Assembly (NCBI GenBank): GCA_048013815.1
Contig: CM106585.1
Coordinates: forward strand, 9,300,001 to 9,364,000
Source of the DNA: Setoptus koraiensis
Taxonomy: Eukaryota > Animalia > Arthropoda
Direction of reading: 5' to 3'
Length of the DNA: 64,000 nt
Made by a program: the position numbers and the translations under genes. The notes beneath the pieces were generated by a model. The model searched no databases. It was not told where the DNA came from and was given only the letters and a program-made list of their open reading frames with translations. Numbering within the stretch: the first letter of the stretch is position 1; each line of letters starts with the position of its first letter. Below, in pieces: positions 1 through 64,000 of the stretch.

Positions 1-62
1 CGCCCATCAATGGCGCCATTGGCACACATGCAAATATCATCTTGGTTGTTACCAAAATACAG

Positions 63-595
63 ACAAGTGTCGCGATGTCACCTGTACCAGAGGTCGTTAT
101 TGCAAAGAGGGTCGTTGTATTTGTCAAGACAGATGTGAAAGTGAGTCAGAGAACAGCAACAACGTCACTGGCCTTGATGACTTGGCCACAAGTAACGGTG
201 ACGGTGGTCTGCACAACAGGGCATACCCAAATGAAATTTCACTATCTCACCACAGTAGAATGGACAATCAAGTGAGCGAGTTGAATCAATTCTCTACTGG
301 CAACAACAACAGCTTGCAACATCATCATCGGCATCGTCATCATCATCGCCACGGGCAACATCACGGTGGAAAACAATTAACGGAAACATTGGCAAGGGGA
401 CGCCAACAGCAGCAGCAGCAGCATTTATCTATTTGCGCAAACGACGGGAACACCTACAGGAATCAATGCGAGCTGCTACGGCACGCTTGTCTCAATTCTT
501 TGGATCTTAGACCGTTATTTTACGGCAGTTGCGACGACCAATTCGAAGATCAATTGCTCATCAGCCAGGAGCAGCATCTCTATGGCTCGTCTTGA
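63..595 (+). CDS. Follistatin-like (FOLN + Kazal) exon, FSTL1/FSTL5/SPARC-type module; probably the last coding exon of a gene that begins before the window
   Basis: Frame 2 is open from base 2 to TGA at 593-595. After a likely acceptor (TACAG, AG at 61-62) it reads (D)KCRDVTCTRGRYCKEGRCICQDRC, the FOLN Cys pattern. Later it reads ICANDGNTYRNQCELLRHACLNSLDLRPLFYGSC, the Kazal C-x-x-DG-x-TY-x-N-x-C pattern. A His/Gln-rich insert separates the two parts. Confidence 0.75.
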
Positions 596-2876
596 TGCGT
601 CATTGTTTGCGTCGTACAATAAACAGTCAGATATCTCATTCTGTCGTGTGTCCACTTTGTGTGCAATTGCATCCTGTCTGTAATTATCTTTTTGGTGTCG
701 CAATGTTCATCGAGCAGCCATAGCGACCAATGCAAACATTGCACAAAACTGAAAAGAGAAGCCAGCTGGGGCCAGCTCAGGTAACTCGGGCAGCTATTTG
801 TTTGATTTTTTGTTTTGATTGTGAGCCACTGTAAAGTGTTTAGAATGGCGACAAATCATCGGAATTCATTGTGGCCCGCTGGCTGGCTAGCTCGCCGGAC
901 GCCATCTGTGATGCGCGCGGTAAACTAATGGCGCGCGCGCGCGAAGAACCGATGTCTAGCCGCCCCGCGCGAGCTTACCGAAGCGCGCGCCCCATTTCCA
1001 GCCCCGACTCAAGCTGTGGGCAACGAAATTGGTTAGTTCGCTTTGCATACACTAATAGCGGTTGCGTTGTGTGTGCGTGTGTGTGTGTGTTTTGTCGTAG
1101 AATTGTGCGCGTTTGGTTGCACGATGCGCGTTGTGTGCGCGCCGCCAAGTTAGCGCGTTGCATGGCCAAAGGCTTGTGTGTCGGTTGGGTGCGCGGTTCA
1201 CACTTTTACAAGCACCTCTATACTAAACAGTCTATAGCATGCTCGATGCCAGGCTGAAACACTGTACTGGTGCCAGTGTGTGCCTTATGAGTGCATGTTA
1301 TTTGTGTGTGTTCGATTTGTGTGTCGCGCTTTGCAATGCTGCCACTATATCTGCCATAGCAGCTATGCAGCATAGCAGAGGCAACGGCGGGGTAGCAAGG
1401 CCAACGACGATACCGCCATGATGCTGACACTGATGGAATAAGCAGGCAACAGCGACACAACAGTTTAGTTCTGTTCGCTACACAACAGTTCAGTTCGATG
1501 TGTGCGTGTGTGTGTGTGTGTGTGTGCGCGCAACACTCTGTTGTTAGCTCTTGTTAGCTCGCAAATCCGATCGGGCCTCACACAAATGTGTGTGTGTGTG
1601 TGTGTGTGTGTTGCCAATGGCACACTCCGACTGAGCCACTGACTGAGTGTGTGCGTGTGTGTGTTTTCGCCAGCTATACAATGTACACAAGCACCCGCTC
1701 GTAATATGCACTTGAACAAGTGCTGCTGCTAACGACAACGAGAGCTGAGGACCGACCGAGCTACATAAACACCTTGCATAACATTGGATCTACACACAGC
1801 ACGTATAACTATAACAATATACGTATGTCAGCTCTAACAGTGTGTGCGTAGTGTGCAAAGAGCACTATGTGTGCTGGGGTGGTTGTGTAAGGCGAACGTG
1901 TAGCGATCGGAGCAGCAATGAGCCAGTTAGCGAGGCACACACACAGTGAAAATTTACCTTCGATCAAAATAATATATATATATAATTTTACTACATTTAG
2001 TTGCATTAATAGGAGTCGCAGAATAGGACACCACGCAAAGGCTAACGCGTTCCAGCAACCGACAAACAAGCCATTGAGCCATTGAACGAACGAACGAACC
2101 AACCAACTAACCGACCGACCGACCAACGAACCAACTAACCACTAGCGAACCTACGAAGCTTGTCACAGTCGCGAACGGCACCATTAGACACATCACATTA
2201 CACATATTAGCACATATACTGCATGTTACAATACTACATATTGTATTCTACCTTTTATTGCATAATATAAATATATATACTGCATATTGGACATCAACGT
2301 TGACACTTCCAACAATTTATTGATTTGTCCTGTGGAAATTGTTCGATCAAAAACCAACAACACTCACCAATAATATTCGCTAATTTTATCAAACACACAC
2401 ACACACACACACGCACACACACACAAGCTCACGGCTTATTGATTTATATTATTATTATATAATATTGGCTTTGCATTTACCTACAGCACTATTGTTGTTG
2501 TTGTTACTAACATTAACCAGCCATATCATTGAACTATTGCTAAGCATTCCGAGAGCAGTCTGCCGAAAAACTCACTCGATACATTGATACATACAAGCTG
2601 AACTAGGGGGAAGAGACACAGGACAGAACGATCGACAATAAATTAACTATCAGACTAAACAGATCATTTCATTCCAGGCTAATCAACTGCATACATTATA
2701 ATCAAACATGGACCTCTCAACTGAGACTAGACACACAAATATGTTCACTTGTTCTGCTGCTACTACAATTTAAGTCTGCTTTGAGTTGAGCTCAACCTGC
2801 AAGCTAATTCGCCAACTAGTCAACTCAATCAGCGTATATCACCATATTATTAATTAATTCCAGCTTGGGAACTTTA

Positions 2877-2915
<39 letters not shown>

Positions 2916-3235
2916 CATACCAGAACACAGACTCACAGGGGTACTCACACAAACGCATTTACACTCGCATATGGTATGGGATAATCACTGAGGCGCGCCA
3001 ATAATATAATCCAACTTCAAAAGTGGTTGACCTATTGCTAAAACGCATATTGATACAGAAACCAAACGAAAAATTGCATATTAGGAATTGATCAAATCTG
3101 TCAAATCCATTTTTTTTTTCAACTGAACATCAATTGACTTTCACTGCTTCAAAGATATAGGCATAGTAATACTTGACAAGTACCATTAGAGGACATCATA
3201 TAAATTTAGAACAGTGACACTCATAAAACATCAAT

Positions 3236-4102
3236 ATGCAGACTTATGCGGGCCAGGATACTAGATGGCAAAAGGACAATATCGCCGATCAACAATTCGA
3301 TTACATGTTCAAAATATTGATAATCGGGAATAGTAGTGTTGGAAAAACTTCCTTCTTATTCCGTTATGCGGATGACTCGTTCACATCGGCCTTCGTCAGT
3401 AAGTCTGCCTCTCTCTATCCATTCTTCACACAAAAGACTATTTTCTGTAATAATGACATCTCAACTTGCCCATTTCAACTTGACTCTACTGGTTTATTAC
3501 AGGCACCGTTGGAATAGATTTCAAAGTTAAAACCGTTTTCAGACGAGAAAAACGAATGAAGCTCCAGATATGGGTGAGTGCTATGTCTTTTATATCTCTA
3601 TCGACTTGCTTCAAATCAGGCCTTGATTTTTAAAAACAACAATTGTTATTCAATTATTACACCTATACAGGATACCGCCGGACAAGAAAGATACCGAACC
3701 ATCACAACAGCTTACTATCGAGGCGCCATGGGATTCATACTTATGTATGACGTAACTAACGAGGAGTCTTTTAATAGTGTTCAAGATTGGGTGACACAAA
3801 TTAAAACATATTCTTGGGACAACGCACAAGTAATTTTAGTTGGTAATAAGTCTGATATGGAGGACGAAAGGGTTGTGTCCACGGACAGAGGAAAACAATT
3901 GGCAGAACAGTTAGGTTTGGAATTTTTTGAAACATCGGCTAAAGAGAACATTAACGTTAAGGATGTCTTCGAGCGATTGGTTGATATAATATGTGACAAA
4001 ATGTCCGAGAGTCTAGACTCAGATCCATCAACGGTGAATGCAAACAAAGGAACAAGACTAACTGACAATCCAATGCCTCAAAATAACAATTGCCAATGTT
4101 GA
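3236..4102 (+). CDS. Rab3: Rab3 small GTPase, 3 exons (3236-3398, 3503-3573, 3671-4102), 221 aa
   Basis: GT-AG introns 3399-3502 and 3574-3670 join in frame. Motifs: [64 protein letters not shown] and a C-terminal CQC prenylation motif, all characteristic of Rab3. Confidence 0.97.
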
Positions 4103-4969
4103 GGGTCCACCATCTTAAGTCATATTTAATATTATAACAACAACAAAAGTTGTGTAGGCTAACATGGAAATATTATCAAAAGTAGATAAAGTCTAAGCGA
4201 AATGTATATTTAACTTTAAATTCTTCAGCAAACACGAAGGTTCCTTAGAGAGCCATATCCATTATGAATAACCCAAGTCATGCTTTTGAAAATCTAAAAC
4301 ATAATTTCAATATTAATTATCCTTAAGAAACGCAGCAGGAGTAATCATGGTACTTGATCTCAATATATATGAATCTATGTATAAAAATATATATACATAT
4401 ATATATATATTTGCGACGTGGTTTATTTGCGACGTGGTGTTAAACTTTGTTATAAAACTCCAGCGTTACTATCAATGTATTTACGGACAAGGACGGCCCA
4501 ACTTTCATCAATCAATTCAAGATTTATTTATTTACCTAATGACATGTGTCAGTATCTACAAATTTGTGTGTAGATTATTATAGTAAAAAGAACCAGAAAG
4601 AATCTTTAGGTATGAAGATAACCTCATGTATCACACTGGATCAAACTCTTGCACTTACAAATATTGGTGCGAGCCGTTCACTGCAAGAATAGATAATTTT
4701 TTTTTCTTTACTATATCTAAGGCCAAACAATAAAACTATAGGCTCACAATATTGTTTTAACCGGTATCAAATGTGCTATTTATAGAAAATCCGGCCGATA
4801 AACTATAATGTTTACACTCAGATGGATGCTGGGGATTCGTTAAAAGAGAAAGTAAAAATCATCTTGTCAGAGCCATAGATAGAAGGCTTAACAAAAAAAA
4901 AATGTTTTAACTTGAGATTTAGTTTACTTTGTGAAATTTTATCTCAGATCATCCATAATACAGATAAAA

Positions 4970-5005
4970 TATATAGATCTAAAAATACACCCACAATTGA
5001 TTAGT
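4970..5005 (+). promoter_or_regulatory. Putative TATA box plus arthropod initiator for the 5029-5349 gene
   Basis: TATATAG at 4970-4976 and TTAGT (Inr-like) at 5001-5005 are about 33 nt apart, with the ATG 24 nt further downstream. Confidence 0.45.
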
Positions 5006-5028
5006 GTTGGCCAACAATTAATAGCAAG

Positions 5029-5349
5029 ATGCACTTACTAGCTATTGTTTTTTTCTTCTGTCTATTAATCAGAGTAAACGGCCATCCAGATCGTTGCGAT
5101 AGGGAAATCGACGACCTGTCTTCAAGATTGACCTCAAGCTTGAACAAGCTCAATAATTCAATGGGCAAGCCAAACAACGATCATATCCTCGAAGGCCTCC
5201 CTAAACAGGCGACCATGAGCACTGATGAGATGGTAACTCGTCTGAATGCGGCATACAAGAAACTAACAGAACAATCTACGCAAGCTCGAAACGCCGCCGC
5301 TGCTTCAAGAGCTTCGTCGCTGTTGACTCTTATTAGTTCGAAACAATAA
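5029..5349 (+). CDS. Orphan secreted protein, 106 aa, single exon
   Basis: ATG start. Signal peptide MHLLAIVFFFCLLIRVNG followed by HPDR. The mature part is non-repetitive and looks helical. TATA/Inr lie upstream and AATAAA at 5396-5401 lies downstream. I recognise no family. Confidence 0.7.
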   Translation: MHLLAIVFFFCLLIRVNGHPDRCDREIDDLSSRLTSSLNKLNNSMGKPNNDHILEGLPKQATMSTDEMVTRLNAAYKKLTEQSTQARNAAAASRASSLLTLISSKQ

Positions 5350-5682
5350 TGATTAAATGAAACGAAGTTTAGCCTTTTGTCTGACGAAGTAATTAAATAA
5401 AGAGCGCAAATCGTTCAAATTTGAGGTGATTTGATGATTATTCATTTTGCTGAATCAAGTTATTTATTGTATCTAGGATATTTCGCTTTGCTTAAGATCT
5501 CTGCCTCACGCGAATATCTTGTCACTCAACCAGGAGAAATAGACGATATTTTCTCTAGATAATTACTCCTGATCTCGTAACAATGCAAGCTCTTCGCGCT
5601 ATAATTAATGTAATCTCCAAGTGTGGATGAATTTAGTGTAATCGTGACCATATTCTACATAGATAGTTGTGCACGCACTCTT

Positions 5683-8600
5683 CTACTCCTCTTCAGATTC
5701 TGAATCAGACTCCGCCAACCAATTTAACCAGGTATTCACTTGGAAGAGTGCTTTTCCTTTTCCAGGGTACTCGTCGTTAATCTCTTCTTTCCACATGAAA
5801 AATACATCGTCATCTATAATATTCAGGTCATAAAGCATGACGTACCATCTCAAGAAAGCTCCTGTAGATATTTCGGGATGCAGTTGTAGTTAGTTAGTAT
5901 GCACACAAGTTCAGAGACAAAACATCAACAAAGAAACAAAGAAAAAACATACCTTTAGGAAAACCTAGTCCGTAATAAAATGATTGCAGAGAATACAGTG
6001 TTGCCAACTGAAGTCTCTTATCAGAAAGAATGGCTTGTAGTATCTGATGATATTTGGTCAATAGTTCTTTTTCAAATTCAATTGTCGCTGTGCTTGGGGA
6101 ATTTTGACTCGATTCTTCTTGTTTAGATTTTTCTGAAACTTTTAAATGGATATATCTCAATAGGCATGTGAATAGCACGTATGCAAATGATGGAGATGAC
6201 TGCAGAGACGAATCGACATTTTCTTTTATCCATCTGTAAATGCTACCAGGCGATGCATCTTTTTCAATTTGAGCCCATAAATCAGGTTCAATGGTCAACA
6301 TAGGATAAAGGAATCCAAGACATCGGTCGCGAAGAATGGTAGCTAATCTATCCTTGGTTCTGTCAACTTCCGGCAACATATTGATAAGATCTATTTTAGA
6401 GGCTGTAAATTTTTCATTTACCCAAGCCTTACCCATGATCTTCTCGAGTTTTTGTAGACATAGTAGAAATAGAGGATGGTGTTTCCCTCCTTCCAGGGGT
6501 TCTTTCACATCTTCTAGCGAAACCAGTCCATCGGATATCGCACGACTCAGAATGCCAGCCACGTGAGATTTAACCTTGGGTGTCTCCACTTCCAGCGCCT
6601 CCATTTGAATGAATAATGATTTGAAAGCATTCATAAGAGATGAAGACTCAATGGATGACGGAACAAGTTGACTGAAGAGGTGGCTCACCATCTCTCTGTC
6701 AGTGTCTGTCTTCAATATAGAGTCTTTCATCAAGCCCACTAAACAATCAGGCTGATAATTTTTGGGTACTTTCAATTCCTTGATTTTCTGCAGAGCGGAT
6801 AACATTACTTCAGATGATGTGGTGGTATTGAAACATTCCACAACTATCTCATTGAATTTGTTGACGTAATAATCTTTAGCTGCGCTCTTGACAGAGCTGT
6901 TGTTAGTCAAGGTCATATTGCCGAAAGAATCTATTACTGGGCTCCGTATATCTCCGACTTTTACTGCTGGCAGTGCAGAGGGTGGAGGAACCGCTTGAGC
7001 AGCCTCTGGTTGGTATCTACTGACTGGTTGTATCGAAGTCAATGATATAGGTACATTGGTTAGGCCATTATTGCCAGACCCTAGCCTTTGATCTAAAGAT
7101 TTCCCATCTTTGTAATTCGATTCTTTACTATCCGATGAAGTAATGACCTTGTTCATTAGTGGATTGTGTGATGGTCGCAAAGAGAATTTCTCATCCGCAC
7201 TTATCGAAGTTGTTAACAAAGGTGAGGGCATCTCACGCACAGTTTGAGCGCTACTATTCGTATTCTGATGAACGCTTGGTTTTTGATGTGAATAATTGTT
7301 GATATTAGAATTAGCGTTGAATTCGTTCCTACTGTATCTTGAAATTCCATTATTTGGAGGTCCCATATTGGTTTGATTCATTCTACTCCTATCAAAAGAT
7401 GGCTGTGTGAGCGCCGTGTCATTAACAGCGATTCTGCGGGGAGGAGGAATACTATCGGAACTTCTGTCGCGAAAGTCAAACCTATCTCGGTCGAATCTTG
7501 TCGGCGCTCGATCATCTACATTTCCACGATGGTTGAGTCCAGGCTGACTTGAGTTCGCATATGGTTGAACAGCGATATTATGCGTGGCACGCGAATCAAC
7601 AACCCTAGGTTGAATTTTCGGTGGTGCCATGTGTGGTGGAAGCGGGGCATGCTGCTCGGACGAATACTGTCTCTGTCTAAATCGTGGTGCAATGAAATCT
7701 TCAGCCATCTCTCTTCTTGGCCAATTCATATTGGGATTACCGTTGGCGGCTGCCGGAGGATAGACCTCTGCATCTGATCTTTGTTGTCGATTATGATGGT
7801 TCTGATTCATTGTATATCTATCCCCGCCACTATTATTACGTGTTCGTCTATTGAAATCCGTTTGCTCTAAATGAGGACCCCTGGGTTCGAGCCTTACTTG
7901 ATCTCTGTCTCGCATCTGCGCTCTCTCCCGCATTTGTTCTCTTTCTCGCATTTGCCGGGCTCCTATTGGATCAAAGTGTGTGGACTTCCTCAAGTCTTTG
8001 TTGAACGTATCACGATTGAAATCTTGTAAAGGTTTGACAGAAGGAGGGGGTGGAGGGGGAGGATCACGGGCGAAATCTCTGTTGTACCTGGTGTTATATG
8101 TCCTATTATCACGACTATCAAAACGCCTATCATGATCACGAAAATCTCGAGGGTCACGTCTATCTTCAACACGTTTAGCTTGCGGATCATCACGGATCTG
8201 GGCAAGGCGCTCAGGGTCTATGCTGATTACACGTCTCTCTGAAGTAGGATTGGTTCCATGAGAGTTGGCATTCGTTCTAGCGACAGACTGTTGCAGAGGC
8301 GAATTAATAGATCCATTATTTGTTGCAATCTTATGTTGATTGCCGGTATGCGGTCTGGATTGACCCAAGTTATTTGCTTGCACATTATTATTAGATGAAT
8401 TCTTTTCATTTCCTGTTAAACTATTGCTTGGTGGATTCGACAAAAGAGGTACTTTCTGACCCTGACTTTTATCACTACTCATTAGCGTGCCCGACTTGAC
8501 ATCAGTTGCATTACCGTTGTCACGCTTTTTTGATCTCGTGTCAAGCGATTTAGAGAATGCCTCAGCACCTGAAGACATAAAAGAATGTTCCATCGGCATG

Positions 8601-9574
8601 TAAGTTGATCCAAGACCAAAATGATCACTGCTAGTAGTAAAACTTGGACCATCATCTAAAAATGATAGATTAGCTCCGTGGAGGCTAGCTAATTCGTTGA
8701 AACTGGCCATCGAACGTCCATTACCGTAACGTTCTGTGGGGTATCCAGCTTCTTCCCTCAACTTGGATAAAGTTTGAGGCGCATTGTCTTCCCTTTGGAA
8801 TGGACGAGGACGCCATTTATTATTTCTGAGGTCTATGACATCCTTGAGCATAAATCTTATGCGAGAGGGTAGCTCGTTTTTTTTAGAAAAAAGACCCATA
8901 CGATCAAAGTATTGATTCATAAGGTTCTTGGACGCTTGTGTATCCAGAAGGTTACCAACTGTTTTCATGATTTGGCAGAGGCATTCCAAGTCTTGCGCCT
9001 GATCTTGAATCGTGCGCTCTTTCTTCTTTGATAGCAGTCCTCTGATGCATTCGTGTAGTATTTCCTCCTGCAATAGTCGTTTCCTGCCAAGCTCACAAAT
9101 GAATTTGATATTGCCAAGCATTTTCTGCTTGGCAATAGCTTTTTGCTCAAACTCATCGTCAGTGAGCTCATTTTTACTTTCAAAATCTTCGGTCGCCTTT
9201 CGGCGCCGCTCAAATTCGTCCTCGCACTTAGAGATCAGAAATTTGCAAAAGGTGTTAGGTCCCGGTTCAGGTTCGAAGTTGGGTGCTTTTTCACTTAATT
9301 CCTGACATAGTTTAGCATATAAAGAGCTATACTTAGGATCTTTTAAGGCTTTTTCAAATAAGAGATATATAACTCCTTTCAGGGTTCGAGGTGTGTCTAA
9401 GCCCACATGAAGCAATTCTCTGCTCAATTTATCGAATGTTTCGGGTGTGATTTTGTTGAGTATACCGCGAACTTTGCGAAAAATAACATCTTGACGTTCT
9501 TCGTGAGCTGATGATTTGTTCGCTGGTGGTTGATAACGATGATGGTACATATGTAATTGGTTGCTTGCTTGTTC
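5683..9574 (-). CDS. eIF4G2: eIF4G2 / NAT1 / p97 / DAP5 translation initiation factor (MIF4G, MA3, W2); exons 9574-5953 and 5861-5683, true 5' end unresolved
   Basis: MIF4G start RQDVIFRKVRGILNKITPETFDKL, plus KMLGNIKFICEL and LPSRIRFML. MA3 region near the C-terminus. Intron 5952-5862 (GTATGT, ACTAAC branch, CTACAG) splices FPKG to AFLRWYVMLYDLNIIDDDVFFMWKEEINDEYPGKGKALFQVNTWLNWLAESDSESEEE*, which matches the eIF4G2 W2 end. The frame stays open from the Met at 9550 up to an acceptor at 9575. Confidence 0.95.
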
Positions 9575-9918
9575 CTGTAGAATATTTGTGGTATACGTTT
9601 AGTCCTCTCTATGATAATAATATAAAGCGATTATGCGTATAATTGTGTGTGGTTTTGATAATTAATTGTTATTGACTTGACCTATTTAGTGTTTACCACC
9701 TGGTCATCAATGCCAGAGGTTCGTTGTTATGATCAATTATACTTGACGTGAAGAATGGTTTAGATTAATTATAAGAATGATATATCTAGAAATGTAAATG
9801 ATTGTGATAGATGATAGGTCACAATTGTGTGTTCAATCGTGTCTTGATGAAATGATGAAATGACTTTGTTTACATGTATTTTAGCAAGATTCTTCTAATA
9901 GTAATGTATATGAATATT

Positions 9919-10241
9919 TATATATATATAGATATATATAAATATATATATATATATATCAATACAAATACACAGATGTTTAATTTTCTAATGATATTTG
10001 TCTGGTGTGTAAATGTAGCGTCCCTATGTCTGTATATTTATATGCTAATATGTGAGTGTATGTGTATAAGAGAGGAAAATTGTTCTAACTGTATCATAAA
10101 TGTCTATGTATCTATATACGGCAGAGCATAAATACATACATATATAAATGTCGATATATATATATATAAATATATATGTATATACATATATATATATAAA
10201 TAATATAATATATATATCTATGTGGGTATATATATATATAT
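9919..10241. repeat. (TA)n-rich low-complexity tracts upstream of eIF4G2
   Basis: Interrupted TA dinucleotide runs at about 9919-9958 and 10138-10241. They generate the spurious I/Y-rich ORFs in the track. Confidence 0.85.
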
Positions 10242-11789
10242 TAAAATATTTATCTCTTTTTGCATTAGACTTTTCGTATCTAACGAGTAATGGTTTCTTC
10301 ACTTTAGGCATCAAAGCCTGTTTCCCAAAACGATTTTATTATGGGTGGTACTTTTACACATATAGACATGTACACATTTACAAAGAACACGAACAAAAAC
10401 ACCTATTTCTACAAAAGCACACTACTATGGAGAGAAATCACACAGTGAGAGAGCATCTTGATCTACACATTCTAAAGCGCACAGTGAATACCACCAACCA
10501 AACTGCAGGCTTGCTCGCTGGTCTAATGGTAGAAGAGGCACGCACAGTCTGTGTATAGCTAGCCAGGACTAATATGGCTAGCTGTGTATAGTTTGAATTT
10601 CATTGTTGGCTTTTACACGAAGTTTACTCGTCGGAGATTCGTAAAAAACTGTCTACTGTGCCCATTGTGCACAGCCTCTTTATACTGTGCAATTCTCGCT
10701 CGGCTCATGTATATTGTTGGAGCAGATTCTCCAACAATTTGGCTGTTGAGTGTGTCGAATACACTTTAATTTATAACGCTAAACACTGGACATCCATCAA
10801 AGGCTGTTGTGTTCACTATGAAATGAACTCCCGAAGCGCTTTTGACAAGAAATATTCACACAGTCTGAATGTAAATCAAGGAAGAGTTGTATGGAGTTTT
10901 TCTTGCTGATCATCTCTGTTATGACATGGACAACACCAACAATAACAAATTTCAACCTGCCCTCAATTGCCGTTCTCAAATTATCTCTCTCTCCCGCTTT
11001 CTGTCTCGCTGTGTGTCTATCCGTTTCATCAGCAGCTAGAGACAGGGAACTATCCACACACCATATAACATCGTCATTTCTACACAAACACCTAGTGTTC
11101 ATAAGGTGTGTATCTGTTAGTGTGTGTGTGTGTGTGTGAGTGTTCGAATAAACTTGTAAAGGGTGGCTTAGACAGAGGGTCATATTCCGCTTCAATTTTC
11201 TCCACTCAATGCGTTGCCCTCGAAAAGTAACGCTCATTAAAGTACTTTAAAATAACCTCTGTAGAGGGCGTTCAAGAGGCCTGGAAATGTATTGTTGGGC
11301 GCCCTGTTAGGTTTTACTCTACTCTCAATGATTCCCCCTCACTAAGACTCTCTACCATGTGCCACTGTTTTGAAGGGGACCATAGTTATGTAACTGTATA
11401 ACTTCTTTGCAGGATTCGCTATCGCAATAGATGTAGGTCTGATTCTCCACTGAAAAGCACAGGCCCTCGTTCCTCGCAGTGTGACATCCACTTGTCCTCA
11501 CTGTCTGTCATCTTGTGCACATCAATACACAAGAATGCGAAGCTCTTGAATAACAGATTTACCGAAATTCCATAACATATAACTCTAACTATCTCTGGAA
11601 CAGTCACAATTAAGACGTTCCAAGTCATAAGTTTAGGCACATTTGTACGCATGAAAGATTGAACCTTGTCATTACGCAAGTCGTTCCTCTACCGAACCCT
11701 ACACTTTTTGCCCCTTCCTTTGGCATAACAACCGATGACGTATGCTTTTGGACATGCGCAAATGTGGTGATTTAGTGTAGGCGGTAAAT

Positions 11790-12022
11790 ATGAACCAATC
11801 TGGGTTTGAAACCCAGAGTTTTGGACCGGGCGTCTCGGAAAGTGGTAGAGACGATCGTTACGACTCTCAGAATGGGACCTCTTGCGGGTCCGGCTCTCGA
11901 TACTCTAAAGAGCAAAGAGAAGTCAATATTAGATGAAATTGTTTCAAGTCTCCCACTTTGTTGGGATTAGGAGGGGGAGATTTTTTCTGCGAGAAATCTC
12001 CCGTTCTCTCCCAATTGTTCAT
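11790..12022. ncRNA. Candidate structured non-coding RNA, identity and strand unknown
   Basis: At least five hairpins in about 230 nt: TCTGGGTT/AACCCAGA, CGTCTC/GAGACG, GGACC/GGTCC, TCCCA/TGGGA and GGGAGATTT/AAATCTCCC. A terminal ATGAAC(C)AAT/ATTGTTCAT stem encloses them. No ORF spans the region. Confidence 0.35.
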
Positions 12023-12290
12023 GGTTTGCGATGTATAGCCACAGCCACTCTATGAAGTGCAATGAGGAAGGGCGTTGTCCAATGTAAAACGGCATAGAGA
12101 TTAATAGACGCGATTGTATTCTATTTAAACAAACATGATGAGTGCTTTTGAGGCTCCACTTTATCATAGTGGTTTTTGGAATTCATTTTGTATATGTAGA
12201 GAGTTTGTTTTCTTTTTAAATGGTAACAAATATAAGAGAATGACATTGGAAAGATGACAATCTGGTTCTTCGAGCGCAGCAAAAAGTTTC

Positions 12291-12363
12291 CGCCCCACGT
12301 GGGGCTCGAACCCACGACCACCTGGTTAAGAGCCAGGTGCTCTACCGACTGAGCTAGCGAGGC
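12291..12363 (-). tRNA. tRNA-Lys(CTT): tRNA-Lys, anticodon CTT
   Basis: Reverse complement is GCCTCGCTAGCTCAGTCGGTAGAGCACCTGGCTCTTAACCAGGTGGTCGTGGGTTCGAGCCCCACGTGGGGCG, a 73-nt cloverleaf. Anticodon stem CCTGG/CCAGG with loop CTCTTAA. A and B boxes are intact and a T5 Pol III terminator follows at 12285-12281. Confidence 0.97.
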
Positions 12364-12924
12364 TTGTTGAGATCAATGCATCATTTGGTCACCCGTATCC
12401 CACTAGTAAAATATATCATATTACATTCAATCCATTATCGTGAACAGTCAATGTCATGTTTTCGTTGAGTAAATTCTACAATTGTTCCAATTGCTAGATA
12501 ATAATACTTTATCTTTTCAATCGACCCAGTTGTTGTTTGGATTCAAAGGAGTTGTACAATATGAATTAAAAGGTAGGATAGCCTAGATAACTTAGAGGAC
12601 AGCTAATCGAGACAAACTACTCTGATATTTTCAAATATGTCAAATCATTACGCAAACTCAGCTCATTGTTCTTCCATTCATGAAAGCTATACTTGTCATA
12701 TATTTTCTAGCTCATAATAGTTGCAGCTGAATTTTAGTGCTTTGACAGCAAGTAATTAGGATTATTATCACCAATCTAATTCATACGTATTAAGATAAAG
12801 TAATTACTAGGACACAACTCAAAAGCATTAAAATAAGTCATAGCAAAGGCCATAAAAACAGCAAAGAATAGCATTGCCCTGCTGGTAAAGGATCAGAGGT
12901 AAAAAGAAAAAAAAACAGCATTGA

Positions 12925-14406
<1,482 letters not shown>

Positions 14407-15212
14407 TCAATTGATCGAAAATTACGTAAAACTTTCCTACACAGGTAAACAAGTTGGAGAAGATTTGCAAGTCATTGTTCAATTATTTACCTACTATATT
14501 ACCATATATAGATATGCATATTATTTTAATGTCTAGTATTTCAAACAAAAAGAAAATAACAGCGACAGGATAATAATACCAATAATAATAAATTGCTGTG
14601 AGAGCATAGTTTACAATTTTTGGAGCAGACATATAAGTTGTTTCCTTGATCGCATGCAGCTACCGCCAAGTACAAAGACAGACTCATAACCGATGTGTAC
14701 TTAGAAATCATTCAAGTAGTGTCGTCAAGGATTGGGCTGTTCCTAATAACGACCTGACAGAAATCATTTGCACTCTCTCACACTAACACTAACACTCACA
14801 CAAACACACACACACCCTTACATACATAGATATGCGGATATAAATAATTGTTGCTTTTATTCTGGGCTTTTGACAAGTTCTTTTCAGTGAGACCTCATAC
14901 AGTCACCTTCAGACTTTTGAATGTCCATATTGATGATGGCGAAGCTGTTGTTGATAGTATCGGGGTGAAAGTATGTCGAAGTTTGTTGTTGCAGTATCAA
15001 AAGTAATAGAAATGTAGAGGCCGTGGAAAAACACAAAATCTTCTCCATGGAGGTACAATTCTTACCTGTTAGATATCGGCGCACGGCGAAGAACAACCAT
15101 TTGCTTGCGCGGACGAGCCGTCATCACCAGCGGAGGGAGAGGGGTCGTGCCGGTGTGATTTTTTTTTTGTACTTTCCCTTCCCTTTCCCATATCATTGTC
15201 GCTTTCCATTTC

Positions 15213-15818
15213 TCAACCAAGTACGTCTTCAATGAATTGCCAGCGCTTTAGTTTCATATGAACGTCAAACAGTATGTTCAGACTACCACTTTTCTGTTTC
15301 TTTTTCATGAGTTCTGTAATATCTGTGAGGGCGTGTTTCGCTAATTCCGATTTTGATAATTTGAACGGATTCTGCATTCGCATGCGTTGATGAAGTTGAT
15401 ATTTTGGTTGATTAATAAGTAACTTGTAGAACAGCCATCAGTGAGGAATCATGCAGTGATTGACGCAAGTTTTCAATTATACTTACATCTTCTCCAAGTT
15501 CGTCCTGACTCAGTTCTTGCTCACCGTAAGACGATGAATCTCTTTTTAGCTCTGCCGGCGGGTCCTCACCGCAACCACCATAGATGTTGCATAGAGTTCG
15601 CTTCTACATTTAACAATTGTGAGTGCGTTGATAATGTTGACAGTTTGCTTGATTAATAAATAACTTGTAGAGCAGCCATCAGTGAGGTATTATACTGATT
15701 GAAGCAAATATTTAATCATACTTACACTTGCTTGCAAAGGTAGGGCTTGCGAGGTCAACACTGAGCCAACACAAAATGTTGCTATCAAAAGGATTGCGAC
15801 ACCTTTTCTCGGGCCCAT
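15213..15818 (-). CDS. CCAP-like neuropeptide precursor 1, 3 exons (15818-15726, 15603-15487, 15371-15213), 122 aa
   Basis: Two phase-0 GTAAGT..AG introns join into one frame: signal peptide MGPRKGVAILLIATFCVGSVLTSQA, then LPLQAS-KR-TLCNIYGGCGEDPPAEL-KR-DSSSYGEQELSQDELGEDNPFKLSKSELAKHALTDITELMKKKQKSGSLNILFDVHMKLKRWQFIEDVLG*. The C-N-x-x-x-G-C ring after KR matches CCAP (PFCNAFTGC). Not present in the ORF track. Confidence 0.8.
15372..15725 (-). repeat. Pair of homologous introns (15725-15604 and 15486-15372) in the CCAP-like precursor 1 gene
   Basis: A hand alignment gives 87 of 104 positions identical from the GTAAGT donors inward. The acceptors are similar (AATGTAG vs AATGCAG). The flanking exon sequences do not align. 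Confidence 0.9.
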
Positions 15819-17250
15819 CGTATTGTTTTATCGCTAGGTCACGCTAGTTATTTGTGATAGCAACAAATAATATCGTAGATGGATAATCAACTGTTGTCCG
15901 ACAGATGCCAAGAACTAATAGTGGAATGCTGGAGAACTAATTTTCAAGTTTCTTGTTGACACTAATACATGTATACTGTCTTGAAGTGACTTACGCTACA
16001 CCTAGACATGAAACGTAATATATAATTCACACTATCATAATGTTACGTTACTGCATACAACTCGTTTGTTCTCTGTATTGGATAACTCTCAATGTTGTCA
16101 GTTGAAATCGGCGCAATGCTTCAGCCACCTTGTCGGACCCTCAGTTAGATCGTGGTCGCATTTATATTATGCCGATAACAAGCATGCGATCTAATAATGT
16201 TAGGCTATCTGCCTTTCCCATTTCATGTGGTAAGCTCCTCATAGTTGGAGCCCAACAAAAAAGTTGAGCACTGAGCAAGTGGGCCACACTATTTTATTGA
16301 GTAATTATTTCCATATGCGCTAAACTTTTGCATGCCATTGATTGAAACAGCTATTTCCATCTAGTTGAGCGTTTATTTCATTCTCAATCTGAATAATCTC
16401 TTTTACAGTTTGTTTGTCCATCATTGGCGCTCTCCAAATCATTGTCCAGTCCAGTGTGTTAGTGGCTCAGTAAAATTATATGATTTAGTGCTAGTCTCTT
16501 TTTCATTTGGTGATTGCTTTGCTGCGAGCGAGTGGAACAATGGCAGTTGCGTATGGAGAGTAGTAATGAATGAAATTAATATTACCACTGGCAGTTATTT
16601 AATGAACTTTATAATCAATATAAAACAAAAGCACAGTTGGAAGAAACTTATAGAGATTGGTTTAGAGACTGTATTCTTTTAGCCACTCTCACTGGCTTAA
16701 GTATCTCTAACTAAGCCAATTTATGAAAGATGTTACTACTACTAATAGCTGAAATTAGTAAACTTCGGGAACAATTTCTCTCAGTGTGGCATCATGAAGA
16801 CTACATAATCTGAATCAGTGGCCCAATAAATTTCAGTCCTTTTTAGACCACTTTCCGTTTCAATAGCCTCCTGTGACGCACTTGTGAAGCAGATCTTAAC
16901 GAGATTGACATTCTCCCACATCTTATGACTTCGAATAGATTGGGTAGAACAGCTCCCATGATGATCGACTCAGTTGATAATGTCATCCGAGGCCAGATCT
17001 ATCGCCACCTAGCTCACAAAAGAAAATGAATGAGTAATTTAATGAATAGCCCAATATCAGCTAACAGACACAGGCTTCGTCGGAAAGCTTTCTAGTTTTA
17101 GTCTGTTGCGATAGAATTCAAGTTACGGCTGCATTAATTACAACTCACGATCCAGCATTCCGGCAAGAATGGACTGGCTTCACTTTATTTTGTTCGTTCA
17201 AACTGTTTTTGGGTAACAAACAGACTCAAAAACATTGTCCGTTCTCTTGT

Positions 17251-18661
17251 CTATCTCAGGTGCATCATTGTGGAAGTTAACATAAGGCAAACAAACATGC
17301 AGATGAAATTGAAATTAACTGCCGCTGTTGCGGAAGGTGCAGCTCCTGATGTTTGATGCAATGAATAGTGATCTCCAGAAAATTTGTCATTCGTTTGAGC
17401 CACGAGTCTCACAGGTGAGCCAGATGCTGTCTCAATCGGCAATGGTAAAGCGCTTAGTCTAATAGATGTTGCGTTGATAAGCTGTTTCAGATTTGAACTA
17501 ACATTTTCCAAAATGTAAACATTGGCATTACAGAAAATTACATGAGCTATTGGATCCATGTTGTTCTCTGAGTCGATCGAGCTGCTTCCGTCTGCCGATG
17601 GTGCATCCAAACCGACTCCGATAACTGCCCGGTTGTCTACTAGAAATAAGGCCGCTTCTTTGGTGAAGCCGGGTATTTTCAGGTCGGATAAATTTTTAGT
17701 ATCGCTGCCGAAATAATCGCTGGCGCCCTTTGACCAAAATTCGCTAATTCCGGTATATATTAGAACCTGAATAATTGGTGATAATGAGTTATTCGATGCA
17801 TGATTAGAAAAGTTGCAACATGATTTGGGAGTGCCTTTTTTCATTTTATCAATCAACAAGTGACCTACCACTGAATTGTTGGCAATCTTTGACTTGCTCT
17901 TGTTCTCAAATTCCTCCAGGTCTTCTCTTGTGAACTGATACGTTCGATTCCTGTTCAAGATGAGTGGATTTATATCTCAATTAGTGAATGGGGTATGATG
18001 AATAGAGTTAATGAGATAGAGAGGTGCATAAGATATACTTACTTTGTAACCTTGTCACTCAAGTCGATCACGTAGGCAGGAACATTCACCAATCTGTCCA
18101 GCGGTATCTTATCGATAGACCATTTATCTGATAGGGAAGGGTATTAAATACATTTGGTTAGATTAGACAAACATCGCTGAACAAGTATATTGAGGTCAAG
18201 TAATGATAGATGGTGGCTTGGCCAGATACAAACCTTGGGCGAAATGAATGGGTGCATCCATGTGAGTGCCAGAATGGAGATCCATTTCGAGCCGGTCGCT
18301 CTTAACGCTGATATGGTCAGATGGGATAATGATGCATTTTGAGAAGTTTGATCAAGATTGAAAATAGTTAATGTTAGTTAAGTAGAGTATATTCTGGTCG
18401 TGGCACGTGAGTAGAATTGCGTGTCAATACTAACTAGTAGGTTTCGTTCTTGTTGAATGCCTTCGATTTGGGTCCACTTGTTAGGATTCTGTATGATACA
18501 TCTTGCAGCGAAACCCAATGCAAGGTTTCGTTATTGATGGCGTAACTCAATTCAATGAATTCCGGTCCATGATGATGGTGAAAACAGTTGATAACAAGCG
18601 CTAGACTTGCCAATAGCAACAATACTGGCAGGCACATAGTCGTTTTATTGTTGAGTATCAT
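17251..18661 (-). CDS. Cyclase family (PF04199-type; kynurenine formamidase KynB / isatin hydrolase-like) metallohydrolase, signal peptide plus probable GPI signal; 5 exons (18661-18435, 18307-18234, 18127-18043, 17950-17869, 17766-17251), about 327 aa
   Basis: GT-AG introns of 127, 106, 92 and 102 nt join in frame. Motifs: signature HSGTHMDAPIHF, DKIPLDRL, VLIYTG, PGFTKEAA, GVGLDAPSAD, AHVIF...ILENV and ALPLPIETASGSPVRLVA. N-terminal signal MCLPVLLLLASLALVINC and a hydrophobic C-terminal tail. Confidence 0.92.
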
Positions 18662-21600
18662 TTTGTTTATGTTGCGTACTATTGGGAACTTGGATGCTTC
18701 AATTTTAATTAAGTTTGCTTGTAAATAAAATGAGAGTTATGAATTGACAATTTATTTGTTTGATGTGAAGTGTTCGACAATCAGAGTGCTAATGATACTT
18801 CAGACGCAATTACTTGGCTTCATATACGTACTGTCTGGACGTTTGATTGAATTGCTACTGCGGCCAGTTTTCTGCATGTTCCATTACAATGAATCAATGC
18901 TGTGAGAGTGATATGACGATATGACGAAATGTGTTTTAATCATCAAGGCGCAAACTGGGCTTGTCTCAAAACTATGTTGCCTCACACGATTACAACTGCA
19001 ACGAGTTAAGTTGGTTTGCTGTTGGAAACATTGACGACAAACGGACAAACGGATCGCATGTACAAATATCAGTCTGTATATCAGTGATGAACAGACTCTA
19101 TGATGCTAGCTAATAATCACTTTTGACGCCCATATATATTCTCTCGTCGCGTCTGTATTTGTTTGTTTATTTGTATTTCGTTTTGGAGCACATTCGTCTT
19201 TGGGGAAAGCTCTAAAATATGATGCCATTACAATGAGAATTTGGCGCTAGTCTTGTGCTTCTCAACTGAACGATTGTTCACAGTGTGTCTGTCTGTAAAC
19301 TTTAGATGATGTCAGCGAGTTGACATTTGAGTGATAAAGAAGATGAAGAAGAGTGAGCATCTCTCATGTGTATAGTTCATCATGTGTATGAGCCCAGCCA
19401 GTGCCCAATTCGACACTGCACACACTGGCATGCAAATTATCACCATAATGATAAAATCAAAAGTTTTCATTTGCGAATAAGAGACCAGTGTCAAATGTTC
19501 GCAACAAACTAATCGATAGAGAGATTATCTGGTGCATAGGCCAAATTCCAGACAATCGAAAGAACACCAATTGAGGCAGAGATCTCTAGTGGCCAATTGA
19601 GCTGGCTGCTAGCTTTTGTTAGATCAAGAGTGTCGGTCGGTGATTGAGTGAATCAACAGTCGAGTGTAGTATGTTTTACACATTTCCAGTCAACCTTTCA
19701 AAATCGTGCCGATCGCCAGCTAGAGAGACTGGGCGAAAAACCAAAATTTTTGTTTATTTAACAAAGTCGTTGCGGATTTACAAAGTATCACGCCTGTGTC
19801 CCGCTCGATGCAGATAAATACATCGTTGTGCGTAATGTACAAAGACAAAATAAATTCATCACTAGCTGAATAAAGATCATGATTTTGAATCATTCTCAAG
19901 TCAATCATTCCAGAGCTGTTTTCAATATGAGAGAGGGCCCTTAAAGTTCAAATGCCACAGCTACAGTCTTGGGGCGCGATGCTGCTGTAAAAACAATGTT
20001 TGCATTGTTGTTACTATCACATAGCGCTGGATTCACATAATAATAACAATGTTGAGTTATGTAATGTGTCTAGGATACTGTGTGATACCAAGTGCTCATC
20101 TGATTTTACGCAATTCGCGAATTGCGTAAAGTCCGCAAGGGTCCGCTTCTTGCTTTCATTGTGATGGCCCAGTTGAAGGCGCGTTATTGGACCATAGCCT
20201 GCGCCGCCTGATCAACCGTGCCAATTATACATTTAACGAGACACCGCAAACTAAAATTGCTTGCATTTGAGGCCCTGCAGATGCCCCTTGCGGATCTTTT
20301 TCACACTTGCGACGAAAGTGTGAAAATATCGAAGCTAACTCATCACAGTTATTTTTTTATCCTTTAACTTTTCACTTTTACTTGCTGGTTTTGCTTTGTG
20401 GATACAATGAAACGGATCATCGAGCGTGAATGAATGATGAAGGCAATTTTACATTGTGTGCTTTATCCTACTCGAGGAAGATAACCGTTGGGTCAACGAC
20501 CCAACAAGCAGCCTCTAACGAGACTACAAAGTGTGAGAGACTAACCCTAGCTTAGTAATTGAAGCCTAAGAGAAGACATATTGTCATAATGTAAAACAAC
20601 GATAAATAAGAGAATAAGAGACCAATGCAAAGACAATTCCCGTAGAAATGATTGGATAAGTTCGTCAGTTTCTAATTGGACGTAACATCAACATTGGTGT
20701 CTGGTGTTAGCTAATGTTGTTGACTAATTGCGATGACTGAACGTCAATTGTCACCAACTAATTGTGTCTATTCAAAGTTATACTAAACAAGTCTTGACTA
20801 TCTGAGCGCTACTAACTCGCTATCATGATGGGCTCATGTGGCGAAATTTGCCTATCCACGTACACCATTAAACGATTACCACAAAAACTTGGTGTCATCG
20901 TTTCGACTAATGAATCGTCAATGAAATGACACTATTGACGATCTTTGATCGGCGCATCCGGTTACAACTCAATGGCGCTCCTTGTTTATCAAGCTAAAAA
21001 TTGAATGCTAAATAATGTTGAAAGAGGGACGAAAATTGACCGTATTCTGAGTGCATATTGAGGAAATTTTTATCGCAGTCATAATTAATTATCTAGGTGA
21101 ATGCAAGATCAAACTGCAAATCACCTGATAAAAACAGATTATCGGACTATAGACAAGTTGATCAAACTAAATTGGAAATTCTATTGAATTTTATTGATCC
21201 GCAAACTGACGTGCTACGATCAGAGCGCATTCAAAGTTTTTCGATTAGAATCAACGCAATTATTGGCTAGCGGTTCGGTCATGAATAATTATGGCGAGAC
21301 GTGCTTTATCTGTGAGAGGGGCCTCCTATACCTTTGTTCCACTTGATGTATTGTAGATGTTGTTTTGTCCGTGTATACAATGTTGTAACAATGTTTACAT
21401 GTACAAATGCATATTTATATAAAATATCTAAATATGTATATGATGGAATAACTGTGGCTGAAAGAATGTTAGTTAGATAAGGAATTCTCGCTACAGTAAC
21501 AATATATTTGCATAGCAGCAGTGGACAGGGGACGATTAACGCCACACAGCGCCATTGTTTTTGTTTGTTGTTGGTCTGGCTGGCCCCTTTACGCAGCTTA

Positions 21601-22598
21601 TCAGAGCTTAGTTTCTTCTGTGTGATCATTGTGAGCCATCTTGTACTGTATTCACTGCGAGCATATATTGTAGTGCCGATTGTTTGGATGGGCTGCTCTG
21701 ATAGTGAGAGAAACATTATTTAGTAGTAGTAGTAGTATACGGTAAGCGATAAAGATTATCGCTTGTTCGTAATTCACCTGTATTCGACGGATCACAGCGA
21801 CGATAACGCGAATATAAGTGATAAATAGTGTGCTGCGTCTAGCCAACTACAACAGTGATTTTGGGATACTCAAGTTTGGGACTACATTGATATATGAGGA
21901 AGTGGCCCATGATTCGAATGCCACCCCCGTAACTGGGGTGTTGATGGTTTATCTAGACCAATGGTGTTGGCTCAAAATGTCAATATATGTAAATGTAGAT
22001 GATCGACGTCTAGGTAATAGGCGACACTCTTGGTCAGGTGTTGTTATCTGCTGGGTAACATAGTGCACAAGTGCGAGTGTAGGTGGCTTTTGTACTGTAT
22101 GTGAGTGTGATTTGCATAAATCACAGACACACGTGGATCAGTAATCTTGGATCAGTCTAGACGAAACAAAACAAACAACAAAGAATGAGCTACCTCAAAC
22201 AATGACGCCACAGTTACATAGCGACTTGCCATTCAATTGTGCCTCATTTTTGTATTTAGATGTGATTGAATAATGCATAATTCTCAATACTTGCATACAC
22301 TTTGGATGCTTAATTTACTGGTAGCCAGATAGACGGATATTTGGGTCATGTGGCGACGACGCGACCCATTTAGTGCGTGATGGTGTCGTGATGAATGGTG
22401 TCGTGGTTGAACGGATTTTGGTCAGTTGAACAATCGCAATCAAACAGTCAGCAACATTTTATTTTACTATTGAGTTATTTATTTATCAAATAAATATTCA
22501 TAAATAAATAAACGACAAGTATAGTGTTTTAAGTGAGTGAGCCTATTGGAAATACAACCAGAGTTATACAACAAAACCCACCGTTTTCTGCCTAGTCA

Positions 22599-23273
22599 AT
22601 GCCAGTTATTGTGAAAGAACACAAAATGCTCTCAATCAGTTTTCTACTAATTAGCGGCATTATTATAATGCGAACAAACCACATCTATTGTGATGATACG
22701 GCGAATCGCGGCCAGATCACCGATCTGGCGGCCATCAAACGGGGCCCCGGGTTGTCACAGCAGAAGCAGCAACAACAACAGCAACAACCACAAAAGCAAA
22801 CACCTTCAGCGACATTAAGCGACAAAAGAGCTGCCAACAGTGAATCAACAATAAAAGTGACCACTGACAGTGACCGCTTGCAAAACTTACTAAAAAGACG
22901 CTCCAAGAGGCCATTTTGTAATATTTATATGGGTTGTACGTCGCACATAACAGGCTCACAACACGACAATAGCAATAATAATAATGATAATAATAATAAG
23001 ATAAATAATATGGACAAAAAAGTGTCCTCTACTTTTGAGGATGTCATACAAGACATCATATGGTCGTATCCCAGCAAACATTCGTCGCATCATCGCTCGG
23101 TACAATCGCTGCCAACGGTGGTGACACAACAGCAAGTTCCTTCGTATCGTCAGCAGTTGGGCGCTAAACAACTGGTAGACTGGGTATTGAGTAGAAGTAG
23201 CAATAATGATTATAATATCCTCAGAGACAGCGATGTCATAAATGTAATCGAGGCCGGGGTTGAGTTTGATTAG
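22599..23273 (+). CDS. CCAP-like neuropeptide precursor 2, single ORF of 224 aa (215 aa from Met at 22626)
   Basis: Hydrophobic signal MLSISFLLISGIIIMRTNHIYC, several KR sites, and KRRSKR-PFCNIYMGC at 22911-22937. PFCN and GC match CCAP exactly. Confidence 0.7.
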   Translation: MPVIVKEHKMLSISFLLISGIIIMRTNHIYCDDTANRGQITDLAAIKRGPGLSQQKQQQQQQQPQKQTPSATLSDKRAANSESTIKVTTDSDRLQNLLKRRSKRPFCNIYMGCTSHITGSQHDNSNNNNDNNNKINNMDKKVSSTFEDVIQDIIWSYPSKHSSHHRSVQSLPTVVTQQQVPSYRQQLGAKQLVDWVLSRSSNNDYNILRDSDVINVIEAGVEFD

Positions 23274-23480
23274 GGGCCAGTGTCTAATGGATAGTGCGTG
23301 TCAGCAGTGGGCAGTACAACACTTGCGAGATCTGTGGTGCGGACAACAACCTCGACTACATCAAAAGTATGGATATCCTGCGACAATTACAGCCAACGAA
23401 TGGTTGTTTCCGGTGTCGTCGTTGTTGTTTATGTTGGTGGTGGCGGCGGTGTTGGTGGCGGTGGCGCGGCCGGTGTTGCG

Positions 23481-24433
23481 TCAATAGTAGTATGTATTAT
23501 ATCGTCTATATCCTGGCGGTAGTAGTAGATTTAAAGTTAGTTTAGCACAATATTACAAGTGCAAACAATTTGTATGCAAACATGTTACAGCATAAAGTAG
23601 CGTAATAATCATTTATTAAATGTAATAACAATAACAATCAATAGCAGTCATATTGATTATAAAGAGAGGCAGCAAATGAGATAATTAACATGGCTCACGG
23701 TGATTCACGGGCCCCAGCGCATACTTACCGATGGGCAAAATATAGGGTGTCAAAATAATGGGTCTTGGCGGCAGCGGCGGCGGCAGCGGGGCTGGCGAGG
23801 GCGGCGGCGCCGCAAACACAAGCGCCGCCGACCGGCTCGACAAATATCGTTTCTCATGGTGGCTTGCGTCGGCTATTGGCCCATTGAGCCACTTAATAGG
23901 ATTGCGGATGTTGCCACCAGGATAGAATGGTTGCGGCCTGGCGTTGGGCAGTTGCTATCGGATTGGATTGATTAATTGGATTGGGTTAATTAATCGGATT
24001 GGATTAATTGATTGGATTAATCAATTGAGTGCAATTAATTACACGACGCGTGGGCGTAGCTTACCTTTCTGCAATGGTAAATGAGACAAGTGGCCTGTCT
24101 GACGCTCAGTAGTGAGGCTGTTAATTCCTTCATTCTCGTGTAGCCTGTGCAACCGATCACTGTCAACGGAAACTCTTGTCTATCACACAAGACACATTGA
24201 CTGGACAATTTAATGGGATCGCTGCTTGCAATGCATAACCTTACCACTTTTGGATTGTAGTTGTGTGAATTGTAGCAAAATGATAGTTGTAAAAATAACA
24301 CTGAAACTGATACAAACGCTAATAAACAAGTAATAAATAATTGTCCTGAATAACTGCTGTAATTGTTGACTGTGGTTGTTGGTGTTGGTGTTGCCGTTGT
24401 TGGTGTGGCCGTTGATTGAGGGGACATGTTCAT
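23481..24433 (-). CDS. Orphan secreted or membrane Cys-rich and Pro-rich precursor-like protein, 3 exons (24433-24065, 23954-23729, 23512-23481), 208 aa
   Basis: Donors AAG|GTAAGC (24064) and G|GTAAGT (23728) and acceptors GATAG (23955) and GCCAG (23513, CTAAC branch) join three open segments in phase. The product has a hydrophobic stretch LFITCLLAFVSVSVLFLQLSF, a 6-Cys domain ending CRK, then QLPNARPQPFYPGG...HHEKR, APPPSPAPLPPPLPPRP and GYRRYNTYYY*. I recognise no family. Confidence 0.55.
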
Positions 24434-24480
24434 TAGTGTGTGTTCATTAGTGACTGTTAATTAGTGACTGCTCATTAGTG
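24430..24480. repeat. Four copies of a 14-bp unit containing TCATTAGTG / TAATTAGTG
   Basis: The motif starts at 24430, 24444, 24458 and 24472, an exact 14-bp period. Confidence 0.85.
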
Positions 24481-27400
24481 TGTATGGTCGATGCCAGCGT
24501 TGATCGATGCGTGTTGGTGCGGCTGTTGGTCGATCGACGTGACGCTTTTAGCTTTACATCGGCTCTAGATTTTTGTGCAAATGCCAGCAAACGAATCTCT
24601 TGATCTTGTTCGAATCTCGCCACCTTCCGATGAATCGGCTCTGAATCAATGCGCCGATTGACACGGTAATCGGCGCTGATCCTGATTTGATCAGCGGCCA
24701 GCTTGAGATGTTGTCGCTGCCGTCATTGTTGTTGTCATTGTTGCTGTTGTTGCTGTTGTCGCCGTTGTAGCTGTTGTTGTTGTTGTTGCTGCTGCTGTTG
24801 TTGTCGATGTCGGCCAATCATGATCATAAGTGAGTTGATCATGACTCAACTAGTTTCTGTGCCGGTGGTGAGTGCCAACAGTAGTTGGCCGACAATCAAA
24901 CAAAACTCAACAACTTTATGAGTTGAAATGGTTCAAAAAAGTGATGCTGCCCGCAACCAGTGTATACAATCATGCAATTATCTCCAAATATATTCCGCCG
25001 TCTGCTGTTGTGTTTCTATTCCAGTGGCCGTTGCTATGTGCTGCTATGGTCTGTCTGCACCCTGCCACAATATGGCTGCACCATTGGCCACCATTGGCCA
25101 TCATTGGCCACCATTGGCCAGTATTGGCGCCACTCAACTGCTTCCACTCGATCGCGATGCAGCTTTCGATGTCAAGACAGTTTAGAGACAGTGTAAAAAC
25201 AGTTTACAGACGGCCCACAGACAGTGCAAGCTGACTGGCGAATGGAGGCGACAGTTTTGCCAGTAGAATGAGGACACGCCATGTTGAATGTATGCCATCA
25301 ATCGTACAACATCATTAATGGCACTTGTCGAGCCAGTTTGCTAACCGGATTGCACACGAAGCAAAAGCGCCAACAAATGTTGTCCGTCTCACACAAAACC
25401 TCGGAGTGTTGAATGTTGCGACAACTCGAGAGAAATCATGCCCAATCACATCCTTGTATCACAAATCACAGCACGCTCGTTGGCCAAAGTGAAGCTCCAA
25501 AGTGAAGGGTGCCATATAACCGATAATAGTAACAAACTGCCAAACATAATACATCAACTATCGCCGACCGTTGAGATTTTTCTCACATGAACACATCGAT
25601 GACAATTACATGCTAACTGATGATGATAATTGCTCTGACACAATTTGCGCCTCAATGTTGCCGCGCACGCATCAACGCTGCTCATTGATTCAAATCAATC
25701 AATGAGCGTTTATTTACATGCAATTGCCATCATGTAATTGCCACTGTGTAATTGCCATTGCGTAATTGCCATTATGTAATAGGCATGGCTTGTAGCTACC
25801 GTAATGATGCTACACACCATGCCATGGTAGTAGGTAGGTTTATTACTACAACATCTTGCACCGGAACAACAAACACCGCAGCACGTCGAGTGACAAATTG
25901 AATTTTGGCGGCCCCATTTGTGGTGGGGCCGCAGTCAACTGCCGGCTGTTCATTGTTGGCGCCTTCTATTTGTCTCATCGAACAGAGGCGATAAAAATTC
26001 AAAGTCCTACGATTCAGTGAACACACAATAGTTCCCATGACCAATCGATTCATTGGTGTCCATTGTAATCGCCCGTCGTGCTAGTCAACAACTACTGACA
26101 ACATCCACTGTTGATGTGTATTCATTGTTGATTGTTTTCGACATGGCTCTATTCTATTGCGTGCGTTCCAGTGTGCCCCTGATCCATTTCAGCAATTCCA
26201 TTTGGCCCGTCCGATGGATAATTAACACAACCATTGTCGTCGATGAATAGTGCCAAATAATGTCCGTTATTGCAACCATAATCCTATCTAATCAGCCCTA
26301 TAAACAAAAAAGTCTCGACTCAATTGTCATTGTTACCAACAGATAAATAGTGGGCCGCGTTGCCTGTTCATCGCACTCTAAGTGGCAATATATATATATA
26401 TGTATGTTGCTATATTGATTCATCTTCTAGAATTAAGCGCCCTTTCCCATGATGTTTTATTGTTTGTGACATATCGCACAAATTGGCAAGCATGCGATTT
26501 TATTCCAGTTGAAGAAACAATTGCCTCTGATCCTGGGATCACACTGCTCGAACCTCACACTGATTTGTCAGCATTTTCTCGGGCCTCACAATGCAATGAT
26601 AACGGCCGCCACGCTTGCCGCATGCAGGCATCAGTTACCATTATCAACAAGCGATCGGCAAGTGCACCCAAGCCTAAATCTGATATCAATTCCAACAACC
26701 GCAAACAGCAACGTCTATATAGATATCATCTGATTGATCTCTTCTCTTGGCAAGCTGTCCCTGGCACTTCAGTCTAAAACTATTACCACTCATATGCTAC
26801 TATTGTGTTGCCAATGTATTGTTTACGGTGTCATAACAGTGCCAATGTATAGGCTACGATGGGCCCCAGTGCGTATAATAACAATTGAGCTGATAACAAC
26901 GACCCCTCGATTGGGGTGCATTGTTGTTACCAGCTCGACTGGACAGATGGAGCCACTTGGCCGAATGCAAACTGGTCACTGTTACCATTGCGCACATTGC
27001 GCTCCATTAAAATGTAGCGGCCAAAAGATGAACTATATCATTGTTGTCTGATGATGGGTATTAACTATTAAATTAAATCGTATAAAAATACCAATCACAA
27101 AATATAGATACAAACAAGCTGCAGGCTGACAGGCAACAAATCTATCATCGATTGCTGTGTCTGTCTCAACATCAACAATTTGCACCCTCGTACACAAAGT
27201 GACCATTGAATCGCCATCGTCGTCACGACAAACGTTACATAACGTTCACTCTGGATGAGTGAGAGAGAGAGCAGTATGATAGTGAATTGTTGTTGCTGTT
27301 GTTGCCGTTGTTGCCGTTGTTGCCATTGTTGCCGTTGTTGCTGTTGTTGAGGTTGTTGCTGTCGTTGGTGTGCGTCGGATGGCCTCATCGCCTTTGAAAA

Positions 27401-30400
27401 ATAGATCACTGCTACAACAGCAACTACTGGCCATGCTGTCCGACTGGCTGACTGACTGTTCGTGACAAGCCACAAAATCTCTTAATTCTGTCGGAGTAAA
27501 TGGTTTGTGTATGTGTATGATTATATAATAGACAGCGCGATGCATTAATTTGTTGTGCGTGTCATGATAAATGATAATGGCGATATCGCATCATTCTCCA
27601 TTGGGCTGCTCGGATCAATCAGGTTAGACGAGAGGTGGTGGTGGTGATGCTTCACATTGATAAACCTATGTACATGTGGCTCATGGCGGCACACTGAGTG
27701 ATTCTATTAAAATAGTCCGAGCGGCCATCGATATTTTAAATGTGTACACATATAATAATGGTGTTACGCAATAATAATTCTAATAATAGTTGGTCAATCG
27801 TGCTGATGAATTAGCAACCGCTCGTCTCTGTCTGGTCGTCCTGTATATTGCATGCTGCATGGTGTACCAATACCATGTATGCAACCATTGGCCATCGAAT
27901 TGGCCATTGCTTCCGATGATCCGAGATACAATGCCATCTACTAGCAACCATTTACATGTGTGAACGAAGCCTGTGGTAAAGCATTGTTGATAGTGTCAAT
28001 TATTGCGCCACTCAAACCGCCAACAACTGACCATTGATGCACCTCATATGAGCCTTATATGACGCAACGCTGACAGTGGTCAGCAGTGACTCAATAGACT
28101 CACTATATTAAATTTGTGTAATTGTGTGATGATTGGCACACAGTCTTGTTGTGACTCAGTGCCAAGTGCAGCAGACAAGACAAGACAAGTATTTGGTCAA
28201 AAACATACACTGATCTTGACTGATTTGCTTGCTGCCATTGAACCACCCCAAGACTCACTGAGAATTTCTCTGTGGTCTCTGTCATTCATACACATTATTA
28301 TGGTTTGCTGCTATTATCTAATCATGTTATCATTATTATCATGTTGTTATGTGGTTGTTGCTTCTATGTTGATGTTTTGCATCGTCATCATGTTATCATC
28401 GCTTTATTATTTCATCATCGTGTTACCATGTTATCATGTCATCACGATGCCGTCATATCAAACGTGGATCAAATGCACATAAGTTCAGAGAGAATCTCCC
28501 TCTCTCTCTCTCCCTCTAGCCTGGGCACCGTTTGAGGCAATTGAATCTACTGGTCTTATTGGGGATATCAATTCAAAACAGTTTAACTCATTTGCCAATT
28601 CACTGTCATGAGCTACACAACATACCAGTGACCAGGTAAACGGTGGGCGTATGTTCTGTCCATTACCTGGTTGCATGTCGTTGTCGCTGTTGTTGTTGTC
28701 GTAGTTGTTGCTGTTATTGTTGTTGGGTCACGCCTCGTAATTTGTTATTGTTCCCCTCCACCCCCACCCCCAATGGTCATATAGCCATAGTTGATACAAA
28801 GAAGTGATCGTCATTTCGAAAAGCATTCGCCAATGTATTGCTGCCTCAATGTGTGCTGGGCCTTTGTTTGTGGCGCCCGCTAGAGGCGCAGTTTGTAAAT
28901 GGTTGTGATAGCCGGCGCATGGTCGCCGTTGCTAGCTAATCGTTGCCATATAGGTTGTGAGTATGTGGAAATGGCGGTTGGGGGATTGCTCATTAAATAA
29001 TAGTTGTTTTGCTGTGTTGTTGTAGCTATGTTGTTGCTTAAAATACAGTAGCTACACAGTAGACAGAGAAAGATAAGATAAAAATGTTAGTGTTTATGTT
29101 TGAGAGAGTGTGTACGTGCGCTCTCAAGAGTTGTTCCAAAGGTGAGGACCAGAGGGCCATAGGGAGAGCGCGAACAATACTTACGTAATCGAGTGGCTGG
29201 AAACACACAATGGCAAACATAGAAAGAAGGTCAATTGGGTTGTAGTTTGGTCTCTAGTGTTCATTAACCTATTGTGTTGTGCTAAAGTGATCACACCACC
29301 ACCACCACCACCGCCAACAACAACAGCAACAGCAGCAACAACAACAACAGCAACTACAACAGCAGCAGCAACTACAAAAACTGCCAGCCATCTAGCAACC
29401 ATTCCGGGTATCACGTGCAAAACCGCGCGCAAAGTGGGCACGTACTAGAGGCATGGTGACATAGCGGCGTTGCTGTTGACTGTAAATAGAGAGAAATCAG
29501 TGTTATACTACCATTTGTTTGTCATCCAACAACAACACGGACAAATGTTATATTACAACAACATTGGGAGCACGAGCAGTGGTAATAGCATTAGAATTAG
29601 TCAACAATGCGCGATTGGAGCCCCATGAAACTTGTTCGCACTCTCCTGGCATGTAGCTTGCACACACAATCTGTTGTGGGTCGTCGTTCTCTAGTTGTCG
29701 CTAGCTGATGCTTGATAGTTGCTTGTAGCCATAAGCTGGTCGTTGTTGCCGTTGGTTGATAGTTGATGGCAGATAGTGGAGCATGTTTGAACTGTTGTTG
29801 TCGCTGTTGTTGTTGTTGTAGTTGTTGTTGTGTTGTTGTTGTCGTTGTTGTTGCTGTTGTTGTTGTATTGAAAGATTGATGAGCACACAAGTAGAATGGG
29901 CATTGTAACAACATGTATGAACATCGTTATCGTATGATGCAATCTAACTTGCCCCATTTATGCCTGCTTGCTTGTCTCACAACAACGCGCACTGAAACTG
30001 AAACAGAAACAGATTTACAACAGCTTTCTCTCTCAATCTAAATCTGAATCTCTTACTCCCTAATGTTGCTTGCCATTAATAAAATCATCAAAATGAAAAC
30101 ACGTACGCAATGACAATGTCCACATTGCTGCACGCCTGTCTACAGTATTGTCGTGTGTGTGTGTGTTGTGTGAGGCATGAAAAGTCACGACCACCTAGCA
30201 AGGAGTCATCATAATAGCAGGCATATTACTTTATGATATCCTTGTTGTCCATATACTCTGCTGCTGTGCGCTGCTCCATCTACGAGCGCCCCCTAATGAA
30301 TTAAATAATGGATAATTCACATGAATCTCAGTCTAGTGGATGGATTCAATTTAAATTGCACACACACACCACCCGTGTTATATAACAATTATGTATATAT

Positions 30401-33400
30401 ATCTTTCCTTGCACTCTGTTTATCCGGCAACGTGCACACTTCCGCTTGACCCAACGCATGGCTGCTTTGTCGCCGGAGCACGAGTAGAGTAGCCAGCAAT
30501 GGGCCGGCAGCGGTCAGACGCTGACCGTCACAGGCGAAATTGAATGATGGCGCGTCGCGTGGCTCGACCGCTGCCCGCTGCTTGCAATCGAATACTTGCC
30601 TGCTGTCGTCGAATCCGTGCCGGCCTAACGGTCTCATCGGCATCATGATGATACGTATTTATATTAGCAAATCATAACATAATAATGGGCGCATCCGTTA
30701 TACGGGCGCTAAATTGTTTGTGACCATTGGCTCCATTTGGCCAGCCTTGCATCGGTCAGTTTGCGTCGTGGACCGGTCATTTTCATGGTGCCGCTATAGT
30801 GTCTCTACATTGCCAGTGACGATTAACTGTCCTTCTTATGCTGCAATGCGTTTCAACGCCACCATAAACCCTCGGCCCAAATGAATGTGTGCGATCGCGA
30901 CTTGCTATTGGCAGCAATTAAGCGTGAAGTAAATCACTCAGTTTGGCACTTCCATTCCAGAGGCTTGACTCTGAATATCGTTCTATTACAAAGTTGTGCT
31001 CGCCAACCATTTTTCTCAAGCAAAAAATCTATCCCTCTATTTGTCATTGTAAGTGTAACCATTTTGACTTGGGTTGTGCAACTGCAACTGCAACCGTGTT
31101 GTACCATTGCCTATTAATAACTATCCTATAATAGTATTCATAGATGAATGAGAATTAGGTTGGTCACGCCCAATATAAGCGTTGCCCATTATGATGATAT
31201 AATGTTGACTATGATTTAATCGGTTTCATGCCTCATGAGTCATGACTCACCCACAACTATCAAAATTCGCTATCATTCAACGCAAAATGAATTGTTCTCC
31301 TATCTGTGGCGCCCCCATTCTCTCTCTATCCGGATCATCATGTTGGTGTCTGAGAATTAAATCCATCTCTGGCCCCATCTCATCTTTATAAAGCGTGCGT
31401 GTGTGTCAAAATATATCTTCGCCGTTATCAATCGTTCTGTTACCGTGCGAACACACACACACACTAGCACACCACAAACAACAAAAATATCTAATGATAA
31501 CGCTCGCTGCAACCAAAACAGGCCCATCCAAGAATATCTATATCCTCAACCACCGGCACTATACTGGCCCCACATATAAAACTGGCTGTATATAATCGAT
31601 AAAATGCGCCAGTGTGGGCCCCTCAATGGACGGCGGCGGGCGCTTCATGTAAAATCAAAATATTAATTTATCATCATCTAAACTATCGTGCGCGTCTCAA
31701 CTAAATGATAATAACTATCTTAAAATACTGATTCTCCCCTCTGAGTGCGCCATGCAAGAGTGTATAACAGTTAGTTCATTGGCTGATGATATGATAATGC
31801 GCTAGTTCATTAGATCGTGAATATCGCAGTTGGCTCAATCCAAACAGTGTGTCAGCCACGGAATAATGCCGCCGCCGCCGCTCTGTCCGTCTTTATGGTC
31901 TATATGGTTGATGATTCAATCATGGTTCACGCACCAACACGCAACAAACAAGCAAGATAATAATAACACTAGATCATGGTCCAATGGTCAGCTTTGGATA
32001 GACGCACACACTGGCAATCATTTGATGCATGCGCTTATACGTGGATTCCATTGGATAATTTGACTGAACCTCTTTTGACCTGGTTTATGGGCGCTGCGTG
32101 CACTCTCATTCACGTAGTATGCCAATCTCAAATTGGTGATGCATAATGGTGGTCTCGATGAGCTGGATGCAATAGTTGTTTGACGGGCGCAGGGGGCATA
32201 TTGATTTGCGCTAGCAATAGAGCAACTGCCAATCTGGATACATCACACTGGACACTATATGCTAATAGAATGACCCAATCAATTTGAAAACCAGTTTCTC
32301 TGACATCCAACTGGCCAGTCAGTTGTGGCTCCGGGCACTGGGATGCCATATTATTTCTCTTTCTCTGGCGTGCGGTCAAGAAGGGCCCCTTTTCATCTTG
32401 GGCCCGTCACTGGCATGCATGCAACATCGTACATAATGGACAGTGCATGGCGGAATTGAATAATGGAAAGTGAATCATCATCATCATTCCTCTATTATTA
32501 GTCAAGCCCAGTTGTCCAGTTTGTTTGTCTTTCGTCTAGATTCGTTCTAGCATGATCGCGTCAACCATTAACATTGAATATAAGAATATAAGCGAGCGCC
32601 ATATCAGAGTTGTTTGTCAATTTCCTCTTGTTTATGCGTGACCAATTTCGCGCTGCCATCTCAGCTGTTGGCTGTATTTATGTCTCTCCGTGTCCAAGTT
32701 TGTATCACCATTGGTTTTATTGGTGGACTGGCGAGCAGGGGCGATAGGGCGATAGGGAGAGAGAGAGAGAAAGGCTAGAAACACTTGGGAGATAGTAAAA
32801 ATGGTCAATGGTTAACAGTGAGGCATCAAATCAGATCGAATCACATCAGAGCCAAAACAAATCACATTCAATTGGATTCGATGGATCAGTAAATCTTTCT
32901 CGCCGATGATAGAATATCATAGGCCTAGATACTACTAAATAGATTTTATCAGCAGCAACAGCATTAGTTGTGCGCCGTTGTAAATAAACAATATTGTTGC
33001 TGTTTGCTCGTTGTTCAGCGTTGGTTGTCCAGTGCGGTCCAGCCTCGGTTCAATTTTATCCGGTGGCACCAAACTTAAGCAGAGGCATCTAGTCAATCAA
33101 TCTAGCAATGGTGTGCCTCGTCAGAGTGGCCGCCGCACTGTGTGTTGCTTGACCCGTTGGCATCAACAACCATAACAACAAGCAAGAATCCAATTAAATG
33201 TTCACTGTGTCTGTGTGTAAAATGAGGCCTCAGGGAATAGGATATTATTTTCTCTGGTGGCCTCAACTTATAAGTGATATTCTATCTGTGTGTGTGTGTG
33301 CATATTCGATTTACCCGATCCGATCCCGTCCCGTCGCATCCGAACTCTTATCCTATTCCGTTGGTCGATTGGCCTGATTCCTTATAGATTAACTTGACTC

Positions 33401-36400
33401 GTTTGGGGCTCATTTTTATTTCCATCCATAATGTTCTATCTTACTCGGTGGCTGAAATTCAGCGCTGGCCAGCACTGAATTCGGCATCAGAGAATTGAAA
33501 TGGCCGCTGTGGCCATAGTGATATAACATTATTGATGTAACATGCCATTGTGCCCGCTATGGCTATTGCACCATCATCATTGCTCTCTAGCTAATTTAGA
33601 CAATTTATACCATCTATTAATTTAATCATACCATCCACGGAGCCAATGTGACCGCAATGCGGCGGTTTATGGGCCCTTTGTCTGTCTGTCTCTCTTTCTG
33701 GCTCTCATTCGTGTACTCATTCAGCTCATATCAATTTGGGCCGGCCACTTGACTCGAAAGCACGACCATGCCTACGCAACCAATTGCGCCAATTGCCCAT
33801 TGCCCATTGATAATTCCATGGCCTCGTCGCAGCAGCTCAGGGGACCTTTGCTCGAGCGACGGATACCTCACATGGTCGGAACATTGTTTATCTCGTTGGA
33901 TCGACTCTAATAATAACTTTTATTGGCCCACCATACCAGTCCTGTACGGCTTGCACACTATTCCACTAACTTTTGTCAATATGACCTCTCGTTGGTGCTG
34001 GGGACCTCGCTTGCATTATATAGATATAGATTGGCATTTCAGTTTTGTGTTATTTTGTTTTTATCTGGCCTCGCACAACAAAGCTCGCGCACCGCAGGCT
34101 AAATTATTCACAGCCACAGCTCAAAGCTTACGTAGCTGTGAATATTCATATTCGTCTCTATAATAGCGTGCACAATAAATCACCGCTGTACTACAGCGGC
34201 TGTAGCCCGAGTTCGCTGAGGCGCTCAATTTTGGCGGCGCCAAATTCAAAGCTCAGCTCATTTTTTTTTTCTCCTCGTCATGCACTCGGATGATGCAGTG
34301 CACATCAACACAAGATAATATACAACAGGATGTAAAGCACTGAGAGAAATAATACAGGTGAGGAGGCCCACTGGACGGACAATGGCGAGTGGACGCGATT
34401 GGCGAAAGAAGCAAGGTTTGTTTATTTGGCGCTGATCGAGCCAATGATGCCGATGATAATCATGTGCTGGTCGTAATAACAGCAACCAGTAAATGAGATC
34501 GTAAACAGGCGATCGGTGCGTTTGCAAATAACAATAAACTTGGCTCAGCAAGCAATTTTCGCCTCATGCAAACAACGAAATATTGAATCGGAATTAATAG
34601 TCAAAAATTGATGGCCAATGGACAAAAAGCGGAGCGCGCCGGCCAAAACAGCAAGCTGTGGCCAGACACGGCCAGTGTCGAACGCGAACGAGAGCTGTTG
34701 TCGGTTTTGCTGTTGTTGTTGTTGTTTCTGTTGTTGTTGTTGGCGGTGTTGTTGTTGGCGTTGTTGTCATGTCCAGCTTGTCAGACGGATGGACGAGGTA
34801 AGTGATCGACACGATCTTACGCCAACAACAATTATTGCGTGAATTCATTATCTTGGGCCATTCTAGTAATCGCGTAGAATACATTAAAATGAAATAAGTT
34901 GTTGCTTCTTGAAAATGATCTCATCTCACACAATGTATGCTGGTGGTTGCAAACATCAATCAGAGAGCCTCGAGAGCGAGAGAGCTGAATTAATGGCGAT
35001 CAGTTGTAGCGATTGTTGCATCACAACACTAAACAAGAGTCTGAGGCCACCACCATATCGATGGGCAGGCAAGCGCCAAGCACGAGCCGGCGAACAAGTG
35101 GCCATGCGAGCTGGTGAGCTAGTGAGCTGGAGAGATGAATTAGTTTCAGGCGAGTAGTAATTCAATTATTGCATAATCACACCTGCTTGCATTGCATTGT
35201 TGCGTCGCCTTCTTTGTGATGCTGCTTACACACACTCGCTCGCATTTGTGTTACATGTGTTTATACTGTTTATGAGCAGTGTGTGTACTGATGGATCATC
35301 ATTGTAAGATTGGCTCCATTCAATTGATCACTCAATTGAATTTAATTAAGATTTGTTGCGCCTGTCCATCAGCAGCGACGTTGTTCATGTCCGTTTGCAC
35401 GGCTCTCACTGACAAGATGGACAGGCCGGGACCGAGCTGTTGTTGTTGGCGTTGTTGTTGCTGTTGTTGTTGCTGTTGCTAGCATTGGCCAGGTAATAAT
35501 AAACATGTATAATGCGTATGCAGCCAAGACAGCGAAAACAATTACTATCTGGCGTATCATCTACTATCTGGCGTCCGTGTGCTCATGCCGCAACCAGCTC
35601 GGCCAACGGAATATCTGGCCCTACCCAAATGGCCGGTTGAACAGGGCGACACACCTACCCGGCCAATGATGATAATCGAAATTCAATTATTTTCGCTGCC
35701 TGCTTATCTGGCCCGCCGGTCGAAGCGGCCCAGTGTCAGCGCCAGTGTTAAAATCAGTGTCAGTGTGTGTGTTTCATCTCATTAGGGCTACTTGATGACG
35801 ATACAACTGATTTTCACAAACACACACACACACACGCACACAAATTGGTTGTTTGTGGTGTTTGTCTAGCTAAACTTACAACATTGCATGTGTATGAATT
35901 TGTAATCTGGCGTGTGTATAAGCCATGTATAATTCATGCTGCTGGATGAGCTGCCACTCTAATTGATCATGCCTTTTGGTCGCCCTCACGTCGGCTCGTC
36001 GCAGCCTCTTGGCCGGCCGGCCGGCTAACAGCAAATCGGCTGGCATTGCCATTGGAGCTCCTCTGGTGCGCCAATCGGGCGCATTATTCTAGGCGGGGTG
36101 CCACAATCATCAAAAATCGAGTGCAGCCTCTCGCAAGGGAGAAATTCCTCGCTGACTTACATGCTCGCTAAGCTCAACGTGCATGCGGTGGTATTATATA
36201 AAAAATGTGTCTAGTGTGTTCCCATTCGCGCTGGAACTGGAGCTCGAATTAGAAATCGCTAACAATGTTTACAGCGCAACAGCAACTGCAACAACCACAA
36301 CCACAGCAACCTTTGCGAGGCAACAATGAATTTCAATAAGTCGACCGGGCCACTAGACGGCCAGTTACAGCCAGTTACAGCAGCCAATGACGCTGTTAAC

Positions 36401-39400
36401 AACTTAATCAAAACCACACCCAGCCGTGTAAGCCGAGGTATATAAATATCTATCTGCATACTGTGTGTGTGTGCCAGCACCCAAAACACAGTGAGAGGGA
36501 GCATTTTTTAATGATTAATTGAGTGTTTGCGAGCCGCAACACATGCACCTCAACGACGACCAACTAGCAGCATGCATAATAATGCCTAGTTGCCTCTCAC
36601 CTATTACATATCGGTGCCGGCTCACCGTTGCCTACCTCACATCACACAGTCGAACAAGAGAAATGACGGTATAAGTAATGGAAACAACATGATAATTTAG
36701 ACATCACCGGTGGGTGCGCACCGCTCATTCTACGCTCCCCTACATCTTGTTGATCAATCATTATTTTGCACACAATCAACTATTCACTCACTACAGGGAC
36801 GCCTGTTGATTGTTAGCGCCAATACCAATCACTATTGCTACTGTCCGTTACTCTGTTCTCTTGTTCCAATCACAACAACACACTGACACTGCCTGTTAGT
36901 AACACTGTCTCCTGGAAACACCAGCCAAACAGATATTCATGATTGATTGAAAGGCAACCATCGGCGTCTTCAATTATTCATATCCACATGCCGCTGTTTC
37001 CGTTTCACTTCTCGCAAAGCTAATTCATTATCACTAGCTCGGACATAGCACGACGGTCCATATCTCCAAATCGGTATGTTTGCCCCAGTTGTTTATATCA
37101 CAATAATTGTATAGCAATAATTGTATCGCAATAATTGTATCACAATAATTGAGATACAACAACCAGAGATGACCAATATAACACACACAGCAAATGTAAA
37201 TCACGATTGGCCACCTACATAGGTGACCGGTGTGTTCCAATTGTGTGAACCAACAAACAAATGCAAACTAACCACGGCTGCGCAATACCAATCGCAAACA
37301 AGGCAAACATTAACTGACAACTATGAGTTAACTATTTAGCGACCAACTGAGGCCATGGGAAGGCACGATCCGTTTAAATTGCTGCCAGCGTATCTCTGCC
37401 TGCGAGCATCATCATGGGCTTTATGTTGCTGTCTTGTTTTGTGCAAACATACACACATTCACAATAGGCTAATGATTACATTTATTGATCATTGTCAGTT
37501 GTGTCTAACAACAACAACAGCAACAACAACTACAACAACAACAACAACAGATCTGTTATCCAATGACAAATCATTTGGATGGGGCATGAATAATTATGCA
37601 CACACACAACTGGATCGTTCAAATTTGTATTGTAGCCCAGATAATCATTTATATCAATTGTGTTTGCCACTCGCTCACTCAATGATTTATTGTAATCTCT
37701 TCTTCTACTTCTGCCTCTTCTATTGCTACCTCACCTGATGATCGAATTGCAATGACTATTCTTGCAAACAGGTGCAATACGCACAACAAACAGCTATGTC
37801 AGTGTAACTGGCATTTTATCATCATTACCTATAATAATAATGCCCAATAAGTATGTCTTGCTCTCCTCTAATGGTCTCTGGGGCCAAGCACTAGCAACCA
37901 AGTCAACAGGCTCAGGCTCTATCAAAAACACTTGCATGTTTGCTAAGTGAGGCAAAAGGGTCGAAAGTGGAACTGCTCTCTATTTAGGCAACAAAATAGA
38001 CAATCAAACAATCGCTCTTATTTTGGTTCACCACCATCAGCGACACACTTGCTCTCAAGACGATGAATAATTCATCTTAATCACACTTCACTATTGTATA
38101 ACCGTGTTACCTGATTCGTGTTTGTCTACTGCAATGTGATGTGATGTGATGTAAGGCAAAAAACTAACAGCAATAAGAAGCATTTACTTGAATTATATTT
38201 TATGTCTCACTTGTAAGAACACCACCGCCGACTCATGAACATACTTAACGTTTTATCCTACTACCAAATCAAACCCTATTTAGGCACTGGTAATACACAA
38301 GTGTCGATAATGGGAAATCACGTTTCCCATTCATTCACTATTAACAACAAAGACATTGCTTCCTTCCGGCGATTCTGCTATTTCATTCATTCTTCATGGA
38401 CCAACAATTCACGAATAAACAGGAGACACGATGTTTAGTGACCTCTACTACGAAACACCCATTACTACTGCAATGGTCATCATTAAACTAGTGCACTTGT
38501 TGTTGTTGTTGTTGTTATGTCACATTGTTGTTGTCAAAATCCAATCTTAGATTTACTATGATTAATATTCAACTTTTGCCAGGTATGTGTAAGCAAAAGT
38601 AGTTGAATATTCAAGCACTTCTTCGGTAAACTGGAAACATGCTAACACCAATTACTGTTTACCTGTTCCCCTTGATGTTGTTGCTGTTGTTGTTGTTGTC
38701 AGATTCTTGTTCTTATCCGACTGCTATTTATAGCAGCAGCTGTCTTGTTTGCACACACAAGACATACATTTTCCATTAGTTGTTATTACCGTTGCATATC
38801 CACGATTGTTGGATAGATTTTCATAATAGCAAACAGCAAAAAAGAAATACAGAAAAAAGAGGAGAGCCCTCGATGAAATGACCAATCAATGACGATTGAT
38901 GATCTAACCAATCAGGCCACGAATGGCGCGCGCGTGTTAACTCCAACAGTTAGACTGATCGATCAATCTGTTCGATGCTGTCGATTGAACTAGACAAGGG
39001 GCGGAAAAAAAAGAAATAATGGTCATCCGACAACGATTAACATGCAAACTAGGGCCATGTCAAATAAAAGTGTGTGTGTGCGCTTTTCGTTGAATTATAA
39101 TAATATCTTTAATTTAATAATGACTAGTAATAGTTGGTTGTTGTGTTTGTTTGTTGTGTGAGTGAGTTTGTCATCCCATCTATCTTAATGTTGGCTTATT
39201 TGTAGTCGTTGAATGGTCATCATTCAGTTACGCATATATAGACCAATTGAGTTTTGTTGCTTTTTTTCGTTATATTTATAGCTCCTAACGTAGTTATTTG
39301 TTAACATTGTGTTGATAGTGATATAGTTATACATGAAATGTTATGTAATATATGTACATCTGCATCATTGTTTTTGCTATTGTTGTTGTTGTTATTATTG

Positions 39401-41389
39401 CTTTTTCATCATTTCGAAAGACAACAGCAACACAACCACATGATTTGAGACGTTCTCCGATGAAAACTGTGCCAAAGTTGAGGCGGGCGGGGCAGGATAA
39501 TATGAGATGAGAAGAGCGGTACCACTAATAATTATAGTTGACAAGATAATAGCTGCTAATAGCTGGCATATGGTTTTTAGATTTAGTAGTAATGGTAGTA
39601 GTGGTAATGGTGGTAGTTGTTTTAGTTCTATAATAGTTTAACATGTAACAACAACAACAGCAAGATTGCGCGCGTCAAACACATGTTGAAGGGCATTATT
39701 ATATTATTTGTGCATGTAGAGTGGGACTATCTCTGTCTCTGACCCCACTTCCTATCTTCGAGTTATAACATGATAAAAAATCATGTCTGAGGTTCAGCTT
39801 TTCTCTAAATAGCTCTCTAAATAATATATATATTTATATATAGGCTGCCTGAATGAATGAATGAACACGCTCGGGAACATTTAATACATCACAGCGTATT
39901 GTCCTATATCCCACTGTCGTTGCTTTTTTTTTATAAATGCTCCGATAAGTTATGAGTGTGGACATCACTAGATCGTGTATGCGTTAAAAGAGGCCACGAC
40001 GATAAACGTTTCGATTGGTTGGCTAGATTACATAGTGCCAGCATATATTCTAATAAATAAAAATCAGTTTAGACAACAAACTAACCAATGAGAAGCGGCA
40101 CATCCAGCCATTAAACAAAACAAGACATCGATATCATGTATCTAACACACTCACACAATGTAACATCTCGGACGTGGTTTGTCATGTTGTTATGTAGTCT
40201 TGTCTAATTTGATCTAGTCGTCATGTTGCTGTGTTTGTGTGATGTTTATCATGAATTTATTGTTGCTGATGTTGTTTGCCGTGGTGTGTTAATTCAATGA
40301 TTTCTCTATTTAGACATATAATGGTGGCATTAATTCATCAAACAGTTCAGAACAGTTGAGATCACGCTCAGAGAAACCACAAACGTTCTAATTTGTGTTT
40401 ATGTGGCTCGCTTGCAATGCTGTTAGAATGATTCGATCGATTTTCATCTATCTATTATGCCCTCAATCTTGATATATGTCTATCAATACACAAACTTAGA
40501 TAGATGTGTAAAGCTAACCAACGATCTTCTTCCTTTTGCATGATTTCTAGCTGCATAGATCCCATGTAATGATTATGTAATTCCATAGTGTGTGATTATA
40601 GCACGCACATAACGATAAATTTCAGGCGGACCAATCGAATGGTTCTCTACTTGAATCACAAATTTTGTTGGCTGTTCCTTCGTTCTATGCCCTACATATG
40701 GAGGAGTAGCCGTATTCAAGCAGTTGCGGCGGTTGTAGTGGTAATTTGAATTGAATTGTATCTCACAGCAATTTCTGAGGCATTGCTTTTTCTTCTTCTT
40801 ATTATTGTTATCATTGTGTATAACCATGAAGCATGCTCAACAACAACCGCTTGATGGAATTATAAGATTATTATCGGAAACCAATCGATCCAATCTACTA
40901 ACCAGATAATCATATGGTGTCCATCTAAATCAGGTCCACTTCTCACACAATTGATCGCAATAGATAAAAAACCTCTTGACTGTTCTGTTCAAATGTGCAC
41001 CAATTATCGGCTAATTTCCACAGAGTCTTACTTAGTTGTTGGCTGGCTGGTGTTTGCTGGTCATCTTCTTGATGAGCACACCATACGCATGGATTAAATC
41101 CCTGAATGTGCATGCCTGGATCACGATCGCAATTATATAATCGCGCATTGTCTGATGGTAGTGGCTGCTAGATGAATACTAACAACAACATACTCTATAC
41201 TCAAGATGAATGCGATGCTCTTCATCCGTTCGTTTACCGACTTAATCTAATCAAATCATTTTCAACTTCACATACGCATCGACAGCGACACACTGCTCAA
41301 AAGAGCTTCATTGTCGCTTAATAGACGCAATATAAATTAGTAACTTATGGACATCATTAGTGATGATTTAATCAGCACTAACATGGAGA

Positions 41390-41393
<4 letters not shown>

Positions 41394-41427
<34 letters not shown>
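41394..41427. repeat. (CT)n microsatellite, representative of many CA/TG, CT/GA and CAA/TTG tracts across the window
   Basis: Uninterrupted CT run. Other examples are TG at about 1499-1526 and 1587-1611 and CA at about 2392-2424 and 2880-2917. Confidence 0.9.
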
Positions 41428-41428
<1 letters not shown>

Positions 41429-43733
41429 AACTCATTGCCGTTTGTTTGAGTCGCTGTAGATTGTACAATAACCCATTACTGTAATATTAAATATAAATAT
41501 ATATATGGGCTTTCTGTAACAGTAACAGATGAAGAATACTTCTTCGAAGATGATCTCTCTAACTAGAACTAGAATATTCTTTGCTGATCTTGATTTAGTT
41601 TCGCAATAACAATGGCAATCATTTCCTGCTGGGCTGCTAATGTTACATTAAGATCATTAATAGTTACACATTGAGTTGCGACTCCAGAGAAGATTCCAAT
41701 CCCATGCTTGCTCTGTTGTTAATATATTGTTAACGTTGTTGAACGCAATTCCATTTATTGTTGCCACTGTTATTTTTCGTTTCGACAGTTGCCAATTGCA
41801 AACGAGAACTGGTGAGAAGAGAGATAATTTTAAAGCACTATCACAGAGTGTTAGAGTCCTTGATCGCTTCCACTGATCACGTACCCCATTCTCATGTCAT
41901 TCGTTAAATGGTCAAAACAACATCCAGAACCATGAACAAGAGACTCATCAATTAGCCACAGGAGGCAATCCCATCCAGTTCTATCTTCTTTTGTTGTGCT
42001 TCCTTTAAATTTGTCGTGAGTTTGTGTTGTTCACTGTTGTGCTGTGATCTATTGTGTACGTTATCAGTAACTAGTTAGAGAAGGGATTGAGCAGCCAACG
42101 AAATCTCTCTCATTTGTCTCTTTGCACCTATTTACTACTCTCTGCCTCAATTTGATGATGATAAACAACACGAACGAAACACAAGAGTAGAAGCAGAGAG
42201 TTTTATCAATTTTATAAGATCTTCCTCTCTTAATACTCTCACTCCTCCAACCAGACAATGTTCTGAATTATTGTTTATTGTTACTGGCATTGCCTATTAG
42301 TTGGCATCACGTAGGGTCCAATAATTCAACTTGACTTTAATATTACTTGCCTCACTTTAGACGGCGTTCGTGTCCAGTATGTTAGCACATAAAAGTAGTA
42401 GTTGTCGTAGTAGTGCACGGACACAATGATAACATGATTCTGTTACGTAACTTATGTTGTAGCTAACCAATGTGTGATCGTGTTGCATTTTGTTTGTGCT
42501 CACGTTCTTGTTACTATTACTATAAATGTAATTGATCACGTCTCCAACGTCGCCATAATGACCGGCTTTATCTTTATCTATGGAGGTAGTTCAATTTGTT
42601 AGCAACAAAACAATCCTATTATTGTTGTTGTTGTTGTTTTTGGCATCATTAGAAGTCATCATATCGATAATAAAATCTCTATTATATAGTAATAGTAATG
42701 TCCTAGTTATAGATTTGATTCTTGCCTTGCCTTCACTTTCTATTTTTTTTTCTATACCAACAATCTAACGTTGTCACATAGCTGCAACTGCTGGTTCTGT
42801 AGTTTTCATATAGAGCCCGCTCTAAGCCTCTCTCATGATTCCATCTAGTCACAATGATTATTAGCTTGATTGCCAGAATTCTTTGCTTTTCTGCCGCTGC
42901 TGTTACCACCGCTCATTTCACCACTGGCCATCTACCGAAGCTCCAGACATAATCCGTTTGACGTTAACGAGATAAGATCACAGCCCACATTGCTATCGGT
43001 ATATTAACTATGTCCTCTTTTCTTCTCTATATCATCATGTAGTTGTAATTGTGTTGCGCTCGTTGACTATGATTTATATCTCTCTATATTGAATCCCATG
43101 GTCATACTACCATATTAATCACAGAAGTAGTAGCACAACAACAATGGAAACAAAATGCAATACACACCACTAATAGTGAGATAGCGGAACAGTATCAGAT
43201 TGAACGCAAATGGAATATATTGCCTCTGTCCCTTTCGCAAACTCTGTGTATTGAACATATAAATGCGACGCAAGCCCCACAACAATATTGTCGTCACATT
43301 TAGTGTTGAAGTTTGACTGCTGTTGTACCCTCTATAGTGGTTGTTATAATAGCAAAACATCTTCGCTGTGCCTCTATCTGTTTTGACCATCTCGCTGAGC
43401 GTTGCTGATACAGTTGGCTAAGCTTATATATATCCTATAATGTTATTATTCAGCCGTTACATAGGCGCAATAGAAAAATGTACCAACGGTTATCTCGCTC
43501 TTGAGCCAGAGAGAGGTAGAGGAAAAGATCATTCAATCCTGTTGTGGATCCGAGGCTTAAGGCTCTTATATGACGCTGAATTATGTGCGAATTTCGTTCC
43601 GTTGTTCCTTCTTTCGGCCTCATCTATTAGTGTCCACCATCTATTAGTCAACACTCTAGCATGATAAGGAAGAAGTCTAGTTAACTTTAAATGACATCAG
43701 GTGGCTCCACCAATCCTGTGCACGCATTCACAT

Positions 43734-46568
43734 TCAGCCAAATGAGCTATGATTTTGCTGATACAATGCAAATAACGATAACATTTTATTGTGCATCCCA
43801 AGCGAATTAGAATGCATCATTGTGTTGGTACTATTGTTGGCACCTGTACTGTTATTTGTCTGATTAATAGTTTGCGGAGGTGACGACGATTCCAACAGTG
43901 GCAGGAATGTGTGCCTTCCATTTGAGTTCATTAATGAGTTGACTGATTTGATTGGGGATGAGCTACCGCTACAATTGATCGCTATTTGGTTTGTTGCGGA
44001 TTTACAACTACTTATACCACTGTTCATGATTAATGGTGATCCTCCATTCATTAGTGCTGGCGCCTGACCACAAGAGGCATTATTTGTGACCATGCTCATC
44101 AATGGTGATGATGAGATGTTACCCATGTGGGATATTTTGTGCTGAGAGGATAACGATGCTCTAGATGGGGACGATGAGCTCGATGGTGATAGGCTGAAAG
44201 GCGAACGTGAATTATTGTTTGGCGATGGCAAAGACGAATGTGCTGAAGAGGCTGAGGAAGCTCTTGGAGAATTCAAACGATTATTATTGTTATGTTGATC
44301 CTGATTATTATGATTAGTCGAAATTTTTATCTGATTCTTGCTATTTGCATTGTTGCCTTGGTGCTGCTGTTGGCCAATGGATAAGAGATTCTCAATTGAA
44401 AATGAAGATTTCCCAGAACTACCAATACTATGCTGATGATTATTGCTGTTGGCAGGTGAGGAAGAAGTTGAACCAACCAACGGAAATGTCATCCCATTAG
44501 GTGGTGAAATTTGCCTTTTGTTATTATTATTATTACTGTTATTATTTTTATTATTACTAGGCGCAGTTAAACTATCAATCGATGATGCAGATGATGATGA
44601 TGTATGATGATTCATGGTGTTGAATAATGGAAACGGAAACGCCGAATCAAGCTTGTTATTGCTAGTAATGTTGTATTGCTGTGGATTGATGGGACTAGCC
44701 ATTCCATTATTTATTGTATGACTGTTATTATTGTTAAAGCTGTTCTTACCAATATTATTCAGCTGAGCTTGATGTTGCGCTGCGGCCAAATTAGCTAGAA
44801 GCTGGTGATTGGCGAGATCTAAATATGATTGGTAGAGGGGATTCGATTGGGCAGCCGCTGCTGCTGCTGCTATAGCTAAAGGATTATTAGAATTACCTAA
44901 CGGGTGTCTACTTTGTTGTTGCTGTTGCTGTTGTTGTTGCTGATGATTAGCTTGACCATTGCCGTTGTTGCCGCTCGCCAAGGCAGCCGCTGCCGCAGCA
45001 GCCAGATTGAATCTAAACTGCTGTTGAGCTTGCATAAAAAGAGCCGAGGCTGCAGAGGGTGAGTGCTGCTGCGAATTGTTCATATTTTGTGGTATTCTAA
45101 TATGCGAATCCTGATGAATATGCTGCTGTTGAGCTAATGAATCACTAATTGCAGCCGAAATGGCCGCCTTAGATGAACATTCGAAGTCATTAAGCATGGA
45201 TACTGGCAATGCCGAATTGGATGATCTGCCAAGTGAGTTAGAGATTGCTCCAGGTTGGCTCAATGCTAGCCGGTTTACCATGAGATGGTTTGTTGATTCT
45301 TCTGACAACGAATTATTGTTACTAGTACCCTTTGGTAGTGTTGATGATGGTGAATTGGAAGAATTTGATAGATTCAATCTATTTATTTCGTTGCTACTAT
45401 TATGATTGTTGTTGTTATTATTGCTATGAGAATCACTATTAGTGTTAATTGCTGACAAATATTGCTGTTGAGAGTGTGACTTTCTTTTATAAGTCTTTTT
45501 CTTCTTTCTCTTATCGGTATCTTCTTGATGGTGATGGTGGAGCATTTGGTGGTCTTCATTAATTTGAGAGCTGTTTATTTGAGACAAACTTTCATTTTTC
45601 GCAGCCCTGCTGTGCTTACTTGATTGCTGTTTTTTATTGGCTATTGTCTGGACATGGCCAGTAGATATACTGTTATTGAATGTCATGGAAACTTTTTGCT
45701 GCTGATTATTGCCATCTGTTAGTAAGCTATGCTGATTGTTGTTACTATTGAGATGATGTGAGTTTGTTAATGAGGTAGCTGATAAAATTGCAGCTTTTGG
45801 TAGATTATCATTATTGTTATTCATGATAGAATGCTGTGGATGTTGCTGATTGTTGTTGTAGGATAAATTATTTGTCCACTGCTTAGATGATTGATCATTA
45901 ACAATTCTATGATCTGATGTTACATCATCATGATTATCAAGATCAATTTCAATGTCGGCCATATTGTCATTGATACTCTCACTTTTGCTTAGATCAGATT
46001 CGTGATCTAAATCGTCATCATTATCATTGTAGCTAGTTGATGATGTAACTAATTGATGACGATTATTATTACTACTATTGTTGTTGTTGCTGCTGTTGTT
46101 ATTATGTTGTAAATCATATCTTCTTTGTTGCTGTTGTTGTTGTCTCTGTTGTGCTCTGTTTGCCTGCGCCGAAGCCAACAAGGCCGTATGATCTAATTGC
46201 ATGACGGGATCTAAATTGATAGTTTCCGTCAAAATGGAGCACGTTTCATGGCCCAAAAGATCTAGACTTGATTTATACGGGTTCAATGTTCTCAATTCAA
46301 TGATGGTGTTTTGTATTTGATCCGACAATGTTTGCGTTTGCACCAAATTAGTGGGCTTTGATTTGGCCGCAGCCAATCGTTTCACCTGCCTCTCCAATTG
46401 TTTTCTCAATTTTTTCTCTCTTCTCTCAGCCTCACGTTTCAGTATTTCATCTTGCGACAGGGGATCGCCGCTGCAAGTTTGCGGATGGGCATTGTGGGCC
46501 GGTCGTCCGGGTCCCTTTTTGGTGTTCTCCTTCTTTCTCCATTTGGCACGTCTGTTTTGGAACCAGAC
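43734..46568 (-). CDS. unc-4: unc-4 / UNCX paired-like homeobox gene, coding exon 2 (homeodomain helix 3 plus 900+ aa low-complexity C-terminus)
   Basis: After the acceptor ATAACAG (46569) it reads VWFQNRRAKWRKKENTKKGPGRPAHNAHPQTCSGDPLSQDEILKREAERREKKLRKQLE, the Unc-4-specific post-homeodomain signature. It continues in frame into ORF 43734-46409, which contains an eh1-like FSIENLL motif. Confidence 0.95.
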   Translation of the reverse strand, partial: VWFQNRRAKWRKKENTKKGPGRPAHNAHPQTCSGDPLSQDEILKREAERREKKLRKQLERQVKRLAAAKSKPTNLVQTQTLSDQIQNTIIELRTLNPYKSSLDLLGHETCSILTETINLDPVMQLDHTALLASAQANRAQQRQQQQQQRRYDLQHNNNSSNNNNSSNNNRHQLVTSSTSYNDNDDDLDHESDLSKSESINDNMADIEIDLDNHDDVTSDHRIVNDQSSKQWTNNLSYNNNQQHPQHSIMNNNNDNLPKAAILSATSLTNSHHLNSNNNQHSLLTDGNNQQQKVSMTFNNSISTGHVQTIANKKQQSSKHSRAAKNESLSQINSSQINEDHQMLHHHHQEDTDKRKKKKTYKRKSHSQQQYLSAINTNSDSHSNNNNNNHNSSNEINRLNLSNSSNSPSSTLPKGTSNNNSLSEESTNHLMVNRLALSQPGAISNSLGRSSNSALPVSMLNDFECSSKAAISAAISDSLAQQQHIHQDSHIRIPQNMNNSQQHSPSAASALFMQAQQQFRFNLAAAAAAALASGNNGNGQANHQQQQQQQQQQSRHPLGNSNNPLAIAAAAAAAQSNPLYQSYLDLANHQLLANLAAAQHQAQLNNIGKNSFNNNNSHTINNGMASPINPQQYNITSNNKLDSAFPFPLFNTMNHHTSSSSASSIDSLTAPSNNKNNNSNNNNNKRQISPPNGMTFPLVGSTSSSPANSNNHQHSIGSSGKSSFSIENLLSIGQQQHQGNNANSKNQIKISTNHNNQDQHNNNNRLNSPRASSASSAHSSLPSPNNNSRSPFSLSPSSSSSPSRASLSSQHKISHMGNISSSPLMSMVTNNASCGQAPALMNGGSPLIMNSGISSCKSATNQIAINCSGSSSPIKSVNSLMNSNGRHTFLPLLESSSPPQTINQTNNSTGANNSTNTMMHSNSLGMHNKMLSLFALYQQNHSSFG

Positions 46569-49500
46569 CTGTTATAATGAGCGATAATTGATTGGTAATC
46601 AGCAATGATATTAGTATTAGTTAGTTGTTATTGTCGCATTAAATGCGTTATCGTCGTTACATTGGTTGCTAATTGTTATTATTGTTATTTCATTAGGATG
46701 AAATTAATTGATTGTACATTCTTGCAAATAATAATAGCGTGACAACAGCCTATTGTGGCCAGGCCACATTGACAGAGCCACGAGAGCGCCATTTTGTGGC
46801 CGACTGCCTATACTGGCCACACCGCCTATATGGTGGCCACCTAGAAATCCACCCCTTTCCTGGGCGGCCATGTTGCCGTGTGCTTGGCACGCTGCTGCAT
46901 CAAGTGTTGGGGTTTTTCGCCAAAACGGAAGTGAGTTTTGGGGAAAATGCTGCAATGGTAGCTTTGCACTTGCAGTTAGAATTGCCAGCTATAGAGCAAG
47001 CGTTTCTGGGGCATTTCTAGCGATGCCGAGCAGCTGGGGCGGGCCCATTGGGACGATCGCAAGCAGCGAACGGCGAATAATGCAGGGCACTGGCAAACGA
47101 TTGGCGGCCATTGGGCGCAGCAACAACCCCGAGTCGCGCGACAATCGGTGCATCTGTGCACAACTATTGTTGTGCATAACTACTTGTGACGGACAAGTAT
47201 GATAAAATACCGGTAAATGAAGTAAATAAATGACGACAACAATATGCAAATAGAGAGAATAATTAAAATTATCAGGTTAAACTAAAACTGGTAACTGGCC
47301 ACAACGCTGAAGAGCCCCGCATAGAAACAATATACACAATATACTATACACACTGTGGCGGAGGGCAGTAATAGAATGATGATGCTAATGATGGTCCCAC
47401 CGAAGTCAGCTGTTCATGAGGACGATGTGGGCGAACGTGTATGTGTGTGTGTGTGTGTGTGTCAGTGCGTGCAGCGAGTGATATTAATGATAGTCAATTA
47501 GATAAAATGAAATGAACGCCCCAGCCCCGGCCGCGACCATTACACGCGATCTCAGGCCGGCGACTGGCATTGGTTTGCCGGTTTGCATCAGCACTACAAC
47601 TACTACAACTGCAACTACTATTGCAATGGCAGCAACACTTAAAAAATAAACAAACAAACAAACAAACAAACAAAGGCCAGCGCTCGTTGTATGGATGGCT
47701 CGCACCCAGCAGCACACTGTGAATCTATATCATTTATATGTACATAATAATAATAATTATTATTATTTTGCAGTTGTGCTGTTGTTATCAAGTTACAATT
47801 AATTGGTTCTCGGTTAACCTACTCCTCCTTGCCTCGGCTGGCCGCTCGTAGCTGGCCGTCCACGACCTCGTTGTAGCGGTGCCCATGCCCATGCCATTTA
47901 TGCGTCACAACCGGAGCCGCAACTGCAACTACAGCAACCGGCCTACAGCAACCGGCCCACAACAACCGGCCAACAACACGCCAACTGGGATAGGGCGCTC
48001 GGCGTGGTCGTTTCATAAATAATTATTATCAGAATTGATATTGTGTGTTTGTTTTGTCATGATCAGTTGCGCCGTTGCCGTTGTTGCGTTATGATTATTA
48101 TTAGTATCATTATCATTTTGCTAATGAACGGCGTAATTGCCAGCGAGTTGTTGTTGTTGTTGTTATAATTATTATAATTATTAGTATTGGCTGTGTTGTT
48201 GTTTGTTTTATACTTGATATCTGTGTCTCACTCGCCCAAAAGCCAGCAAAGTCTGTGTGTGTGTGTCTCTCATTTGTTTGCTCTTATCTCCGATTGCATC
48301 TCCGAGCCGATGCACTTGATACCATGTTAGTCTGATATTCGCCCTACGATTTGAGCTACAATTGAATGCTAAACTGGTGCTAAAGTGCTACCGCTGTCAT
48401 GATTCGCAACTCATGAGCCCAGCTATCATCGCCGCTGTTGCCCTGGCCAGGGTCGGCGTCATCCGGTTCGATACGTCAAATTGATATTACGTATGTCGTA
48501 TATAACCTGTACTTTCTACTGTAGGTATACACGCCGGCCAGGCTGGCTCTGTTGTGTTTGACGGTCACAAGGCAGTGTGATACTGTCAGTATTGCCGGAA
48601 CAAGTGCGCTCGTTCAGTATGGCCATTGATTGATCTGGTCAATCGGCGACGGCCGGCAATTCGATTTGGATTGTTGCCGTCACAACAATGCCGCCGACAT
48701 TAACAACATTGATATTTTCAATGTATTAATATTATTAATATTGGAGAAATGGAGTGTCTCTCGGGCTGCAATTGGGCCAGGCTGGCAGCGGGCTCAACTT
48801 GAACTTGAATGATTGAATGCTGCGCTAATATTATGCTCATCAAATAACAATTAGGCTCGCAGCAATAGGCGTATTGGCAGCAACATTCAATCGGGCTCTC
48901 TGTTGGCTTTAGCCTCCACGATGATTCCGGCGTATCTCGTCTCGAGACATGGCGGAATGGTCATAACAGCATCACATGTTTGCAATTAGAGGATACAATT
49001 CATCATCATGCGCACTGCAATGGCACTGATGGAAACGATGGGCATTGCGCGCATCACAACCATCACAGGTATAATGGGCATTATGGGCTGCCCCCATAAT
49101 GGCGAGCAACAATTATGATAACAATAATGATCGTTATAGTTGTTATTGTTGTTACTATGAGATAGAGGTTGCTGGCCGGAGCTGGTGAGCATCGCATGAG
49201 CCAGCGATAATAAAGAGATATCAATTTTTTAGCGGCCACTATTCAATTGGCGCGTCCGCTCATCAATCATTATATCAACTGGTGCATGTCATCATTATTG
49301 TTGTGCTGTTTTGATGCGGTGTCATGGCGACGCCAGCATCAGTGATAATGCAGCGATAATGCGGCGCGTAGCATGATGTTTCAATCTGTTCTCTTGGCCG
49401 GCCCGAGCCAGCTCGCAGTCAGTGCAACTGGCCGGCCCAGCAGCGGCCGACACCCGTCGCAGCAACAGCGGCAACCGTCGCAATAGCAGCGGCAACTGCC

Positions 49501-50959
49501 GGCCGTTTGGCCTATATGTCACCCTGCTCATGTCGTCGACAGTGGCACCGGCGTCACAGTCACTGGTGGCCAGTTGGTGTCGTCATTCGCCTGGCCACTG
49601 TTAACGTGATTGTTGGTCGGCCGGCGTGCATGTTGCCAGCGTATTGAATGGCAGCTAATTCAATGATCGACGATGACCATTGTGGCGTGCTTGGCCGGTC
49701 ATCGTCGGGCCAGAGAGCTAACTAGTGTGAACACGATGAACGAGTTTATCGTCGCCGGCGCAATCATTGGGCCGCACCACCTGTCCACCTGTCCGTGCAA
49801 ACGCTTGCCGAACGTTAACTAATCACGGCTCGGCAGCGCGGCTACCGGCTCACCGGCCACAGTGACGTGATTAGGTTAGGCGCTGGGCGGCGATCTCTCA
49901 GGCCCGAAGTGGCCTGTGTGAGTCGCCACTCACCAGTGAGTGACTGGTGAGTGATAAATGCGCATCTAGACACATGCCACTGGCTGACATGCAACATGAT
50001 TGATCATATAGGTGCGTGCCACTGTTCGCAGCCACTCTCATGTCATCATGATCAATCTAATTGACACACTGCAATATCCTGCTCTACACACCCGACACAA
50101 CAGACAACTCAACTCTTATCGGCGCTCCTCGATTCGGCGCTTGTCGAGCGTCGTCTCGCTGACAATCGGCCCACGAGGCTTCCTTGTGCGAACCGGTGCG
50201 CATGGTGTGAGCGGTTCACATGCTGTCTCACTGATAGATTAAGACGCACTAATCTACTAATAGTGTTATCGTTTAATAGTTAAAACGGCCTCGTTAATGG
50301 CTGCTCAAGCTGCCGGCTTGTTTATCAATGGACCTGGTTGCGTCACACACACTCACATGTCGTCTCACAGCCTGTGAGACTCAATGAGATCTCAATGAGA
50401 TATATATATAAACTTATATAACATTATAAGCTTGTGTGTTGCGCACTCACCGTCACTGTGCGGCCATAGGGGACACTAATATCGCCCCAGCAACCTATAA
50501 TTGATTAGCCGATGTTAGAGCGGCCTTTGTTAATCATTCACAGTGTGAGTTAATGAGCCTGCCTGCTTGCACCGCAACATTGCAAATTAAGCGCGCTTGT
50601 TTGTGCTCTCATAATGTCGACACGATGACGACCGATGCCGCCACTCGTATAGGCAACCACTAAATATAGACAATGCGCACAATGGCGGCCCTAATCTGGT
50701 TAGTGGCTGACTGAGTGACGAGGCATTGTGTTTGTTGTGTCGTTGCGTTTCTCAATCAACGCAACCAAGGAAATTGAGTCACTCAATTTGAGTGTGCGCA
50801 TGTGTGCGCACGACACACGACGGCCATTGGTCGATGGCGCACCGGCAGTTACATAAGCACCTGACGACTGTTTAATGTTGGCTGATGTTAATACCGGCCA
50901 GCGATGATGTGGCAGCATAATTAAATTGCGCCGCTTGTGCACTTGTTGTTGCAGCCAAT

Positions 50960-51054
50960 TGGCACAACTGGCGCAACTGGCGCAACTGGCGCAACTGGCG
51001 CAACTGGCGCAACTGGCACAATCGGCGCAACTGACGCAACTGGCACAACTGGCA
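50960..51054. repeat. 9-bp minisatellite (TGGCGCAAC)n in the unc-4 intron
   Basis: About 10 copies, with a perfect central block and degenerate edges. Confidence 0.85.
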
Positions 51055-53870
51055 CGTTCAAGGTAACAACGAGCGGCCAAGTGGGGCGCACAGGCGATAG
51101 TAATTGTTTGTTAATGTTGATAGTTGGCCGGTCCACTCATCGTCGATACACTCGCCGCACACTAATCTCAGGCCGGCGAGCCACCTCCTGACAATGGCCG
51201 CCAGACGACCAGTTAGTATGGGCATGCGAGTTGCCAGTTTGCGCAATCGCATCTTCGTTAGCAGTGGGCATAAGCGCGCCAGAGATAATTGCAATTCGAG
51301 AACAATAAAAAGTAAGCGCAATGTATCTGTGCGCCGCATCGAATTACCCGCCGCTTGCTGCAAACACAACCGGCCGCCTGGCCAGCCACTAACTAACAAT
51401 TGTAAATACAGCGTTTGTGCGTATGTTATTGTTATCATTATCATTATCAGCAGTTGCATCAGTTGAAACTCACAACTTGTCCGACAGGCAAGTTGTTATT
51501 ATTTATTAAATATGATTATTGTTTCATCTGTGCAGTGTCGGCCGGCGTCGTATTGGCCCGACGAGCGTCGAATGGCTGCCACTGGCCGCCAGCGACACAA
51601 CAATGCTGCTATTATCCAATATCATCATCTTCATGTGTGTGTGTGTGTGTGTGTTACGTAAGCGCCCAACCTCATGAATGCGAAGCCCATGATCACCCTA
51701 TGCGATGTTCGCCCAATGTATGTTCGCTCACAATTGTCAGTATGTTGGCGGCCCTGCGATGCCTGGCCGCGAACAATGGCCACCGCGATTAGGCCGACGT
51801 CAGTCGTTAGCTAATCAATTGGATTGCGCTAATCACGTCGAGCTGGCGCGCTAATCACGTCGAGCGGCTCGCTAATCATTCAGTGCGCCGGCTAGGCGCA
51901 CCCATGCCAAGTCGTTAGACGATGCTCGTTTGCGCATCACTCCAGGCAAGCCTACACAGCCAGCCAACAGAGTCGGCCGAAACAGAGTCGGCCGAAACGG
52001 AGAGACTCTGTTCGGGAATTGCAGCGCGGTGCTTATTCAAATGCTGTGCGCTGTTGTAATCACGGTCGTCATCACCAAATTGACAACTAATTATCATCTC
52101 CGTCGCCGCGCCGCGCCGCCCATTCGTGTGCCTGCGCCGGGCCTGTGCTACAGCAGGGCCTGTGGCCCGTCTGCGCCGAGCTAGCTGAATGTGGGCCCCG
52201 CGTCGCCGGCGGCACCCACAGCCAGCCAGCCAGACAGACGTTTGCGTCACTGTTTGCTTAGCGCTGTGCCACTTGCTCGCCGGTGCCGCCTGGCGCAGGC
52301 ACAGAGTGGCTGCAAGTTCTCAAGCTCTCGGTGCAAGTTCCAATTAGCGGCCCGGCGGCGAGCCACAGCCGAGCGGGCACACTGGAGCAGCGAGCGCGCG
52401 GCCAGCTCACGAGAGCGAGCGCTCTCACACTGGCGAGCGCAGTTAATTACAGCAGGTGAATGTTGGCGCTGCTAATTGTTTTTCAACAACAAATCATCAT
52501 CGTTTGTTTATCTCTGTCTGCATCTTGTATCATTGCTTGTTATTGTTTGCTGGGTCGGATGTGCACAGGCGAGCGGTGCAGGCAAACAAACGTGAAAATA
52601 TGAAAAAATATGAAAATGTAATAATGTAAGAATGTGCAAATGCGAAAATGTGGAAACGGGGGTATGTGCAAAGGTAAAAATGTGCAAATGTAAAAATGTG
52701 GAAACGTAACAAGAGGCACAATGAGCGCAATAAGCGCAATGAGTGGAAACAGCCCATCAACTGGCTTGCGAGCAAACTGCTGAAAGCGGCCATTCCCTCC
52801 GCTTGCCGCCGCCAGTCGCTGATTGTCGGCTGCTGCCGGCTGGCTGATTGTTGCCTGCTGCAACCCCATTATAATGGCAACTCATTATAAATGGCACTGT
52901 GTGTACAACAAGGCGAATGTAGTACAAAAGCAGCAGCAACAACAACAACAACAACAACAACGGCAACAACCGCGGCGACGACAACAGGTAATCTGCTGTT
53001 GGTAGCGGGCGAGCCGGCGCAAACGAACCGTCTGTCGAGAATATTATTAATGATATTTATTTCTTCTTATCGTTAATTTGATACAACACTAACTGCAACA
53101 GCGCCAACAACAGCAACAGCGCCAACAGAAACAACGGCACAGTCGAGCATAGTTGGCGCACTCGGCACATCTTCGCCCTCGCCGCCGACACACCCTCCGA
53201 GGCTCGCAGTCCGAGCGCAGGCTGGCCGCCGGTGGGCGTGCCGCGGACGGTCGCACAACGGCGACAAGTGGGCCAACGGTAAGCATGCTCGACGGCAATG
53301 TTCGGCGATATGCGGCGCCGACCCGCGAGGCCGCACACCGGCTCAGAGAGAAGGGGTACGCAACGAACGGTGAGCCCGGCGCGCCATTAGCCGTACCGTC
53401 TGTTCGTCTATTCGTCTGGTGGGTGTATGCGCAGTGCGCATCATGCATAATTCGTGCGCTGTGCGCCCGACGCGAGTGCATGCGCCGGCTAATGGTCAGC
53501 GCGCCCAGTGCCCGGCCGGCCTGCCAACAACGGCAAACAACAGGTTGGGCAGGCACTAATGACCATGATAATAGTTTCTACGATTTCAATCGTCCACAAT
53601 TGGAACCATTCAATAATTGCACACACACGAATCCATTAACGCGCGATCTGTTCACATGATTGCTCGCACGGCGCGCATTATTCATTTGGTGTCGTTGGTC
53701 GCATCGTCGGAGCATCGGCGCGCATTGCTGCATCTTGTTGCGTAATGTTGCATGATAATAATGCTGCTCGCCGAGCCCGCTCAATTGAAGCGCAATTGAA
53801 TAGTGCGCATGATGCGAGCGGTGCTTGCAACAGGTGAGCGAGCGCCGGCCCGGCGCCGGGCCCGGCCAAC

Positions 53871-53924
53871 CAACGAGCACAGGCGAGCCAACGAGCACAG
53901 GCGAGCCAACGAGCACAGGCGAGC
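53871..53924. repeat. 18-bp tandem repeat CAACGAGCACAGGCGAGC x3
   Basis: Three perfect adjacent copies. Confidence 0.9.
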
Positions 53925-54771
53925 GCAACGAGTGCGCGAAGGGCGCAACTGGGCAATGCGATAATTAGTAGCTGGCGCGCATTGTTTGGGCAGCGCCGGC
54001 GCGGCTTTCGTCGGGCGCCCGCATGCTAACAAACCTGTCGACAAGTGAGCGCCAAAGCAAGCGCAAAGTTGCGCTCAACCAAAGTCGGGCCGCAGCGGCC
54101 AGCCCGAGCCTGCACAAATTGAATAGTCGCAATCACCTGTCGGGCAATTGAATTAGCGCCAGTGGCCGCATTATAGGCCGGTCAGCGCTCGGCGGTGCGC
54201 GGCGACAAGTGCGCTGCAGCGAGCGTCGGTGCGCCGCCAGCCAGTCTGCGGGCTGTCTGGCGGCCTGAAACGGCTCGCTGCGGCGCAACAAACAGTGACA
54301 ATGTTATCAATAATGCTCGCTGCCGCCTGACAGTCGCTTATTAATTGTCGGCGCAGTTGACGACGACGACGACGACGACACAATGGGACAATGGTCCCAA
54401 TAATGAACTCTCGGGCTGCAGTTGGCCGGCAGCTGGCGCTCGGCATGGGCCAACTTGGGCGAGCAGTGAGAATAAATTATGCAAATTTCCACTTATAATT
54501 GTTGTCGTGGTTGTGCGCCACTTCCTATCGCGCACTCGATGCCGCTGCCGCCGCTGCTCCCAATTGATTCTCACTGGCTGCTCATTATAAATTATGCAAA
54601 TCATGCTCTTTGTTCACACACTACATGTCGCACTGTAGCAGTCACATACTAAGACGACTACGACAATCGCAGGGGCTTGCTGCCGGCAGCTTGCTCCACT
54701 CGCGGCGGCTCGGCGAGACAATGGGCGCGCTTGTGCGACAATTCGCCGCAGATCGCCTCAGTTGGCCACAG

Positions 54772-54883
54772 TTCGCAAACACTGTGCGCCAATTCGCGAC
54801 AAATCGCAAACACTGTGCGCCAACTCGCAAACACTGCGCGCCAATTCGCAAACACTGCGCGCCAATTCGCAAACATTGCGCGC
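54772..54883. repeat. 21-bp minisatellite TCGCAAACACTG(T/C)GCGCCAA(T/C), about 5 copies
   Basis: Direct tandem copies with one partial unit and no unique spacers. Confidence 0.85.
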
Positions 54884-57800
54884 ACTGCGCGCCTCATTAT
54901 CATATATCATCAATACGCGCAATAGAGTTATTCGGCAGCGCTATTCAATTGTTGTTGTTGTTGTTGTTGTCGTTTAAAATTGAATTAGCCCGCAAGACGA
55001 CAGTTCAAACAGTGCAATGGGGCCTCTATACTGCCACACACGGCCCGTGTGTCGCCAACAAACCAACCAATAACAAGTGCCCTATAATGGATTTGCGCGA
55101 CACACAGCCCGACAAGTGCCCTATAATAGATTTGCGCGCCTCACACAGCGCGCCGCGCCGCACAGTGTCACTGCACTATAACTGCACTTTGCTGCTCATA
55201 AAGCTTGCTCACAAACTGCGCACTTTATTCACAGCGTCACCCCCTTTCCCGACAAGTTTTGCGAGTGTCGCCCGACAGAGGGGTGCTGCGCCGCGCACGT
55301 CGGGCTGTGCCCTGAGCGGAGGGCGGCACAGCGAGCCGGCCAACAGAGTATAAAGCACGAATCAATCAATGCTAGTAATCAATCGGCATAATTGCGGCGC
55401 TAATTGATTATGATTCTTTTTTAATTATGTCTCCGCTTGCGAAGCTGTCTCATTATGTGCACTCGTCTTCGCTGGATCGGATCGGCTCGGCTGGAGCGGC
55501 GCGCTTAGAGCCCCGAACGAGTGTAGTCATGGCTGTCGACGATAACTGGCGATGCGTCAGCAGTGATTGTTTCAACTCACTCAAGGTCAACCGGTCAATT
55601 AAGCCAAAGCGTTAGTTTGCATTTCGAGCCCAACTATCAAATATACAAATACACAAATATAAACACGCTAACACAAATGCAATCAACAACTAATTAGCTG
55701 TTGACACAGGCTGCCGATGCCGGTTGCACAGGTACACGATAGACCGATAGCACGATAATGGAGAGAGGCCCGAGGCGTCGTTCAGCCATCGATGGTCGTG
55801 GCCCGGATCGCGCTCGCTCGGCCGGCTGTTACTGTTGTCGGCAGAAGTGAAAATTCAATCTTTGCCGTTGTAATTGATATTATTACTCAATTATTTTTAA
55901 TTGATAACCATTCTGCGTGTGTGCTGCCCCCTAACCGTGCTGACTCGCCACTGTCAGCGCTGCAGCGCCAGCCGAAATGAGAGTCGCTCTCACGCTTATC
56001 GACAATCATTTATCGATCGGGCGGCAGTTACCGATTTGATTTGTTGTTGCTGTTGTTGTTGCTGCTGCTGCTGTTGCTGCTGTTGCGCGTTTGCACCAGC
56101 AATGCCGGACTGGTTTGCCAATTGCCAATTGCCGGTCACCGGCCGCCGACGGTCGGTCAGCCGGCGCTGGCCGGCCAAAGTGGTGCAATTAGCTGTTAGT
56201 GGCACTGTCGGCCATTACTGGCCAACGCCGGCCGACAATGTTACACATTTGAATATTACACGCTTGCGCAAATGTTACGCAGCAAGTGCCAGCTTTCGCC
56301 GGCTAATGACTGGGCGCTATTTTCGACCTCTGGCGCTGTGATCGCCGGCCCAGAGCGCCAGAGGCCGGCAGAGCCAAATTGGCCAGTAGTGGCCAATTTG
56401 CGCTTCTATTGGCCACTGCCGGCCTGACGGTATCGGCTTGTTGCAAGCCGCTTGTTGTGCAAATTGAAATTGGCGCAGTCGCCGCCAACTCGCCGGTTGG
56501 TGCTGGTGGGCAAATCGCTCGGTGCGACTCACAATTGTCGGCTCGAGGCCGGCGACTCGTCGGTTTGGGGCCGGCGACTCGCTGGTTCGGGGCCCATGTG
56601 CCGGCAAGCGACAATGTGCAGCCGTGGTGCCCAGTTGGCGACGGCCGACGCGAATTGTCGCTGCAACGACAACTCAGACAGTTACTGGCAGCTTGGCCAG
56701 TGCACCCAATGGCCCTATGCGCCGGTTCCAGAGTTGGACGAGAGATGCGGGCGCCCCAATGGCCGACCGAGGAGTCGATTGTTTCGAGGGGCCGAAGTGC
56801 CGGTCGGTGGCGGCGGCGCCGTCGGAGGCGTTGCGAGCAAGTAATCACTTATTTTCTTGTTAACGGTGCGCTCGTTACACAGTGAGCAACAACACAATCA
56901 CATAAGATTACAATTAACATGACGATGATCGATCATGTGCGTGTTTCGACATGATCCAATTCCTTCTTCTCGGCGGCGAGTCTCCTCGTCGAGAGTCGCC
57001 GCGCCGCTATCTGCCCGCGTCGGCCCATTGTCGGCCGCGGATGCCGCTCGCCAATGTGTCGGCCAGGTATATATTGGCGGGCGCTTCGCAGGCGCTTCAA
57101 TGGCTCGAAGATTGATCACCTTTGCACTCTGGCTGGCAGCCTCTTGACTGGCTGCTGTGACGACTGGCCATTTTAAAATAATGCAACAGCAACAGCAACG
57201 GCAACGGCCGACTTCATTGTTGACTCATGATGAATCAATTCGCTCGCCATCCATCAATTTCTGCGCTAGGTGGCGCACGAGGCTCACACTCGCTTGCCTG
57301 CATGGCAAAGCGGGCCAGCGTTGCCGCGCAATCGATTGTGACCGACCGACCGACCACCGCGCCGCACCGCGCCACTCTCGAGCCGGCCCGCAACAACCGG
57401 CCAGCAAGTTGTCGGCGGTTCCCGGGGCGCGCCGACCACTGGCCCGCGGACCGCTCGCTGTGGCGCACTAAAAAGCGGCCATCCACCGCGAGTGTCTCTT
57501 TATTATTATTACCATTACTCTGGTCCGGCCCGCCGCTCACCATCATGGCCGGCATGGCCGTCATCGCCGGCAAATCCGGCCGGCCGGCCGGCCGATAAGT
57601 TATGGCCAACTATATCATCTGGTGCACTTGTCCACCTGTTCGTCACTCTTGTTTGCAGCCAGCAACAGCCGCCAGAGTGGATAAATGACCGGCCAGACAA
57701 AGTAAAAAGACGCTGGCCAGATTATCAATTTGTTTTTGGCTCGGCTCGAGTGTGTTGCTTGCGAGCCAGCGAGCGTTTGTTTGTTGTTGCTTGCCTATTG

Positions 57801-58500
57801 TTGCTGGCTGTTGGATCTCTCGCGCTCTGCCTGTGATGCAATGTGATGATTGATGGTGGTTGTATCCTACAATCAATTTTGATTACTCAATCAAATATCT
57901 GTTGCTGCCGCCGCCGCAGCTTGTATAATTCAATTATTACACATTACTATTACGTTATTATTGCACAAGCAGCAGCAGCAGCACACGGACATTGATTAAT
58001 ATGACTTGTTTGCATTGTTCTCTGGCCACTCTTTATTACGCAACTCGCCTGGTCGGCCGAACGGCGCTCGCAATGTCAGAGCGAGCCGAGTTAAACTTTA
58101 ATTGTGCTCTCGCCTGGCCCGCTCGCCAGTGGTCAAAACTATCATGAGCCGACCAAATTCCGATGATGCCAACCGAGCCGACGAGCCCGACGAGCCCGAC
58201 GAGCCCGATGACGCCGATGGTGCCGACGATGGTCGCAATGAGCGAGCCACCACCAAATTAGTATTCATAGCCCAACAAATCGATGACGATGCATCATCGC
58301 GAGACATAAGCGGCTACACGGATGCGGCCGATAGTTACTTGCATTTAAATTCATTACCCTTTTCATAATCATCATTGTTCCCTCTCTATTCACTCACTTT
58401 CTTCTTTGTGTCTTGTGTTTATTTTGCTCGCTGCCGCTGTTACCGCCATATCTGCTCTCTATCCGTTTGCCCGTCTCTCATGCGCCTCACCCGCTCTCAC

Positions 58501-58548
58501 CTGATCTCGCCTGATCTCGCCTGATCTCGCCTCATCTCACCTGATCGC
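58501..58548. repeat. 10-bp tandem repeat CTGATCTCGC
   Basis: Three perfect copies plus two degenerate copies. Confidence 0.85.
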
Positions 58549-60507
58549 GGCTAATCCCATAAAATAAGCCGAGGCGAGACGAGCCGAGAGCCAACGGACG
58601 GCGGCTTGCATCGGGCCAAGGCATTAGATTCACATTAGATTATGAGTGCGATTAGAGTGGCGCCGAGAACAAACTAAACAACATGTTACATGCAAAACTC
58701 AACGATAAGCTCAACGAATTGCGAGATATACTTATTATAAGTGTATAAGCAAGGGTGGCATATCCATGCGCGATGTCAGACTGCATGCCAGACGGATAGG
58801 GCACTAAAATGGATAATTGTTGTTGCTAATTCTGTTATCAAACAATTGTTCATATTGGCACAATTAACAGAGCAACCAGCCAATTGATTGTGTTTGTGTC
58901 GTCGGCTTGCGCAGTTGCGACACAAGCTGTCACAAAGAGTCACACTGTCATGCTGCCACTTCACTGCCCGATATAGGTTGCCATATGTCACCCGACAACA
59001 AATTGCGAGTGCTTGACTCACCTGTGCGAATGGGTCTGTCGAGCGATCGACGATCAACTGCGACTTGATTGGGTTCAATTGGGCTCAATTGGGCAACCAG
59101 ACTCACAATTGTCGATCAAGTGAATGCACAGCCAGCAGAGGCTAATAAATCATTTGTTGCAACACAACTATGTGTCGCCATACATACATGAGTATTTAAA
59201 TTGTTTCCTTTTGACACATATTTTGACATATTTGCATCATCGACGATCGGCTTGCTGCTGTTTGTGCCGTTGAGTTTGTCTGTTTGCACTCGTTGGCACT
59301 CGCTGGCACTCGTTGTCATTCGTCGCCATTCGTTGGCATTGGACACTCGACGGGATAACATGGGACAATATGGCATAACATGGCATAATAATCAGGCAAA
59401 TGATGAGCGTGATATTGTGAGCCGATTTACAATTGTCGTCTCACTGACTCATTTGCGAACACACCAGCCCATGAGGTAACATGAGCTCGGCAGCAGCTGA
59501 CATGTGTGGTTGTTGTTGTTTGATGAATTGTTAAAATAATAATTAACACTCTCAATTAAAATTCATACCACAGCAAGTGTTAAATCAATTCATTTTTTGT
59601 TGCCTCATCATCTCACTGGTCGCTAGTGGCTGGTGCCATTATAATTATTATATTATATTATATCATCGTGATAATAACAACGAACAACAGCAACAACAAC
59701 AATCAACAACTATCACATGCTAGCCAACCAACAAACAATGACGGGGTAACATGATTCTTGAGACAAGTGAATACCACTGACAGCCAGTAGTGGAACATTT
59801 TTTTCCAGATGCAAACAAACAATAATCATGGCTATGTTAATTGTTGTTACTGTTGCTGTTGTTGTTATGTTGCATCGCATCATATGGCATCGCTTAAAAT
59901 AACTAACTCAACACACTAAACGATAAATACAATTACAGCTACACTTGGCTTCACTCTCCTAGGCTTGTTTCGCAATCACTGACTCGCAAGTTTGTTAGAT
60001 ATTTCGCCAGCTTTGCATTCGTTTTGTCGTTATTTGCTATGCCTGAACCAGAATCACTGTAATCACTTTACGTAATCGATTGTGTTTTTATATTAATGTT
60101 GTTGTTGTTGTTGCTGCTCAAGTGTGAATGTGTGTCTGAAACTGGTGCAACTACACTCAACTACTGACAACTGCGAACTCGCAAGGTATTGTTAAATGCC
60201 ACCACCTAGATAGGAATTTGCATTGGCAATTAGAGCACATAATGGCTATACCTGATCCGTATCATTGTTTTGTTCGCCCATCCACTCTACAACAACTAAC
60301 TGGCAACTGTAGCCTGAGCAACTAACCAATTACAACTAGAACTAAGTGACACCAACCGACAAATTGATTCGCCATGCCCGAGCCAGCGCATCAATTTACG
60401 CAAACTAGTCAGACTTTGTCTACACATGAGCTATTTATATGGTTCAAAACAGATTCGAATGGCCAAATTCAGCAATGAGCACCGATGAAAAATTAATGTA
60501 AACTCAC

Positions 60508-60954
60508 CTGTACGCGCGACTCTATCAGTCCCAGCCTCGAGGCCAGCGATTCGCGCTGAAACACGTCAGGATAGTGACAAATCTCGAATTGTTTCTCCAA
60601 TTCTTCCAATTGCCACCCATTGAAATTTGTTCTAGTTCTGCGACCCTTGTCGTCGTCATCTTCGTCGTCATCTTCGTCGTCGTCGTCGTTGTCGTCTTCG
60701 TTGTCTTCGTCGCCACGATAGTTACTTTGCATATTGATGGGCTTGTTGTCACTGTTGTTGTTGGTGCTGTTGTTGTTGTCGTCTTGAATTGTTTTGTCAC
60801 TATCAGTGTTGTTGTTGTCGGAGCTTGGCGTTGTTTCTTGCTGCATTTCTGTGCCGTTCACATTCACAGTGACCGGCGGATGCGGTTGTTGTTGCTGTTG
60901 TTGTTGCATTGTTTCAATCAGTTGAGGCGGCGACAATGATACTTGTGTCGACAT
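60508..60954 (-). CDS. unc-4: unc-4 / UNCX coding exon 1 (N-terminus, acidic tract, homeodomain helices 1-2)
   Basis: ATG in AAAATG context with an upstream in-frame stop. [45 protein letters not shown] is followed by a GTGAGT donor at 60507. The phase-0 intron sits at the usual PRD-class Q/V position and splices to exon 2 at 46568 (intron 13,939 nt), giving a protein of about 1093 aa. Confidence 0.95.
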
Positions 60955-62894
60955 TTTTATTTCATTGCTTTCGTCAACTCTAACGGCTTGATTGACACTT
61001 GTTCACTCGCTCACCTGACACTATAGAATCAAATGGATTATAGTTTCTCGTTGGCAACTATTCAACTCGCCTTCTTTTCTCTTTTCTCTTGTCGTGTGTC
61101 GTTGTTGTTGGTCGCGGATTGGATGCTTCTTCGACAACGCCATCAATGAAATGATTTGGCATGATTTGTTCGCAATTTGTTCGCAATAGCAACACATTAT
61201 GCTTCTATAATAATCAGAGTTGTTGCTCTTGTTGTTTATATCCGATTGAGACAGTGGTGACGCGCATGCGCGTCACCATAAGCCAAGCTAATTTGATGGT
61301 ACTCACGACACACAACAACAGTATCACTATAGCTTGTAAGGTTTGCTTTGTATAGTTGTTATGTAACGGATGGTAGCATGGTATATGTGGCGCCATCTGT
61401 TATTGGGGAACCCACATAGAGTTGACTGAAGTCGCATCTCACATATTCGGCCCCACTAGATGGCGCCACCAGAGCCAGAAACTCAATCGCCTCCAAAAAT
61501 CTAGTAGTTTCCAATGATAATCTAGTTTTCTTTTGAAAGAAATACCCATGGCTACAATGGTAGCCATGGGTAGGTGAGTAGCGACAGAAATAGTTGCTAC
61601 TGTTGCCAATGAATCCTCGGGGAAAGAGGCAACGATAGTAGCGGAGCATGGTCGCCATGGGAATGAATGGGACCGGGCCGAGGGGAGCGCACAAAACAAA
61701 GTTAGAGACATAGACAAACGGACAAGGGAGGGTGCAGGGGGGGGGGCAAACGGTCTTGGCGAAAGAGGAGAAAAGTTTTCCACTTGGTTAGGTTTTGTGT
61801 TGCCGCTTTTGAGCGAGCGGCGGCGGCCGCAGCGCCAGAAGAAGCGAGTAGCTTGAGGAGTCGCAATTGCAATTAGTTGCACGTAATAGTGGTTCGCCAG
61901 TAACAGTAGTTATCATCCCATGGAGACAGTCTCTCCAGTCGGTCTCACTAGCTGCAGAGCTGACTGGCTAAAGGGAGAGTTACGTAACGTCCGAGGATAG
62001 AGTGATAGAGAGGGGTAGAGGGATAGAGAGATGGAGAGTGCGCACTCTCGTGGCCAATGGAGCCATTAGTTTGGCGAGATCCACTAAATGTTTATGCGCG
62101 CGCTGTATGTGTGTGCGTTGTTTGTTTACTGGAGCTGCCATGTTTCGCCGCTAGTTGTGCAGTGATGATTCAGTTTGAGGCAACAAAGACAAGGCTTCAT
62201 CTTGTTGCCAATCGCGTCTCCAACAACCACTGAGAGAGAGACACACAACTAAACTCACCACGTAACAGACACCGGCGAGCGACAGGTGACACCGAAACAG
62301 ACAGACAGACAGAGAGAGAGAGAGAGAGACAAAATGTTGCCGCTAGAGGGTGGGCTAGTTAGTTGTTTCTTGATACGCCAAAGAGGCCAGAGGGGCCACC
62401 AGTCGACAGCCACAGTCCATTAGCACCTATCGACAAGATATCGCAATAACAAGTGACGTGTTTGCTCTTACATCATACTGCAGCCAAGTGCAAATGATGG
62501 CCGAATGTGGCCAGTTAGTTGCCACTGTGTTGGCCAGTGTTTGTCAATAGACAATCAGAACAATCAGAACAAACAAACAAACAAACAAATAGTCGACAAC
62601 CACACCATCAAGCTATTACGTAACAGTTTGCACAACAGTTGTCGTGTTATGACAAGATAATTATCAGCAGCATTAGTTAGTATAGTTAAACGATAAATGA
62701 TCATGTTGCCGACTGGCGGACAGTCGTTGCACGTGCAAGCGAGCTCGTGCACGATGACACTTTGGACAAGATTTCACAGTCACGCTGACCGTCATCAGCA
62801 GCAAGTGGCAAGATCAAACGACGATAAAAGATTTGTATCAGTGTCAGTATCAGAGTGTTTGTATTTGTTGTGTGGCGCTGATAAAATCAAATCA

Positions 62895-63596
62895 ATGTTT
62901 TTGGTGTTTTTAATGATTGATATATTGTGGACGCGTTCGTTGTTTGTGAACGGTCAAATAATGCAGTCGCAACAATTATTGCAGCAATTTTATCACACGC
63001 CAGACACACCGGCAGCAACATCGGCAACAAATCATTTAATTCAGTACGACCAACACGTCAAATCGACGCCCCTCGGCGAGCCGGTATTCCGACTGGAGCC
63101 GCCAAATGTGATTAATTTCAGCAACGAAACGGGCGCCATCATTCCCTGTTTAGGTAGGTCACTGTTGTTGAGCATCGTTGCAAATTACCGATTCTCCGGC
63201 AATCATTCTCGTTGATTCTCGTTGATTCTCGTTAAATTATCTCAATTAAATGCACTGAATATCAACTGACTGTCAGTATTCTAACTCGCTCTCACCGTGC
63301 CAATCTTGCTCACAAATTGCTCGAATTCGCCATGCGCCAATGTATTTTTATCCACTTGCACAATGAAGCTTCCGGTTCGCCCACGCCAAAATTAGTTTGG
63401 TATCAGGGCGTGGACAACGAACAGCGACAGCCAGTGACAAATATTAGCAACTTGCGTCTCATAACAAGCAACGCCATTAAATTGTTACCGTTTAAAGCCA
63501 GCCAATATCGCAGCGATGTTCATTCAACTAGTTACACATGTGAGGCAACCAATTCAATGGGCACCATCCAGAGCAGGCCCTCTATCGTGCAAGCGG
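62895..63596 (+). CDS. Dscam: Dscam-family cell adhesion molecule, 5' part only (signal peptide plus Ig1); exons 62895-63153 and 63369-63596; the gene continues past the window
   Basis: Signal-like MFLVFLMIDILWTRSLFVNG. Then EPVFRLEPPNVINFSNETGAIIPCL splices (phase 1, intron 63154-63368) to ASGSPTPKLVW...LLPFKASQYRSDVHSTSYTCEATNSMGTIQSRPSIVQA. This matches Dscam Ig1 (PVF..EP....FSN.TG...C; Y...VH...Y.C.A.N..G.I.SR). GTAAGT donor at 63597. Confidence 0.85.
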
Positions 63597-64000
63597 GTAA
63601 GTACTATACTGGCGATATTTGATGCAACACAAGCTCGATATTATAGATAGACAGCATATATATATATAGCGGCAATACACATTGGCTTATGTATTATGGC
63701 TTACATTTGCAAGCAGCCCTTGTCATAACAACTAGATGTAATAATCATTGACTTGTGCCGACAGCGAGCTCAATGAATCCATCTAATTTCGAGTGGCGGT
63801 TAATTGAGAATGGGGCCCCGATGAGAAAACAATTACCAGTTGTCGCAGCTATTTCGGCGCGCGCTGCGATTCGTTTCACTGGTTTCATTGATTCGTCAGG
63901 GGAGCCCCCGGTTGCATTGCAACTTGGTGTGTGCGCCATATGCTCAAGTGTGTCGTGACAACAACATTAACAACAGCGCCACCAGTGACAACTAACAACA

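Follow-up and report, generated by a model that had tools for sequence, protein, structure and literature searches.

Genes at the locus

The window analysed here, a 64,000-bp stretch of Setoptus koraiensis DNA, contains exactly two loops of the form CN[AIVL][FYW]xGC preceded by Lys-Arg (KR) when scanned along its whole length in six frames. They lie in two divergent genes, A and B, whose start codons are 6.8 kb apart, in agreement with the preliminary description, which had placed two divergent genes resembling that for crustacean cardioactive peptide (CCAP) about 7 kb apart. The features of the locus are as follows (positions within the window).

14820..16066: 1.25-kb block containing gene A, with an inverted duplicate at C1:9253494-9254717 (gene A'), 74–78% identical (BLAST)
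15213-15818, minus strand: gene A, three exons
15726..15818, minus strand: exon 1 of gene A, with start codon, putative signal peptide and 6-residue propeptide
15604..15725, minus strand: intron 1 of gene A (GTAAGT...TAG)
15487..15603, minus strand: exon 2 of gene A, starting with KR and continuing TLCNIYGGC-GEDPP; a second KR lies 17 residues past the first
15571-15591, minus strand: ring codons (CNIYGGC) of the gene A loop KR-TLCNIYGGC, inside a 37-nt run identical to A'
15372..15486, minus strand: intron 2 of gene A (GTAAGT...CAG)
15213..15371, minus strand: exon 3 of gene A, with stop codon
17251..18661, minus strand: cyclase-family hydrolase gene, kynurenine-formamidase-like (PF04199), multi-exon and secreted-looking, between A and B
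22599-23273, plus strand: gene B, a single-exon ORF of 224 codons
22905..22937, plus strand: gene B loop KR-PFCNIYMGC (ring CNIYMGC at 22917-22937), carrying the whole Pfam CCAP match
23729..24433, minus strand: third orphan (ORF 24035-24433), hypothetical, with a possible second exon containing an EKR site

The model of gene A is clean, with two GTAAGT donors, TAG and CAG acceptors and every junction in phase 0. Its introns are 84% identical, intron 2 being a copy of intron 1. Signal peptides of both genes were judged by reading the sequence: that of A has a charged MGPRKG start, a hydrophobic core and an SQA cleavage motif, while that of B probably starts at Met10 (22626), the ORF itself having an in-frame TAG two codons 5' of its ATG. 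In B the putative signal peptide precedes three KR-ended spacer peptides, after which come the CCAP-like ring and a low-complexity tail of 111 residues. Both genes encode the same CNIY core, and in neither is the ring followed by an amidation site (GEDPP follows it in A, TSHITG in B), just as had first been read from the sequence.

The preliminary description had further grouped A and B with the hydrolase that they flank and with a third KR-containing orphan into one 9-kb cluster. The hydrolase is indeed there: its gene matches PF04199 above the profile cut-off (E = 2.7e-9, 37.8 bits; and E = 6.3e-6, 26.9 bits for the exon with HSGTHMDAPIH, which fits the metal-binding motif HxGTHxDxPxH), and the encoded protein has a signal-like N-terminal segment and a hydrophobic C-terminus. 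Homologues carrying PF04199 number 23, the closest relatives being 63% identical; the nearest is encoded on a 7.3-kb Logan contig. As for the orphan, its ORF exists and can be extended to a spliced model with an EKR site, but it matches no family and shows no tie to A or B. Since nothing links either of these genes to the peptide genes, we reject a functional cluster that includes them; the cyclase gene is an ordinary neighbour.

A CCAP-like ring without an amidation signal

CCAP is among the most conserved arthropod neuropeptides and belongs to the toolkit for ecdysis and heart control; its nonapeptide, PFCNAFTGC, is invariant in nearly all arthropods. The corresponding stretch of gene B, PFCNIYMGC, is identical at six of nine positions (A to I, F to Y and T to M) and keeps the Pro-Phe that precedes the ring in CCAP, while TLCNIYGGC of gene A shares four of nine, the other five being changed. 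Genes A, A' and B all resemble CCAP precursors (PF11105) in having KR before the peptide and a Cys-x5-Cys ring in which Asn follows the first Cys and Gly precedes the second, and B shares with them also a putative signal peptide and KR-ended spacers.

Among 24,736 Pfam families, the best for gene B is CCAP (PF11105; E = 0.0024, 18.2 bits, below the 27-bit gathering cut-off). The match falls wholly within 17 residues: 36 residues around the ring suffice for 17.6 bits against the CCAP profile, and the flanks score nothing. Neither exon 2 of A nor exon 2 of A' matches the Pfam CCAP model. We infer CCAP ancestry from a motif of only 11–17 residues.

Homologues of gene B were found neither by word search nor by phmmer (5.8 and 1.84 billion proteins, respectively), the phmmer search of 1.84 billion representatives returning one low-complexity match only. 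For A and A' the searches were run exon by exon, and the word search with exon 3 of A' found no homologue. The ESM Atlas yielded nothing above 0.82, and the 70 stretches returned by a pattern scan of metagenomes were all out-of-frame microbial chance matches.

The motif itself is specific. In the genome searched (two contigs, 48.7 Mb; further scaffolds may exist), KR-xx-CN-x-[FY]-x-GC has three matches, at A', A and B, all inside 69 kb, against none in a reversed control, whereas the looser KR-xx-C-x4-GC is not enriched (26 matches, against 36 in the reversed control). For KRPFCNx[FY]xGC, our own estimate of the chance expectation is about 1e-4 per genome. A search for a canonical PFCNAFTGC gene, suggested by the preliminary description as a check, found none in the two contigs, either by Pfam CCAP profile scan or with three degenerate patterns; allowing at most one mismatch to CNAFTGC, the genome contains a single CNSFTGC, which is out of context, with a stop codon four codons upstream.

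In canonical CCAP the second Cys is followed by Gly and a dibasic site, providing for amidation and C-terminal release. No such signal follows the ring in A, A' or B, and CNx..GC-G-basic-basic is absent from the searched genome altogether. Amidation is regarded as part of CCAP identity (PMC6660194). A hidden exon that might supply the signal was considered and rejected: candidate donors are present (T|GTACGT in B, G|GTGAGG in A), and a scan of 15–20 kb revealed no acceptor joined to Gly-basic-basic codons beyond a sole match 10 kb off, about the chance expectation. Peptides of the CNIY type might already have been described as ordinary CCAP orthologues; in the searchable literature, we found no paper containing the strings PFCNIY or CNIYGGC, and no eriophyoid neuropeptide survey.

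Paralogues and probable selection on the ring

Gene A', the paralogue of A in the inverted duplicate, lies 61 kb upstream at C1:9253752-9254418 and carries TICNIYGGC plus a second ring, VLCNQWGC. The exon 3 tail of A aligns with exon 3 of A' only around LAKHA, and the second ring is missing in A. A DNA search located a partial fourth copy, without the KR..C....GC motif, 1.4 Mb away (C1:10733715-10733979). The family is thus not confined to the 9-kb stretch to which it was first assigned; no further members were found in the window or in 20 kb around A'. Three to four paralogues are therefore present in this genome, whereas arthropod CCAP is usually encoded by a single gene. conoCAP and lophotrochozoan CCAP-type precursors contain several rings each, in Cys-x4-Cys and Cys-x5-Cys forms, flanked by cleavage sites and amidated. 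With more than one CCAP-like ring per precursor, in both of these forms, A' resembles them by description; the taxa are unrelated.

At about 16% nucleotide divergence, A and A' have both kept ORFs and splice sites intact. Over 51 codons they have a dN/dS of about 0.37, and a run of 37 identical nucleotides extends over CNIYGGCGEDPP. Exons are 84–86% identical between the two genes and introns and flanks 81–85%; exons being no better kept than their surroundings, the evidence for constraint outside the ring is weak. Between A and B, five of the eight conserved motif codons differ synonymously, while the remainder of the protein does not align. That the ring was kept across such synonymous differences suggests that A and B separated long ago and that purifying selection has acted on the ring. 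The presence of I and Y in both, together with the saturated synonymous differences, fits the earlier suggestion that duplication took place after the peptide had diverged.

Candidate receptors

The genome contains 100 exon matches to 7tm_1. We read by eye 33 GPCR exons spanning TM1–TM2, about a dozen GPCR genes lying outside this reading, and none of the 33 looked NPSR-, CCAPR- or vasopressin-like; the best PDB matches of two doubtful exons were NPY1R/GHSR and KISS1R. A 2026 survey found components of ecdysis signal reception to be missing from more than half of the Sarcoptiformes and Mesostigmata species, and singled out CCAP-R as a conflicting case (PMC13449613).

Origin and possible role of the peptides

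We favour, with a probability of roughly 0.6, a reading in which B descends from the CCAP gene as a diverged orthologue, A and A' being partial duplicates of later origin, and in which the ring is under selection and still binds a partner. Gene B would be the only CCAP-type gene of the genome, orthologous to the CCAP precursor but strongly diverged, PFCNAFTGC having become PFCNIYMGC and the Gly-dibasic signal for amidation and cleavage having been lost. A and A' would be of later date: a copy of a short segment, comprising the KR and the ring in its altered form, would have acquired a new signal-peptide exon and a tail that changes fast. The products would enter the secretory pathway, where a proprotein convertase may cleave after KR and so leave the ring at a new N-terminus; the two cysteines would then form a 7-residue disulfide ring in a mature peptide that is C-terminally extended and non-amidated. 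Selection on K-R-x-x-C-N-I-Y-x-G-C suggests that this ring continues to engage a binding partner; a changed CCAP/NPS-type receptor is the likeliest candidate, a new target the other possibility. Both the processing and any signalling role are what we infer from the sequence, and the co-evolved receptor or host-directed secretion proposed in the preliminary description is likewise conjecture.

Alternatively, this miniaturised mite, which has no heart, may have given up CCAP signalling, leaving B, A and A' as drifting relics of the CCAP gene, open only by luck and with no ligand function. The amidation signal that canonical CCAP needs is gone from every copy, the motif itself is lost in the fourth, and the exons of A and A' are no better conserved than the introns; moreover, no CCAPR-like exon was found among the GPCR exons read, and many Sarcoptiformes and Mesostigmata species reportedly lack components of ecdysis signal reception, CCAP-R being a conflicting case (PMC13449613). 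We nonetheless regard decay as unlikely, given that the amino acids of the ring were kept across a saturated synonymous divergence of A and B, that three copies retain intact ORFs, putative signal peptides and consensus splice sites, and that chance would hardly keep an ORF of 224 codons open in DNA of roughly 40% GC.

The likeness to CCAP could also be convergent or coincidental, the genes being of independent origin and encoding a family of small, secreted proteins with cysteine rings that is specific to the lineage. This would accord with a similarity limited to 11–17 residues, with the failure of A and A' on their own to match the CCAP model, with fast-evolving tails and with the lack of homologues in any search. 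It seems rather improbable to us, however, when KR-PF-CN-x-[FY]-x-GC is expected so rarely by chance, the motif sits within a precursor of prohormone layout, and nothing else in a genome otherwise without CCAP is CCAP-like.

More doubtful still, CCAP-derived peptides, especially those of the lineage of A, A' and the fourth copy, may be made in salivary or other glands and act outside the mite, for instance on the host plant: small, secreted, lineage-specific and locally duplicated genes with fast tails are typical of effector families, a longer secreted protein would fit with the missing amidation and downstream cleavage signals, and cone snails, which recruited a CCAP-type peptide (conoCAP) into their venom, offer a comparable precedent, but no plant target is known for such a ring and B retains a classical neuropeptide-precursor layout. 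The salivary effector-like families of plant-feeding mites are likewise short, with putative signal peptides, no homologues, local duplication and rapidly changing C-terminal parts; A, A' and B differ from them in their strictly conserved dibasic site and hormone-like ring. A near-invariant arthropod hormone may have been freed from its canonical form in a gall-mite lineage and multiplied into a non-amidated family of secreted peptides with rings, at least some members of which do a job outside neuro-endocrine signalling, a broader proposition that we likewise consider a long shot.

With B as a diverged CCAP orthologue, this mite would offer a natural experiment in how a ligand–receptor pair changes or dissolves under extreme miniaturisation, having no CCAP-like genes other than a set of paralogues with an altered ring and without the signal for amidation. 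The locus also bears on the conflicting reports of the presence of the CCAP receptor in mites (PMC13449613). If the peptides are expressed and active, they would imply that a receptor has been re-tuned or a new target acquired; if they are not, the genes would provide a stepwise record of the decay of a core hormone gene.

Gene structure and the missing amidation site

A six-frame scan of the 64-kb window at G000:C1:9300001-9364000, which is eukaryotic, found exactly two CCAP-like rings preceded by KR. As the preliminary description had it, they belong to two genes about 7 kb apart (start codons separated by 6.8 kb) that diverge in opposite outward directions, and they have a CNIY core in common, within TLCNIYGGC in gene A and PFCNIYMGC in gene B.

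15571-15591, minus strand: ring KR-TLCNIYGGC of gene A
15726-15818, minus strand: exon 1 of gene A, gene model read from sequence
15487-15603, minus strand: exon 2 of gene A, likewise
15213-15371, minus strand: exon 3 of gene A, likewise
22917-22937, plus strand: ring KR-PFCNIYMGC of gene B

The junctions of gene A are all in phase 0, with two GTAAGT donors and TAG and CAG as acceptors. Exon 1 encodes a predicted signal peptide (charged start, hydrophobic core and SQA cleavage motif, then six residues), and KR and the ring stand at the very start of exon 2, followed by GEDPP. At the C-terminus (15213-15245, minus strand) KR is followed by a nine-residue peptide with Gly last before the stop; on its own it would pass for a C-terminal amidation signal, and it is not conserved in A', a paralogue of gene A outside the window. 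Gene B is a single ORF of 224 codons (22599-23273). A stop lies in frame two codons 5' of the ATG, and the N-terminus is signal-like, with Met10 as its best start; after it come, in this order, three KR-ended spacers, KRRSKR, the ring and a low-complexity tail.

Both genes had been said to lack an amidation site, and this held: nowhere in the genome (48.7 Mb in two contigs, C1 and C2) do Gly and two basic residues come after a ring, and the first dibasic pair in the tail of gene B lies 27 residues after the ring. In gene B a plausible splice donor overlaps the final Cys codon, and in gene A one overlaps the subsequent Gly codon; a signal restored by splicing was rejected for both, as no suitable acceptor lies downstream. 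The absence, as read from the gene models, is real.

Relation to CCAP

Among 24,736 Pfam families, the best for gene B was CCAP (PF11105; E 0.0024, 18.2 bits), below the 27-bit cut-off. When gene B was cut into pieces, a 17-residue stretch at the ring accounted for the whole match (17.6 bits), with zero score for the N-terminal and C-terminal parts; exon 2 of gene A and of A' did not reach the model. Gene B has KR, P, F, C, N, G and C in common with canonical KR-PFCNAFTGC, and has Y in place of F, a conservative replacement. The degenerate pattern KR-xx-CN-x-[F/Y]-x-GC matched three times genome-wide and never in a reversed control, the third site being A':

C1:9253960, 61 kb upstream of gene A: third KR-preceded ring (A')

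Bare CNIYxGC gave five exact genome matches, of which the remaining two lack KR and have stop codons 2 to 8 codons from the ring. The looser KR-xx-C-x4-GC was not enriched (26 matches versus 36 in the control), so the motif signal is specific to genes A, A' and B; by our own estimate, KRPFCNx[FY]xGC would arise by chance in this genome with a probability of ~1e-4.

The suggested search for a canonical PFCNAFTGC gene, by Pfam scan and degenerate patterns, found none in the two contigs: the CCAP scan gave an unrelated 15-bit match only, and CNAFTGC with one mismatch a lone out-of-context CNSFTGC with a stop four codons upstream. A profile scan found 100 7tm_1 exon matches. By our own reading, the 33 TM1-TM2 exons covered (about a dozen GPCR genes lie outside this set) are of amine, LGR, allatotropin/orexin, RYamide/NPY, allatostatin-A, allatostatin-C, tachykinin and pyrokinin types, with no NPS/CCAP/vasopressin-like receptor among them; two doubtful exons best matched the solved structures of NPY1R/GHSR and KISS1R. 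Two genes resemble orexin/allatotropin receptors (L033/L034, G000:C2:12164975-12181625, minus strand; L037, G000:C1:14271948-14280901, minus strand); they are 68% identical in the TM1-TM2 exon, which in L033/L034 is followed by an intron of ~12 kb. Many GPCR exons of this genome lie within open frames of >1000 codons. A 2026 survey (PMC13449613) reports the absence of ecdysis signal-reception components in over half of the species of Sarcoptiformes and Mesostigmata, and conflicting accounts of CCAP-R.

No homologue of gene B was found by word search of 5.8 billion proteins, and phmmer against 1.84 billion representatives gave a single low-complexity match only. For genes A and A' the exons were searched singly, with no homologue of A' exon 3 in the word search. 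The ESM Atlas held nothing useful, and a metagenome motif scan returned 70 stretches, every one an out-of-frame microbial chance match. These blanks carry little weight, since even the neighbouring enzyme gene has no relative closer than 63% identity in the searched collection, a distance at which a fast-evolving precursor would be unrecognisable. No description of CNIY-type peptides was found in the searchable literature, which sequences given only in figures would escape.

Duplication history

Genes A and A' lie in two inverted copies of a 1.25-kb block (window 14820-16066 and C1:9253494-9254717; 74-78% identity by BLAST). Compared one feature at a time, they are 84-86% identical in exons 1 and 2 and 81-85% in introns and flanks, so no better preservation of the coding sequence overall is visible. 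Identity is complete over the 37 nt encoding CNIYGGCGEDPP, and 51 alignable codons give a dN/dS of ~0.37 (dS 0.29). The best-placed alternative to CCAP descent with a kept function, decay after loss of CCAP signalling, we consider unlikely.

Exon 3 is not alignable between the two. In A' it bears a second ring, VLCNQWGC (L003, the stretch bearing A', 1684-1947 = G000:C1:9254155-9254418, plus strand), with four residues between the cysteines, a kind known from mollusc CCAP-type peptides; this ring was lost in gene A, where PF is kept at the same place. The 3' flank of gene A (14820-15093; 78% identical to A') is kept as well as the exons are, whereas the coding exon 3 in between is unalignable, an unusual pattern for a duplicated gene.

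15372-15486 and 15604-15725, minus strand: introns of gene A (A' counterparts, L003 1374-1488 and 1588-1683)
C1:10733715-10733979, minus strand: fourth, partial copy of gene A outside the window (DNA search, 72% identity)

Within gene A the two introns share 84% identity, and each shares 83% with its A' counterpart; all four are 79-84% alike, the two within each gene being copies. An old tandem duplication of a unit of intron plus ring exon would account for this; either the intron and gene duplications were nearly simultaneous, or conversion or constraint keeps the introns alike. The fourth copy takes in exon 1 and intron 1 and ends early in exon 2; it holds no KR..C....GC motif in a pattern scan, and could be either a pseudogene or a diverged member of the family.

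Genes A and B have nothing in common beyond the motif. Synonymous differences in five of the eight conserved motif codons point, as far as so few codons can, to an old split and to purifying selection acting on K-R-x-x-C-N-I-Y-x-G-C, and the derived I and Y common to both support the earlier proposal that duplication followed the change in the peptide. An origin of the ring-bearing genes independent of CCAP is rather improbable.

Neighbouring genes and overall reading

17251-18661, minus strand: multi-exon cyclase-family hydrolase (Pfam match, PF04199)
24035-24433, minus strand: ORF from which a spliced, proline-rich protein carrying an EKR site can be drawn

Of the cluster proposed in the preliminary description, the position of a secreted-looking hydrolase between genes A and B stands (signal-like start, HSGTHMDAPIH motif, hydrophobic C-terminus; head-to-head with gene B, in tandem with gene A); it has ordinary homologues, and no functional link between it and the peptide genes is evident. 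The ORF, put forward as a third KR-containing member, drops out: it had no family match in a profile search, and nothing relates it to gene A or gene B. Recruitment of the peptides into a secretion is the least probable alternative.

The preliminary observation is confirmed. Drawing on a short motif, the lack of any canonical gene in the two contigs and selection estimated from very few codons, the best-supported reading (probability about 0.6), and the core of the earlier interpretation, is that these genes would constitute a family derived from CCAP and non-amidated, whose duplication came after the change in its ring.
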